From Octopus vulgaris (Eukaryota), in the NCBI GenBank assembly GCA_951406725.2, contig OX597832.1:37076001-37140000 (forward strand): a DNA stretch of 64,000 bases. Reading direction: 5' to 3'. The translations under genes were made by a program, and so were the position numbers. Shown here one piece after another: positions 1-64,000 of the stretch. Within the stretch, counting starts at the first letter, position 1. Every line of letters starts with the position of its first letter. The notes below the pieces were generated by a model, which was given only the letters and a program-made list of their open reading frames with translations, had not been told where the DNA came from and made no database searches.

Positions 1-780
1 TTGCCATTCACAGTCAGACTTGACAGCTAGCTGGTTGCGCCAGGGTCAGTCTTGTGTGCTTTCAACCACATCGTCATCACAGTACTAACGCAACTGTATA
101 GTCAATAGCCCTTAATATTCACCTCCCTAATACTGCACCACAACCGGCACATTTACAAGGGTGAGGAAACGACGAAAGGCTACCCCAGTGGTTTTCTTTC
201 AATATCGGTAATTATCTTTAAATCAACACCTAGCAATCGTATTTTGCGACGATCGTTTCCACACCTGATACTTGCATACACATGTGACAAACACAGAAAT
301 ATTAAAATATATACGATTAATTACAGGTGTAGAGTTGCACCGATCGATATAAATATATATTCGTCCACCCTTACTGAAGGCCTTTGGTGATCTTTAAGTG
401 TGATGTTTTGGGGATTGACTTAGATGTTGTTACTGCAGATGTTTGTGTCACAGTAGCTTCTGTTATTGCAACAGTTATTAGTAACTGAAGTTGCTGTCGT
501 CTGTCTTGTTAACCCTGTTGTAAAATTGCAATTTGTCGACGGTGTTGTGACCTGCCATTCTTCAAGGTGTGGCACCGACTCGAAACTATAACCAGCTGAG
601 TGTTTGTACCCGCCACAGAACCAACCATACCATACCATACAACAGTGATGTCGGTTGTTCTTACTGCTTTCCGCAATTCCAAGACTGCCAAAGCCAAGAA
701 AGAACAACTGAAAAAGAAAAAGACGAAAGATCGGTATGTAGTTTTCCATTAATGTGGGTGTATATGCATGCATGCATGTT

Positions 781-884
781 TGTATGTATGTATGTATGTA
801 TGTATGTATGTATGTATGTATGTATGTATGCCTTTCTCTATATATATATATGAATTCACACACATATGCACACTCACATATGTG

Positions 885-955
<71 letters not shown>

Positions 956-1078
956 GTCTGTCTGCCTGTCTGTCTGCCTGCCTGTCTGTCTGCCTGCCTG
1001 TCTGTCTGTCTGTCTTATCTATCTGTCTGTCTGCCTGCCTGTCTCTCTGTATCTATCTGTTTGTCTATCTATCCATCC

Positions 1079-1138
<60 letters not shown>

Positions 1139-1253
1139 GTCTGTCTGTCTGTCTGTCTGCCTGTCTGCCTGTTTGTCTGTCTGCCTGCCTGTCTGTCTGT
1201 CTATCTATCTGTCTGTCTGTCTGCCTGCATGTCTCTCTGTATCTATCTGTTTG

Positions 1254-1308
<55 letters not shown>

Positions 1309-1352
1309 CTCTTTCTATCTATCTCTCTTTCTATCTACCTATCTGTCTGCCT
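781..1352. repeat. Compound microsatellite (TATG)n, (TA)n, (TCTA)n/(TCTG)n
   Basis: Directly visible; source of the CMYV/SIYL ORFs. Confidence 0.97.
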
Positions 1353-1934
1353 GTATGCGCGCGTCTGAAGATCGAAAGCACCAAACTCGGAGTAACCATT
1401 TGTGAAGTTTCAGCATCATAATATAAATCTCTGCTCATTTATTTTGAGCATATTCTTCTTCTTCTTCTTCTTGTTTGCTTGCGTGTGCGTGCATGCGTGT
1501 GTGTGTGTGTACACGTGCACCCTGACATGACAGAATGGTTTAGAAATTCGTCTCACAATCCTGACGTTCTGGATTCGTTTCCATTGCTTGGCATCTTAGA
1601 CAAGTGTCTTTTATTATTCGAGCTTTTGGTCTTGCTAAGGTTTTATAAATAACTCTGGGTAGGCAGAGGGTGAGGAAGTCCGTCGGGTGCACTCTATTTG
1701 TAACTGAATTGTCTATTCTTGTCATACATTGTCACGCTGGTTTCGCATGAGAATTACATAAAGTGTATATGAGTGCGCGGGATATTCAACCATACTCACT
1801 AAAACTCAGAGAGAAGGCAGTTCACATGATCGAATACTCATGGGCTAAAAAGAGATCCACTTACTGCACGAAGCTCCCAGCCCTTGGGGCACTTTGAAAC
1901 TTTTGCTGATTAATAATTACGAAAATAATTGTTT

Positions 1935-2075
1935 TAGATTTTAGCACAAGGCCTGCAGTTTTTTAGGTGAGGGGGTCAAGTCGACTGTATTGATCCGAGT
2001 ACTTAACCGGTACTTTAATTTTATCCACACCGAATGGATGAAAGGCAAGGTCGATCTTTGCAGAATTTGAATTCA
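1935..2075 (-). mobile_element. Degenerate SINE fragment (family of 10890-11090)
   Basis: gcacaaggcctg...ggtactttaattttatc...gaaaggcaaggtcga...gaatttgaa matches the copy at 10.9 kb. Confidence 0.65.
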
Positions 2076-2316
2076 ACGTCTTAATAAAAATAATAATCAC
2101 ACACACACACATACACTCAGGTACAAAAGAATATGGAATACTAAAGGTAGAATAACATTTCTTTACTAGTCTTTATTGTCACAACTGTCTAATGAGCGGT
2201 TACGTGGAACTTTGAGTAATAGTTTGTGAAGTTTTTTTTTCAATTTTAACAAAACAGTATACATATTTAGACTAATGGACTAAGCGGAGCAAGAGCATAC
2301 ACGAAGACGGAAGGTG

Positions 2317-2356
2317 TCGCTGAAGAGGTCACAGGTGTGTGGCGAAAGATTTCCGA
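2317..2356 (+). ncRNA. Minimal type I hammerhead ribozyme-like motif in a repeat (~2267-2490)
   Basis: tcg-CTGAAGA-g-gtcac(aggtgt)gtggc-GAAA-gattt-C-cga: stem I tcg/cga, stem II gtcac/gtggc, near-palindromic stem III. Confidence 0.6.
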
Positions 2357-2634
2357 ACAATGGACATAAGAACAGAAATAAACGAGTGAAGAACGAATAT
2401 ATATATAGTGCGTGTGTTTATTCGGGGGAAATAAATGACCGTCCCGAAATACAATATCTGTTTCAACACAGGAATCTTGCAACACAAATTCATAAATGTA
2501 TGTGTATGTATGTGTGTGTGTGTATACATACATACATACACCACACACACATACACACACACACACACACACACATACCTACAAGTAAGCACATAAAACG
2601 AGGTGGAAAAATAGTATTCGAATACCAAAGGTAG

Positions 2635-2795
2635 AGTATGTGCTGTATGGTAACAAGTTTGCTCCCCAGCCATATGGTTCCGTGTTCAGTCCTACTGCGT
2701 GGCACCTTGGGCAAATATATTTTCTACTGTAGACTCGAACCGACCAAAGTCTTGTGAGTGGATTTGGTGGACGGAAACTGAAAGAAGCCTGTCGT
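2635..2795 (+). mobile_element. tRNA-derived SINE, 5' half (family of 25016-25425)
   Basis: gctgtatggtaacaagtttgct...gtgagtggatttggtggacggaaactgaaagaagcc then (TG)n. Confidence 0.8.
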
Positions 2796-2878
2796 GTGTA
2801 TATATATATATGTGTGTGTGTATGTATGTATGTTTGTATGTATGTATGTATGTATGTTTGTGTGTATGTATGTATGTA

Positions 2879-2936
<58 letters not shown>

Positions 2937-3389
2937 TGTATGTGTGTGTGTAATTCCAGACACGTTACAAATTAGACTTCTTAAATAATGTACCTGTAAA
3001 TAAAAATCAAGTCCTCAAAGTAGAATGACTGAAGAATCGGGTGGATTTGCCACTTCCATCAAATTAAAACCTTTTTGCTGTCAGTCCAAGAACGCACGTT
3101 GTTATTATTATTATTATTGTCCAAATAACATAACAAAGGATTTTATCACCAGATAAGATATCTGAATCCAGCTTTTATTTTCGTCAGCACTATTGTTATG
3201 TTGCCATTTGTGTTGTGAAACTCAGAATAGACAGTTCCAACCATGACCACCCCATCCTTTATTCAGACGTGACATGCATCAATGCTCCGCAACTGTTTTT
3301 TCTCTTGAGGTACACTTTTATTCTTTTCAAAATTCAGCAGCACAACCAAAAATATAACTTAAAGTATAAGGAAAAAATTATATTCAGGC

Positions 3390-3460
3390 TACACTGCGGC
3401 ACACTTAGCATCGTCTCGCGGCACACCAGTGTGCCGTGACATACCGGCTGCGGGGCACTG
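3390..3460. mobile_element. hAT-like MITE terminus
   Basis: cggcacac...gcggcacaccagtgtgccgtg subterminal palindrome ending in cactg. Confidence 0.45.
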
Positions 3461-4298
3461 ATATATATATACAAGACAGAGGTATTCAGTGTGTCCTTTA
3501 CTTTTGAACGATGTGTAAGTGAAGAAGATTTGACTGCTATTTCTAGCAAGCTGAGCGACCACTGTCTGGTACCTATTGCTGTTGCAATTATGGTTATTGT
3601 TGCGGTTGTTATTGCTCTTTGTCGATGTCTAAATAGCTCTGCTACAGGAATGGGTGTCCGTTGTGAACACTACGATACTGGACTCTACTGGATTGTCATT
3701 GTATTGTTACATGCTATTGTTACAACCGCAACATGCACGCACTGGTGTATTTATACACACACACACACACACACACACTGTAGACACATGAATGGTGTCA
3801 CATTTTAGCACACAGGAACATAAACATGCATACATACAGGCACATGATCACACATACACACAAGCATATTGGCACGCGTTTAAAGCACACACACACACGC
3901 AAACGTATTGGCACATATAGACACAGCAACACTACCCCATACACACACACACACACACACGCACACGCACATACACATACACAGGCAGACGTTTAGACGT
4001 TTAGACACAACAAACATTTAAACACTTGGGCGCACGTTTAGACATCCAGTCAATATAGTCGCACAGGCACCCGTTGGCAATTACAGGTAGGCGTTTAGTC
4101 ACACATACACAGACGTTATATACACGCACATACACGTCTAGATACGAAGCCACACGTCTAAATACAGATAGTACACAAGCATACACTCAAACATGCATAC
4201 GAGTGTACACACACACACATTGTCACCGAGAGAAAATACTTGTATAATATGTCATATCTGTTTATCGATAGACACAAATGCAATCTATAAACACATTG

Positions 4299-4386
<88 letters not shown>

Positions 4387-4535
4387 CGCACACACGCGCG
4401 TACTTTTAGTGATAACAATAAACCCTGATGCGGCAAGCCTTATCTCGACGTCGCGCATATCTTAGAGTGGATATAGGCAATATCAGAACCGTGCTTTAAT
4501 AACAACGGTAGATACAACACTATCAAGGCTTGAAG

Positions 4536-4599
<64 letters not shown>

Positions 4600-4854
4600 T
4601 ATAGACTGCGTGTATACAGTAAATATTATAGTATCGAATTGGGTGTATAATAATTTAATTAAATATAGCAATATTGAATTGAAGGTATGATAATTATAGC
4701 AGATATGACACTGTCAAACTGGGTTTCCGTTTGAAGCAGGGATATACTACGTTCATATTACAACCGAGACAACAGCACAAAAATTAGAAATAGCTAAGAT
4801 ATATCCTCTGCAATTGTAAACATCATTTATGTATGACACTCTCTACAGTAATAA

Positions 4855-5320
4855 ACCTTATCACATGATACCATCTATAATTATAAATGCTATCACATAA
4901 TAAATACCACCCTTTAGTTATAAAAATTATCATGCAGGTGTGATATCATCTATAGATGGAAACGGTATCACATTGGTATGACACCATCTTTAGTAATGAC
5001 CATTATTGCATAAGTATATGATACCCTTACATTATCACATAATTGTAAACATTATCACATATTGATGTTATCACATATAGTGAAAAACGCCATCATATAG
5101 GTATGATACCCTAATAGTTATAAACATTATCACATAGGTATGATACCCCTGATAAGTGTAAATATTGCACATCTATGATACCACCTACTGGTATAAACAT
5201 TGTTACATATGTATTTGATATCAGCTGTAGTGAAAAACGTTATAACTTATTTACGATTTTGCTATGAATATTAGCATACATGTATGTTATCCCTATAATT
5301 ATAAGCATTATAACATAATC
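4855..5320. repeat. Degenerate ~36-38 bp minisatellite
   Basis: Recurring attatcacataggtatgataccatctatagttataaac-like unit, roughly a dozen copies. Confidence 0.75.
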
Positions 5321-5499
5321 CTGAAAAGGAACAATAAAATACCCAGTGTTATCAAATAGGGTTGAGGTCTGTGAATTATGTTTTTGCACATCCAATATCT
5401 GCACAACCTACACCTAACTATACACTTGTTGCACACTATTGCACTTGGTGTGACATTGTGCATCATAACAATCATACATATTACATATAATGCATGTAT

Positions 5500-5882
5500 T
5501 CATGCATACACATACAAACATAGTACATACAAACATAGTACATAGTACATACATACATACATACATACATACATACATACATAAATACATACATACATAC
5601 GTACATACATACACACATACATACATACATACATACATTCCTACATACATACATTCCTACATACATACATACATACATACATACATACATTCCTACATAC
5701 ATACATACATACATACATACATACATACATACATACATACATACATACATACATACATACATACATACATACACACATACATACATTCCTACATACATAC
5801 ATACATACATATATACGTACATACATTCTTACATACATACATACATACATACATACATTCCTACATACATACATACATACAT
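5500..5882. repeat. (TACA)n microsatellite
   Basis: Directly visible. Confidence 0.97.
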
Positions 5883-6739
5883 GCATGCATACATGCATAT
5901 TCTTTATTCTTTTTGTGTTATCGGTCATTGGACCGCTGCCATACTGGCACATTGCCTTCAAGAGTTTAGTCGATAATACAGTGACAGCTGTAGTGGTAGT
6001 AACTATAACACAGAGAACTATGACACAAACAGCCACAGTAACGCTTAAATTAACCACCCCCTCGCATCACACTCTACCGTGGAAACTACAAAAATTTCCT
6101 TCCGTATATTGTAGTTGTATATGCATACATATACGTCCATGGCGATCATGATGATGGCTGTCCAGTCACGTCTTAGGAAGTCCATCACTGACCATTCGGA
6201 ACATGGTGCATTCAGTCAAATTTATACTTTACACTTGTGGCTCCACTGAGAACTAATGATCCCACCTTTTCATAAACATACATGCCTGGTGGTAGTGTAG
6301 ACCAAGCTTCCTCCCATTCACTACACTGTCAGTGTGTTTTCAAACAGCTCGCTTAAATTCTGCATGAAAATGCATGCTTTTTTGAAAATATCCACTCATT
6401 CCTTCACTTATTTCTGCCACTGGTAGGAATGGCAAGCATTGCTTATCCAATTGACCACTCGTATTTCATATGCCTTCAACGAGGATTTCACACAATCCTA
6501 TACATGCATATATAATTGTGTGTATATGTATGTGTGTGTGTGTGTATTATATATATTTATATAAGGGGGTACCCAAAAGTAATCAGAAACGTTCTCTGTG
6601 GGACAAGCCTGTTGTAGTTTGGGCTTCCACCATTAGAAGCCACTTGATGCAACCCCCAGGCATCAGTCTGCTGACTGGCATTGTCTAGTGGAGTCATACT
6701 GGCACATGATGTATCTTTGTTCGTCGATTTTTGTGATGC

Positions 6740-7150
6740 CTGAAATGAAGGAACAGCGTTTTCCCTGTTAACTTTCCTCTGATATTGCTGCACCTCATAT
6801 GTGTCCAAAGCTTACACTGGGTGCATCTTATGGAGTTTCTACCTATGCCTTTTCTACAGATTGAGCAGGGCCATCTACCTGAAGGGATTCGTGATTTGTC
6901 TACCCTCCTACTTACTAAGACTTTGGTTTCTGCTCGGTTAACTCTAAGGCCTTTCAATTCTAGATCTTGCTTCCATACCTGGAACTTCTTCTCTAGTTCT
7001 GGTAGTAATTCAGCTATAAGAACAAGGTCATCAGCATAGAGGAGCTCCCAGGTGCAGCCTGTCTTGAATTCCTCTGTTATTGCCTGGAGGACTATGATGA
7101 AAAAAAGGGGGGGGAGTGGCTGAGGATCAATCCTTGGTGAACCCCTACCT
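6740..7150 (-). mobile_element. RTE-clade LINE reverse transcriptase fragment
   Basis: WELLYADDLVLIAE (YADD), KGLRVN, then Cys-rich CSICRKGIGRNSIRCTQCKLWTHMRCS. Confidence 0.9.
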
Positions 7151-8062
7151 GTACCCTGAATTCTTTGCTGTAGTGTTGCAGACAAGTATATATTTATGTA
7201 TAAATGTGTATATATTTATATTTATATATGTGTATATGTTTTATATATGTATGTTTGTTCTAACAACATCAATGTTTAAGTGGGGATAAATATTACCTCT
7301 TCGGATTAACACTGCCCCTGTCACTAATATATATTCTTTAACAAGCAAACTGGCCAATGTAATACCAGCACCTGTTCTGGTACTGTTTTTCTATTCAGAG
7401 AGAAAAGTTGCTGTTATTTCTAGCAGCTGAGTGTCCTTCATTGATGAGACCATGGAAGGTAGAAATCATGTGATCTGGTGGTCTCAGCACTGGAAATGGC
7501 AAGATTTACCTTTCCATTAGTGATATAAACAAGAGTGCATTTTGCACCAAAAGCCAATATGAGAGTCTCTCTCTTGTGGTTTCTACTGCAGTATAGTTTG
7601 TTCTAACAGAACATCCACATTTAAGTGGGCAGAAGTGTTACATTCTTTGCTGCCAAATATCCCCCCCCCCCCATTAGTGTCATGCATCATCAATCACATG
7701 TTGATTAGTTGCCGTCAAATTTTGAGTGTTGGTTTTGTTATATTTTTTTCCACTCTTTAGCCAGTGTTGATTTTTTGATGTTTATGTTTGAAAGTCAATT
7801 TTGGCATTGTATTACGATATGAGTGGGGTTTCCATAATTAATCGTTACATTTTTTCTGCAATTTTATAAAGTATTTTCCTCTAGTAGTTCCCTGTCTAGT
7901 TTCACTTTGTGGTGTAATGTTGCACAATAGCTCCATGTTGCAAATACATGGTGGTGTGTGTTCTGTTCTACTGGTTAATCCAGCTTAACAGCTAGTGTTC
8001 CAAAGTTTGCAAACCTCATAGTCAAAATTTGTGTGTGTGTGTGTGTGTATGTATATATATAC

Positions 8063-8099
<37 letters not shown>

Positions 8100-8360
8100 C
8101 TGAATAAATTGTTGTCTAAATTATGCAAAAATGAAAATAACCCTGGCATTTCATTTTAACAGATATATTTACCAAAATTAAATAAAAATATCGTGAAATA
8201 CTAAAGAGTAAATTTATTCAATAAAATCATCCATTGGCTTCAACCGCAGCCTCTAGATGACTTCAGAATCTCCTGCAACTCTTCTGGACAGTCTCCTTAT
8301 TTAAGTTGATGAATGATGCCATAATTCTTGCCTTCAGTTCATCTTTGGTGTTACAAGGAG
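8100..8360 (-). mobile_element. Tc1/mariner transposase C-terminal remnant
   Basis: Minus strand reads PCNTKDELKARIMASFINLNKETVQKSCRRF*SHLEAAVEANG. Confidence 0.7.
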
Positions 8361-8737
8361 ATACAATATGTCTTAGTTTCTTTGTCTCTCATCTACTGTC
8401 AGCTGAGAGCCACGGTAAATGTGGGTTAGGTATTTACAATCACAGCGATATAGTGACTACTACTGTCGCAACTGGAGAGACCACCACCACCACTACAGAC
8501 TCTACCACCACCACCACATGACCACCACTTCCACCACCACCTTCATAGTTGCCGTGAACGCTGAACCTGACAGTCTTTAGAATTATCTTTTGGCAACTTT
8601 ACATTTCTAACGTTGCTATGCTTCCTCTCCTGTGCCAGAATTGAGATATCACACCCTCCTCCTGGCAAAAAACCCATCCTACTTGCAGTGAAGCAGTGAT
8701 TAGAACTGTGGTGGGACACTATTGCCACTACTCACAC

Positions 8738-8787
<50 letters not shown>

Positions 8788-8921
8788 TACAGTTATTCTC
8801 AGATCTTTGCTGGTTTGTTCATGGGTATTCCAATTTTTTTTTATCAACTGATGGATCTAATCATTGAATTTCAGTATAAGTGGCTGAGTGACCCCCTGAC
8901 ATCTGTGCCTTTATTTTAATA

Positions 8922-8959
<38 letters not shown>

Positions 8960-8996
8960 TTACTACTACTGTCATTACTACTACTACTACTGTCAT

Positions 8997-9052
<56 letters not shown>

Positions 9053-9189
9053 ACAATAATAATAATAATCTTTCCTTTATTCACCACTAAGGGTTTATAT
9101 GAAAGACTGGGAATGGTACAGGACAAACAAAGCAGAAAAAGAGTGGGATTTAATCATGTAAAAATGTAATAAGAAAAATTATCTATTTT

Positions 9190-9394
9190 TATTATTATTG
9201 TTCAGGTCACTACTTGGAATCGAACTCAGAATCTTGGGGTTAGTAGCCCACGCTCTTAACCACTATGTCATATGCCCTTGGGTATATGGTGTAGTGGTTA
9301 AGAGCGCGGGCTACTAACCTCAAGATTCCGAGTTCGATTCCAAGCAGTGACCTGAACAATAACAATAACAATAATAATAACAATGAAAATGATG

Positions 9395-9428
<34 letters not shown>

Positions 9429-9646
9429 TAATAATAATAATAATGATAATAATAATGATAATAATAACAGCGAAAAATAGCTTAGGAATGAGAACCCAGG
9501 TTCGAAATTTCCCCAAGACACCTGAAGAAGGCTGGAGGGTATATCAGCCGAAACGTTGTGTTAACAACAAACAAGATGAGGACAAATATCCGTCGAATGT
9601 AAATAATATGAATAACATACATAATTCCTCATCTCTTAAATATAGA
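9190..9646 (+). mobile_element. tRNA-headed, hammerhead-containing non-autonomous retroelement with inverted 5' duplication
   Basis: A box tggtgtagtgg, B box gagttcgattcc, (AAT)n tract, hammerhead at 9517-9562; 9195-9277 is the reverse complement of 9279-9361. Confidence 0.75.
9517..9562 (+). ncRNA. Minimal type I hammerhead ribozyme
   Basis: gacac-CTGAAGA-a-ggctg(gagggtatat)cagcc-GAAAC-GTT-gtgtt; palindromic ACGT stem III. Confidence 0.8.
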
Positions 9647-9900
9647 AGTGTGTTTTCATTGAAAGCCTAAGGTGGATAGCACTCTTTACCTTTTGACACC
9701 GTTTTCTGTTTTCCGTTGTTTACTGCCAGCATTTTCTGTATGCTGCCTTCTCAGCTTCTTCGCATTTCTTCTATTCAATTGTTTTGTAGTTCGTTATGAT
9801 ATGTGGTTTGCACCTAAAGAATATGTTTGAGTTCTCTCAACACATGAAACTATTAGTAGTGCTTTAATACATATATTGTGACCTTTAAATAATAATGATA

Positions 9901-9933
<33 letters not shown>

Positions 9934-10036
9934 AAGTTAATCCAAACATGAAAACACAAAGAGAAAACACAACAACGCGAGGACGTGGAACAAGTATAGT
10001 ATTATTGGACACTCAGGAAAGAAGGAAAGAAGGAGG

Positions 10037-10071
10037 GTTTAACGTTTCGAGCGGAGCTCTTCGTCAGAAAC
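10037..10071 (-). ncRNA. Minimal type I hammerhead ribozyme in a repeat (~9925-10145)
   Basis: Reverse complement gttt-CTGACGA-a-gagc(tcc)gctc-GAAAC-GTT-aaac. Confidence 0.8.
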
Positions 10072-10141
10072 ATAGGAAAAGGAAAGATCCAAAGAAGGGA
10101 AGACAGAGGAAAAAAATCGCCAACGGTACACTCACGGTCAT

Positions 10142-10202
<61 letters not shown>

Positions 10203-10889
10203 ATATGTATGTATATAGGCATTATCATCAGCATTTTAATGTCCACTCCTCTATGGTTGCACGAGTCAGACTAAGTTTACTGAGGCAGATTTTCAACAAC
10301 TGGATGCTCTTCCTGTTGTCAACCTTCAATTGTTTCCAAAGCAAAATAATTTTCCCTCATCACCAAATATGTTTCCACAGACCATTGAAAATCAATGACA
10401 CCTCTCGTATGAAAGTGACACTCATTTACAACTATCATGCGATGGGTATACTTCAACGTTCATCCTCCTCAGCAGAAGCGTTAATGCTGCTCCCCTCAGC
10501 GAAGAGGTTAGTCCTGCAAGAACCCTTTGCCGTTGCCATGTAAAAAGCACTCATACCAATGCCAAGTACGAAAACTCATGTCGGTGCCCTGTTAAAAGCA
10601 CCCACTTCACACTGTAAAGTCTGTTGAATTAGCATAACATTAAGAACATTGAATTAGATCTCTTGCAGTGTTTGTTGTTGCTTTTTATATTTGTAGTTTG
10701 AATTCTGCCACAGCTTTTCCTTGAGTGGTAGGCATTCAGTGCTGCCTGATTTAAAAGTTTAAATTCAATAACTGGTACCTTGGGTATATACCTTTAGCAA
10801 GCATTCGGGCCAGGTCTTGAGTTAAGATAGACACCTTCTTCCCTCTCTTGTTTCAGTCTCAAAGGTCTCACAAAAGGTTCCTCTTTCCT

Positions 10890-11090
10890 CTTTTCTACTC
10901 TAGGCACAAGGCCTGAAATTTTGGGGGAGGGGGCCAGTTGATTAGATCAACCCAGTACACAACTGGTACTTAATTTATCGACCACGAGAGAATGAAAGGC
11001 AAAGTTGACCTCGGCGGAATTTGAACTCAGAACGTAAAGACAGAAGAAATGCCGCCCATCAGGCTAACGTTTCTGCCAGCTCACCACCTT
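10890..11090 (-). mobile_element. tRNA-derived SINE
   Basis: Reverse-strand B box ctgagttcaaattccgcc; related copies at 1935, 14880 and 62400. Confidence 0.8.
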
Positions 11091-11452
11091 TCTCTTTCCT
11101 CTTTATTAAAAGATTAAAAAATTGTTTTGGCTAATATTTGCAGATAAATTTTGTAGTACAATAAATCATTGAAGAAAAACAGTTATCATATTAGTAATTT
11201 AATAACCAAACAAGCTGCCAAGAATGTATGTCCACGAATAATGTGTGTGTGTGTACTGGGTGTTTGGGTTAAATTTGACGGTTTGCATAAAAGGAAAAGA
11301 AAACACAGTATCCCATCCAAAATTAAATGTATTTAAAAAAAACAAAAAAATATCAACCAGATTATGGCTGGGAGATAACCTTTTACTCAATGTAACTGTA
11401 CTCAGCCTCCACTATGGCCTTGATATATATATAAATATATCATCACCACCAC

Positions 11453-11519
<67 letters not shown>

Positions 11520-11527
<8 letters not shown>

Positions 11528-11935
11528 TTGATATCTGTTTTCCATGCTGGCATGGGTTGGACAGTTTGACCAAAGCTGGCAAGCTGGAGAGTGGCACCAG
11601 GTTTCAGCCTGATTTGGCTTGGTTTCTATTGCTGGGTGCCCTTCCTAATACCAACCACTTTACAATGTGTGCTGGGTGCTTCTAACATGGCACTAGCATG
11701 AGCACTCTTTTACATGGCATTGGTACAACTGCTTTTCATGTGGCACCAGCACAGGGAACTCTTACGGACCAATCCTCTTCACCAGGGGGTGCAGCCTTAA
11801 CACTTCTGTTGTGGAGGAGGACAGGTCTTCCTGAGTACAGCAAGGTGCCACGTATCTTGGTCTTTTGTTATCTCGTCCAAAAGGTTCAGTATTCTTAGGT
11901 CATCCTTCTGTACTTCGTCCAATATCTTCCTGGGT
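11520..11935 (-). mobile_element. RTE-type LINE 3' end with (GAT)n tail
   Basis: ttttccatgctggcatgggttgga...gcccttcctaataccaaccac next to (TCA)n; same family as 12100-12560. Confidence 0.7.
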
Positions 11936-12062
11936 GTACTTTGTCCCATGTCTTCCAGATTGATCCATCCAATTAAGTCCTTATAGGCTGTTCATAAGTT
12001 ACTTGATCACTAATCATTGAGGCCAGTCCAGTTAATTTCTCTTTTTGTTTTTGACCATGAAG

Positions 12063-12093
<31 letters not shown>

Positions 12094-12099
12094 TGAAGA

Positions 12100-12562
12100 C
12101 ACTCTGCTTGCGAAGACTTATTGAGGCAAGTGAAATCGAAATTGAAATCAAATTTAATGACTGGCATCTATGCTAGTAGAGCACTAAGAGAACCATATGA
12201 GTGAGATCGTGGCCAGAGCAACAAGCTAGCCTCCGAGCCAATGGCACGTTAAAAACACCATTTGAGCATGATCATTACATGTGTTGCCTACTAGCACTTG
12301 TGCAGGTGGGACATAAAAAGCACCATTTGAGCGTGGCCGTTGCCAGTACCATCTGACTGGCCCTCGTGATGGTGGCATGTAAAAACACCCACTACACTCT
12401 CGAAGTGGTTGGCATTAGGAAGGGCATCCAGCTGTAGAAACTCTGCCGGATCAGATTGGAGCCTGGTGCAGCCATCTGGTTCCCCTGATCTCAGTCAAAT
12501 CGTCCAACCCATGCTAGCATGGAAAGCGGACGTTAAATGATGATGATGATGATGATGATGAT
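12100..12562 (+). mobile_element. RTE-associated 3' UTR/SINE with internal ~60-bp repeats and (GAT)n tail
   Basis: aaaagcacc... subrepeats, ttaggaagggcatccagctgtagaaac, ccatgctagcatggaaagcggacgttaaatgatgat. Confidence 0.8.
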
Positions 12563-12579
12563 ATATATACACACACAAC

Positions 12580-12737
12580 GTACTTCTTTCAGTTTCTGTC
12601 TAGCAAATCTATTTACAAGGCTTTGGTCAACCTGAAGCTATAGTAGAAAACACTTGCCCAAGGTGTTTCACAGTGGGACTGAACCTGGGAACGTGGTCGC
12701 AAGGCAAGCTTCTTACCACACGGCCATGCTTGTGCCT
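12580..12737 (-). mobile_element. tRNA-derived SINE, 5' half
   Basis: Reverse complement of the head of the 25016 family. Confidence 0.75.
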
Positions 12738-13118
12738 ATAATACAGTAAACATGCTTACAAGCACATACATGCACTTATATATCCATGCACATGCAGACG
12801 TATACATATATTCATATGTACACAATCAAATATGTGTCTCTATATATATGTATATAGACACACACACACACACACACATACATGCATTAATCATTTTTCC
12901 ATCCATATGGATGATGGCCATGACTTCTCTGAGGATCAAAAGAACTCAATACTTATATTAGTATATTTATACACATAAGTATATACATACACTTATACAC
13001 ATGTGTACTAAATGTTGTGAACTAGTATATGTGATACTGTATATGTGTGTGAACATGTATGAAAGAAACAAGTACTTTTATATATATATATATATATATA
13101 TATTTGTGAGTGTGTATG

Positions 13119-13152
<34 letters not shown>

Positions 13153-13246
13153 TATGTGTGTGTATATATATGTATATATATATACATTGTGTGTGTGTGT
13201 CTGTATGTTTGTGTGTGTAGTGTGTGTGTGTGTGTGTGTGTGTGTG

Positions 13247-13284
<38 letters not shown>

Positions 13285-13384
13285 AACCATACAGCAAAAC
13301 ACTCATAGGAGATCAATAAATTGATCAAAGCTTCAGTTAATGGTTTCCTAAGAGACGTATCAACTACTTCACTTTTGTAGTGTT

Positions 13385-13680
13385 ACAATACAGACTAAAT
13401 TACTCACTGTACTGTAACACTACATTACACACGATGCGATTTAACTGTACTGTGACCCCACTATACACAAATTAATTAGACTGTACTGCAGCACTACAAC
13501 AGACTAATTAGACTGTACTGTGACATAACAAAACTGTATCTTCACCAAGTTGGTCTGACTAATTAAACCGTACTGCAACTGTACAGAACTGTACTGTAGC
13601 ATCACTGTTGATAGACTACTAGACTATACTGTAACATCATGATTAGTAAGCAGACTAATTAGGCTGTACTATAATGGGAC
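13385..13680. repeat. Degenerate minisatellite (cagactaattagactgtactgt motif)
   Basis: Motif recurs about every 30-50 bp and resumes at ~14195 after the LINE. Confidence 0.6.
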
Positions 13681-13699
13681 CTGACACAGCTCAGCAATT

Positions 13700-14115
13700 C
13701 ATCAGTTAGTTAGTTAATTTTTTGGCTCAAAAAGCAAAAAGCAAGGCCATGTAGGGGAACATGGAGTTATGTACAGGGTGGTGTTCATGTAAAGAGTTCA
13801 GGCCATTTGTGGTCAAGGGAGACTTTGAACCAAGCGGTCGTCAGCATCTTCACTATCTCGTCCGGTAGCTTATTCCACAGATCCGCAACCTGGACGGAGA
13901 AAGCCCCTCTCCTTCGATTGAGATGAAATCGTCGCTGATAGAGCTATTTGGAGTGACCCCGCAGCCGACGCTCTGGAGTAGGAGTGAAGAACAGCTCTTT
14001 CGAGAGGTTACACTTTCCGCTTATGATGTTGTGAGCAAGAATGAGATCTCCACGGCGTTGTCGTTTTTCTAGAGAATAAAGGTCGAGCGTCTTCAGCCTT
14101 TCTTCATCAGACCCT
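13700..14115 (-). mobile_element. CR1-clade LINE 3' fragment
   Basis: EERLKTLDLYSLEKRQRRGDLI...LRGHSK...RRGAFSVQVADLWNKLP; (TAAC)n tail at ~13703-13716. Confidence 0.88.
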
Positions 14116-14879
14116 ATTAAACTCTCCAACACAAGTCAGCATGAAAAAAACGAACATTAAATGATGATGATGATGATGGTGATATTAACATAACCCCACT
14201 GTACTGTAACAGTAAACAGACCAATTAGACCCATAGACCCATCCAGTGTGGAGTCACAGTTTTTAAAGATGGCAGGATGTGAATTGATGGCTATTTGGCT
14301 GCTATGTCTAGCAGGTCGTGTAACAGATAAAATCTAACCTTATTTTTCTGTACTGGCCCCGTGTAGAATAAGTCATCATATGCTCTGTACTGTAGTAATG
14401 CAGTACCAATCACTGTGGTGGGGCAGTAAATACAGTGCTGTAGTCAGCTGTACATATAGATCAGCTGTCATAGTACAATAGTCAACAGAACAATAGTCAA
14501 TAGAACAGTAGTAATAGTACTGTAGCGAATAGAAAATTAAATTTGGATGAACAAAACTGAGTTCAATGGTTTGACAACTTCATGAGTATAGAAGTTGCCA
14601 AGTCCTACAAAGGAAACCCACTCATTGGATATCAAATGTGTTTCATGGAATTTTGGTATATCATTGTCATCACAGTTTCTGTCACAGTCTACTTTCATTC
14701 TTTAAAGGTAATTCACTGTCACTATCTTATGACAGTAAGCTGTATGTCAACCCACTGTTTATATAGTGTGATGGTGTATGTTGTGGTGATATACAGCATT
14801 GTGTAAGCACCATATAAAGGCATAAAATATGTAATGTATTAAAGCAGGTAATATTTAAAGTAACTTTCAGGTGTTGAAC

Positions 14880-15078
14880 TGGCAGAATCATCAACACACT
14901 GGGTGCAATACTAAGCGGAATGTCATCTGTCTTCATATTCTGAGGCCAAATTCCACCAAGGTCAGCTTTGTCCTTTGTCCTTTACGGGTTGATAAAATAA
15001 AACACCTGTTGAGTACTGGGGTTGATGTAATCAACTTAGCCCCTCCCTGAAATTGCTGGCATTGTGCCAAAACCTGAA
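14880..15078 (+). mobile_element. Degenerate tRNA-derived SINE (family of 10890)
   Basis: ctggcagaatc...caaattccaccaaggtcagctttg...actggggttgatgtaatc...gtgccaaaacctgaaa. Confidence 0.7.
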
Positions 15079-15828
15079 ATAAATATTTAAAGCAACTTCA
15101 CATATAGGTCCCAAGGGCAATTTTTTTAAAAACACATTTTGGGAAGAAAAATAAGTGTGTCTTATATGCTTTCAGATACAATAAATGTATCCTTCAACCA
15201 CTTATAAAGATGGGTATTCTAGTGTTTGATCAACTGATTCATCTATTCATAGTATTTCAGTACAAAGTGACTGAATATTTCACAGGCCCCTGCACCCTTG
15301 ACACAGTATGTGGTACAGCTGAACCTTTGAATTACAGTTAGGGACCATTGAACAGACTTCAACAGTTTCTGACCTCCACCCCATCACCATCCATTTCACA
15401 CCTGAGGCTGTTACCTATTAACATTTGGTTGGGCTTCACAAAAATAAAACAGCAAGTTGAAGAACTCTGATTAAGTTTATCTATGTTATTAATTAGCCTA
15501 AATAATCTCTACTCACTCTATATTATTTCTAATTGATTGAGCTAAATATGCATCAAAGAATGGTTTACGTAAAACTGAAACATTTCTTTTGCTGTTAGCT
15601 TCAAAGACAAGTTCCAGACTTATCTACAGAGTTGAGTCATTTTTCCAAAATTCAATTATATTATCATAAGGGACTAAAGCCATCTGAATATGGCTAGGGA
15701 CAGGGCAGGGTGGTGGGGGTGTTACTGTTGCATTTAGCCCCAGGCGAACATCGACGTCACCAGAAAGGCTCGACACCGTCACGGTGCCCTAAACCTGCAA
15801 AGGGAGGTAATTCCCCGATGAAGCGGAA

Positions 15829-15880
15829 ACCACACACGGACCATGGTTTCAAGGTGTATTGCCTATCATCGGCGTGTGGT
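15829..15880 (-). ncRNA. Type I hammerhead ribozyme, copy 1
   Basis: Reverse complement accacacg-CCGATGA-t-agg(caataca)cct-t-GAAA-ccatg-GTC-cgtgtgtggt; palindromic stem III ACCATGGT; GUC site between 15839 and 15838. Confidence 0.85.
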
Positions 15881-16188
15881 AGGCCTCCGCTTCCTCGACG
15901 AATTCTCACTCTGCAGGATTTTCTTATATAGATTTTCAAGCAAAATACATTTGCTGATTTCGAAAATCTGTTCGAAAGCAATAATAATTCTCTAAAAGGG
16001 ATATAGACAGTAACTGCTCGATAACATAAGGGACTAAAGCCATCTGAATATGGCTAGGGACAGGGCAGGGTGGTGGGGGTGTTACTGTTGCATTTAGCCC
16101 CAGGCGAACATCGACGTCACCAGAAAGGCTCGACACCGTCACGGTGCCCTAAACCTGCAAAGGGAGGTAATTCCCCGATGAAGCGGAA

Positions 16189-16240
16189 ACCACACACGGA
16201 CCATGGTTTCAAGGTGTATTGCCTATCATCGGCGTGTGGT
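16189..16240 (-). ncRNA. Type I hammerhead ribozyme, copy 2
   Basis: Identical to copy 1, exactly 360 nt away. Confidence 0.85.
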
Positions 16241-16779
16241 AGGCCTCCGCTTCCTCGACGAATTCTCACTCTGCAGGATTTTCTTATATATAGATTTTCA
16301 AGCAAAATACATTTGCTGATTTCGAAAATCTGTTCGAAAGCAATAATAATTCTCTAAAGGGATATAGACAGTAACTGCTCGATAACATAAGGGACTAAAG
16401 CCATCTGAATATGGCTAGGGACAGGGCAGGGTGTTCCACCACCCTGCCCTGTCCCTAGCCATATTCAGATGGCTTTAGTCCCTTATGTTATCGAGCAGTT
16501 ACTGTCTATATCCCTTTTAGAGAATTATTATTGCGAATTATATTATCATATTATTGGAATTATCTTCCTTGACATTTTATTGGAATATAACATGTATGTA
16601 TATGATATATATATATATAAAATACAAAACCGCATTGAAAATATAAATTCAAAACTGGGAGAAAAAGAAAAGAGGAACAAGGAAAGAAAAGAAAACAAAG
16701 AAAAAAAAAGAAAAAAAGAAAATAGAAAAAACGTCAATTGAACACCAGGTACCGCAATTAGTCACAAACCACAAATTTC

Positions 16780-16915
16780 AATGGAACCTACTGAAGCAGA
16801 CCAACATGCTTATGGCATTACCCCAGATGATGGCAAGGCTAAGGTGTTAGAACAGCCAAGCACCCTAATGGGCATCTCCTGACGCCTCTGTAACATGAGT
16901 CGCAACTCTCTGAGT
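16780..16915 (-). mobile_element. CRE-clade non-LTR retrotransposon C-terminal remnant
   Basis: Minus frame QRVATHVTEASGDAH*GAWLF*HLSLAIIWGNAISML resembles the CRE terminal motif FL.QRLS.AIQRGNA. Confidence 0.55.
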
Positions 16916-16921
16916 TAATAA

Positions 16922-17500
16922 TAAATGCCCTGATGCAGTACCAAGAAGTGGCTCTTATGGCTTCTGATCTTAACTGATTGGAAGTGTCATCATGTACATT
17001 GTTTTGTCTTGGTATAAGAGATGGGCCACAGCAAATATTCTGCTCAAAACCACAGATTTGCTTGTCAGTTGTTTGACCTTAACCAGTTGAGCATGTCCCT
17101 TAGTGGCTGACGATATGTGCATCTCTGATCATGAGCAGAAGTAGTGGGGGAGCATCATAGCCATGTGTTGAGAGGGATTCTTTGGGGTTTGGATAATTCA
17201 CCCTTGGAAACATGGGTGTTTCATTCATCATCCTTAAACAAACGTTATTCAGGGACCTTTTGAGCGGGATGGGCTACTCGACCTGAAGAAAATTCTAACT
17301 AAGCCCCACCTGCAAGTTTATGCGCTGTTTATCTTGATATGAGATCACCATGTCGTGCACATATGGTTGTGATGCATGTGCCTGGTTTACCCTTATCAGA
17401 CGGGTAGTCCTGATGGGTATATTGGGCTTCGTATATTTTACCCCAGTGTCACTTTGATGGCATGCACTGCTCTTTCACTCAATAATAATAGTAATAATAA
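16922..17500. mobile_element. Interspersed repeat bounded by (AAT)n, family unassigned
   Basis: Higher-GC, complex block between taataataa tracts, no ORF. Confidence 0.4.
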
Positions 17501-17784
17501 TAAACACAGTATGTGTGTTTATTATTATTGGTATAATGACTCGCCCATGATAATTAAAAAAAAACCCATTATTTCTCCACAAATGAATGAGTAAATATAA
17601 GTAGATATAAGGAACATTGTTTAATTTTAATCAATTTACATATTCTAAACGTTTAGCCACACGTCTATTTGCATAGCTGTATTGTGACTTCACTGCAATA
17701 TGGAACACAAGTGCAGTAAATTCATTTATCTATAACGAAAAGATACAACATTGAATTATTTACATGATAGCACTAGCACACACG

Positions 17785-17818
<34 letters not shown>

Positions 17819-17958
17819 CACACACACATACACACAGCTGCCCTTTTCTCCCTCTCCCCTGCCATTTCTCCTCCATTTCTAACCACCTCACTTCCTATAT
17901 CCACTCTTTTCTATACCTTTTTTTCATCTCTTTGCCTCCCTCTCATTCCCCCTCTCTC

Positions 17959-17991
<33 letters not shown>

Positions 17992-18158
17992 ATCTCATTA
18001 CTTCTCTTATTACCTTTATCTCTTACCGTTTCTCTTTCTTTCACCTATCACACTTTATCTCTGCCTTTCTGTATATTTCTCCAGCCCCAGCTTTCTCTCT
18101 TTCCCTCTCTCAGTCATTTCAACTCTTTCTCTTTCTCTTTCTCTTTCTCTTTACTTAC

Positions 18159-18235
18159 CTGCTTTTCTCAGAGAGAGAAAGAGAGGGAGAGAGAGGGAGA
18201 GAGAGTGCCAGAAAAAGCGAAGCAGAAGATATAAT
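18159..18235 (-). other. Possible 5' non-coding exon of a minus-strand transcript
   Basis: Perfect donor CAG|GTAAGTA (plus strand tacttacctg) after a (CT)n-rich segment; no partner exon identified. Confidence 0.25.
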
Positions 18236-18996
18236 CACGTATACAACACATACACATAAATATACGCACATATACAAGTACATACACACATATGCATACA
18301 CATACGTGAATAAATACTTACATACACACACACATACACACCTGCACACACACATACACACATATTCGTTGCTAAATTTTCTCAATTAAACATGTTTCCA
18401 CTCTTAAATGTAGGTCTGTGTGGGCGCACCTGTTGATATGTGTATGTCTGAGAGCAGGTCGGTGTCAGTGTGTATGTGTGTGCAAGGTGTGTGTATTAAT
18501 ATGTATTTTTATTAGTGTGTGTGTGTGTGTGTTACTGTGAAAATGGGCAAGAATTTGTATGAATGTCAGTATTGTGTGTGGTGGTGGTGGTGGTGGTGGG
18601 GGAAAAACGAGAGAGAGTCAAAGCAAGATGTGAGGAGAGGAAGAATGTTCGTTCGTATATATATATGTGTGGGTTTATATTCAATCAATAACCAAAGATA
18701 TGCGTGTATAATAACTGGCAAACAATTGATCAAACCGTTCTTTGTTCATTTGTTTCCGAAAAAGGAGAAGGAAAAAAAAATATGCATACAGATATTTACA
18801 CACACACACACACATATGAATGTATGTATAGACATACATACATATATATATGTGTGTATTTATATGCATACATACATATGTATGTATGTACATGCATACA
18901 TACATACATACATACGTACGTAAATACATACGTACGTACACACATACACACATACATACATACACACATACATACATACATACATACATACATACA

Positions 18997-19027
<31 letters not shown>

Positions 19028-19419
19028 GTACATACATACATACATACATACATATATACATACGTACATTCACGCATGCACACATGTACAACATATATGG
19101 GAAAAGAGACCAAATTGGTAACCGGGGCAAAACGAGTAATTTCTGGTTTCTCATTCTTTTCTTCCTCCCTGTTTGAAACCATTACTTTGCAAATATCGCA
19201 TCTTCATTTTATACTGTTGCATCATCTTTAAAAGAGTTTGAAAGATAGTCGGGTGTCAGGTACTTTTCTTTTTAAGAAATTTTTCCTCAATTTTGACCTG
19301 CTTGTAACTGAGGTTGCTAATAAAATATCTGGATAATTTTTGGTGTTTAGCACTCAATATTCTTTTCTCTGTTGGATTCCAACTCAATTTTGTTCCTCAC
19401 ACTAATGTTTAATTTGGTC

Positions 19420-19990
19420 ATCATAAACATCCGTTTTCCATGCTGGCATGGGTTGGATGGTTTGAGAGCAACTGACCAGCTGAAGAGCTGTCCGGGCTCC
19501 ATGTCTGTTTTGGTAAGGTTTCTATGGCAGGACGCCCTTCCTGATGCCAACCACTTTACAGAGTGTACTGGGTGATTTTATGCAGCACTGGCATGGGTGC
19601 GTTTATGTGGTGCCAGTATGGGTACCTTATACGTGACACCAGCACCCATTAACCTGCAAGATTAGCAACACTCAGCTGGAAAGTGATGCAGGAGACACGC
19701 CTATATATAAGGACAACTACAATTTTACTTCATTTGATGTGTCTTCTCAGGCACAGCAAACCACCAGGAATCTCTGTCTCCTGTCATCCCCTCTGTGAGG
19801 CCCAGCGTCTGAAGATCCTTTCTCATCAGTTCATCCTAATATCTTCCTGGGTCTACTCCTTCCACAATTAGACATTGGCATCTCTTGACGCAACACTCTT
19901 CATCTATACACATTATGTAACCATACCAGCTCAGTCTTCTCTCTCTTTCACACTACAATTGATGCTTTGTAGTCCCAGTTCTTCTCCCAA
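19420..19990 (-). mobile_element. RTE LINE 3' fragment
   Basis: catccgttttccatgctggcatgggttgga tail; tcttcctgggtctac (GRPRKI) C-terminal motif. Confidence 0.7.
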
Positions 19991-20696
19991 CTCACACATT
20001 ATTCATCCAGTGAAGCATATTGACTTCATTTGTTTCAAGCCTGTGCATATCCTCAGAAGTCAAAACCCATTTCTCACTGCCATGTACCATAGCTGTTTGT
20101 GCATATGCAAGATGTTCAATTTAAAATTTCCAACACAAGTTGTTTAAACTGCAACAAAATGAATAAGGACTAATTTCAATAATTTCTTTGCTTTAACTGC
20201 ATGGTGCATAAATATATTGAGGAAAAAGCCATTTCATCAGATTATGAAGAATCTATAGAGACTATTTTTTTTTATGTAGAGTTTTTAGATTTAGTTGAGT
20301 TTCATTAATTTCATAGCATGTGCCATTTTTCTATGACCGTCCTTCAATTTTTACCTATTTCTGTAGCGTTTCTGATCTTTCTGATGTCAAAGGATGGATC
20401 TTGAAGTGTATGCGTCTTTTCTCAAATGTAATTCTGGAGAAATGAAGAGACAAATTTAACTCATCTTATCTTGCTCATTTTACCCCATCTAAATTTGTCT
20501 TTTATATGCTCAAAGACAATGGAGATAATTTTCTGAAATAGTGTTCAGATTTTGTTATTGTGTTTGTAATGCATTTAAGGGAAGGTCATTTGCTTCACTG
20601 ATATAGTTTCTGTAAGGTAGTGAACATTTATGAAAAATATTTTTTTTCCCAAAGTAATTAATGCAGTAAATCTTACTCATTGTGTCCCTCCTCCCC

Positions 20697-20886
<190 letters not shown>

Positions 20887-21254
20887 TGTCTGTTTCAACA
20901 CACGACTTCACATAAAAAATCTTGCACAACAAATATATAAACGTAATATATATATATATATATACACACACATACATATATACACACACACACACACATA
21001 TATATATATATGATGGATTCTCTTGTCATGAACGACAAATGAGGGTTCAGCAAAATAAAGCGGTAATCATGTTCAATGGCCATTTATGTGTCCCCCAAGG
21101 CTCGCCAGTGCCCTGCAAATCTCTTGGCAAATGGAGCAAGTTGAGGACTCTCTTTGCTCGAGGGCTTATGGACGGCAAGGCCTGCTTTTGTCTAGGCTAC
21201 AAAATCACAATGACAATCAAGATCTTTATTCAGAGGAGTGACATCTTTCTTTTA

Positions 21255-21482
21255 CCTTTTATATTTTGCTTGTTTCAGTCATGAAATTGCAGCCATGCTG
21301 GGGCACCACCTTGAAGAATTTTAGTTGCACTTATTGAGCGCAGTACATATTTTTTTGTAAAACCTGGTAGTTATTGTGTCGGTCTCTTTTATCGAACTGC
21401 TAAGTCATGCGGACATATGCACACAAACACCAGTTGTCAAATGGTGGTTGGGTGGATAAACACAGACACAAAGACACTCACG

Positions 21483-21525
<43 letters not shown>

Positions 21526-21675
21526 ATGAAGGGCTTCTTTCTGTTTCTGTCTACCAGATCCATGCACTAGGCTTTAGTCAACTCAAGGCTATAGTAGAAG
21601 ACACTTGCCCAAAGTGCCATACAGTGGGACTGAACCTGGAACCGGGTGGCTGAGAATCAAACTTCTTACCACATG
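21255..21675 (-). mobile_element. Near full-length tRNA-derived SINE (25016 family)
   Basis: Head, (CA)n middle and tail all present in reverse orientation. Confidence 0.82.
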
Positions 21676-21725
21676 CACACATGCATGCACACACACACAC
21701 ATTTATATATATGTATGTATATATG

Positions 21726-21783
<58 letters not shown>

Positions 21784-21784
21784 T

Positions 21785-21829
<45 letters not shown>

Positions 21830-21909
21830 CACACACACACACATATATATATGTACACATATATATGTATATCATCATCATCATCAAACGATGATGATGA
21901 TGATGATGA

Positions 21910-21943
<34 letters not shown>

Positions 21944-22241
21944 TCGTCATCATCTTCATTGTGTATATGTATATATACACACACAAATAGTGAATCATAA
22001 ACTGACGAATGAATGATTGTGGAGAAATAAGTTCAATAGTAAAGATTTCGAACAAGATATCTTGAAATGGTGCCAAACATTATAATGGCCGACCCAGATA
22101 TTCTTGTTGATGCCAGCGATTCCATGTTGATATCAATAAATCAAGTGTTTTTAGTGTAGTGTGATATCGTTTGCTGTGTGTTTTGCTCTGTTTTGAAAAG
22201 ATGAAACCTGATAAAGCATGGCAGATTGCCCAGCAATTAAG

Positions 22242-22298
<57 letters not shown>

Positions 22299-22330
22299 TA
22301 TTTATGTGTGTGTGTGTGTTTATATATATG

Positions 22331-22363
<33 letters not shown>

Positions 22364-22452
22364 ATATATATTTATACATATCTTGTGGTTGACCTTTATC
22401 TTAATTTATTTTATAATAAACACTTTCAATTGTTACCCAGCTCATCTTCCTT

Positions 22453-22488
<36 letters not shown>

Positions 22489-22495
22489 CATACAT

Positions 22496-22551
<56 letters not shown>

Positions 22552-22717
22552 ATATATATAAAATCCAGATATATGTATAATGTAGATATATCCATAATAT
22601 CATCTGCTTTTCTTGATGATAAAGTGTACATAGAACATACTGTAGTCTGGTTTATTGCTTCTAATATTCCTGCACTTATACGCATCCCTCACCCTCTCCC
22701 TCCTGCTTTCTAACTGA

Positions 22718-23092
22718 TAAAAAGCACCATCCGAACGTGGCTGATGCCAGCGCCGCTCCGACTGGCTTCTGTGCCGGTGGCACATAAAAAGCACCATCCG
22801 AATGTGGCCGTTGCCAGCGCCACCGTGGCTGGCTTCCATGCTGGTGGCACGTTAAAAGCTCTAACCGATCGTGGCTGATGCCGCCCCCCCCCCCTGGCAC
22901 CTGTGCAGGTGGCACGTAAAAAGCACCCACTACACTCGCGGAGTGGTTGGCGTTAGGAAGGGCATCCAGCTTAGAAACTCTGCCAGATCAAACTGGAGCC
23001 TGGTGCAGCCCCTGGCTTCCCAGACCCTGGTCGAACCGTCCAACCCGTGCTAGCGCGGAAAACGGACGTTAAACGATGATGATGATGATGAT
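22718..23092 (+). mobile_element. RTE-associated 3' UTR/SINE with (GAT)n tail
   Basis: Repeated aaaagcaccatccgaa..tggc units; same family as 12100. Confidence 0.82.
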
Positions 23093-23312
23093 GTCTATCT
23101 TTTATCTTTTGCTTGTTTCAGTCATTAGACTGCAGTCACGCTGGGTCACTGCCTTGAAGGGTTTAGTCAAACAAGTGGACCCCAGTACTTATTTTTTTGC
23201 AGTCTGGTTCTTATTCCATTGGGCTTGTTTGCTAAACTGCTAAGTCATGGGGACATAAACAAACCAACACTGATCGTCAAGTAGTGGTGGGAGACAAAAA
23301 AAACCACACACA

Positions 23313-23705
23313 TACAAGGTGCATTCCAGAAGTATTGAGACTTTTTCGTGGGAGACATTTATTAATTTCAAAGAAGTACAAAGCTCTGATCTCCTTTAAA
23401 GTACAATCCTCTGACTTTAACGTACTCGTTGCAGCCCTCCAGCTACTTTGTAAAGGCCCTATGGATATCCCCTAAAGTAAAAATATCCAGGACCTTTGTC
23501 TCACAGCCTCCTTTGCCTTCTTCATCTTGGGTAACAACCAAAGGTCACAGGGTACAATGTCTGGACTCTAGGGAGGGTGTGGGAGTTTTGATGCCCATCT
23601 CTGTCAAGTTGTTTGTTACCAAGGTGGATTGGTGCATTGTCCTGGTGCAGGGGCTCTGGTTTTTTGTGCTGAAATCTCTTCCTGAACTCCCTCAAAACTT
23701 CTCTC
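23313..23705 (-). mobile_element. Internally deleted mariner remnant
   Basis: TA plus caaggtgcattccagaagt TIR-like start; LHQDNAPIH motif in the minus ORF. Confidence 0.6.
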
Positions 23706-23734
23706 CCTGTTGCTACACACAGACACACACACAT

Positions 23735-23771
<37 letters not shown>

Positions 23772-24416
23772 CACACACACACACACAGCTAAGCCATTGT
23801 TGGACTGCTTAGCTGGCCAGCCAACTATGCCTTAGTTGGCTGAAACTTCGAATTTACTATCAACAACATTCTTGTTTAACGCTAACATGGGCAAGTGTTA
23901 ATCATGAGGTTTTGTGTTCGAACCTGCTCTGTGGCATTTTGGGCAACTATCTTTTACCAAAATATTAGGCAGATCCAAGTCTTACAAATGAAACTAAGCA
24001 GTTGGAAACTGTACAGAAGCCTGTTGGACAGAGTCTGCTTGTGATTCAGAAGTCCATCCTTGTCATGCTGAATCAGCTTGAGAATTCCTTTAAGGGTTAC
24101 ATGTTTCTGTGGAATAGTCAGAGCTTATTGTTGCAGATAAAAGTTCCTCGCCATTCAGCTATGCCTGTAACAACACAAATATGTCTAGAGTCCATCAGTT
24201 GTACTTGTTTGGCAAGTGGCTTGTTCGAAGGTTGTTTGTTGGGCTGAAAGCCATTGTTGTAATGGAAATGAAATATTTTCCAAGTATGACATATCATTGC
24301 AATTATGAAATATTCAAATACCTCTTTCATACACTAATTATATATATATATATTTTGCTGTAGTTTCAGCTCATAGCTGTGGCCATGCTGATGCACCGCC
24401 ATTTGTGTGTGTGTGC

Positions 24417-24451
<35 letters not shown>

Positions 24452-24553
24452 ATGTAAATGTGCATTCAAGCATTCATTCATACATATATATATGCATGTG
24501 TATGTGTGCATGTAAAAGACAGTTATGCATCTATTTTGGTAAAAGACAGTTAT

Positions 24554-24588
<35 letters not shown>

Positions 24589-25015
24589 CACATGCATGCT
24601 CATGCACTATTATACACACTTAGTTCCCTGCATATATTTAATTTATCATGCTATTTCCATTGTTGACTGGAGGAGAGCTTGATCAATCAAATATAAACCA
24701 TGCATAACATTACACTTAGTTGGCAGTCAAGAGGAGGGTCACTAAATCAATAAATAGTTATAATAGTTTGTGAGGAGGACTCTATCAAAAATTTAATTAA
24801 AAAAAGATAATTATACACATGTAATTCCGTTCCTAATCATTTGTGATGTAACTTGTATCAGTGACTTTGATAACCTTGTCCATCACTTTGATGCTGCTTT
24901 ATTCTCTCCTTTTTTTGTGAATCTCTTTCATCCCTTGTAGCAGCTTATAATGATACTACTATACCAGTCATTGTGTATGATACCATTCTGATGTACTGTG
25001 TGTAACTAATACATA

Positions 25016-25425
25016 GGTGCAGGAGTGGCTGTGTGGTAAGTAGCTTGCTAACCAACCACATGGTTCCGGGTTCAATCCCACTGCGTGGCATCTTAGGCAA
25101 GTGTCTTCTGCTATAGCCCCGGGCTGACCAATGCCTTGTGAGTGGATTTGGTAGACGGAAACTGAAAGAAGCCTGTCGTATATATGTATATATATATATA
25201 TATATATGTGTGTATGTGTGTTTGCGTGTGTGTCCCCTAGCATTGCTTGATAACCAATGCTGGTGTGTTTACGTCCCTGTAACTTAGTGGTTCGACAAAA
25301 GAGACCGATAGAATAAGTACTGGGCTTACAAAGAATAAGTCCTGGGGTCGATTTGCTCGACTAAAGGCGGTGCTCCAGCATGGTCGCAGTCAAATGACTG
25401 AAACAAGTAAAAGAGTAAAGAGAGT
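25016..25425 (+). mobile_element. Full-length tRNA-derived SINE
   Basis: A box tggctgtgtggtaag, B box gggttcaatccc, central (TA)/(TG), tail ggtgctccagcatgg...gaaacaagtaaaagag; many copies in this window. Confidence 0.9.
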
Positions 25426-26689
25426 AACCTACCTTGCTAGATATTTCCAGCACCTTAGCAACTATACCTTCATGTCCTTAATCACTCTGTACGGAAAAGA
25501 ACTTTGGAGTCTGTTGTGATTTCTGATAAACAAAATTTTATTCTTTTTGTACACAAAAACAAATGTTGTCGTTACTACGAATGAACGATGAAATGTCAAG
25601 AGAATTTTGAACATTGTTGTTCTTGGTGTAGTCGTAGGAGCAGATAAAGTGTGGTTAGTTGCTCTGCCATACTGCTGACTTCTAATGTCTTTTGTCCTCT
25701 GACCACTGTCCAACATGTAGTCACTTAAGCTGCGACAGGGTTCTTGGAATAAAAGATGAGATGTTCATGGATGGAATGGCCTTGATTATAGTCTTGCTGG
25801 ATCAGAGCTTATTTGGCAACTAAGCAACAACAGCACAACTTCAAACTATCATCTCTTTTATTTGCTACAATAGCAACAACCATCACCACATCTACATCCA
25901 CAACCACAAAAATCCGCCCCCCCTCGCAGGGTTCACCCCCCCCCCCATCGCCTGAGCCTTGTGGAACTTAGGTAATTTTGCTCAATAAACACTCACAATG
26001 CCTGGACTGGGAATTGAAACTTTGTTCTTACGACTGCGAGTCCGCTGCCCTAACCACTGGACTATTGCGCTTCCACTACTGCTGTTGTTTCTGTTGTTGT
26101 TGTTTTTAAGCAAGAAGACGGGTAAGGGTCATTAGGTGATGGTCTAGGGCTTAGGAGCGGGAGACCCCAGACCTTGGGAAAAAAACTTTGGTCGTCTTGT
26201 TGTAGTCGAGGGCTCTTCGTTGACGCCCGACACCACTGGGAGGTGGCCCTCGAAGTCGCTGGAAATGGAGATCTCTAGGTCCAAATTCTTGAACGGCTGT
26301 TGCTGTTGTTGTTGCTGGTGTTTTTGTTGTTGTCAATACTGATGTTGTTATCATCTCATCTAAGAACAAGTAATGTTTTTGTTTCTAGTTGGTCGATTTC
26401 ATCATAGATATTAAAACTGTTATCTTCATCACTGCCACCATTACCATCAGCACCATCACCACTATCGTCCAGACTGCTTTTATTACGGCCATTAGCATCA
26501 TCATCATCACCACCATTATATTCACAGCCTTCATCACCATCACCATCATCACTACCATTCTGACCATCAGCCTTATTGCTATTACCATCACTACTAGCAT
26601 CATCACTATCATCATCATCATCCTTACCATCAACACAAAATCGTTATCATCATCATCATCATCATCAATACTACCATCATATGCCATTT

Positions 26690-26973
26690 GATCCAATCAA
26701 CAGAACAACCTGCTCGTGAAATTAATGTGCAAGTGGCTGAGCGCTCCACAGACACATGTACCCTTAACGTAGTTCTCAGGGATATTCAGCATGACACAGA
26801 GTGTGACAGGGCTGGCCCTTTGAATTACAAGTACAACTCGTTTATGCCAGCTGAGTGGACTGGAGCAATGTGAAGTAAAGTGTCTTGCTCAGGGACACAA
26901 GGTGCTATCAGGTATCAAACTCACGACCTTACGATCACAGGCTGAGTACCCCTGACCACTAAGCCACATGCCT
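26690..26973 (-). mobile_element. Second tRNA-derived SINE family
   Basis: Reverse head ggcatgtggcttagtggtcaggg...gtgagtttgatacc; homologous to 52733-53050, 48460-48592 and ~25975-26072. Confidence 0.82.
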
Positions 26974-27224
26974 TCCCTCTTTGTCATCACAAGAATCAAG
27001 TTAATGATTGAGCTTCTATATGGTGAGTCAACCTTCTAGAAATAACCACCAGTCTCCCTCAAGTCACATTCTGTTATTTCCAAATATGAATAAGTCGAAG
27101 GCACATTCGGTAATGTGGTCCTAGACTTAACCCTTAAAGAGGTAGTGGTAGTCACGACTGGAGTGCCTTTCATAACAAGTCTGCTGGATCAGAGTTCATT
27201 TTTGCAGTAAAACAACAACAGCTT

Positions 27225-27680
27225 AATTATGATGCTGTCGTTGTCATCATCATTATTGTCATTGTTATTTTCACACCCTTTGCATTTGTCGTCATCATCA
27301 TCTTCATCATCATCGCTAGCACTGCTGATGCCGCCACCACCACCACCTCTGCCACTACCATCATTGTCATCATCATCATCATTGTCATCATCATCACTAC
27401 CACCATCACCACAACCAGCATCACTACCACCATCATCACCACCACCATCATCACCACCATCACCATCATCCTCATCCCCCTTCGCCATCATTGTCGTCAT
27501 CCTCCTCCATCCTCTTCATTATCATCACAACCATCACAATCACCACCATCACCACCATCAACGCCACCGCTACCACCCCACCATTACCATCACTATCACC
27601 GCCACCACCACCACCACCACCACCACCACCACAATCGTTATCATTGTCATCATAATTGTCAACGTCATGGTGATAACGAT
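27225..27680. repeat. (CAT)n/(CAC)n low-complexity tract
   Basis: Directly visible; a similar tract lies at 26400-26680. Confidence 0.9.
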
Positions 27681-28063
27681 GATCACAAATCTTATTAAAG
27701 ATTATTACCTTAACCTACATTTCTGTCCTTGCACCTCACCTCATCATCACCTGTTTCATCCTTTTGTGCACTGTGTGATTTTCAAAGACTTCGCCGTATT
27801 GAGTTTATTGTTAACAAGTACCAGCATGCAACGTTTGACAGTAAACTAAAGAATTGATTGTTTCAATACTGCACATAAGCAAGGTAATGATGGCAGAAGA
27901 GATGAATTAGATATGACAAACAAACATACAAGTTGTCAACATCTTAAGCATCCTACTTGCTCATCCAGCATGTAAACATGGGTTATATAGATCTGCAATT
28001 ATTTAATTTCTCCTTGTGTCTCTCACTTGTACAGCTTTTATATTGTAATGTTCTCTGTTTCTC

Positions 28064-28095
<32 letters not shown>

Positions 28096-28098
28096 ATA

Positions 28099-29612
28099 CT
28101 AGACTACTCATGACCTATTGGGTTACCAGGAAACTCTGAGTTTCCCAGCAACGGAGTTTTGTTTCGTGAGTTTTTTTTTTCCTTTTCCAGGTTATTTTGC
28201 ATGCTTTCAAATGAATGTAACATTGAAATCATGTGTAAACAGCTCCTTTCCTCAGAACAGGAAAGATTTGGCTACTGTTTCTTGCATGCCCTGCTACCAT
28301 GTAACAGGTATTTTGGGTCCTTTATCGCAAATAGCTGTTACGTGGTAAGATACACTGAATGCTCTCAAAAAAAAACCTATGAAAAAAAAACTATTTCACA
28401 CCGAGATTATGTATGGGTCTTTTATGAAATATTTACCATATTTTTAAAGTCATTTTCACTTTAAAATATTTTTTAAATATGCCAAAAAATTTTTGTAATG
28501 GTATTTTCTTGAAAATAATAAAAAAAAAACATTAAAATATTGTCTGTTTAAAGAAAGTTAAAACATAAATACTTACTGTACAAAACAACTTAAATTTTTG
28601 AAATCACATTCACTTAAAATACTTCTAAATGATTAAAATATTGTGTTTAGCAAAAGAGAAAACAGAAACATTTACTGTGAAAAAACAAACCATATTTTTT
28701 CGTTGTCAAGTCACTGTGTCTAATCAAAAGATAAGAGTTCCTTTCCTTTCAGGATTATGATTATTTTCAGAATGTTTTCTCATTATGCACCATTATGGAT
28801 ATTTATATCCAGCAAAACTTTAATATCTCAAAAAAACTACTTGTCCGATTTATGCGAAACTGGTTTCATTCCATCCGTATTAACATTTCAGGGTAAACTT
28901 AATTCATAGTATTTTCCCATTTTGCGCCAGTTTGGTTGGGTAACATTGCAAGCAAGCAAGATTCAAGCAGACTTTTGATATATTACTAGACTACTCGTGA
29001 CCCATTGGGTCACCAGGAAACTCTGAGTTTCCCAGCAATGGAGTTTTGTTTTGTGGGTTTTTTAAAAACTTTTCCAGGTTATTTTGCATGCTTTCAACAA
29101 ATGTGACAGCGAAATCTCGTGTAAATGGCTCCTTCCCCAGAAAAGGAAAGATTTAGCTGCTATTTCTTGCATGCCCTGCTACCACATAACAGGTATCTCA
29201 GGTCCTTTATCGTAAATAGCTGTTATGTGGTAGCAGGGCATGCTGGAAATAGCAGCCAAATCTTTGGAGGTGAGATACGTTTAATGCACTCAAAAAAAAA
29301 AGTTATTTCTCACTGAGGTTACAAATGGGTCTTTTACGAAATATTTACTGTAGTTTTAAAGTCATTTTCACTTTGGAATATTTTTTAAATATGCCAAAAA
29401 ATCTTTTGTAATGATATTCACTTGAAAATAATTTCAAAAAGCTTTAAAATATTGTCTGTTTAAAGAAAGATAAAATATACATACTTACTGTACAAACAAC
29501 TTATATTTTTGAAATTACATTCACTTAGAAATATTTCTAAACAATTAAAATATTGTGTTTAACAAAAGCGAAGATAGAAACTGTAAAAAAAAAAATCTTA
29601 TTTTTTCTTGTC
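28099..29612 (-). mobile_element. Head-to-tail tandem of a non-autonomous Helitron-like element (period 887 bp)
   Basis: Both copies end (reverse) in a gtgacccaatgggtcac-type hairpin plus gagtagtCTAG-T, at 28099 and 28986; about 600 bp colinear. Confidence 0.75.
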
Positions 29613-29667
29613 ATCATAACCAACAGAGTGCTTCTATATCATATATATGTGTGTGTGTGTGTGTGTG

Positions 29668-29810
29668 CGGCAAGAAGCTTGCTTCCCAACCACATGGTAC
29701 CAGGTTCAGTTCCACTGTGTGGCACTTTGGGCAATTGTCTCTTACTATACCCTTGGGCGGACCAAAGCCTTGTGAGTGGATTTGGTAGAAGGAAACTGAA
29801 AGATGCCTGT

Positions 29811-29883
<73 letters not shown>

Positions 29884-30078
29884 ATATTTGTGTGTGTGTC
29901 TGTGCTTGTCCCCCCCACTATCACTTGACAACCGATGTTGATGCGTTTACATCCCCATAACACCAGCAGTTCGGCAAAAGAAACTGATAGAATAAGTTCT
30001 GGAGTCAAAATTTGTTCAGCTGAAGGTGGTGCTCCAGCATGGCCACACTCAAATGATTCAAACAAGTAAATGAGTAAA
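29668..30078 (+). mobile_element. tRNA-derived SINE (25016 family)
   Basis: Colinear with 25016-25425. Confidence 0.82.
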
Positions 30079-30753
30079 TGAATAAACGAATATGTATCTA
30101 TAACCAGACAACATTACTGCATCTCGTGATCAGCAGCTCCCTGTGCTATATTTATTAAACGAACAGTTTGTCAAATTAAATATCTTGGTAGATTTGAGCA
30201 AGAATTTCGCAGTCTAGCTTTGCCAGTTGCTTCTTCAATCCAGAGAGCTTGTCATATAATTCTGTATTTTACCGAAGGCCAAGAAAACTGACAAATGTTA
30301 TATTACTTAAACAACTTACAGAGTCTGTTATACAACGCAGCTTTTATCACTCATTATTCGAAGATTCTTATAAAAATAGGATTTCCTCTCGTTAACAATA
30401 AAAAGTAATTATTGTTCAAGAATCAGCGACATTGGTCGTCAGAGAACTCTACTTGATACTCTCCCAGACATGTTCTATTTAGCTATACCGTTTTAATAAC
30501 GATCGTAATGTTCTCTGTGTGTGTGTGCGCATGCATATGTGTGTTATGTCTATGTATATATCTTTAGGTGTTTATACATGTGTTTGTGTGTCCATATATA
30601 TCTGTATGTATGCATATATATATAAAAGTTCAGCAAAAATTTAGATTCAGGTGAATATGGTACTTAAGTTGAGGCACCAGAATTTAGTACGATATTATCC
30701 ATACAATTTCAAAATAAGGTGATTAGAATCAAAATAAACGGATATCTTTGTTG

Positions 30754-30809
<56 letters not shown>

Positions 30810-30816
30810 TATATAC

Positions 30817-30867
<51 letters not shown>

Positions 30868-30868
<1 letters not shown>

Positions 30869-31504
30869 TAGCAGTATCGCCCGGCGTTGCTCGGGTTTGT
30901 AAGGGAAATAACTATATAAGCATTTTTAGAGAGTTATAGCCAAAAAATAGCAAAAAATACATTAAAAATGGAAAAAATATGATGGTAAATTTTTTTTTAA
31001 ATCGTTGACTCATCGTAGACATTTTTAGAGAGTTACTTCCCTCATATAATAGCGAAAAAATGCATTAAAATGGAAAAAAAACGATGGTAAAATTTTTTTT
31101 AAATCGTAGACTCATGTAGACGCTTTCTTAGCCATTTCTGTTTTGGTGTCTTCAAGCCATGAAGTCGTTGTTCTAAAAGAACGCTGGTCTCCTTGACAAC
31201 GCATTACGACGTTGATTTCCTTACACTCCCTTCCCCACAGGTGCAGGTGTGAGCGTGGACGCCAACTCCGCCGCCATCGACACACGAAAAATTATGCATT
31301 AAAATGGAATAAAAAATGATGTTAAATTATTTTTAAAATCGTAGACTCATCGTTGACGCGCGCTAATAGTCAGACGGGCTCGATATGAATCACGACTATA
31401 AGCTACCCGAATTTGGTTAAACTGCACCGCAAAATGTGGGAGTAGTTAGGAATCTAAATCGAAGGGGACAGACACTCACACAACTACAGTTTTATATATA
31501 TAGA
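30868..31504 (-). mobile_element. Complete non-autonomous Helitron
   Basis: Reverse strand A|TCTATATATATAAAAC ... cccgagcaacgccggg hairpin, cgatactgCTAG|T; three internal ~60-bp subrepeats. Confidence 0.88.
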
Positions 31505-31579
31505 TATACATAGCGCAGTAGTGGTGAGATGTGACAGCAAAGAAAAGCATACATTCACTCTCTGCATGCAATTAGACTC

Positions 31580-32115
31580 GGAAAGTTCGTGAGGAACCCA
31601 TTGACCCAATTTGCTGACTTTTCCGATAGCACACAGGTCTCAATGAATGGTTGAATGACCAAATCCAAGCTTCTCTGCTAGTTCCTCAACAGTTACGATG
31701 AGATTTTGTTCCACCAGGGTTTTCAGGATGTCCTTGTCGAGTTCTACAGATCTTTCAGGATGAGGCTCGTCTTCTAGGCTGTAGTTTATGGCTCGGAATT
31801 TCTGGAACCACCATTGACACTGCCTTACGCTTATTGTCCAATCCCCATATACTGCATTAATATTTCTTGTACTTTCCGTTGCGTTGTTGTCTTTATTGAA
31901 CTCATAAAGCAAAATATGCCAAATATGCTCCTTTGTTACTTACAATATAGCTTTGAAAAAAATAGCTGTTAAAATCGAAATGCACTCTTCAAAACTTGCA
32001 CTATGAATAAGGACAAGATAAAATTACTACCTGCTTTTATAGCAAGTTAATATAAGTAGTTTATCCCATTCCCCTGTGACATTTAGTTCAAGCTGTTGAA
32101 AAAACCGCATTATTA
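31580..32115 (-). mobile_element. mariner transposase 5' half (HTH region), decayed
   Basis: LLYEFNKDNNATESTRNINAVYG...WFQKFR...LEDEPH...GKVSKLGQWVPHELS (WVPHEL motif). Confidence 0.9.
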
Positions 32116-32131
32116 TATATATATACATACA

Positions 32132-32163
<32 letters not shown>

Positions 32164-32714
32164 CACACACACTCTCTCTCACACACATGCACACATTTAT
32201 ATTCTGTTATTGTTTTATACGTTTCAGCCTTGAGGTTGTGGCCATGCTGGATCATGTGTGTGTGTGTGTGTGTGTGTCTATCTGTCTGTCTCTCTGTATG
32301 TATATATGTATATGTATGTGTGTGAACAATAATATTTTCAACAGATGTGTTGCAGATGTATCTGATTGTTCTCAAGCTTCAATACTGTGTGTGTGTTTAT
32401 GTGTGTGTGTGTATGTATGTATGTATATGTATGTATGTATGTATATGTATGTATGTATGTATGTATGTGTGTATGTATGTATGTGTGTGTGTATGTATGT
32501 ATGTGTGTGTGTATGTGTGTGTATGTATGTATGTATGTATGTATGTATGTATGTATGAGTGTATGTTTACTTTATTACTCTCTGGCTATTTACTCTCTTC
32601 CAAGAACATTTTCACTCACTCTTATGTGTTAGCTTCCCATACATTTTACTCATGTATCTATCAGCGTCATAGTCGTCATCGCATTCTATTGTCTACCTGT
32701 CAACACACTGAATT

Positions 32715-32983
32715 AGTTTCACTTTATTCGTAGCACACTGTGTGTGTGCGTTTGCGTGTGGTGTAAACCAGACTAAGAAAAGCATTTGACACACACACCA
32801 GAATGTGAGTTTTCTGTAAATTTTGCTTAATTGGAGTTTAAATTTTAAAAACTGGACCTGGCATGACGCGATGCATTGTACTCTTAAAATTGCTAGGTAA
32901 ATTGTAATTGAAGAAATCCTATATTGTAGATTTGTATAACTCCCAAAGGGAGGCAGATAAAATCTGCCTTTTATAATAAGAGA
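32715..32983 (-). mobile_element. Helitron-like 5' end
   Basis: Reverse strand begins A|TCTCTTATTATAAAAGGCAG. Confidence 0.45.
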
Positions 32984-33004
32984 TATATATATATATACAT
33001 ATAT

Positions 33005-33363
33005 ATATATATGAACAGCAAAATGTCTGTGTGCGTGTCCTTTATACAAATCCACAATTTTTCAGTTAGAGGGCTCGCACTTTCTATGGTCATTCAAAAC
33101 CATTCAAGTGTGGTCGTACACATCTTTACATTTCCCCAGTCACCCCGCAAAGCCATTAAAAAATCAATAGAAGTGACTTTTTTGTGAATTTTCTATCCAA
33201 AACCCAATCAAAATGCCCGAAACTTGATACGCCAATTGAATGCCAGCTAGCTGTATGTGATTGGTCGGAGATTTGGACAGTATTTGCGTGTATGTGCGCA
33301 CGCATGCAGCTGTATATGCATGCACTAGCACTATGACCTGACGTTGCCGAGTCATACTGCTAG
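33005..33363 (+). mobile_element. Non-autonomous Helitron
   Basis: 3' tatgac...gtcata hairpin then ctgCTAG|T. Confidence 0.7.
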
Positions 33364-33371
33364 TAATATAT

Positions 33372-34545
33372 ATAATGGTAATGTCGCTACCCGTGTCTGA
33401 CTGCATTTTAACAGTTGTATTTCTGATTTTCACCTTCATGAATTTCCTCCTCATTATAATTCCAATTTCTTCCGATGACATAATTTATTCTTTCACCTTT
33501 TTTCTGATGTTTTATTATCTTCGTTCTTCAGTGCGACTTTATATGTCTTATATTTCCACAACGAAAACACTCTTCTTTCTTAAATGGACAATTTTTCCTC
33601 AGGTGTATACTTCCACATGCAAAACATGAGTTTATTCCCTGGTGTTTGTTGTGTTTTTCAGAAAACACTTTATTTCCATTCGGACGATTCCCCACTGGTT
33701 TTACTTGGAAACAGTCTCTACGTTCAATATCCTCTGTGCTGTGTCTTAATTTAAATATCCTTTCACATTCTTCAGACACCTTTTGCAGGGTTACATCCTG
33801 GCTTTGCCCCAGCTTTGCAGGAGGTCTCATTCTGACTTCTGTGTCCTTTTTGGCAGTTAGTCCCTGTATAAAAATCAGGCATTTGACCTTATTTGGAGTT
33901 TATCCAGTTTAAACTTCTTGCATTCCCTATTTACTCTACCAGCATATGTAATAAAATCTTCGTTGTTGTTTTTCTCTATGTTTCGACATTTCTGTGTGTT
34001 GAACAATAAGCTTTTTCACTGAAAATTTTACACAATATATCTATTTGTATCATTAAAGTTTATGTCTGAAGGTTTTCTTGGAAGTACATAATTACTGCAT
34101 TGTTTGTGTTGTGTTGCTGTGAGTTTTCTCAAGATTAATTGCGGTTTCATCTCGTCATCCTAATCTTTATATTCTTTCGTGAAGATTTGCTCATATCTTC
34201 TGCAGTATGCTTCGAAGGTAACTCCTTCGTCAGGTTCGTATTTAAATTCAGTTACTGAATTCACAACACAGTCTGGTGAGAAGATTTTTTCTGACTTTCC
34301 TGAAGTCTTCAGTAATTACAGAATTTGTTGCTGTAATATCATTTGTTGTTGTTGTTGTTGCTTCTGTTGTTGCTCTTGCAGTTGTATCTGCTGTTTTTGT
34401 TGCTGTTTTTGCAACATAAGCAAACCTGCCAACAAATTTTCCATACTTTTACGATTTTTCATAAAATTCATACACAAACTTTGTGAGTTGAACTCCTCTT
34501 CAAGTTTCCATTAACTCCACAGGAATTGGTTTATCCTCGTCGCCA
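33372..34545 (-). mobile_element. Decayed Ty3/Gypsy LTR retrotransposon (PBS, gag, protease)
   Basis: PBS TGGCGACGAGGAT (34533-34545, tRNA-Ser type); gag from ATG 34444 with polyQ; knuckles CFACGSIHLRKNC and CFRCGNIRH; protease MQSDTGSD; stops and frameshifts. Confidence 0.88.
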
Positions 34546-35850
34546 CTATTATAAAGCAGTATGTTGTCTCGCTGTTGTAGCTGTCTTTGTACAATAGTTG
34601 TCACTTTGACAGATGTTGTTATATTCCGAAGACATTAATAAAATGTTTCTACCTGGCACTGTACAACCCCCAGTCATACAGTGTTATTATCGTCAAATGG
34701 TTTGATCATTGTAATGCCCACACGGTATTGCAGTATAATTACTAGGCCACTACAGACATGACCAACAACAGAGTCTAATATGTACTCTCATACTTTACGT
34801 ACTCTCTTGATACTGGCCGATGTCTCTTTACTTATAGTGACCTTCCCATTCTGTAGGTGGAATGTACCATTATTATTAAAGTAACTAATCTTTATTCTAT
34901 CCTGAGGTAATAATACACACTACAAAAATCACCAAAACACTACATACACAGAATTTTCATGGAAAAGTGTGAAATTTACTAAGTTTGTGTTTGTTTTCAT
35001 AAAAACTCGTATATTACCCATGTGCGGCAAAACAATTGTGAATAATCAGACCAAGGATCGAAACTTCCCTACTTACACAGTAAAAAATCCAATTGTCTTA
35101 GAGAATAAGTGGAGTAAAGAAAAAACGTATGATATACAATTCTTCTGTCATTTCATTATTACGATCTGTCGAAAGCCAACAATTGAGGTAAGAACAACTT
35201 TGTTTACATTGACCAATTCCTCATGTGGCTTTATTTTCTTATATATAAACAGATATGTTGTTCAAAGGCAACAAGAGAGGTAAGAACGACTTTGTTTACA
35301 CTAACCAGTTCCTCGTGTGGTATTATTTTCCCATATATAAACAGAAAGGTGTCTGACTTATATATCTAGATTTCCAGGAAAGCAGTAATTGAATACGTGA
35401 TTAATTATTTAGTTAATTAATTAATTAACTACACGTGACTTTATATATAAATCATTTTAAAGCTCTAAATCTTTTTAGGTACTGCACTTTAAATTAATTT
35501 TTCATTCAACTGAAATTTTACGAAAATAACTAAAATCTGTTTTCCTTTTATATTTACGATCCCAAAATATATAAGTCTCTCCACTTCTTATACTCTTCGA
35601 TCTAATCTGCGATTGATTAATTTCTCAATTCTTCTCTCTCTCTCTCGTCCATGTCTCTCCCCTGTTGCACACCCCCACTCTCTCTCTCTATCACGCGTGC
35701 ACGCACACACTCACATGTACACACACACACACATACTCTCTTTTGTTCTCTGTCTCTCTCTCTCACTCTCTCTCTTTTTCTCTTGCTCTCTCTCTCTCAC
35801 TCTCTCTCTCCTGCTCTCACTCTCTATCTCCTGCTCTCTTTCTCTCTCCT

Positions 35851-35910
<60 letters not shown>

Positions 35911-36391
35911 TACCTATCTGTTGAATATGTGTGTATTTGGGAATATGTCGATAGAAAAATTATAGATATACTCTCAAAGTCACACACATCTCTTGATTGA
36001 CTAATCTCTCAATCCCCCCCCCATGTCGCTCTCCCTATAACAGCCCACACTCTCTAGCACACACACACACATGTATACACACTCATTCTCTCTCACTCTA
36101 TGTCCCCTCCTCACTCTCTCTTGCACTCCCTCTCTCTCTCTCTCTCTTTTGATCTCTCTTTTCCTTGTATACCTATACATTGAACATGTCTGTATATAGA
36201 AATATGTCTATAGAAAGATTATAGTTGTATACACAAAGTCACAAGGATCACTCTTCGCTATCCCAGCTAATACCCCTCCCAACTGTGCACGCATAGATCA
36301 AAACAGATTGTATCTCTTTCTTCCCCTCTCCCTCTCTCTCCTTACCTCAATATTTCTCTAAACATATACAAGAGGCAACAGCAGGCTAAAG

Positions 36392-36793
36392 ATGTCTTGA
36401 AATTGGATCAGCGCTGAACTGAAACTGTTACTAAAAGGATGGAATATAGCTGAAGGAGTCAATCCAAATAATATTATAAAGGCAGCTCTAAAGAGCAATG
36501 GCTACAGAAGGACCACAGCTCAGACAGAAGGGAAAAAACGAGAGTTGATCCACTCCTATGCTCTCATCAAACCTCACATTAACACACTTAACACCATCTT
36601 TGCACAGGAACTCATAAACAGCAAGGATGGAGACCCTGTTGTGAGTAACAGACATACCCCTGGCCCTACCGATCCACAAGGGAATTTATCTGAAACCATA
36701 ACTAAAATTGAGAAACCTGCCAAGGAAGAAGACATCAGCACTGATGGCCCTACCAGCACCAATATCAACACCAAACAGGACAAAAGAGCAAAT
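36392..36793 (+). pseudogene. Myb/SANT-like (trihelix) protein, copy A, stop at codon 3
   Basis: MS*NWISAELKLLLKGWNIAEGVNPNNIIKAALKSNGYRRTTAQTEGKKRELIHSY; fits W..E...LL..W and L...GY.RT..Q...K...L...Y. Confidence 0.72.
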
Positions 36794-36811
36794 GTATATA
36801 TGTGTGTGTAT

Positions 36812-36846
<35 letters not shown>

Positions 36847-36852
36847 CATATG

Positions 36853-36885
<33 letters not shown>

Positions 36886-36958
36886 CTATACATCACCATG
36901 ATTGACCACTAACTCGAAAACTTTTTTTTATTCTGTCTCTGTTTATTTCCTCATGTTC

Positions 36959-36994
36959 CTTTCTGATGAAGAGCATAGGCTCGAAAAGTAAAAG
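36959..36994 (+). ncRNA. Degenerate minimal hammerhead
   Basis: cttt-CTGATGA-a-gagc(atag)gctc-GAAAaGTA-aaag; a more decayed copy at ~37065-37100. Confidence 0.55.
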
Positions 36995-37194
36995 ACTTTC
37001 TCACCTTCCTGAACGTCAAACTAATACACCAGCTTGTTGCTTACACACCCGTCTTCATCTTTTGCTTTTCTGTAAGAGCGTAGGCTCGAAACTTAAAAGA
37101 CTTTTTCTATTCCTGAACATTATACTAATACATCTGTTTGTTTTGTACACCACCTGTCTTAGTCTTTTGTTTTTTTCATGAACTCCCCCTATAT

Positions 37195-37239
<45 letters not shown>

Positions 37240-37639
37240 AACATGTATCTCTGTACACATGTACATATATATGGATATATGTGTGTGTGTGTATGTATAT
37301 ATATGAGGGGGATGACCACTATGTGGACAACCCTTATACTAGAAGTAGATCTGCTGTGGTCTTACTACTAAGAAATGTTCTAAAGAAAAATTTAGCAAAC
37401 ACCAGAACGTAATTGAGCAACAAAAAGAGACGAATTTTGATTATCCCCACGTGGTGAGTCGTAATGCATAAAATATATATATAAATAAAAGAAGGGAAGT
37501 GCACATACTTTACATAGTTTTAATATATTTTTTATTATATTTTACGTTGTGTTTGTCGGCCGGTTTCACTTTCGCTAATCATGACATTAAAATTATTGTA
37601 TTTCAAATGTGTAGCTTCCATGAATGATTTCATAAATGT

Positions 37640-38340
37640 CCAATATGCGCACCACCTGAGACATGGCACACGTTAAATCAGTAGTCCAGCTCCTCCCAAA
37701 CATGCTGCAGTATGTCTTGGGTAAAAGTCTCCAGAGCAGTAATGATTCTCTGCTCAAGTTCCTCTAGGTTTTCAGGAAGAGTGGGGACATAGACCTGGCC
37801 CTTCACATAGCCCCAGAGAAAAAGACTTGCAAGGTCTCAGGTCAGGTGAAGATGGCGGTCATTTCAACAGCACATTGTCTTCATCATCAGCACACTCTAT
37901 CCCTCTCCCTCGCAGATTGTCATTGAGATAGGCCTGCTCAGTAAGCTTCTGGTGAGGTTTAACCCTGTCCTGTTGAAAAATGAAGTCCTCGTGTTCATTT
38001 GCAATGAGCTCATCCATTAATGAGTTCTGAAGCATTTGCAGATAAACATCATCGGACACATTTACCTTAAAGCAAAATGGACCATGAAGATGCTTCTTGG
38101 AGATAGTGGAAAACACATTCACTTTTGGTGAGTCCCTCTCATGCTCAATTGTGGCATGAGGATTTTCTTTCACCCCAAATGCGAACATTATGCTGATTGA
38201 CTTTGCCATTTGTATGAAATGTGGCCTCATCACTGAAAACAAGACGTTCCCTGAACTGGGTTTCTTCAAGTTTCTCTTGCATATCAACAAAAGATTGTTT
38301 GCACTTTTGCTTGTCATCTGCCCTTATGACCTGAACGAGC
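37640..38340 (-). mobile_element. rosa/DD41D-like mariner transposase remnant
   Basis: ENPHATIEHERDSPKVNV, FQQD, *PPSSPDL.PC, WGYVKGQVY. Confidence 0.85.
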
Positions 38341-38634
38341 TGCAGAAAAGCAATAATTGAATAAGTAACAAATTATTTAGATAATTACTTAATTAACTAC
38401 ATGGGTATTTATATATATAAATCTTTCTAGGCTCTGATTTTTTAAATTAATTTTTCAGACAACTGAGATTTTACGAAGATCAGTAAGTTCAGTTTTGCTT
38501 TATATTTACGATCCCAAAACATAAATGTCTCTCCACCAATTATATCCTTTGATTTAATCTGCGATTAATTGATTAGTTTCTCAATTCTTCTCACTCCCCT
38601 TATAGCACCCCACAACATTCTCTCTAGCACGTGT

Positions 38635-38693
<59 letters not shown>

Positions 38694-38962
38694 AACACAC
38701 ACACATACACTCACTCTCATTCTTTCTCTCAATCTCACTCTCTGTCTGTCTCTTGCTTTCTCACTCTCTCTCTCTCCTTGTTAAACATATGTGTATATAG
38801 GAATATGTCTATAGAAAGATTATAGTTATATACTCAAAGTCACACAGAGGTCTCCTCCCTATTCCAACTAATATCCTCCCTCCCCCCACCTGTGCATGCA
38901 CAGATCAATATAGCTTAGACCTCTCCGAGCTATATTGGCACAGGACGTGAAACAGTCTAAAG

Positions 38963-39193
38963 ATGTATTGGAATTTGGTCAGTACTGAACTGAAACTTTT
39001 ATTAAGAGGATGGTAAATAGCCAAAGAAGGAGAAGGATCGAGACCGTGATGTGAGTGACAGACATTCCCCTGGCCCTACTGATCCTCAAGGGAACATATC
39101 TGAAATAAAAACTAAATCCTGCCAAGGAATAAGACACCAGCACTGATGGCCCTACCAGCACCAATACCAACACCAAACAGGACAAAAGAGCAA
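38963..39193 (+). pseudogene. Myb/SANT-like copy B, internally deleted
   Basis: Aligns to the start and end of copy A; GY.RT region missing. Confidence 0.65.
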
Positions 39194-39259
39194 ATATATA
39201 TACATATATGTATATATATATATATGTTTATATATATGTGTGTGTGTATAAATATATAT

Positions 39260-39383
<124 letters not shown>

Positions 39384-39384
39384 C

Positions 39385-39650
39385 AGGAAAAATTCCCGAC
39401 TCCATAAACAAGTTCTCTCCAGCAGTCCTTGTCCATCATCATCGCTGCTATGTCCTGCATCTCCCAGAGACCAGCGTCTGTCCTTAGGGCATCAACATAT
39501 GTCATCCTCAGTCTCCCTCTTCTCGTGTGTCCATGTAGGGGCTCCCACAGGAGCACTGAGTTCAGTATCAACTCTGAATTATAGGGAGCATGTCCAGCTA
39601 GCTTCAGTTTCCTCTGTGTTATTTTCGCATGGAACTCCTCTGCACTCACA
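39385..39650 (-). mobile_element. RTE/RTEX-like LINE C-terminus
   Basis: RKLKLAGH...VLLWEPLHGHTRRGRLRMTYVDALRTDAGL...MMDKDCWR. Confidence 0.85.
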
Positions 39651-40039
39651 CTGTGCCCCCTTGGTTGGACTATAGGCTGAGCTGACTGTCAGCCTTGGGT
39701 TTCCATTGATGGTTACCCTCAACACTCGTGGAGAGACAGGTCCTCACTAACAAACTGGCTCTTGCACTGTACACAAAACCTCCTCCTCCTCCTCCCACTG
39801 CAGCACCAGCCATGATCCTTACTGCTGATGTGGGGATGAACTGGCTCCTCTTTCCAATTATCACTCTCTTCATGGGATCATCATGTAGAATTCTGTGTTC
39901 TTAGAGAGCAAGTATCTGCATGCCACTCTCCTCAAACAGATGACCCGACTCTTCTCTCTTCTCCTGTGTCCAAACAGTCTCCACATTCAAAGGGTCAATT
40001 TTTGTGGTTCTTCTGACCAAATATTTTCAAGATTCACTC

Positions 40040-40200
40040 CTGAACTATACGTGTTCAGATTGTCCTTGCACAGGGGCCATCCAGATTTCCATCATCGCCG
40101 TGAACAGGAATTAATCTTCTCTCTTCACTCCTTTGCACCACATGGGCTCAACACCCCTCCTCTCTCCTCTCTTCACACCCACTTCTTCTCTCTTGCTCTG
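40040..40200 (+). mobile_element. Penelope GIY-YIG endonuclease C-terminal remnant
   Basis: RREQELIFSLHSFAPHGLN fits the R..E...I..L....P.GLN terminus. Confidence 0.7.
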
Positions 40201-40512
40201 ACACCTACTTCCTCTCTTTATTCCTACCCACCTTCTCCCTTCCACCTCTCTTCATCGTTAACCCCTCCATCCACACCCCACCACTACACATCTCAACCCC
40301 ACACCTCATCACTACAACACACCCCACCCTTGCATCCCCCACCCTCGCATCCCCCCACCCTAACACTACCACACCACATACCACCACAACACAACACACC
40401 ACACATCACCACACCACATTACACCGCCCTGCACACACTAGCATTGAATTTAATGTTAATGTCTTATGAAGCTAAATTTATAAGTTCTAAAATTGCAGAA
40501 GAATTCGTTACT

Positions 40513-40586
40513 GGGCAGTTTAGCTTAATCGTAAAGCACTTGACGTGTAATCACAGGGATGTGAGTTCAAGTCTCCTGGCTGGCTG
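40513..40586 (+). pseudogene. tRNA-like sequence (TGT at the anticodon position), probably a repeat head
   Basis: tagcttaatcgtaaagc A-box/D-arm and gagttcaagtctc B-box/T-arm; acceptor and anticodon stems mispaired. Confidence 0.5.
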
Positions 40587-40683
40587 GTGACGTATTTTTC
40601 TGCAATGTATGGATAATTTATCCTGTTCTTGCTATTTTATTAGCATTATCATGTATTTGAGAATAAAAAATTTATTTCTGCAT

Positions 40684-40722
<39 letters not shown>

Positions 40723-41480
40723 TGGTATATATATTGGTATGTATGTATGTATATGTACACATATAAATGTATACCTATATAGATATATACATATACAGCT
40801 ATTTATATAAATATATATATGTATGTATATGTGTGTGTGTATATATATATAGCTATATATATAAATATTTATGTATATATATATATACATACATACATGC
40901 ACACACACACACACACACACATACACACACACTACTCATGCGGCATTATTTTCTTATATAGAAACAGATCTCTTGAAAGTGAACAACCGAGGTAAGAATG
41001 ACTTTCTGTTCACTGTTGCCTCAAGCAGCAATATTTTCTCATATATAAAGGTGTCTGACTTATATATCTAAATTTCCAGGAAAGTAGTATTTGAGTAGGT
41101 AATTAACTATTTAATTAATTAATTAACTACACATGCCTTTATATATAATTTTTTTTGGGCTCTAAATGTCTTTAGTCTCTGTGCTTTAAATTAATTTTTC
41201 AATCAACTGAAATTTTACGGAGAGAAATAAATTCCATTTTTCTTTATATTTACGATGCCAAAATATATAAGTCTCTCCACCGTTACATCCTTTGATATTT
41301 AATCTGTATCTTTTCTTGTAGCACCCCATCCACACTCTCTAGCACATCTACATGTGCACACACACATAGCTACTTACACACTCCCTTTTGCTCTCCCTCT
41401 CACTCTCTTTTGTTCTCTATCTGTCTGTCTTGTTCTCTCTCTCTGTCTCTCTCTCTTGCTCTCTCACTCTTGTTCTCTCG

Positions 41481-41521
<41 letters not shown>

Positions 41522-41719
41522 TGTATACCTATCTCTGGAACATGTGTATATATGGGAATATGGCTCGAGAAAAGTTATTTGGATTGCAAGAAGAGAAAAT
41601 AAAGAAGTAAAAAGAAAAATGCTTTGTAATGAAATTTCAATGGGTTGACCAAATCAAATTGAAAAGAAACCTCTCTTTCTCCCTCTCTTTTTCTCTTTCT
41701 CTATTTATCTGTCCGTCTG

Positions 41720-41798
<79 letters not shown>

Positions 41799-42091
41799 GT
41801 CCATTCCCCATCCTTCATTATTTCCCCCTCGTTCTTGATTGTCTTGAAACCTCTCTCTCTGTCTATTTTTCTCACCCTCTTTGCTTTTCTTTCTCTCTTT
41901 CCCCCGTTTTCCCCCCAAAAAAAACAAATATTTTTCTCATCTAATCAAAGTAAAAAAAACCCATTTAATTCAACAAAACATTCTGTTTTTACCATTTTAA
42001 TTTTGTCTTGACAAATTCAATAAGTGAAAGAAAGCACTAATACAGAATTATTCAAAATTCTGATCTCCCTCTTTCTCAATATATATATACC

Positions 42092-42161
<70 letters not shown>

Positions 42162-43399
42162 CATACATACATATGCACATATTCATATTAAGAAAATTGT
42201 GTAGAAAATCATGAATACTTCATGGTAACAATCTTTATTCTATCGTGAGGTAATAATACACACTACAAAAGCATTGAAACACTACAGAGGTAGAATTTTT
42301 GTAGAAAAGTGTGAAAATTATAAAGATTTGTGTTTGTTTACATAAAAGCTTGTATATTACCCATGTGTGGCAAAATCTGCGTGGATAATCAGATCAGAGA
42401 TTGAAACAATAAAAAATCCGACACTCTTAGACAATAAGTGGAGGAAAAAACGTATGTATACAATTTTTTTTTTGTCTTTTGATTATTACAATATCAAAAG
42501 CCAACAATTGAGGTAAGAACGACTTTGTTTACACTAAACAACTCCTCATGTGGCTTTATTTTCTTATATACAAACAGATCTGTTGAAATTGAACAATTGA
42601 GGTAAGAATGATTTTGTTTACACTGGCCAACTTCTCACATAGCATTATTTTCTTATATATAAACAGAAAGGTGTCTGACTTATATATTTAGATTTCCAGG
42701 ACACCAGTAATTGAATATGTAATTTAACTCTATAGTTAATGAATTAATTAACTACACATGTCCTTATATATAAATCTTTTTAGGCTCTAAATCTTTTTAG
42801 TCGGTGCTTTAAATTAATTTTTCCATCAACTGAAATTTTATGAAGAGCAGTAAATTCGTTTTTTTTCTATATCTATGATCCCAAACCATATAAGTCTCTC
42901 CACCATTATACCCATCGATTTAACGTGTGATTGATTACTTCTTCCATTCCTTTCTCTCCTTGTAGCACCACCCACACTCTCTCTAGCAGGCGTGCATGCA
43001 CACACACATACATCTACACACTCTCTCTCTTGCTCTCTCTGTCACTCTCTTTTGCTTTCCCTTTCTGTCTTTCTCATTTGCTCTCTCTTTCTGTGTCTCT
43101 CTCACTCTTACTCTCTCGCTCTGTCTCTGTCTATCTGTCTGTCTGTCTCTTTCTCTCTCTCTCTCTCTTTCCCTGTATACATATATGTTGAACATGTGTG
43201 TATATACTCTTTTACTCATTTACTTGTTTCAGTCATTTGACTGTGGCCATGCTGGAGCACCGCCATTAGTCGAGCAAATCGCCCCCAGGACTTATTCTTT
43301 GTAAGCCTAGTACTTTATTCTATCAGTCTCTTTTGCCGAACCGCTTGAGAGGAGGAATGAAGGTTTAACATATTTGAATCAAACCATTTTGTAGTGTAG

Positions 43400-43928
43400 C
43401 ACTTCCTGAAGCGTTACACTACAAAATGGTATTCTAGCTTCCCCAGGTGTTTAATGAGCTGTACTTTTAGAAATTTCCATCTCCTCTGCAAGTTCTGTAG
43501 TCGTGATATTTGAGTTTTGCTTTGAAAACATCTTCATCCAATTTTGAAGATCCTCTCCCACAACTCACCTTCCAAGATAAATACATCAGCTTCAAGTTTT
43601 GCAAACCACCTTTGAATAGTTGATTCACCTGCAGCATCATCATCACCATAACCTTCACAAATGTTTTTGCAAGTATTTGAAGAACTTCCTCCTTTTTTTG
43701 AAAAGGTAAAGCATTGCAACGAGAATATGAACTTTTTGGTTATTCATTTCAAATATCAATAAAGGGTAACCGGAATGAAAGACAAATCTGTTTTTAGTCA
43801 GGAACAAAGAAGAGATGCATTATCACTTCAAGCAACGCCAAAGTTTTAACTGTGTTACGTTTCAGGTGTGTTTAATGAAACGTTAAAATATATAGCTTAA
43901 AAATGCACAGAATTTTCTGGAACCTCTA
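43400..43928 (-). mobile_element. mariner 5' remnant
   Basis: KNICEGYGDDDAAGESTIQRWFAKL; TIR-like end near 43900-43928. Confidence 0.8.
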
Positions 43929-43962
43929 ATATATATATATACATATTTACATATATACGTAC

Positions 43963-44093
<131 letters not shown>

Positions 44094-45202
44094 TTCAGCA
44101 AAAATTTAGATTCAAATGAATATGGTACTTAATTTAGATGCACCAGAATTCTGTATGGTGTTATCCATAAAAATCCTTGGGGTGATTATATATAGTGTAT
44201 ATATATGTGTGTATATATATATATATATCTATATATATATATGTATTTATATATATGTGTGTGTATGTGTGTGTATGTGTGTGTATATATATGTATATAT
44301 ATATGTGTGTGTGTGTGTATGTGTATATATATATATTTGAAGATGGTCATTTGCTGATAGCAAGTGTTTTCACTTTGTCCAGGAAATCTGTAAGAAAATT
44401 GCTTAGAAAATTGTTAGTACATCATGGTAATGGATCTTCATTCTCTCCCACTTGTGGCAAAAACCCTAAGAATAATCAGGCCAAGGATCGAACCTTCCCT
44501 AATTATACAGTAAAAAATCTGATTCTCTTAGAGAATATTTTGATAGAAAAGAGTATCTATACAATGTTTTTGTCCTTTTGTTGCTACAATCTCCCGAAAG
44601 CCAACAATTAGGTTAAGAACGACTTCGTTTACACTTACCAAATTCTCATGTGGCATTATTTTCTTATACATAAACAGATCTATCGAAAGCGAACAATTGA
44701 GGTAAGAATGACTTTGTTTACACTAAACAACTCCTCACATGGCATTATTTTAATATTTATAAATAGAGAGGCGTCTAATTTATATATCTAGATTTCCGGG
44801 AAAGCTGTAATTGAATACTTAGTTAATTAGTGTTTTTATATATAAAGCTTTTTAGGGTCTGCACTTTGTATTCATTTTTCAATCCATTTCTCTTTATATT
44901 TACGATCCCAAAACATAAGTCTCTCCACTCTTATACAACTTAATTTAATCCGTGGTTCATTGATTAACTTCTCAATCCTTCTCTGCACCCGTTTCTCTCT
45001 CACTGTGGTACCCACCCACACACTCTCTCTCGCTCCCTCTCTCTTACTTTCATTCTCACTCTCTTACTTTCATTCTCTCTCGCTCTCTCCCTCTCCCTGT
45101 ATACCTATCTGTTGAACATGTGTGAATATGGGAATATGTGTTTAGAAAGAATAAAGGTATAGACTCACGCCAACTAATCCCCCTCCCACCTGTGCACACA
45201 TA

Positions 45203-46290
45203 CAGGAGTTGGACAAAACAATGGACACACCTTAAAATTTCAAACAAATTTATTTTAATATGGGCGTAGGATTGCTTTTGGCAGTAATTGCAGTTTGAAT
45301 TGTACGAGATATGAACTCGTACAAAGTTTGAATTGTTTCCAAAGGAATTTTTGTCCATTCTTCAGCTAAAACAGTCTCCAGTTCTTGTAGTGATGATGGT
45401 GGAGGATATTGACTCCTTAGATGTTTTTCTAAAATGCACCATAAATGTTCAATAATATTGAGATCTGGGGACTGCAGCAGCCAGATAAGATGTTCATCTT
45501 CACCAGAATGTTCCTCGTGCCATTCAGTAACAACTTTAGCTTTGTGAATTGGTGCATTATCCTCCTGAAAGATTGCATTTTCCCCTGGAAACAGTTCCAC
45601 AACCTCAGGATGAATTTGATAAGATAAAATGCTTAAATAGTCTTGACTATTAATTCTGCTATGAAGGGAAACAGTTGGGCCAGTGAATTTCCAAGATATA
45701 GCCCCCAAGATCAACACAGATCCTCCTCCATGTTTAACAGTGGGAAGAAGGCATTTTGGGTCAAATGCTTCTTTTGGCTGTCTCCACACGTATACTTGGC
45801 TGGTGGTGGGAAATAAGGTAAAGGATGACTTGTCTGAGAAAATAACACTCTTCCACTGCTCTAGGGACCAATTCTGTAGGTTTTTACTCCACTCAAAATG
45901 CTTTTCAACATTTGCTTTTGAAAGTAGTGGTTTTCTGATTGCAGCCCTCCCGTGAAATCCAGCTTTGTGCAGCTCCCAGCAAACAGTTTTCATGGAAACT
46001 GGGTTTGCAAGGTGGTCATTAAGCTCTACAGTAATTTTGGGAGCAGTAATTTTTTGATCCTTTCTAACAATTTACGTAAGAACCCTATCAGAAAGTTTTG
46101 GTTTTCTTCAAGAGTTTTGTTTTGATGAGGAGGTTTTTCCCTCTTTCTCAAAGGCTGTCATTACTTTCAAGAAAGTACTTCTTGATACACCAAACATTTT
46201 TGCTATTTTCATTATGTTAGCGCCTGCCTTACGAGCACCAACAATTTGACCTCTTAGAAAGTCCAATAGATCTGTCATTGTAATGAATTT
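45203..46290 (-). mobile_element. Tc1-family transposon, decayed, DD36E spacing
   Basis: VIFSDKSSF, TVKHGGGSV, FQEDNAPIH, SPDLNIIEHLW; HTH ORF at 46108-46320; TA plus caggagttggac terminus at 45203. Confidence 0.93.
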
Positions 46291-46756
46291 TGTGTGTGTG
46301 TGTGTTTGTGTAAATATCAAGATGGGAACTTGCTGATTGCACGTGTTTACACCTTGTCATGGAAATGTTTAAGAAAATTGCGTAGAGAATCATGAATGCT
46401 TCATGGTAACCAATCTTTATTCTATCTTGAGGTAATAATGTACACTACGAAAACACTACGGAGATAGAATTTGCATAGAAAAGTGCGAAAGTTACTTTGT
46501 CATTGTTTACATTAAAAATTATATATTACCCACACATGGCAAAACCTGTGTGAATAATCAGATCAGGGATCGAATCTTCCCTACTTCCACAGTAAAAATC
46601 CGATTCTCTTAGTGAATAAGTGGGGGGAAAATGCACGTATGCAATTTTTTTATCTTTTGTAAATTACGATCTGTCGAAAGCCAATTGAGGTAAGAATGAC
46701 TTTCTTTACACTGACCAACTTCTCACATAGCGTTATATTTTCTTATACATAAACAG

Positions 46757-46780
46757 ATCTGTTGAAAGTGAACAAGAGAG
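46757..46780 (+). other. Representative 24-nt microexon (others start at 35253, 40968, 42578, 44678, 48922, 50748, 54416, 57521, 61405)
   Basis: ataaacAG|atctgttgaaagtgaacaagagag|GTAAGA; ~65-nt flanking introns containing CTGAC/CTAAC branch motifs. Confidence 0.55.
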
Positions 46781-47322
46781 GTAAGAATGACTTTGTTTAC
46801 ACTAACCAATTCCTCATGTGGCATTATTTTCCCATATATAAACAGAAACGCGTCTGACTTATATATCTAGATTTCCAGGAAATCAGTACTTGAATATGTA
46901 ATTAATTATTTAGTTCATTAATTAACTACATGTGTCTGTATATATATATAAATCTTTTTAGATTCTAAATCTTTCAAGGCTCAGCACTTTAAATTAATTT
47001 TTCAACCAATTGAAATTTTACGAAGAGAAGTAAATTCTGGGTTTTTTTTAATGTTTACGATCCCAAAACATATAAATCTCTCCACTCTTAAACCCTTCAA
47101 TTTAATCTGCGATTGGTTGATTAATTTCTCAATTACTCTCCCCGCCCCCCGTGTGTCTTTCACTGTAACACCCCCACACTCTCTCGAGCATGAATTTATG
47201 CACATACTCACATGTACACACTCTTTCTCTCTCTTGCTCTCTCTTGCTCTCTCTCTCTTTCTCTTGCTCTCTCTGTCTGTCTGTCTCTCGCTCACTTTCA
47301 TTCTCTCCCTCTCTCTCACTCA

Positions 47323-47379
<57 letters not shown>

Positions 47380-47849
47380 GCTATCTATCTATCTGTCAAA
47401 CATATGTGTATATAGGAATATGTCTATAGAAATACTATAGATGTATACTCAAAGTCACACAGATCTCTTGATTGACTAATCTCTCAAGTCCTCTTTCTCC
47501 CCTGCGTGCCTCTCCCTATTGCACTCTCCCTCCACTCTCTTGGAGGTGTCCATGCACACACGCTCATGCACACATACTCTCTCTCTCTCTCTCTATCTCT
47601 CTTACTCAACCTCTCTCTCTCCCTCTCCATGTATACCCATCTGTTGAACATGTGCGTGTATGGGAATATGTCTATAGAAAGATTATAGTTATATACTCAA
47701 AGTCACACAGATGCCTCTTCCCTAGGCCAACGAATGCCCCTCCCACCTTTGCACGCATAGATCCATACAACGTACACCTGACTCTCTTCCTCTCTCTCCC
47801 TGTCTCTCCTTACCTCAATATTTCTCTAAATATGTACAGAAGGTTAAAG

Positions 47850-48225
47850 ATGTCTTGAACCTGGGGTCAGTAATGAACTGAAACTCTGAGAGGGTGGATG
47901 GCAAATAGCCGAAGGAGACAATCCAAATAATATCATAACAGCAGCTCTGAAGGACAATGGCAACATAGAGACCAAAGGTCAGACAGAACGGAAAAAGACA
48001 AGAGTCAATCTGCTCCTGTGCCCTCATCAAACCTTACATTAACACACTTGACACCATCTTTGCACAGGAACTCAAAAAGGATGACAAGGATGGAGACCCT
48101 GATGTAAGTGGCAGATGTTCCCCTTACCCTACTGATCCAGAAGGGAACACATCTGAAAGAAAAACTAAAACTGAGAGACATGTCAAGGAAGAAAACACCA
48201 GCATTGATGGCCCTACCAGCACCAA
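47850..48225 (+). pseudogene. Myb/SANT-like copy F
   Basis: Colinear with copy A; TGA at codon 3 plus frameshifts. Confidence 0.68.
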
Positions 48226-48229
48226 TACA

Positions 48230-48592
48230 AGTGGTCCACTCAGTCATATAAGATGAACTGGCAGACCATCTACACACTGGTGGGTGGGGGACACCCCTTC
48301 AGTCATGAATGACCATGAGATTGCACCTAGAAAGTTACCCTCCGAGGTACAAGTCCAGGCAAGGTTATTTATAGAAGACCAGCAGTCACCCATGCATACC
48401 GGCCTCCCCTCTCCATGCCAAGGGAAAGGCAAAGGGGCCAATACAGCTTGGCACCATTTCTACAGCTGAGTAAACTGGAGCAACGTGAAATAAAGTGTCT
48501 TGCTCAAGAACACAACACACAGCTCAGTCCAGGAATTGAACTCACAACCTCACGATCGTAAGCTCGACACTCTAACCACTGAGCCATGCGCC
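48230..48592 (-). mobile_element. tRNA-derived SINE
   Basis: Reverse head ggcgcatggctcagtggttagagt...gtgagttcaattcc. Confidence 0.8.
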
Positions 48593-49650
48593 TTCACACT
48601 ATGAAAACACTAAAACACTACATCAGAAGAATTTTCGTAGAAATGTGTGAAAATTACAAAGTTTATGTTTGTTTACTTAAAAACTTATGTATTAACCATG
48701 TGTGGAAAAACCCCTGTGAAAAATCGAACCAAAGATAGAAACTTCCCTACTTACACAGTAAAATATCCGATTCTCTTATACAATAAGCGGAGGTAAAAAC
48801 GTATGCATACAATTTTTTTGTGTTTTAGTTATTACGATCTGTCGAAAGCCAACAGTTGAGGTAAGAATGACTTTGTTTACACAAACCAACTTCTCATGTG
48901 GCATTATTTTCTTATAAACAGATCTGCTGAAAGTGAACAAGTGAGGTAAGAATGACTTTGCTTACATGGAACAACTCCTTACACAGCATTATTTGCTTCT
49001 ATATAAACAGAAATGTGTCTGACTTATATATCTAGATTCCCAGGAAAGCAGTAATTGAATGCGTACTTAATTATTTAGTTAATTAATTAATTAATTAACT
49101 ACATGTGTGTCTACAAATCTTTTTAGGCTGTATATCCTTTTAGTCTCAGCACTTAAAATTAATTTTTCATTCAACTGAAATTTTACGAAGAGAAGTAAAT
49201 TCCATTTTGCTTTCTATTTACGATCCCAAAACGTATAAGTCTCTCCACTTCTTATGCTCTTTTATTTAATCTGCAAGTGGTTCATTAATTTCTCAATTCC
49301 ACTCTCTTCTGTGTCTCTCTCTCCGTGTAGCACCACCCACACTCTCTCTCAATCAAAGCACACACTCTCTCTCTTACTCTCTTGCTCTGTCTCCCTCTTG
49401 CTCACTCTCTTTTACTCTCTCCTTGTGTACCTGTCTATTTAACATGTGTATATGGGAATATGTCTATATAAAGATTATAGATACATACTGAAAGTCACAC
49501 AGATCTCGCTTCTCTATCCCAGCTAATGTCCTTCCCATCTGTGCATGCATAGATCAAATACAACTTACACCTCTCTTTCTTCCTGTTTCCCTATCTCTCC
49601 TTATCTCAATATTTCTCTAAATATATACAAGAAGAAACAGCAGGCAAAAG

Positions 49651-49784
49651 GTGTCCTGAAACTGGGTTAGTGCTGAACTGAAACTGTTACTAAAAGGGTG
49701 GATAAAATACCTGAAGGAGACAATCCAAATAATATCATCTTTGCAGCTCTAAAGAGCAATGGCTACAGAAGGACCACAGCTCAG
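49651..49784 (+). pseudogene. Myb/SANT-like copy G, truncated
   Basis: GTG TCC TGA NWVSAELKLLLKGW, a frameshift, then ALKSNGYRRTTAQ; cut by another repeat. Confidence 0.68.
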
Positions 49785-51422
49785 GGCCTGACTGCCGACC
49801 GTCAACACATCTTGTGTCCATCTCCCATGTTCCTGCCTTTAGGGTTTTATATCATACATGCCAGCTCAGTTTGAAACATTCTCAGTCGAAAGACGCTTGT
49901 TGTTATTTCTTGTTGTATTCGTAATTGTGCACCATGTTCTCCGTTTTTTTTTTATTTGTTTGTCTTTTTTCATCTTTGTTGCCGTAAACATTCACTAGCT
50001 TTCTTACAAAGGGGTCTAATGCTCTTAGCTTTGACTTTTTGGGGACAATCAGATTAAATCATCTCAAGTGTAACTGTCTGAAATGGTCGTGACTTCTGGT
50101 ACTTGACTGATGAAAGAAAACCAAGAACAACTTGTCTTTTTTGCCTGTCCTTCTTATTGTTGTTTCTCTTATCCGCCTTTGTGTCGTCTATCTTGTTCCA
50201 ATGTTTTAATGCCCTCTATTGCGTTTTTGTTCCATTTTTATATTTACACATACACACAGATATATATATATATATATAAATATATATATTCCAAGATGGT
50301 GACTTTCTGGTAGCACATATTTTCACTTGGTTCTGAAAGTTTTTTAGAAAATTGTACAGAAAATCGTTACTACTTCATGTTAACTAATCTTTATTGTATC
50401 CTGGGGTGATAATACACACTACGAAAACACTAATACACTACATAGGCAGAATTTCAGTAGAAAAATGAAAATTACAAAGTTCATGTTTGTTTACATAAAA
50501 ACTGATATATATTACCTGTGTGTGGCAAAACCTCTGTAAATAATCAGACCAAGAATTGAAACTTCCTTACTTATCCACTGAAAAATCGGATTCTCTTAGA
50601 AAAAAAGTGAGGGAAAAATGTATGTTTACAATTTTTTTCATCTTTTGGTTATTACGATCTGTCGAAAGCAGACAATTGTAGTAACAACAACTTTGTTTAC
50701 ACTAATCAACATCTCACGCGGCATTATATTTTCTTATACATAAACAGATCTGTTGAAAGCGAACAATTGAGGTAAGAACGACTTTGTTTACAGTAACCAA
50801 CTCCTCACGCAATATTAGTTTCTGACCTATAAACCAACAGGTGTCCGACCTGTATATCTAAATTTTCTGGAATTCAGTGATTGAACATGTAATTAATTAT
50901 TTGGTTAATTAATTACCTATATGTGCCTTTATATATAAATCTTTTTGTTCCATGCTTAGATTCCATTTTTCAATCAACTTAAATTTTACTAAGAGAAGTA
51001 AATTCTGTTTTTTATTTATATTTACGATACCAAAGTCCCTCCACTCTTATACATTTTAATTTAATCTGCGATTGATTAATTTCTCTGTTCCTCTCTTTCC
51101 CCAGTGTCTCTCTCCTTGTACCCCCCCCCCACATGCACGTGTACACACACACACTCTCTCTGTCTTTTGCTCTTTCTCTCTTTCTCTTACTTTCTCTCTC
51201 TCGCTCTCTCTCTCCCTACATACCTATCTATTGATCATGTGTGTTTATAGGAATGTGTCCACAGAAAGCTTATAGATAGTCACACAGATATCTCGTCCCT
51301 ATCCCAACTAATACCCCTCTAAACTGTGCACACATAGATCAATACACTTTATGTCTCTCTGTCTTTTTCTCTCCCTATCTCAGTATTTCTCTAAATACAT
51401 TGAAGGAAACAGCAGACTAAAG

Positions 51423-51818
51423 ATGTCTCGAAATTGGCTGAGCGCTGAACTGAAACTCTTTTTCAGATGGTGGCAAATAGCCGACGGAGACAATCCACAT
51501 AATATTATGATGGCAGGTCTAAAGGACAATGGCTACATAAGGACCATAGCTCAGATAGAGCTGTAAAAACAAGAGTGGATCAGGTCCTGTGCCCTCATCA
51601 ACCCTCACGTTAACACACTTAACACCATCTTTGCACAGGAACTCAAAAAGGATGACAAGGATGGAGACCCTGATGTGAGTAACAGACATTCCACTGGCAA
51701 TACAGCTCCACAAGGGAACACTTCTGAAACAAAAACTAAAATTGTGAGATCTGCCATGGAAGAAGACACCAGCATTGATGGTCCTAAAACTAACAAATAT
51801 CAACACCAAAAAAGCAAA
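51423..51818 (+). pseudogene. Myb/SANT-like copy H, single internal stop
   Basis: MSRNWLSAELKLFFRWWQIADGDNPHNIMMAGLKDNGYIRTIAQIEL*KQEWIRSC... Confidence 0.72.
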
Positions 51819-51835
51819 TACATATATATATATTC

Positions 51836-51877
<42 letters not shown>

Positions 51878-51930
51878 ATATGCATATATATGTATATATA
51901 TGCGTGCGTTTGTGTGTGTATATATATATA

Positions 51931-52476
51931 CAGGGTTATTCAAACGGAATGAACCGATTTCATTACGCAATATCTTAATAAGAAAAAGCGATAGAAAACT
52001 CCAGCTAAGTCACAAGTATTTACTCGCAATCAACTTTTATTTCCTGTCTTACAAGTGTTCAAATGTGGCCACCACCTGCAGCATGGGCAACATCAATGCG
52101 ATAAGAAATTCCTCCCAGACATGTATCAGCATATCAAAAGCAAGTTCATTATGGAACTAAAGAATAAATTTGCTTTGCTTTGAGGTGGTTCCAGAAGATA
52201 TTGACATAGAAGGGAAATGGAAAAACTTCGATAAAGCATTCAATCAGCCAACCAAAGAAGTACTCAGTGGATTCTGATATGCTGATATGCATCTGGGAGA
52301 AATTCTCTTATCGCATTGATGTTGCCTGTGTTGCAGGTGGTGGCCACATTTGAAGACTTGCAAGACAGGAAATAAAAGTTGATTATGAGTAAATTCTTGC
52401 GACTTAACTGGAGTTTTCTATTGCTTTTCCTTATTAAAATATTGCATAATGAAATTGGTTCATTCCTTTTGAATAA

Positions 52477-52480
<4 letters not shown>
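51931..52480. mobile_element. Long-TIR mariner-derived MITE (~205-bp inverted arms)
   Basis: 51931-52136 is the reverse complement of ~52276-52480; the arm encodes WEKFSYRIDVACVAGGGHI (transposase C-terminus). Confidence 0.85.
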
Positions 52481-52521
<41 letters not shown>

Positions 52522-52732
52522 AATATATATATAATATATATACAGATACATATACATATGTATATGTATCTATATATACATGCATACATGTATCTATATA
52601 AACATATATGCATATATATTTGTATGTATATATATACATACATATATATGCATATATTTATACATATACACACATATATATATATATACACACACCTATG
52701 TATATACACACACTCACACACACACACATATA

Positions 52733-53050
52733 TGGCTTAGTCATTAGGATATTCAGCTCATGATCATAAGGTCGTGAGTTCAATTCCCAACGGCACACTG
52801 TGTCCTTGAGCAAGACACTTTATTCCACTTTATTGCTCCAGTCCACTCAGCTGGCAAAAAATGAGTTGTACCTGTCTTTCAAAGGGTCAACCTTGTCAGA
52901 TTCTGTGTGTCATGCTGAATCTCCCCAAGAACTATGTTAAGGGTATGCATGTCTGTGGAGCGCTCAGCCACTTGCATGTTAATTTCATGAGCAAGCTGTT
53001 CTGTTGATCAGATTAATTGGAACTCACATCATCATAAACTGACGGCATGT
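52733..53050 (+). mobile_element. tRNA-derived SINE (26690 family)
   Basis: tggcttagtcattaggat A box, gtgagttcaattccc B box, colinear body. Confidence 0.82.
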
Positions 53051-53120
<70 letters not shown>

Positions 53121-53790
53121 GGTTGGCCAAAAGTCACCCAACCGTGAATCCAAATTCCATAAATACTATCTGTAATTCTGTATTGACTTGAATGGAAAAA
53201 ATGTGTCACTCAAGAAGGACTTCAGTTTGAACAATTTTCATGATGTTTCATATTTAGATGCTTCTATTTAATTCATTCAGTTGTAAAACATAAACCTTGG
53301 AATTTAATGGTCTTGATTTACTGTCAGGAGGTTTTGGGCCAAACCTGTATAGATGCATATATTTATATATAGCAAGTGTTTTCAGTTCTTCCTGGGAATC
53401 TTTAAGAAAATCTTCAAAAAAATCCTTAATAATAGATAGTAGCCAATCTTTATTCTATCCTGAGGTAATAACACACCCTATGAAAACGCTGAAACACTTC
53501 ATTGAATTTTCGTAGAAAAGTGAAAATTAAGAATCTTGTGTTTATTTACATAAAAACTCATATATTACCCAGGTGTGGCAAAACCCCTGTGAATAATCAG
53601 ACCAGGTATCAAAACTTCCCTCTTAACACAGTAAAAAATCTGATCTTCTTAGAGAATAAATGAAGGAAAAAATGTATTTATACAATTTTTTGTCTTTTAC
53701 TCATTACGATCTGTTGAAAGCCAATAATTGAGGAAAGAGTGACTTTGTTTACACTCACCAACTTCTCACGCAGCATTATTTTGTTATATA

Positions 53791-54395
53791 ACTGCGGCTT
53801 TTTATAGCTATGGTGCGACCTCACCTGGAATTTGCATCAACGGTCTGGAACTCCTATCTTGCCCAAGATATTAATCGTCTGGAAGCTGTTCAGCGATGTG
53901 CAACCAAGAGAATACCCTCTATCAGGCATTTGCCATATTCTGAATGCCTTACTTCTCTGGGCATGGATACATTGAAACTCCGAAGTCTGGCAGCTGACTT
54001 GACAGACACCCATAAAATTATTAACCATCTTGCTAACAATAACTCTGAGCACCTTTTCAAACTCCACCTGTCTAACACCCGTGGACATGTTTACACAGTC
54101 AGAAAGCAGCACAGCTCCCATGACATTTGGAAACATTTTTTCACGCTAAGAGTTGCTGAAGCATGGAACAAACTGCCGGCATCAGTCGTTAGTTGTCGGA
54201 GCACTGCATCCTTCAAAACTTCCATGCTTCCTGAGATTTGCCAACACTACACCTACTACGTAGGCATGTATCTGACTCATACACTCTTCACTTCCCAGAC
54301 ATTTGTACATTACTGCATATTCTTTATACGCACTTTTGACAAGTTGTGGTGTACCTGAGCACTGTATACAATAATTTCATTATTATTATTATTAT
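53791..54395 (+). mobile_element. 5'-truncated CR1-clade LINE inserted in a unit intron
   Basis: VRPHLEFASTVWNSY...LEAVQRCATK...NTRGH...RVAEAWNKLP; (ATT)n tail. Confidence 0.92.
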
Positions 54396-54974
54396 ATAAA
54401 TATATATATACACAGATCTGATGAAAGCCAAGAAGAGAGGTAAGAACAATGTAGTTTACACTAACCAACTCCTTACACAGCATTATTTGCTTCTATATAA
54501 ACATAAATGTGTCTGACTTATATATCTAGATTCCCAGGAAACCAGTAACTGATTACATAATTAATTGTTTAGTTAATTAATTAACTACACGTGTCTTTAT
54601 ATGTAAAAGTTTTTACAGTCAAAATTTTTTTAATCTTTGCGCTTTAAATTAATATTTCAGTCAACTGAAATTTAATGAAGTGAATTAAAGTTTGTTGTTC
54701 TTCATATTTGCGATCCCAAAATGTATAAGTCTCTCCACTGATATGCCCTTTGATTTAATCTGCGATTGATTGATTAATTTCTCGATTCCACTCTCTTCCT
54801 CGTGTCTCTCTCCCCGTAGCACACCTCACACTCTCTCTAGCAGGCTTACACGCACACACATACACTCACATGTATACACACTCTCTCTCTCTCTAGCTCT
54901 CTGCCTGTCTGTTTCTCTTTGTCTCTTGGTATCTCACTCTCACTCTCTCCCTCTCTCTTTCTTTCTTTCTCAAA

Positions 54975-55590
54975 ATCAAATTCGATGACTGGTGCATACA
55001 TGACAGATGCGCAGGGGCCCTCAGAGAATAGTTGGACATATGAAGCATCAGATGTGGTGTGCAAAAGAGATGACTGCGCTACTGTGGTCATGGGTTGCAT
55101 ATGGATGAGGACAGCTGTATGAAAAAGTGTCACACCCTAGCAGTTGAGGGAACCTGTGGAAAAGGTAGACTCTGGAAGACCTGGATGAGGTGGTGAAGCA
55201 TGACCTTCAAACGTTAGGCCTCACTAAGGTAATGACAAGTGACCGAGACCTTTGAAAATATGCTGTACTTAAGAAGATCTGGTAAGCCAAGTGAGACCGT
55301 AACCATGGCCTATGCCAGAGCAGCATAACCAGCCCATTTAAGAGCACCCTTCAATCATTGGGCAATAAACTGAACTTATGAAGACCTGTTGAGGCAAGTG
55401 GCTGATGACAGCACCACCTGATTGGTACCCATGCTGGTGGCACCATTCAAACGTGGTTGATGCCAGTTCCATCTGATTGGCCCTTGTGCCGGTGGCATGT
55501 AAAAAGCACCTTCTACACCCAGAATGGTTGACATGAGGAAGGGCATACAGCTGTAGAAACATTGCCAGATCGGAGTGGAACCTGGTGCAT
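54975..55590 (+). mobile_element. RTE LINE 3' end with UTR
   Basis: MDEDSCMKKCHTLAVEGTCGKGRLWKTW, then the aaaagcacc/gaagggcat UTR. Confidence 0.8.
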
Positions 55591-55607
55591 ATATATATGT
55601 ATATATA

Positions 55608-55731
<124 letters not shown>

Positions 55732-56589
55732 CATATATACACATATATACACATGTATGTATACTAAAAGAAAGCAATTATTAAAGGGTTGATTGTGTGG
55801 AAATAGTTTTATAAATTCATGTTCTAAGAAATTTCCTATAGTTTTGATTTCTCAATTTTACTGAATTTTTCTAACTCCTATTTCTTGCATATTTAGATAT
55901 ATTCATTGCATTCACTGTGTCCAAATCTTCACACATTTAAATATTCATTGCATTCACTGCAGAGTATTCCATTTTCATTTGCAAAGTTTCACTTTCTCTT
56001 TCAATATTTTTAGTTTAAGTTTTAATTCGCTATTTAGAAAATGAACAGTTTATTCTCTTAATGTATACGTAATGTAAAAACATTATTCATTGAATGAAGA
56101 CTTTTTTTAAATACCCATATAATTTTTGTAAAAAAATTTGGAAGTTATTTTGTTGTTATAGCTGTTTGGAATGCTATAGGCCTTACAATAATAACTATGG
56201 GGACCGATTTTGGCCGTTTCTCTTTTCAACTTAAAAACTATGGGAGAAGACTTTTCAGTAAAAAAACTAAAAAACAAAGCAAATCGTAAATATTTTCAGA
56301 AAAAATGGTGAAGAATTCAAGGGCGGTTTTGCTGTTGTTTCAAGCACAGCCCAAACCACTCTTCCTTTTCACCCTCACATGTTTTGATGCTTTTTCGATA
56401 TTTTTCTCCCGTTAAGCACATTTTATAGAATAATGATGCTGAAGTAACACACGTGTTGTCCGTTGGTGGAATATAAGCAACAAAAAAAGAAAAAATTGGA
56501 GCCTGGTGTAGCCTCCTGGCTTCCCAGACCCCAGTCGAACCGTACAATCCATGCCAGCATAGAAAACGGGCGTTAAATGATGATGATGT

Positions 56590-56841
56590 GTACATACATA
56601 CATACATACATACATACATACATACATACATACATACATACATACATACATACATACATACATACATACATACATACATACATACATACATACATACATA
56701 CATACATACATACACACATACACACATACATACATACATACACACATACATACATACATACATACATACATACACACATACATACATACATACATACATA
56801 CATACATACATACATACATACATACATACATACATACATAC
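56590..56841. repeat. (TACA)n microsatellite
   Basis: Directly visible. Confidence 0.97.
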
Positions 56842-57188
56842 GAATATATATTCAAAGATGGTGACTTGCATCAGCACTTGCCTTTACTTTGTCTTGAGCA
56901 CCTTTCAGAAAATTGCACAGAAAATCATCCCTACTTCATGGTAACTAATCTTTATGGTATCCTGAGGTAACAATACACACTATGAAAACACTCAGACCCT
57001 ACATAGACAGAATTTCAGTAGAAAAGTGAAAATTGCAAAGTTTGTATTTCTTCACGTAAAAACTCATAAATCATCCGCGTGTGGCAAAATCCCTGATGAA
57101 TAATAAACACCAACAATTGGAACTTCCCTACTTAGACAGTAAAAAGTCCAGTTCTCTTACACATTAAGAGCAGGCAAAAACATACATA

Positions 57189-57402
57189 CAGTAATCCCTT
57201 GACTATCACAGGAGTTATGTTCCGATTGGTGGAAATCCGTGAAGTAGAAACAGTACTGTACTGTATATTAAAAAAAATTATTTCTATTATTTTTATATAT
57301 TTATTCTATTATAAATACAAAACAACACCATGGAGGAATCGATGTAAACTTAAATAATAAACCGCGATAGGTGAACCGCGATATGGTGGAGGGGATCACT
57401 TT
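57189..57402. mobile_element. pogo/Tigger-like MITE
   Basis: TA-cagtaatccct ... ggggatcact imperfect TIRs; interrupts an array unit. Confidence 0.6.
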
Positions 57403-57749
57403 ATATGATTTTTTGTCTTTTCGTTATTACGATTTGTTGAAAGCAGACGACTGAGGTAAGAACGACTTTGTTTTCAATAATCAACTTCTCAAGCGACATT
57501 ATTTTCTTATACATAAACAGATCTGTTGAAATTGAACAATTGAGGTAAGAACGACTTTGTTTACGCTAACCAATTCCTCATGTGGCATTATTTTCTCATA
57601 TATAAGCAGAAAGGTGTCTGACTTATATGTTTAGATCTCCAGGAATGCAGTTATTGAATACACGATTGAATATTTAGTTAATTAATTAATTAGCTACACG
57701 TGTCTTTATACATAAATCACTTTTGGCTCTAAATGTCTTTAGTCTCTGT

Positions 57750-58760
57750 ATAATGAGATAAAAAACTTATGCGTGGACGTAATATAGAAAGCAAGTTCTA
57801 TCTGTAGTTTTGGGGGGACCAAAAACGTAACAAAAATTTGGTTACATGTGGGCATGATCCGAAAAGTTCTGTGGATGTGTACGTGTGTGCGGGTATGTAT
57901 GTATATAGATGTATGCGCGTGTGCGGACATAAGAGTACATATATATATAGACGTTTTTACTCAGTATTTTTACAATTTTTCCTGTTTTTTTTAGACGTAT
58001 GTATAATCCTTTTTGTGCGTGCGTGTGTGCGTATGTGTATATAGACGTGTGCATATATGGGCGAGTATGTGTGTGTGCGTGCATAAAGGTATGTCTATAT
58101 ATGAACGTGGTTTACTCTTTGTATACTTCCTTATGCCTTTTTTCTGTATTGTTACCCTTAACCCTGTTTTTTCTTGTGCTTGTGCGTATGTAGACGTATG
58201 TATGAACTTTTACGGCGCACGCGTGTGTGTGTGTTTGTATGTATATGCATATACATTTGGCGAAAGATGCGAGTGAAGATGTGTACGTTTTTGTAGTGAT
58301 GTATGCTTACGCACGTGGGTGTTCGAGCGCACATGTGTATGTATGAACAGACGTGCTTACGCGTTTACTATGAACTTTTTACCTTATCTTAATTAGGGGG
58401 TCATTCAAATTAGCGCTTTTGTATAAATAGCGATCTATAACACAGTAATATCCCTTTGTATAACGGTCTTTTTTCATAGCGTTTTTCCGATGGCCAGATA
58501 ACCGAAGAGATGGTGGTGTGGATTTCTACCTCGGCATCTAAAACTCAGAGTTTTATCCTGGTTACCGAATAATTGTCACATAAGAGATAATGGTGTCATT
58601 GAAACCCAAAGGTGTCAAGTAATGCTGAATAATTTTTGCTCTCCTCTCACACCGTCTCCGATGAAGGGATATTATTAATATCCTAGAAAGAGCTGTAAGA
58701 TCTTCTATCTATAAATAGTGTAATATTTATACAACCTTGGTGCTTTTATCTTATTACACA
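57750..58760 (+). mobile_element. Penelope-like 3' region with hammerhead
   Basis: Hammerhead at 58654-58701 within a TG-rich UTR-like block that truncates an array unit. Confidence 0.5.
58654..58701 (+). ncRNA. Minimal hammerhead, CCGAUGA core
   Basis: tct-CCGATGA-a-gggatatt(att)aatatcct-a-GAAA-gagct-GTA-aga. Confidence 0.65.
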
Positions 58761-58789
58761 AAAAATTCATATATATATATAAATATCTT

Positions 58790-58859
<70 letters not shown>

Positions 58860-59100
58860 CTATAAATGTAATATGTGACAATTATTCGGTAGCCACGATA
58901 AACTCCATCTATATATATATAGATTTGTATACATATATACATGCATATGTATATATATATACATATATATGTATATATATATTTGTATATAAAAATATAT
59001 ATGTATATATATACATATATATATATATATACATATATATGTATATAAATGTGTATATATCTATATATATGTATATGTATGTATATATATATATAATGTG

Positions 59101-59135
<35 letters not shown>

Positions 59136-59192
59136 GTGTATATATATATATTTATATATATATGTACATATATATGTATTTATATATTCGTG

Positions 59193-59230
<38 letters not shown>

Positions 59231-59449
59231 CGTGTGTGAGTGTGTGTGTATATTGACTAGCGCATGCATTTCCACAATTCTCAACTGATTCTCACCAAAC
59301 ACTCACATTAGATCCCAATGACGGTCATACACTATAACATTCTGCCCAGAGCTCCCGCCTAAATGAACAAACTGGGAAAAACGGTGATTTACATCGTTTT
59401 TTTTCTCTAATTCATTGTATGTACATACTTTTTTTTTTGTATGTAGTGT

Positions 59450-60070
59450 CTTCCATACTTTTTTTTAATCTATATATGGTCGTCTCTTGGCCTTAGAGAA
59501 TATATATTTTAATGGTTTTCACATTTTTTGATTTATCATTTATTTATATATTGTAATTGTGTATTACTACTTTCTATGTTTTTTATGTGTGTTTGAGTTT
59601 TGGTTAGAGAAGTGAAAGGATTTTCTCTATAATTATTTCAAGTGGTTTCCTTACTTTTTTTAATCTATATGGTCTTATATTTGCATAACAGAATATTTTT
59701 TTAGTTGTTTTCCTATTTTTTAAATTTATTATTTATCTATATGTTGTAATTGTGTATTGTTACTTTCTATACTTTTTTATATGTGTATTGGTATGTATTG
59801 TTTGAGTGTTTTGTTTATAGAGTATATATTTATTTATTTAATTTGACTGTTTTACATTATTTTTTAATCTTTATTGTCGTATATTTGCATTATAGAATAT
59901 TTTTTTATTGTTTTCACATTTTTTGATTTATTATTTATTTATATGTTGTAATTGTGTATTCTTACTTTTTTATATATTTTTGTATATTTGTCTTGGTGTG
60001 TATTTTTTGAGTGTTCTGGTTAGAGAATATTAGAAAAGTGAAAGGATTTTGTCTATTTATTTATTTTACT
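59450..60070. repeat. Three tandem ~200-bp T-rich units, possibly inside a Helitron ending CTAG-T near 61030
   Basis: tttttttaatct...ttgtaattgtgtatt...ttgagt occurs three times. Confidence 0.7.
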
Positions 60071-61041
60071 GTCCATCTGTGACTGTGATTAAATTGACTA
60101 AGAACACTCTACATGATGAATATCCAATACCAAACAATCTTAATCCCCATATCTAAACTGCATTAAACTTTGGCAAGCTTATCTTTACCTATTCTGAGTT
60201 ACTGGAAAGGTGATGTTCCCTTTCCTCTCTTCTGATTGTTGATACCTTTTTTTTTTTTTTTACCTTTGATACCTTTGTTTCATTTTAAGGATGCTTCTTT
60301 ACCCACTTGCGCCTCCACTTGCTGCTGCTGCTAAAGCTGTAGCTACTTCAGAGCAGCACGAAACCTATTGAGTGCATGCTACATGTATCCTGCTCACTTT
60401 TACCATCCTTACAACTTCACAATTATCTGTCTGCCTTACAACTCGACATCTTTTCACTGCAAAAGATTCAAAGCAATATTCGTGAACTGAAGTCAAATTC
60501 TTCGTCTTCATTTTCCGTTACCTGAAATCAATATTAGAGTGGTCGCACACTGTAAGCACATAGCAAATACATCCTTTAACTCTACTTTTTCAAGTAGGTA
60601 TCATATCGCTATTTTTGAACATACAAATCATTTCTCTCTGAAAAAATAGCTCTCTTTGGTGTTGAATAACAAAAACTTGCAGAATGGAAGTTTCAATGTT
60701 TTCCTTCAATTTCCTTCTACCATTTTTGTGGCTGTTTCTGACAAGAGATTTCGCTTTCATGTAAAACAACTATATTTTGTAGTTATTATCCATGATCTAC
60801 TACCAAAACACTTCGGTAGCTCTTCTTTGCATCGTTTGCAAGCTTATATGATCTACGATCATTAAGGTGCAACAGCCTCCACAATAACCAGCCCTCAATT
60901 TGATTTTCCATTCCTAGGTTAATTGGAAACATAGATTGCCATTCTACTCATAAACCTCGATTGTTCAATTATTTGGTGGAAAAAATACTACCAAAGCAAC
61001 TTAAAATGTCCAAAATACAGGTGCATTTTCTAGTATATATA

Positions 61042-61086
<45 letters not shown>

Positions 61087-63189
61087 ATATGTATATATAT
61101 ATATAAGTTCAGTAAAATTTAGATTCAGATGAAGTTTTTGCGTTTGTTTTCATAAGAACTCATATATCACCCATGTATGGCAAAACCCTAGTAAATAATC
61201 AGATGAAAGGATTAAACTTCTCTACTTACATAGTAAAAAAATCCAATTCTCTTAGTGAATAAGTGGAGGTAAAAACGTATGTATACACTTTTTGTTTTGT
61301 CTTTTTGTTATTACAATCTTTCGAAAGCCAACAATTGTGGTAAGAACAACTTTGTTTACGTTAACCAACTTCTCATGCAACATTATTTTCTTATACATAA
61401 ACAGATCTCTTGAAAGCCAAAAGTCGAAGTAGGAACAACTTTGTTTACACTAACCAACTCCTTACACAGCATTATTTTCATATATACAAACAGAAGGGTG
61501 TCTCATTTCCAGGAAAACAAGAAATTGATAATGTAATTAACTATTTAGTTAATTAATTAACTACATGTATATATATATATATAAATCTTTTTAGTCTCTG
61601 CACTGAAAATTAATTTTTCAATCAACTTAAATCTCATGAAGAGCAGTAAATTCCATTTTTCTTTATATTTATGATCCCAAAACATATAAGTCTCTCCATA
61701 TATCCTTTGATTGATTGATTAATTTCTCAATTAGCACCCCTACACTCTCTCACTAGCATGCGTGCACACTCATGCACACACAGAAACACACGCTCTCTTG
61801 CTCTCTCTCTCTTTTGCTCTCCCTCTCTCCATCTCTCCCTACATACCTATCTGTTGGTCATGTGTGTTTATGAGAATATGTCTATAGAAATACTATAGAT
61901 GTATACTCAAAGTCACACAGATCTCTTGATTGACTAATCTGTCAATTCCTCTCTCTCCCTGTAGAACCCCACCCCCACCCACTCTCACACATATGTCCCC
62001 CTTTCACCACTTGACAACCAGTGTTGGTTTACGTCCCTGTAACTTAGCAGTTCAGCAAAAGAGACAGAAAAAACAAGTACTAGGCTTAAAAAACAAAATA
62101 TAAGTACTAGAGTCGATTCATTTAACTAAAACTTTTTCAAGGCAGTGCCCCAGCATGGTCGCAGTCTAATGATGGAAACGAGTAATATAAAAGAAGACAC
62201 CAGTCAAGCACTGGTATCAATTCTTCCATCCTTTTCCCCATGTTGTCTTATTCTCTCTCTCCATTTCTCTCTTTCTTTCTGCAAGAAGTCAACCATGGTT
62301 TGATCTGAAGAGGGACAGGCTTTGCCAAGTTTAAAATACCCTTAATACAGTGCATGATATAATGACATCCCTCTGAGTTTGCTGATTATATCAGTCCCAG
62401 TGCTATACTTGTACTTATTTCATTGATCCTGAATTTGAACTCAGAATATAAAGAGCCAGAAGAAGTGGTGCTTACCGTTTCTTTCATAATCCCAGCCAGC
62501 TAACTGAAATACTTAGAAGAAACAAGAAACTGTGTGGGGGTAAGATGAGGGTAGTTACATGAAGTAAATGGGTGAGATCAACAATAATAAGGAAGACACA
62601 TTAATTAGTAGGATTTACCTGTATGGTTTTAATTAGATTTAAATGTATCAAGTTACACTTTTAACTTTTCATTAACCTGAGGCCTGTCCTGTTCAAGCAG
62701 ACCTATTTCCAAAAGTATTCAGATTTTGACCATTTAGTCATAGTATATCTAAAACTACTCTAGTGTGTTTGTTCTATTTTTCTTAAAATGCTATGGTAAA
62801 ATTTCAGGAAGGTTTTAGCTGCTATTTCTAGAAGGCAAACTGACAGCACAGATCCTCCCTTATAGACTATAAAAACACTATTCTTATTTTGTGGCATCAT
62901 CAATATTTCTATCACAAAGCTCCTAACCCACTTTGTTGATATAAACTGACTTTCAAATAAGCAAATATCTAAACAAACAGATCATATCATGTGATTCTGA
63001 ACAATTGTTTTGTCTAAACACTTGAGACAATCAGTTTGGTCTTTAATGACACTTTTCAACCAGCCAAACTATCTGATTCCCAATCAATAAGTTCTACTAA
63101 TCAATAATGAACTAATTAATGCTTAACGATAGTTCACATGAAATGCCAGACGGTTTGATTCCTGGAAACAATTAGTCTTAAACATACAG

Positions 63190-63297
63190 ATACTCTGATC
63201 CTTTTTGAAGATTTGGATCTTTAACATTCCAGTCAGTAGGTTTATTCCCAATACTCTGAACGTCTGGAGTGTTATCTATCAACATCTCAACAACACT
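63190..63297 (-). CDS. Candidate isolated coding exon, product unknown
   Basis: ccaAG|...VVEMLIDNTPDVQSIGNKPTDWNVKDPNLQKGSEYL|GTATGT; 108 nt, non-repetitive. Confidence 0.3.
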
Positions 63298-64000
63298 TGG
63301 ACAACAAACATCAATTGTAGCCAAAAAGAGATGAATTATTGGGGAAATAATCCAGCATGGCCTTGTTAATAAATATATTGCGGGCACAAGTATAAGGATG
63401 GGCCCAGGAACAGGGGGTGCAAGCACACTCCCTAGAATTTTTGTGGGGGCGTAAGATCAAAATTCACACTCCTACTTACTTTTCTCAGATTTAGAAAACA
63501 GTAAAAAGTAGCTTGAAGTAGGTTTCTTTTCAAAGTACAAAGAACAAAAATAGATAAAAAGACCTTGTTTGTAAAAAAATTCTGGACCTGGGTTTGCATC
63601 CACTAAGCAAATTTCATTCCCAAGCCAATGGGTGTGATTGTCTCAAGTGTTTAGACAAAACAATTTGCTTCCCAACCCCACCAGAAGCAAAATAGGGGTG
63701 TACTTGGGTTTTTGGGGAGAGAATGCAGCTTCTTAATTCCTGCGTTGCTAAATGATCTCAGTATCTGGGAGAAAAAAAAAGTGCAGGACCTTCTAACCCT
63801 TTTGATATCAACCTGCCTGAAACTGCACCTAGTTTTATGATAAAAATTCAATATTTTAAAGTGGTCTAGATTAAGATGTCCTTCAATATTTCCTGTTAAT
63901 TTGTATTCCAGACACCAGAATAATAATGACAAAGTTATTTTAATAAACTCTTCGTTATTTCCCAAATTAATTGAAACTCAGGCAACTCAAGGCAACTCAG

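What the first reader, a model, noticed from the sequence alone, without database searches (positions are those of the whole stretch)
15654..16550. Young hammerhead retrozyme: 360-nt tandem unit with 15-bp TSD and Penelope-style inverted end
Seen: two nearly identical 360-bp units plus a partial third, a 99-bp inverted copy at the right end, and an exact 15-bp flanking duplication. Each unit has a minus-strand type I hammerhead with a GUC site and a palindromic stem III (ACCAUGGU). Stem I extends into a long rod (aagcgga/tccgctt, aattc/gaatt, cctgca/tgcagg). Known: metazoan non-LTR retrozymes are tandem type I hammerhead repeats that yield circular RNAs, and Penelope-like elements insert as partial tandems with inversions. 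Inference: a non-coding family mobilised by a Penelope RT, releasing a 360-nt monomer (15839-16198) that may circularise. The CCGAUGA core is a U4C variant.
Basis: partly seen in the sequence, partly recalled or inferred. Interest (0 to 1): 0.8.

Follow-up and report, generated by a model that had tools for sequence, protein, structure and literature searches.

The report
Animal retrozyme with Penelope-type insertion ends
An 867-base non-coding insert made of 2.1 head-to-tail copies of a 360-base unit plus an inverted end carries, in each unit, a variant hammerhead motif that likely cuts its own RNA, and it is most likely a new family of the known animal 'retrozyme' parasites, probably copied in by a Penelope-like retrotransposon.

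Summary
Each unit has a minus-strand type I hammerhead motif, predicted to cut at 15839/15838 and 16199/16198. It has a CCGAUGA core, a U-U pair at the base of stem II and a palindromic stem III. Rfam misses it. The unit is a multi-copy family: 20 public runs of 8 studies hold it, and one DNA run gave 1500 variant contigs. Full-unit contigs of three runs carry the same C at core position 4, so this is not one copy's decay. Both insertion ends face RNA-3'-outward and lie 47-51 nt apart on the unit. This matches the tandem + inverted + 'tail' layout published for Penelope-like elements, though the tail is longer than their 30-40 nt. Self-cleavage, circular RNA and the mobilising enzyme were not shown. 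Verdict: a new member of the known animal non-LTR retrozymes; moderate interest.

The parts
15654..15668 (+). Left copy of the target-site duplication (AT-rich; last 4 nt also match the unit, so 11-15 bp)
15669..16028 (-). Unit 1, 360 nt; identical to full-unit contigs in runs X1 and X5
15830..15879 (-). Type I hammerhead motif, copy 1: stem I, CCGAUGA core (15872-15866), 3-bp stem II with U-U base, GAAA, palindromic stem III, GUC with predicted cut 15839/15838
   Evidence: activity untested
15794..15917 (-). Predicted rod that extends stem I
   Evidence: pair probabilities 0.98-1.0; structure
15839..16198 (-). Predicted self-excised monomer, 360 nt, no long ORF in any frame of the circle
16029..16389 (-). 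Unit 2, 361 nt (two small indels against unit 1)
16190..16239 (-). Type I hammerhead motif, copy 2, predicted cut 16199/16198
16390..16433 (-). Partial third unit (44 nt), ending inside the G-rich tract
16436..16534 (+). Inverted arm, reverse complement of 15978-16076; its outer end lies 47-51 nt beyond the left outer end on the unit ('tail'-like)
16536..16550 (+). Right copy of the target-site duplication
16057..16079 (+). G3-N1-7 x4 (G-quadruplex-type) motif, also at 15697-15719; both arms stop at unit positions inside it (16072 and 16076)
   Evidence: 4 such motifs in the window, 2 of them here; role inferred
15803..15888 (+). Plus-strand hammerhead-like arrangement (CCGAUGA, 4-nt linker, GAAA, 7-bp stem III, GUA) with no stem II; probably a by-product of the rod
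   Evidence: (20 kcal/mol above the free ensemble)

Best explanation
This is one insertion of a multi-copy, non-coding 360-nt hammerhead repeat family (an animal non-LTR retrozyme) whose minus-strand RNA likely cuts itself weakly and was likely copied into this site by a Penelope-like reverse transcriptase-endonuclease. Shown: the tandem, the inverted arm, the duplication, the hammerhead motifs and the family. Inferred steps: (1) read-through transcription of tandem copies gives minus-strand RNA. (2) The attenuated hammerhead cuts after GUC, more easily as a double hammerhead in which the two palindromic stems III pair, and releases a 360-nt monomer. (3) A host ligase may close the monomer into a circle whose fold mostly keeps the core inactive. 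(4) The enzyme nicks both strands of AT-rich DNA 11-15 bp apart, and both 3' ends prime cDNA at two internal start sites 47-51 nt apart on the RNA. (5) One cDNA runs 765 nt (2.1 units, round a circle or along a concatemer) and the other 99 nt; both stop in the G-rich tract and are joined head to head.
For: Anatomy. Hammerhead hit in 7 of 1000 shuffles. The minus-strand circle folds better than shuffles (z -4.9) and better than the plus strand (z -2.4; 60 shuffles each). An active site costs 4.8 kcal/mol as a double hammerhead against 8.5 as a monomer. Family: 20 of 24 listed runs, 8 studies, hold at least 76% of the sampled words. In DNA run X6, 1500 records were laid on the stretch (705 at >=99%, 472 at 95-99%, 244 at 90-95%, 79 below 90%), while only one contig is listed across the unique flank. 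C at core position 4 stands in full-unit contigs of X1 and X5 (0 differences) and in the second piece of the X18 contig, and no other letter reached 3% there in any of the 4 runs. One X1 contig begins at 15977 after a TA run, the same terminus as the inverted arm, so that end recurs at another locus (one contig). The inverted arm holds 4 nt that the adjacent forward arm lacks and has unit 1's A run, which argues against a simple fold-back. Literature: Penelope-like insertions are partial tandems with an inverted truncated copy and a 30-40-bp tail (PMC8557442). A Penelope-like protein nicks and extends both strands at AT-rich DNA and starts at two internal RNA sites that define the tail (PMC11167929). 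CCGA cores keep some activity in viroid RNAs. An axolotl retrozyme with U-U at the stem II base cleaves weakly as a monomer and better as a dimer.
Against: No cleavage, strand or circle was measured. The predicted ground state of the monomer is not the active fold (stem II 0.08, stem III 0.00). The dimeric stem III was the minimum-energy fold for one fragment but had probability 0.04 in a longer one, and the whole locus folds as two separate inactive units. U4C considerably lowers activity in vitro (PMC3088659). Eight of nine predicted frog retrozymes did not cleave. The offset of 47-51 nt is longer than the published 30-40-nt tail. The left junction has 4-nt microhomology, whereas the Penelope-like protein studied starts without homology. 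No autonomous partner could be sought because no genome is held. The head-to-tail joint also occurs in DNA runs.
Confidence: 0.62

Rival explanations
1. Same family and same Penelope-type mobilisation, but the ribozyme is effectively dead. Uncut tandem transcripts serve as template, and the repeat is a satellite-like passenger that makes no circle.
For: Two departures in one core (U4C, U-U at 10.1/11.1); active fold 8.4 kcal/mol above the ensemble; no Rfam hit; hammerhead cleavage was not needed for insertion by the anole Penelope-like protein in vitro; 8 of 9 frog elements did not cleave.
Against: All other core positions, the GUC site, the palindromic stem III and the rod are intact. Each departure has an active precedent. 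Nearest-neighbour models usually undervalue hammerhead junctions (own knowledge).
Confidence: 0.2
2. The unit was moved by a LINE-type reverse transcriptase (twin priming) rather than by a Penelope-like one.
For: An 11-15-bp duplication, priming microhomology and a 5' inversion are LINE hallmarks (own knowledge). Decayed LINE-like reading frames lie in the window (judged by eye).
Against: No poly(A) or simple-repeat 3' tail. Both outer ends are internal positions 47-51 nt apart, and one recurs in another contig. The inverted arm duplicates sequence that is already in the forward part.
Confidence: 0.08
3. The unit is an ambisense, viroid-like circle: a second, stem-II-less hammerhead on the plus strand (core at 15815, predicted cut 15881/15882) overlaps the first and allows RNA-to-RNA rolling-circle replication.
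For: The same 7-nt core and GAAAC recur on the opposite strand, with a 7-bp stem III, a GUA site and a 2+5-bp bulged stem I. CCGA cores occur in ambisense viroid-like RNAs.
Against: There is no stem II (4-nt linker). The fold lies 20 kcal/mol above the plus-strand ensemble. The motif is the complement of the rod's 3' arm. A loose core motif arises in 29 of 1000 shuffles. The family is genomic and abundant.
Confidence: 0.04
4. The structure is an assembly artefact, or merely the truncated pseudo-LTR end of an autonomous Penelope-like element.
For: Tandem and inverted structures trouble assemblers (PMC8557442). The two indels of unit 2 lie in a homopolymer and a TA run. Retrozymes are related to pseudo-LTRs.
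Against: An exact flanking duplication brackets the whole structure. The left junction stands in X6 contig 17 with 0 differences (X6 may be the source sample). The unit-to-unit joint stands in all 4 runs. No ORF lies in the insert.
Confidence: 0.06

Closest known systems
Metazoan non-LTR retrozymes (Cervera and de la Pena 2020, PMC7229834; results and discussion read, supplement unreadable)
   Same: 150-450-nt tandem units, one type I hammerhead per unit, GC below 50%, non-coding, duplication longer than 4 bp, highly paired predicted circle; size like the mussel (350-390 nt) and axolotl (330/350 nt) families.
   Different: CCGAUGA core as the family's common state; predicted monomer fold mostly inactive, whereas most retrozymes there are predicted to fold active (some mussel circles excepted); inverted end and tail are not mentioned in that main text (0 hits for 'inverted'); expression and cleavage are not shown here.
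Axolotl HHR_Amex2 retrozyme (PMC7229834)
   Same: U-U at the base of stem II, 2-bp stem III with a tetraloop, about 350-nt unit.
   Different: This one also has U4C and a long rod continuing stem I; no sequence comparison was made.
Penelope-like element insertions (PMC8557442 passages; PMC11167929 main text; PMC4209133 results and discussion)
   Same: Partial tandem, inverted truncated copy, both ends 3'-outward, tail-like offset, AT-rich target.
   Different: No RT or GIY-YIG ORF; offset 47-51 nt rather than 30-40; the hammerhead has a stem III and a short stem II rather than the minimal form with a long stem II; 4-nt microhomology at one end.
Retrozymes as non-autonomous Penelope-like derivatives (Li, Clavereau, Pollet, bioRxiv 10.64898/2026.07.22.740005; parts 1-3 of 5 read)
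   Same: Same proposed partnership.
   Different: Their evidence is co-occurrence and pseudo-LTR homology, mainly in vertebrates; here the evidence is the junction anatomy of one insertion.
CCGA-core hammerheads of viroids and viroid-like RNAs (passages in PMC3088659, PMC9608096, bioRxiv 10.64898/2026.09.16.752053)
   Same: U4C core.
   Different: Those are infectious RNAs (type III in the zeta and betaviroid-like cases) with a partner ribozyme on the other strand; this is a genomic type I repeat.

Membership tests
Metazoan non-LTR retrozyme | Head-to-tail units of about 150-450 nt | tested here: met
   360/361 nt, 2.1 copies
Metazoan non-LTR retrozyme | A type I hammerhead motif in every full unit | tested here: met
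   Motif in 2 of 2 full units, with a variant core; not detected by Rfam models
Metazoan non-LTR retrozyme | Non-coding, no LTR layout, GC below 50% | tested here: met
   Stops in all 6 frames of the circle, longest ATG frame 50 codons; GC 0.47; no tRNA gene. PBS and PPT were not searched specifically.
Metazoan non-LTR retrozyme | Target-site duplication longer than 4 bp | tested here: met
   11-15 bp
Metazoan non-LTR retrozyme | Multi-copy in the genome | tested here: met
   1500 variant records laid in DNA run X6; another flank in one X1 contig. No copy number can be given; no other copy in the window.
Metazoan non-LTR retrozyme | Self-cleavage as monomer or dimer | not testable with these tools
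   Folding only
Metazoan non-LTR retrozyme | Expressed as unit-length circular RNA | tested here: inconclusive
   390-letter contigs that close on themselves in X1 and X5, which are only guessed to be RNA; the same joint stands in DNA runs X6 and X18
Penelope-like element (autonomous) | ORF with telomerase-like RT and GIY-YIG endonuclease | tested here: not met
   No such ORF in the insert
Penelope-mobilised element | Partial tandem plus inverted truncated copy at the 5' end | tested here: met
   against PMC8557442
Penelope-mobilised element | 30-40-nt tail between two internal RT start sites | tested here: inconclusive
   Offset 47-51 nt; one terminus recurs in one other contig
Penelope-mobilised element | Homology to the pseudo-LTR of an autonomous element in the same genome | not testable with these tools
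   No genome is held
Ambisense viroid-like RNA | Complete ribozyme on both strands | tested here: not met
   The plus-strand motif lacks stem II and lies 20 kcal/mol above the ensemble

The most novel reading that the evidence does not exclude
The 360-nt circle carries two overlapping CCGA-core hammerheads of opposite polarity, the plus-strand one a stem-II-less 'minizyme' that works only as a dimer. It would then be a viroid-like RNA replicon of an animal that also endogenises by Penelope-driven rolling-circle reverse transcription.
Probability: 0.04. Interest if true: 0.85.

Novelty: new member of a known kind. Interest (0 to 1): 0.4.

Why it matters
The papers read here treat Penelope-like mobilisation of animal retrozymes as a hypothesis that rests on co-occurrence and sequence kinship. 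This insertion carries the junction marks expected of that enzyme (both ends 3'-outward, tail-like offset, AT-rich duplication, more-than-unit copy). With many near-identical copies, the mechanism can be tested by a simple junction census. It also appears to be an animal family in which the CCGA core is the norm, and standard CUGA descriptors and Rfam models miss it, so retrozyme counts may be underestimates. It is not a new kind of system.

Tried and rejected
Rfam: no hammerhead match; the miRNA-like hits reflect only the perfect terminal hairpin. Whole genome: not held. Metagenome scan with a loose hammerhead pattern: 119 loci from 4 of 64 parts of the collection, 0 of 119 similar to the unit by blastn. 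Exact unit motifs: 0 hits in viral contigs and 0 in prokaryotic genomes. Expression: no RNA holder listed; X1 and X5 are guesses. Their lack of cover on the unique flank 15354-15639 is not used as evidence. Empty-site allele: none listed, but 100 loose ends were not shown. Summed contig depth in X6 is 46 on the flank and 2.2e5-1.2e6 on the unit; its bins fit a step at about 15837, next to the predicted cut, and rise near 15978. The tool states that such depth cannot rank parts, so these are leads only. X18 (organism D) has a single contig at depth 3.4, and 2 of its differences are at unlisted places; it gives no usable covariation and may not reflect a native family. Blocking of the core by the downstream complementary motifs costs 11-21 kcal/mol and was rejected as the main fold. 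Endless ORF on the circle (360 is a multiple of 3): rejected. Bacterial promoter scan: not applicable. Earlier-scan look-ups by place, by sequence and by the first word set returned nothing. Literature: 'retrozyme'+'cephalopod' listed 1 paper and 'octopus'+'hammerhead'+'ribozyme' listed 7, none on such a family by title or abstract start. 'hammerhead'+'U4C' gave 1 paper. Retrozyme+inverted+tail+Penelope+junction gave 1 plant review, seen in listing only. The supplement of PMC7229834 was unreadable and may hold related invertebrate examples; the dimer-cleavage paper PMC5785218 is not held. PMC8490949, PMC9901934 and PMC7761336 were seen as passages and changed nothing.

Full report
Observation. 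The region was read directly and checked for repeats. Between an exact 15-bp duplication (15654-15668, 16536-16550) lie 867 nt. The forward 765 nt are two units of 360 and 361 nt and 44 nt of a third. Then come 2 nt, a 99-nt perfect inverted copy of unit positions 15978-16076, and 1 nt. The 15-mer occurs only at these two places in the window. Its last 4 nt also match the unit, so the duplication is 11-15 bp. No other copy of the unit is in the window. The window is AT-rich, crowded with microsatellites and decayed transposon frames; it looks like an animal genome, and from memory like an octopod, which I did not test. No whole genome is held.

The ribozyme motif. Each full unit has on the minus strand stem I, CCGAUGA, a 3-bp stem II closed at its base by U-U, GAAA, the palindrome ACCAUGGU and C17 at 15839 or 16199. 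My descriptor found 7 hits in the window: these two, four minimal motifs of Penelope type and one doubtful one. It hit 7 of 1000 shuffled units. Rfam finds no hammerhead at either threshold. The circular monomer folds at -116.7 kcal/mol (z -4.9) on the minus strand and -105.0 (z -2.4) on the plus strand. The rod outside stem I is near-certain in the model, but stems II and III are mostly unformed (0.08, 0.00), and the active fold costs 8.4 kcal/mol. In a two-ribozyme transcript one active site costs 4.8 kcal/mol as a double hammerhead and 8.5 as a monomer. The dimeric stem III was the minimum-energy fold in one fragment and had probability 0.04 in a longer one, so this preference depends on the fragment. 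Both departures from consensus have precedents. U4C lowers activity in vitro yet allows viroid infectivity (PMC3088659, passage), is reported not to abolish cleavage (PMC9608096, passage), and recurs in viroid-like RNAs (bioRxiv 10.64898/2026.09.16.752053, passages). An axolotl retrozyme with U-U at the stem II base cleaves 22% in an hour as a monomer and better as a dimer (PMC7229834).

The family. Twenty of 24 listed runs, from 8 studies and 5 organism labels, hold 76-100% of the unit's sampled words; none is on record as RNA. I laid 4 of the 24 on the left flank plus unit 1. DNA run X6 gave 1500 records over a range of identities, with one contig across the unique flank and left junction (15250-15685, 0 differences; X6 may be the source sample). 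X1 and X5, guessed to be RNA, each gave a 390-letter contig identical to unit 1 with the joint 16024 to 15665. The same joint stands in X6 and X18, so it shows a head-to-tail arrangement and not a circle. No other letter reached 3% between 15712 and 15903 in any run. Contigs drop rare variants, and some X6 and X18 pieces carry differences at unlisted places, but C at position 4 is the common state. Loose ends at 15747, 15770 and 15962 show related sequences that share the half of the unit away from the ribozyme. One X1 contig starts at 15977 after a TA run, the same terminus as the inverted arm here. The unit has no look-alike among 119 metagenome loci, and no exact motif match in viral contigs or prokaryotic genomes.

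How it likely got here. With minus-strand RNA as template, both outer ends are cDNA start points, at unit positions 16025-16029 and 15978, 47-51 nt apart and flanking one predicted stem-loop. Both inner ends fall within 4 nt of each other in a G-quadruplex-type tract. Penelope-like insertions are described as partial tandems with an inverted truncated copy and a 30-40-bp tail (PMC8557442, passages). A purified Penelope-like protein nicks and extends both strands at AT-rich DNA, preferring ATT, and starts at two internal RNA sites whose distance is the tail (PMC11167929, main text). The inverted arm is unlikely to be a fold-back of the neighbouring DNA, because it has 4 nt that the neighbour lacks and unit 1's A run. 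That second point fails if unit 2's indel is an assembly error. Whether the template was a circle or a linear concatemer cannot be told; a start far from the cleavage site and 2.1 passes fit both. Against a perfect match: the offset is longer than published tails, and the left end has 4-nt microhomology.

Rivals. A dead ribozyme remains plausible (0.2), since 8 of 9 predicted frog retrozymes did not cleave and cleavage was not needed for insertion in vitro. LINE twin priming (0.08) fits the duplication but not the tail-less, offset termini. A plus-strand motif repeats the same core at 15815 with a stem III and a GUA site. It has no stem II, costs 20 kcal/mol and is the complement of the rod arm, so an ambisense replicon is unlikely (0.04). 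An artefact or bare pseudo-LTR end is unlikely (0.06), but the right junction was not checked against reads.

Relation to what is known. It meets the five sequence-level features of animal non-LTR retrozymes (PMC7229834, parts 2-4 of 6 read); cleavage could not be tested and circular RNA is inconclusive. It is not an autonomous Penelope-like element. The Penelope link is already proposed and argued from phylogeny (bioRxiv 10.64898/2026.07.22.740005, parts 1-3 of 5); minimal hammerheads of such elements are described in PMC4209133 (parts 1-2 of 4). My searches found no description of this family or of a CCGA-core animal retrozyme, but one key supplement could not be read and most subscription papers are not held. 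Earlier notes of this scan list similar elements in other genomes (unchecked).

Verdict. A real, low-divergence insertion of a new retrozyme family with an unusual but precedented core and a clear Penelope-type footprint. New member of a known kind; interest 0.4.

Noticed in passing
window 9522 (+), 10067 (-), 36963 (+), 58658 (+): Four minimal hammerhead motifs of Penelope type (extra A after the core, longer stem II, minimal stem III). The one at 58658 also has a CCGATGA core; the one at 36963 sits in a 105-nt unit repeated 2.1 times; an 88% self-inverted stretch (9178-9378) lies just upstream of the one at 9522.
   Followed up: partly
window about 34800-62000: A repeat of several hundred bases with an 85-92-nt subunit recurs every 2-4 kb at about 70-85% identity; an old segmental array of unknown nature.
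   Followed up: no
window 6694-7215 (-), 31640-31939 (-), 37859-38323 (-), 45250-46071 (-), 53792-54358 (-): Reading frames that look by eye like decayed LINE reverse transcriptases and Tc1/mariner transposases; not scanned against families.
   Followed up: no
window 15747, 15770, 15962 (loose ends in runs X1, X5, X6): Related sequences share the non-ribozyme half of the unit but diverge around it; they may be sister families or the end of the autonomous partner.
   Followed up: no
loci L032, L038, L054, L060, L078, L083, L084, L109, L115, L117 (around the pattern match): A recurring metagenomic motif that resembles a hammerhead core with a paired stem II and 3-5 pairs of stem I. It may be a conserved coding sequence or a real bacterial type I hammerhead; unrelated to the unit.
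   Followed up: no
window 15299-15337: A short stretch of the left flank matches another repeat in runs X1, X5 and X6.
   Followed up: no
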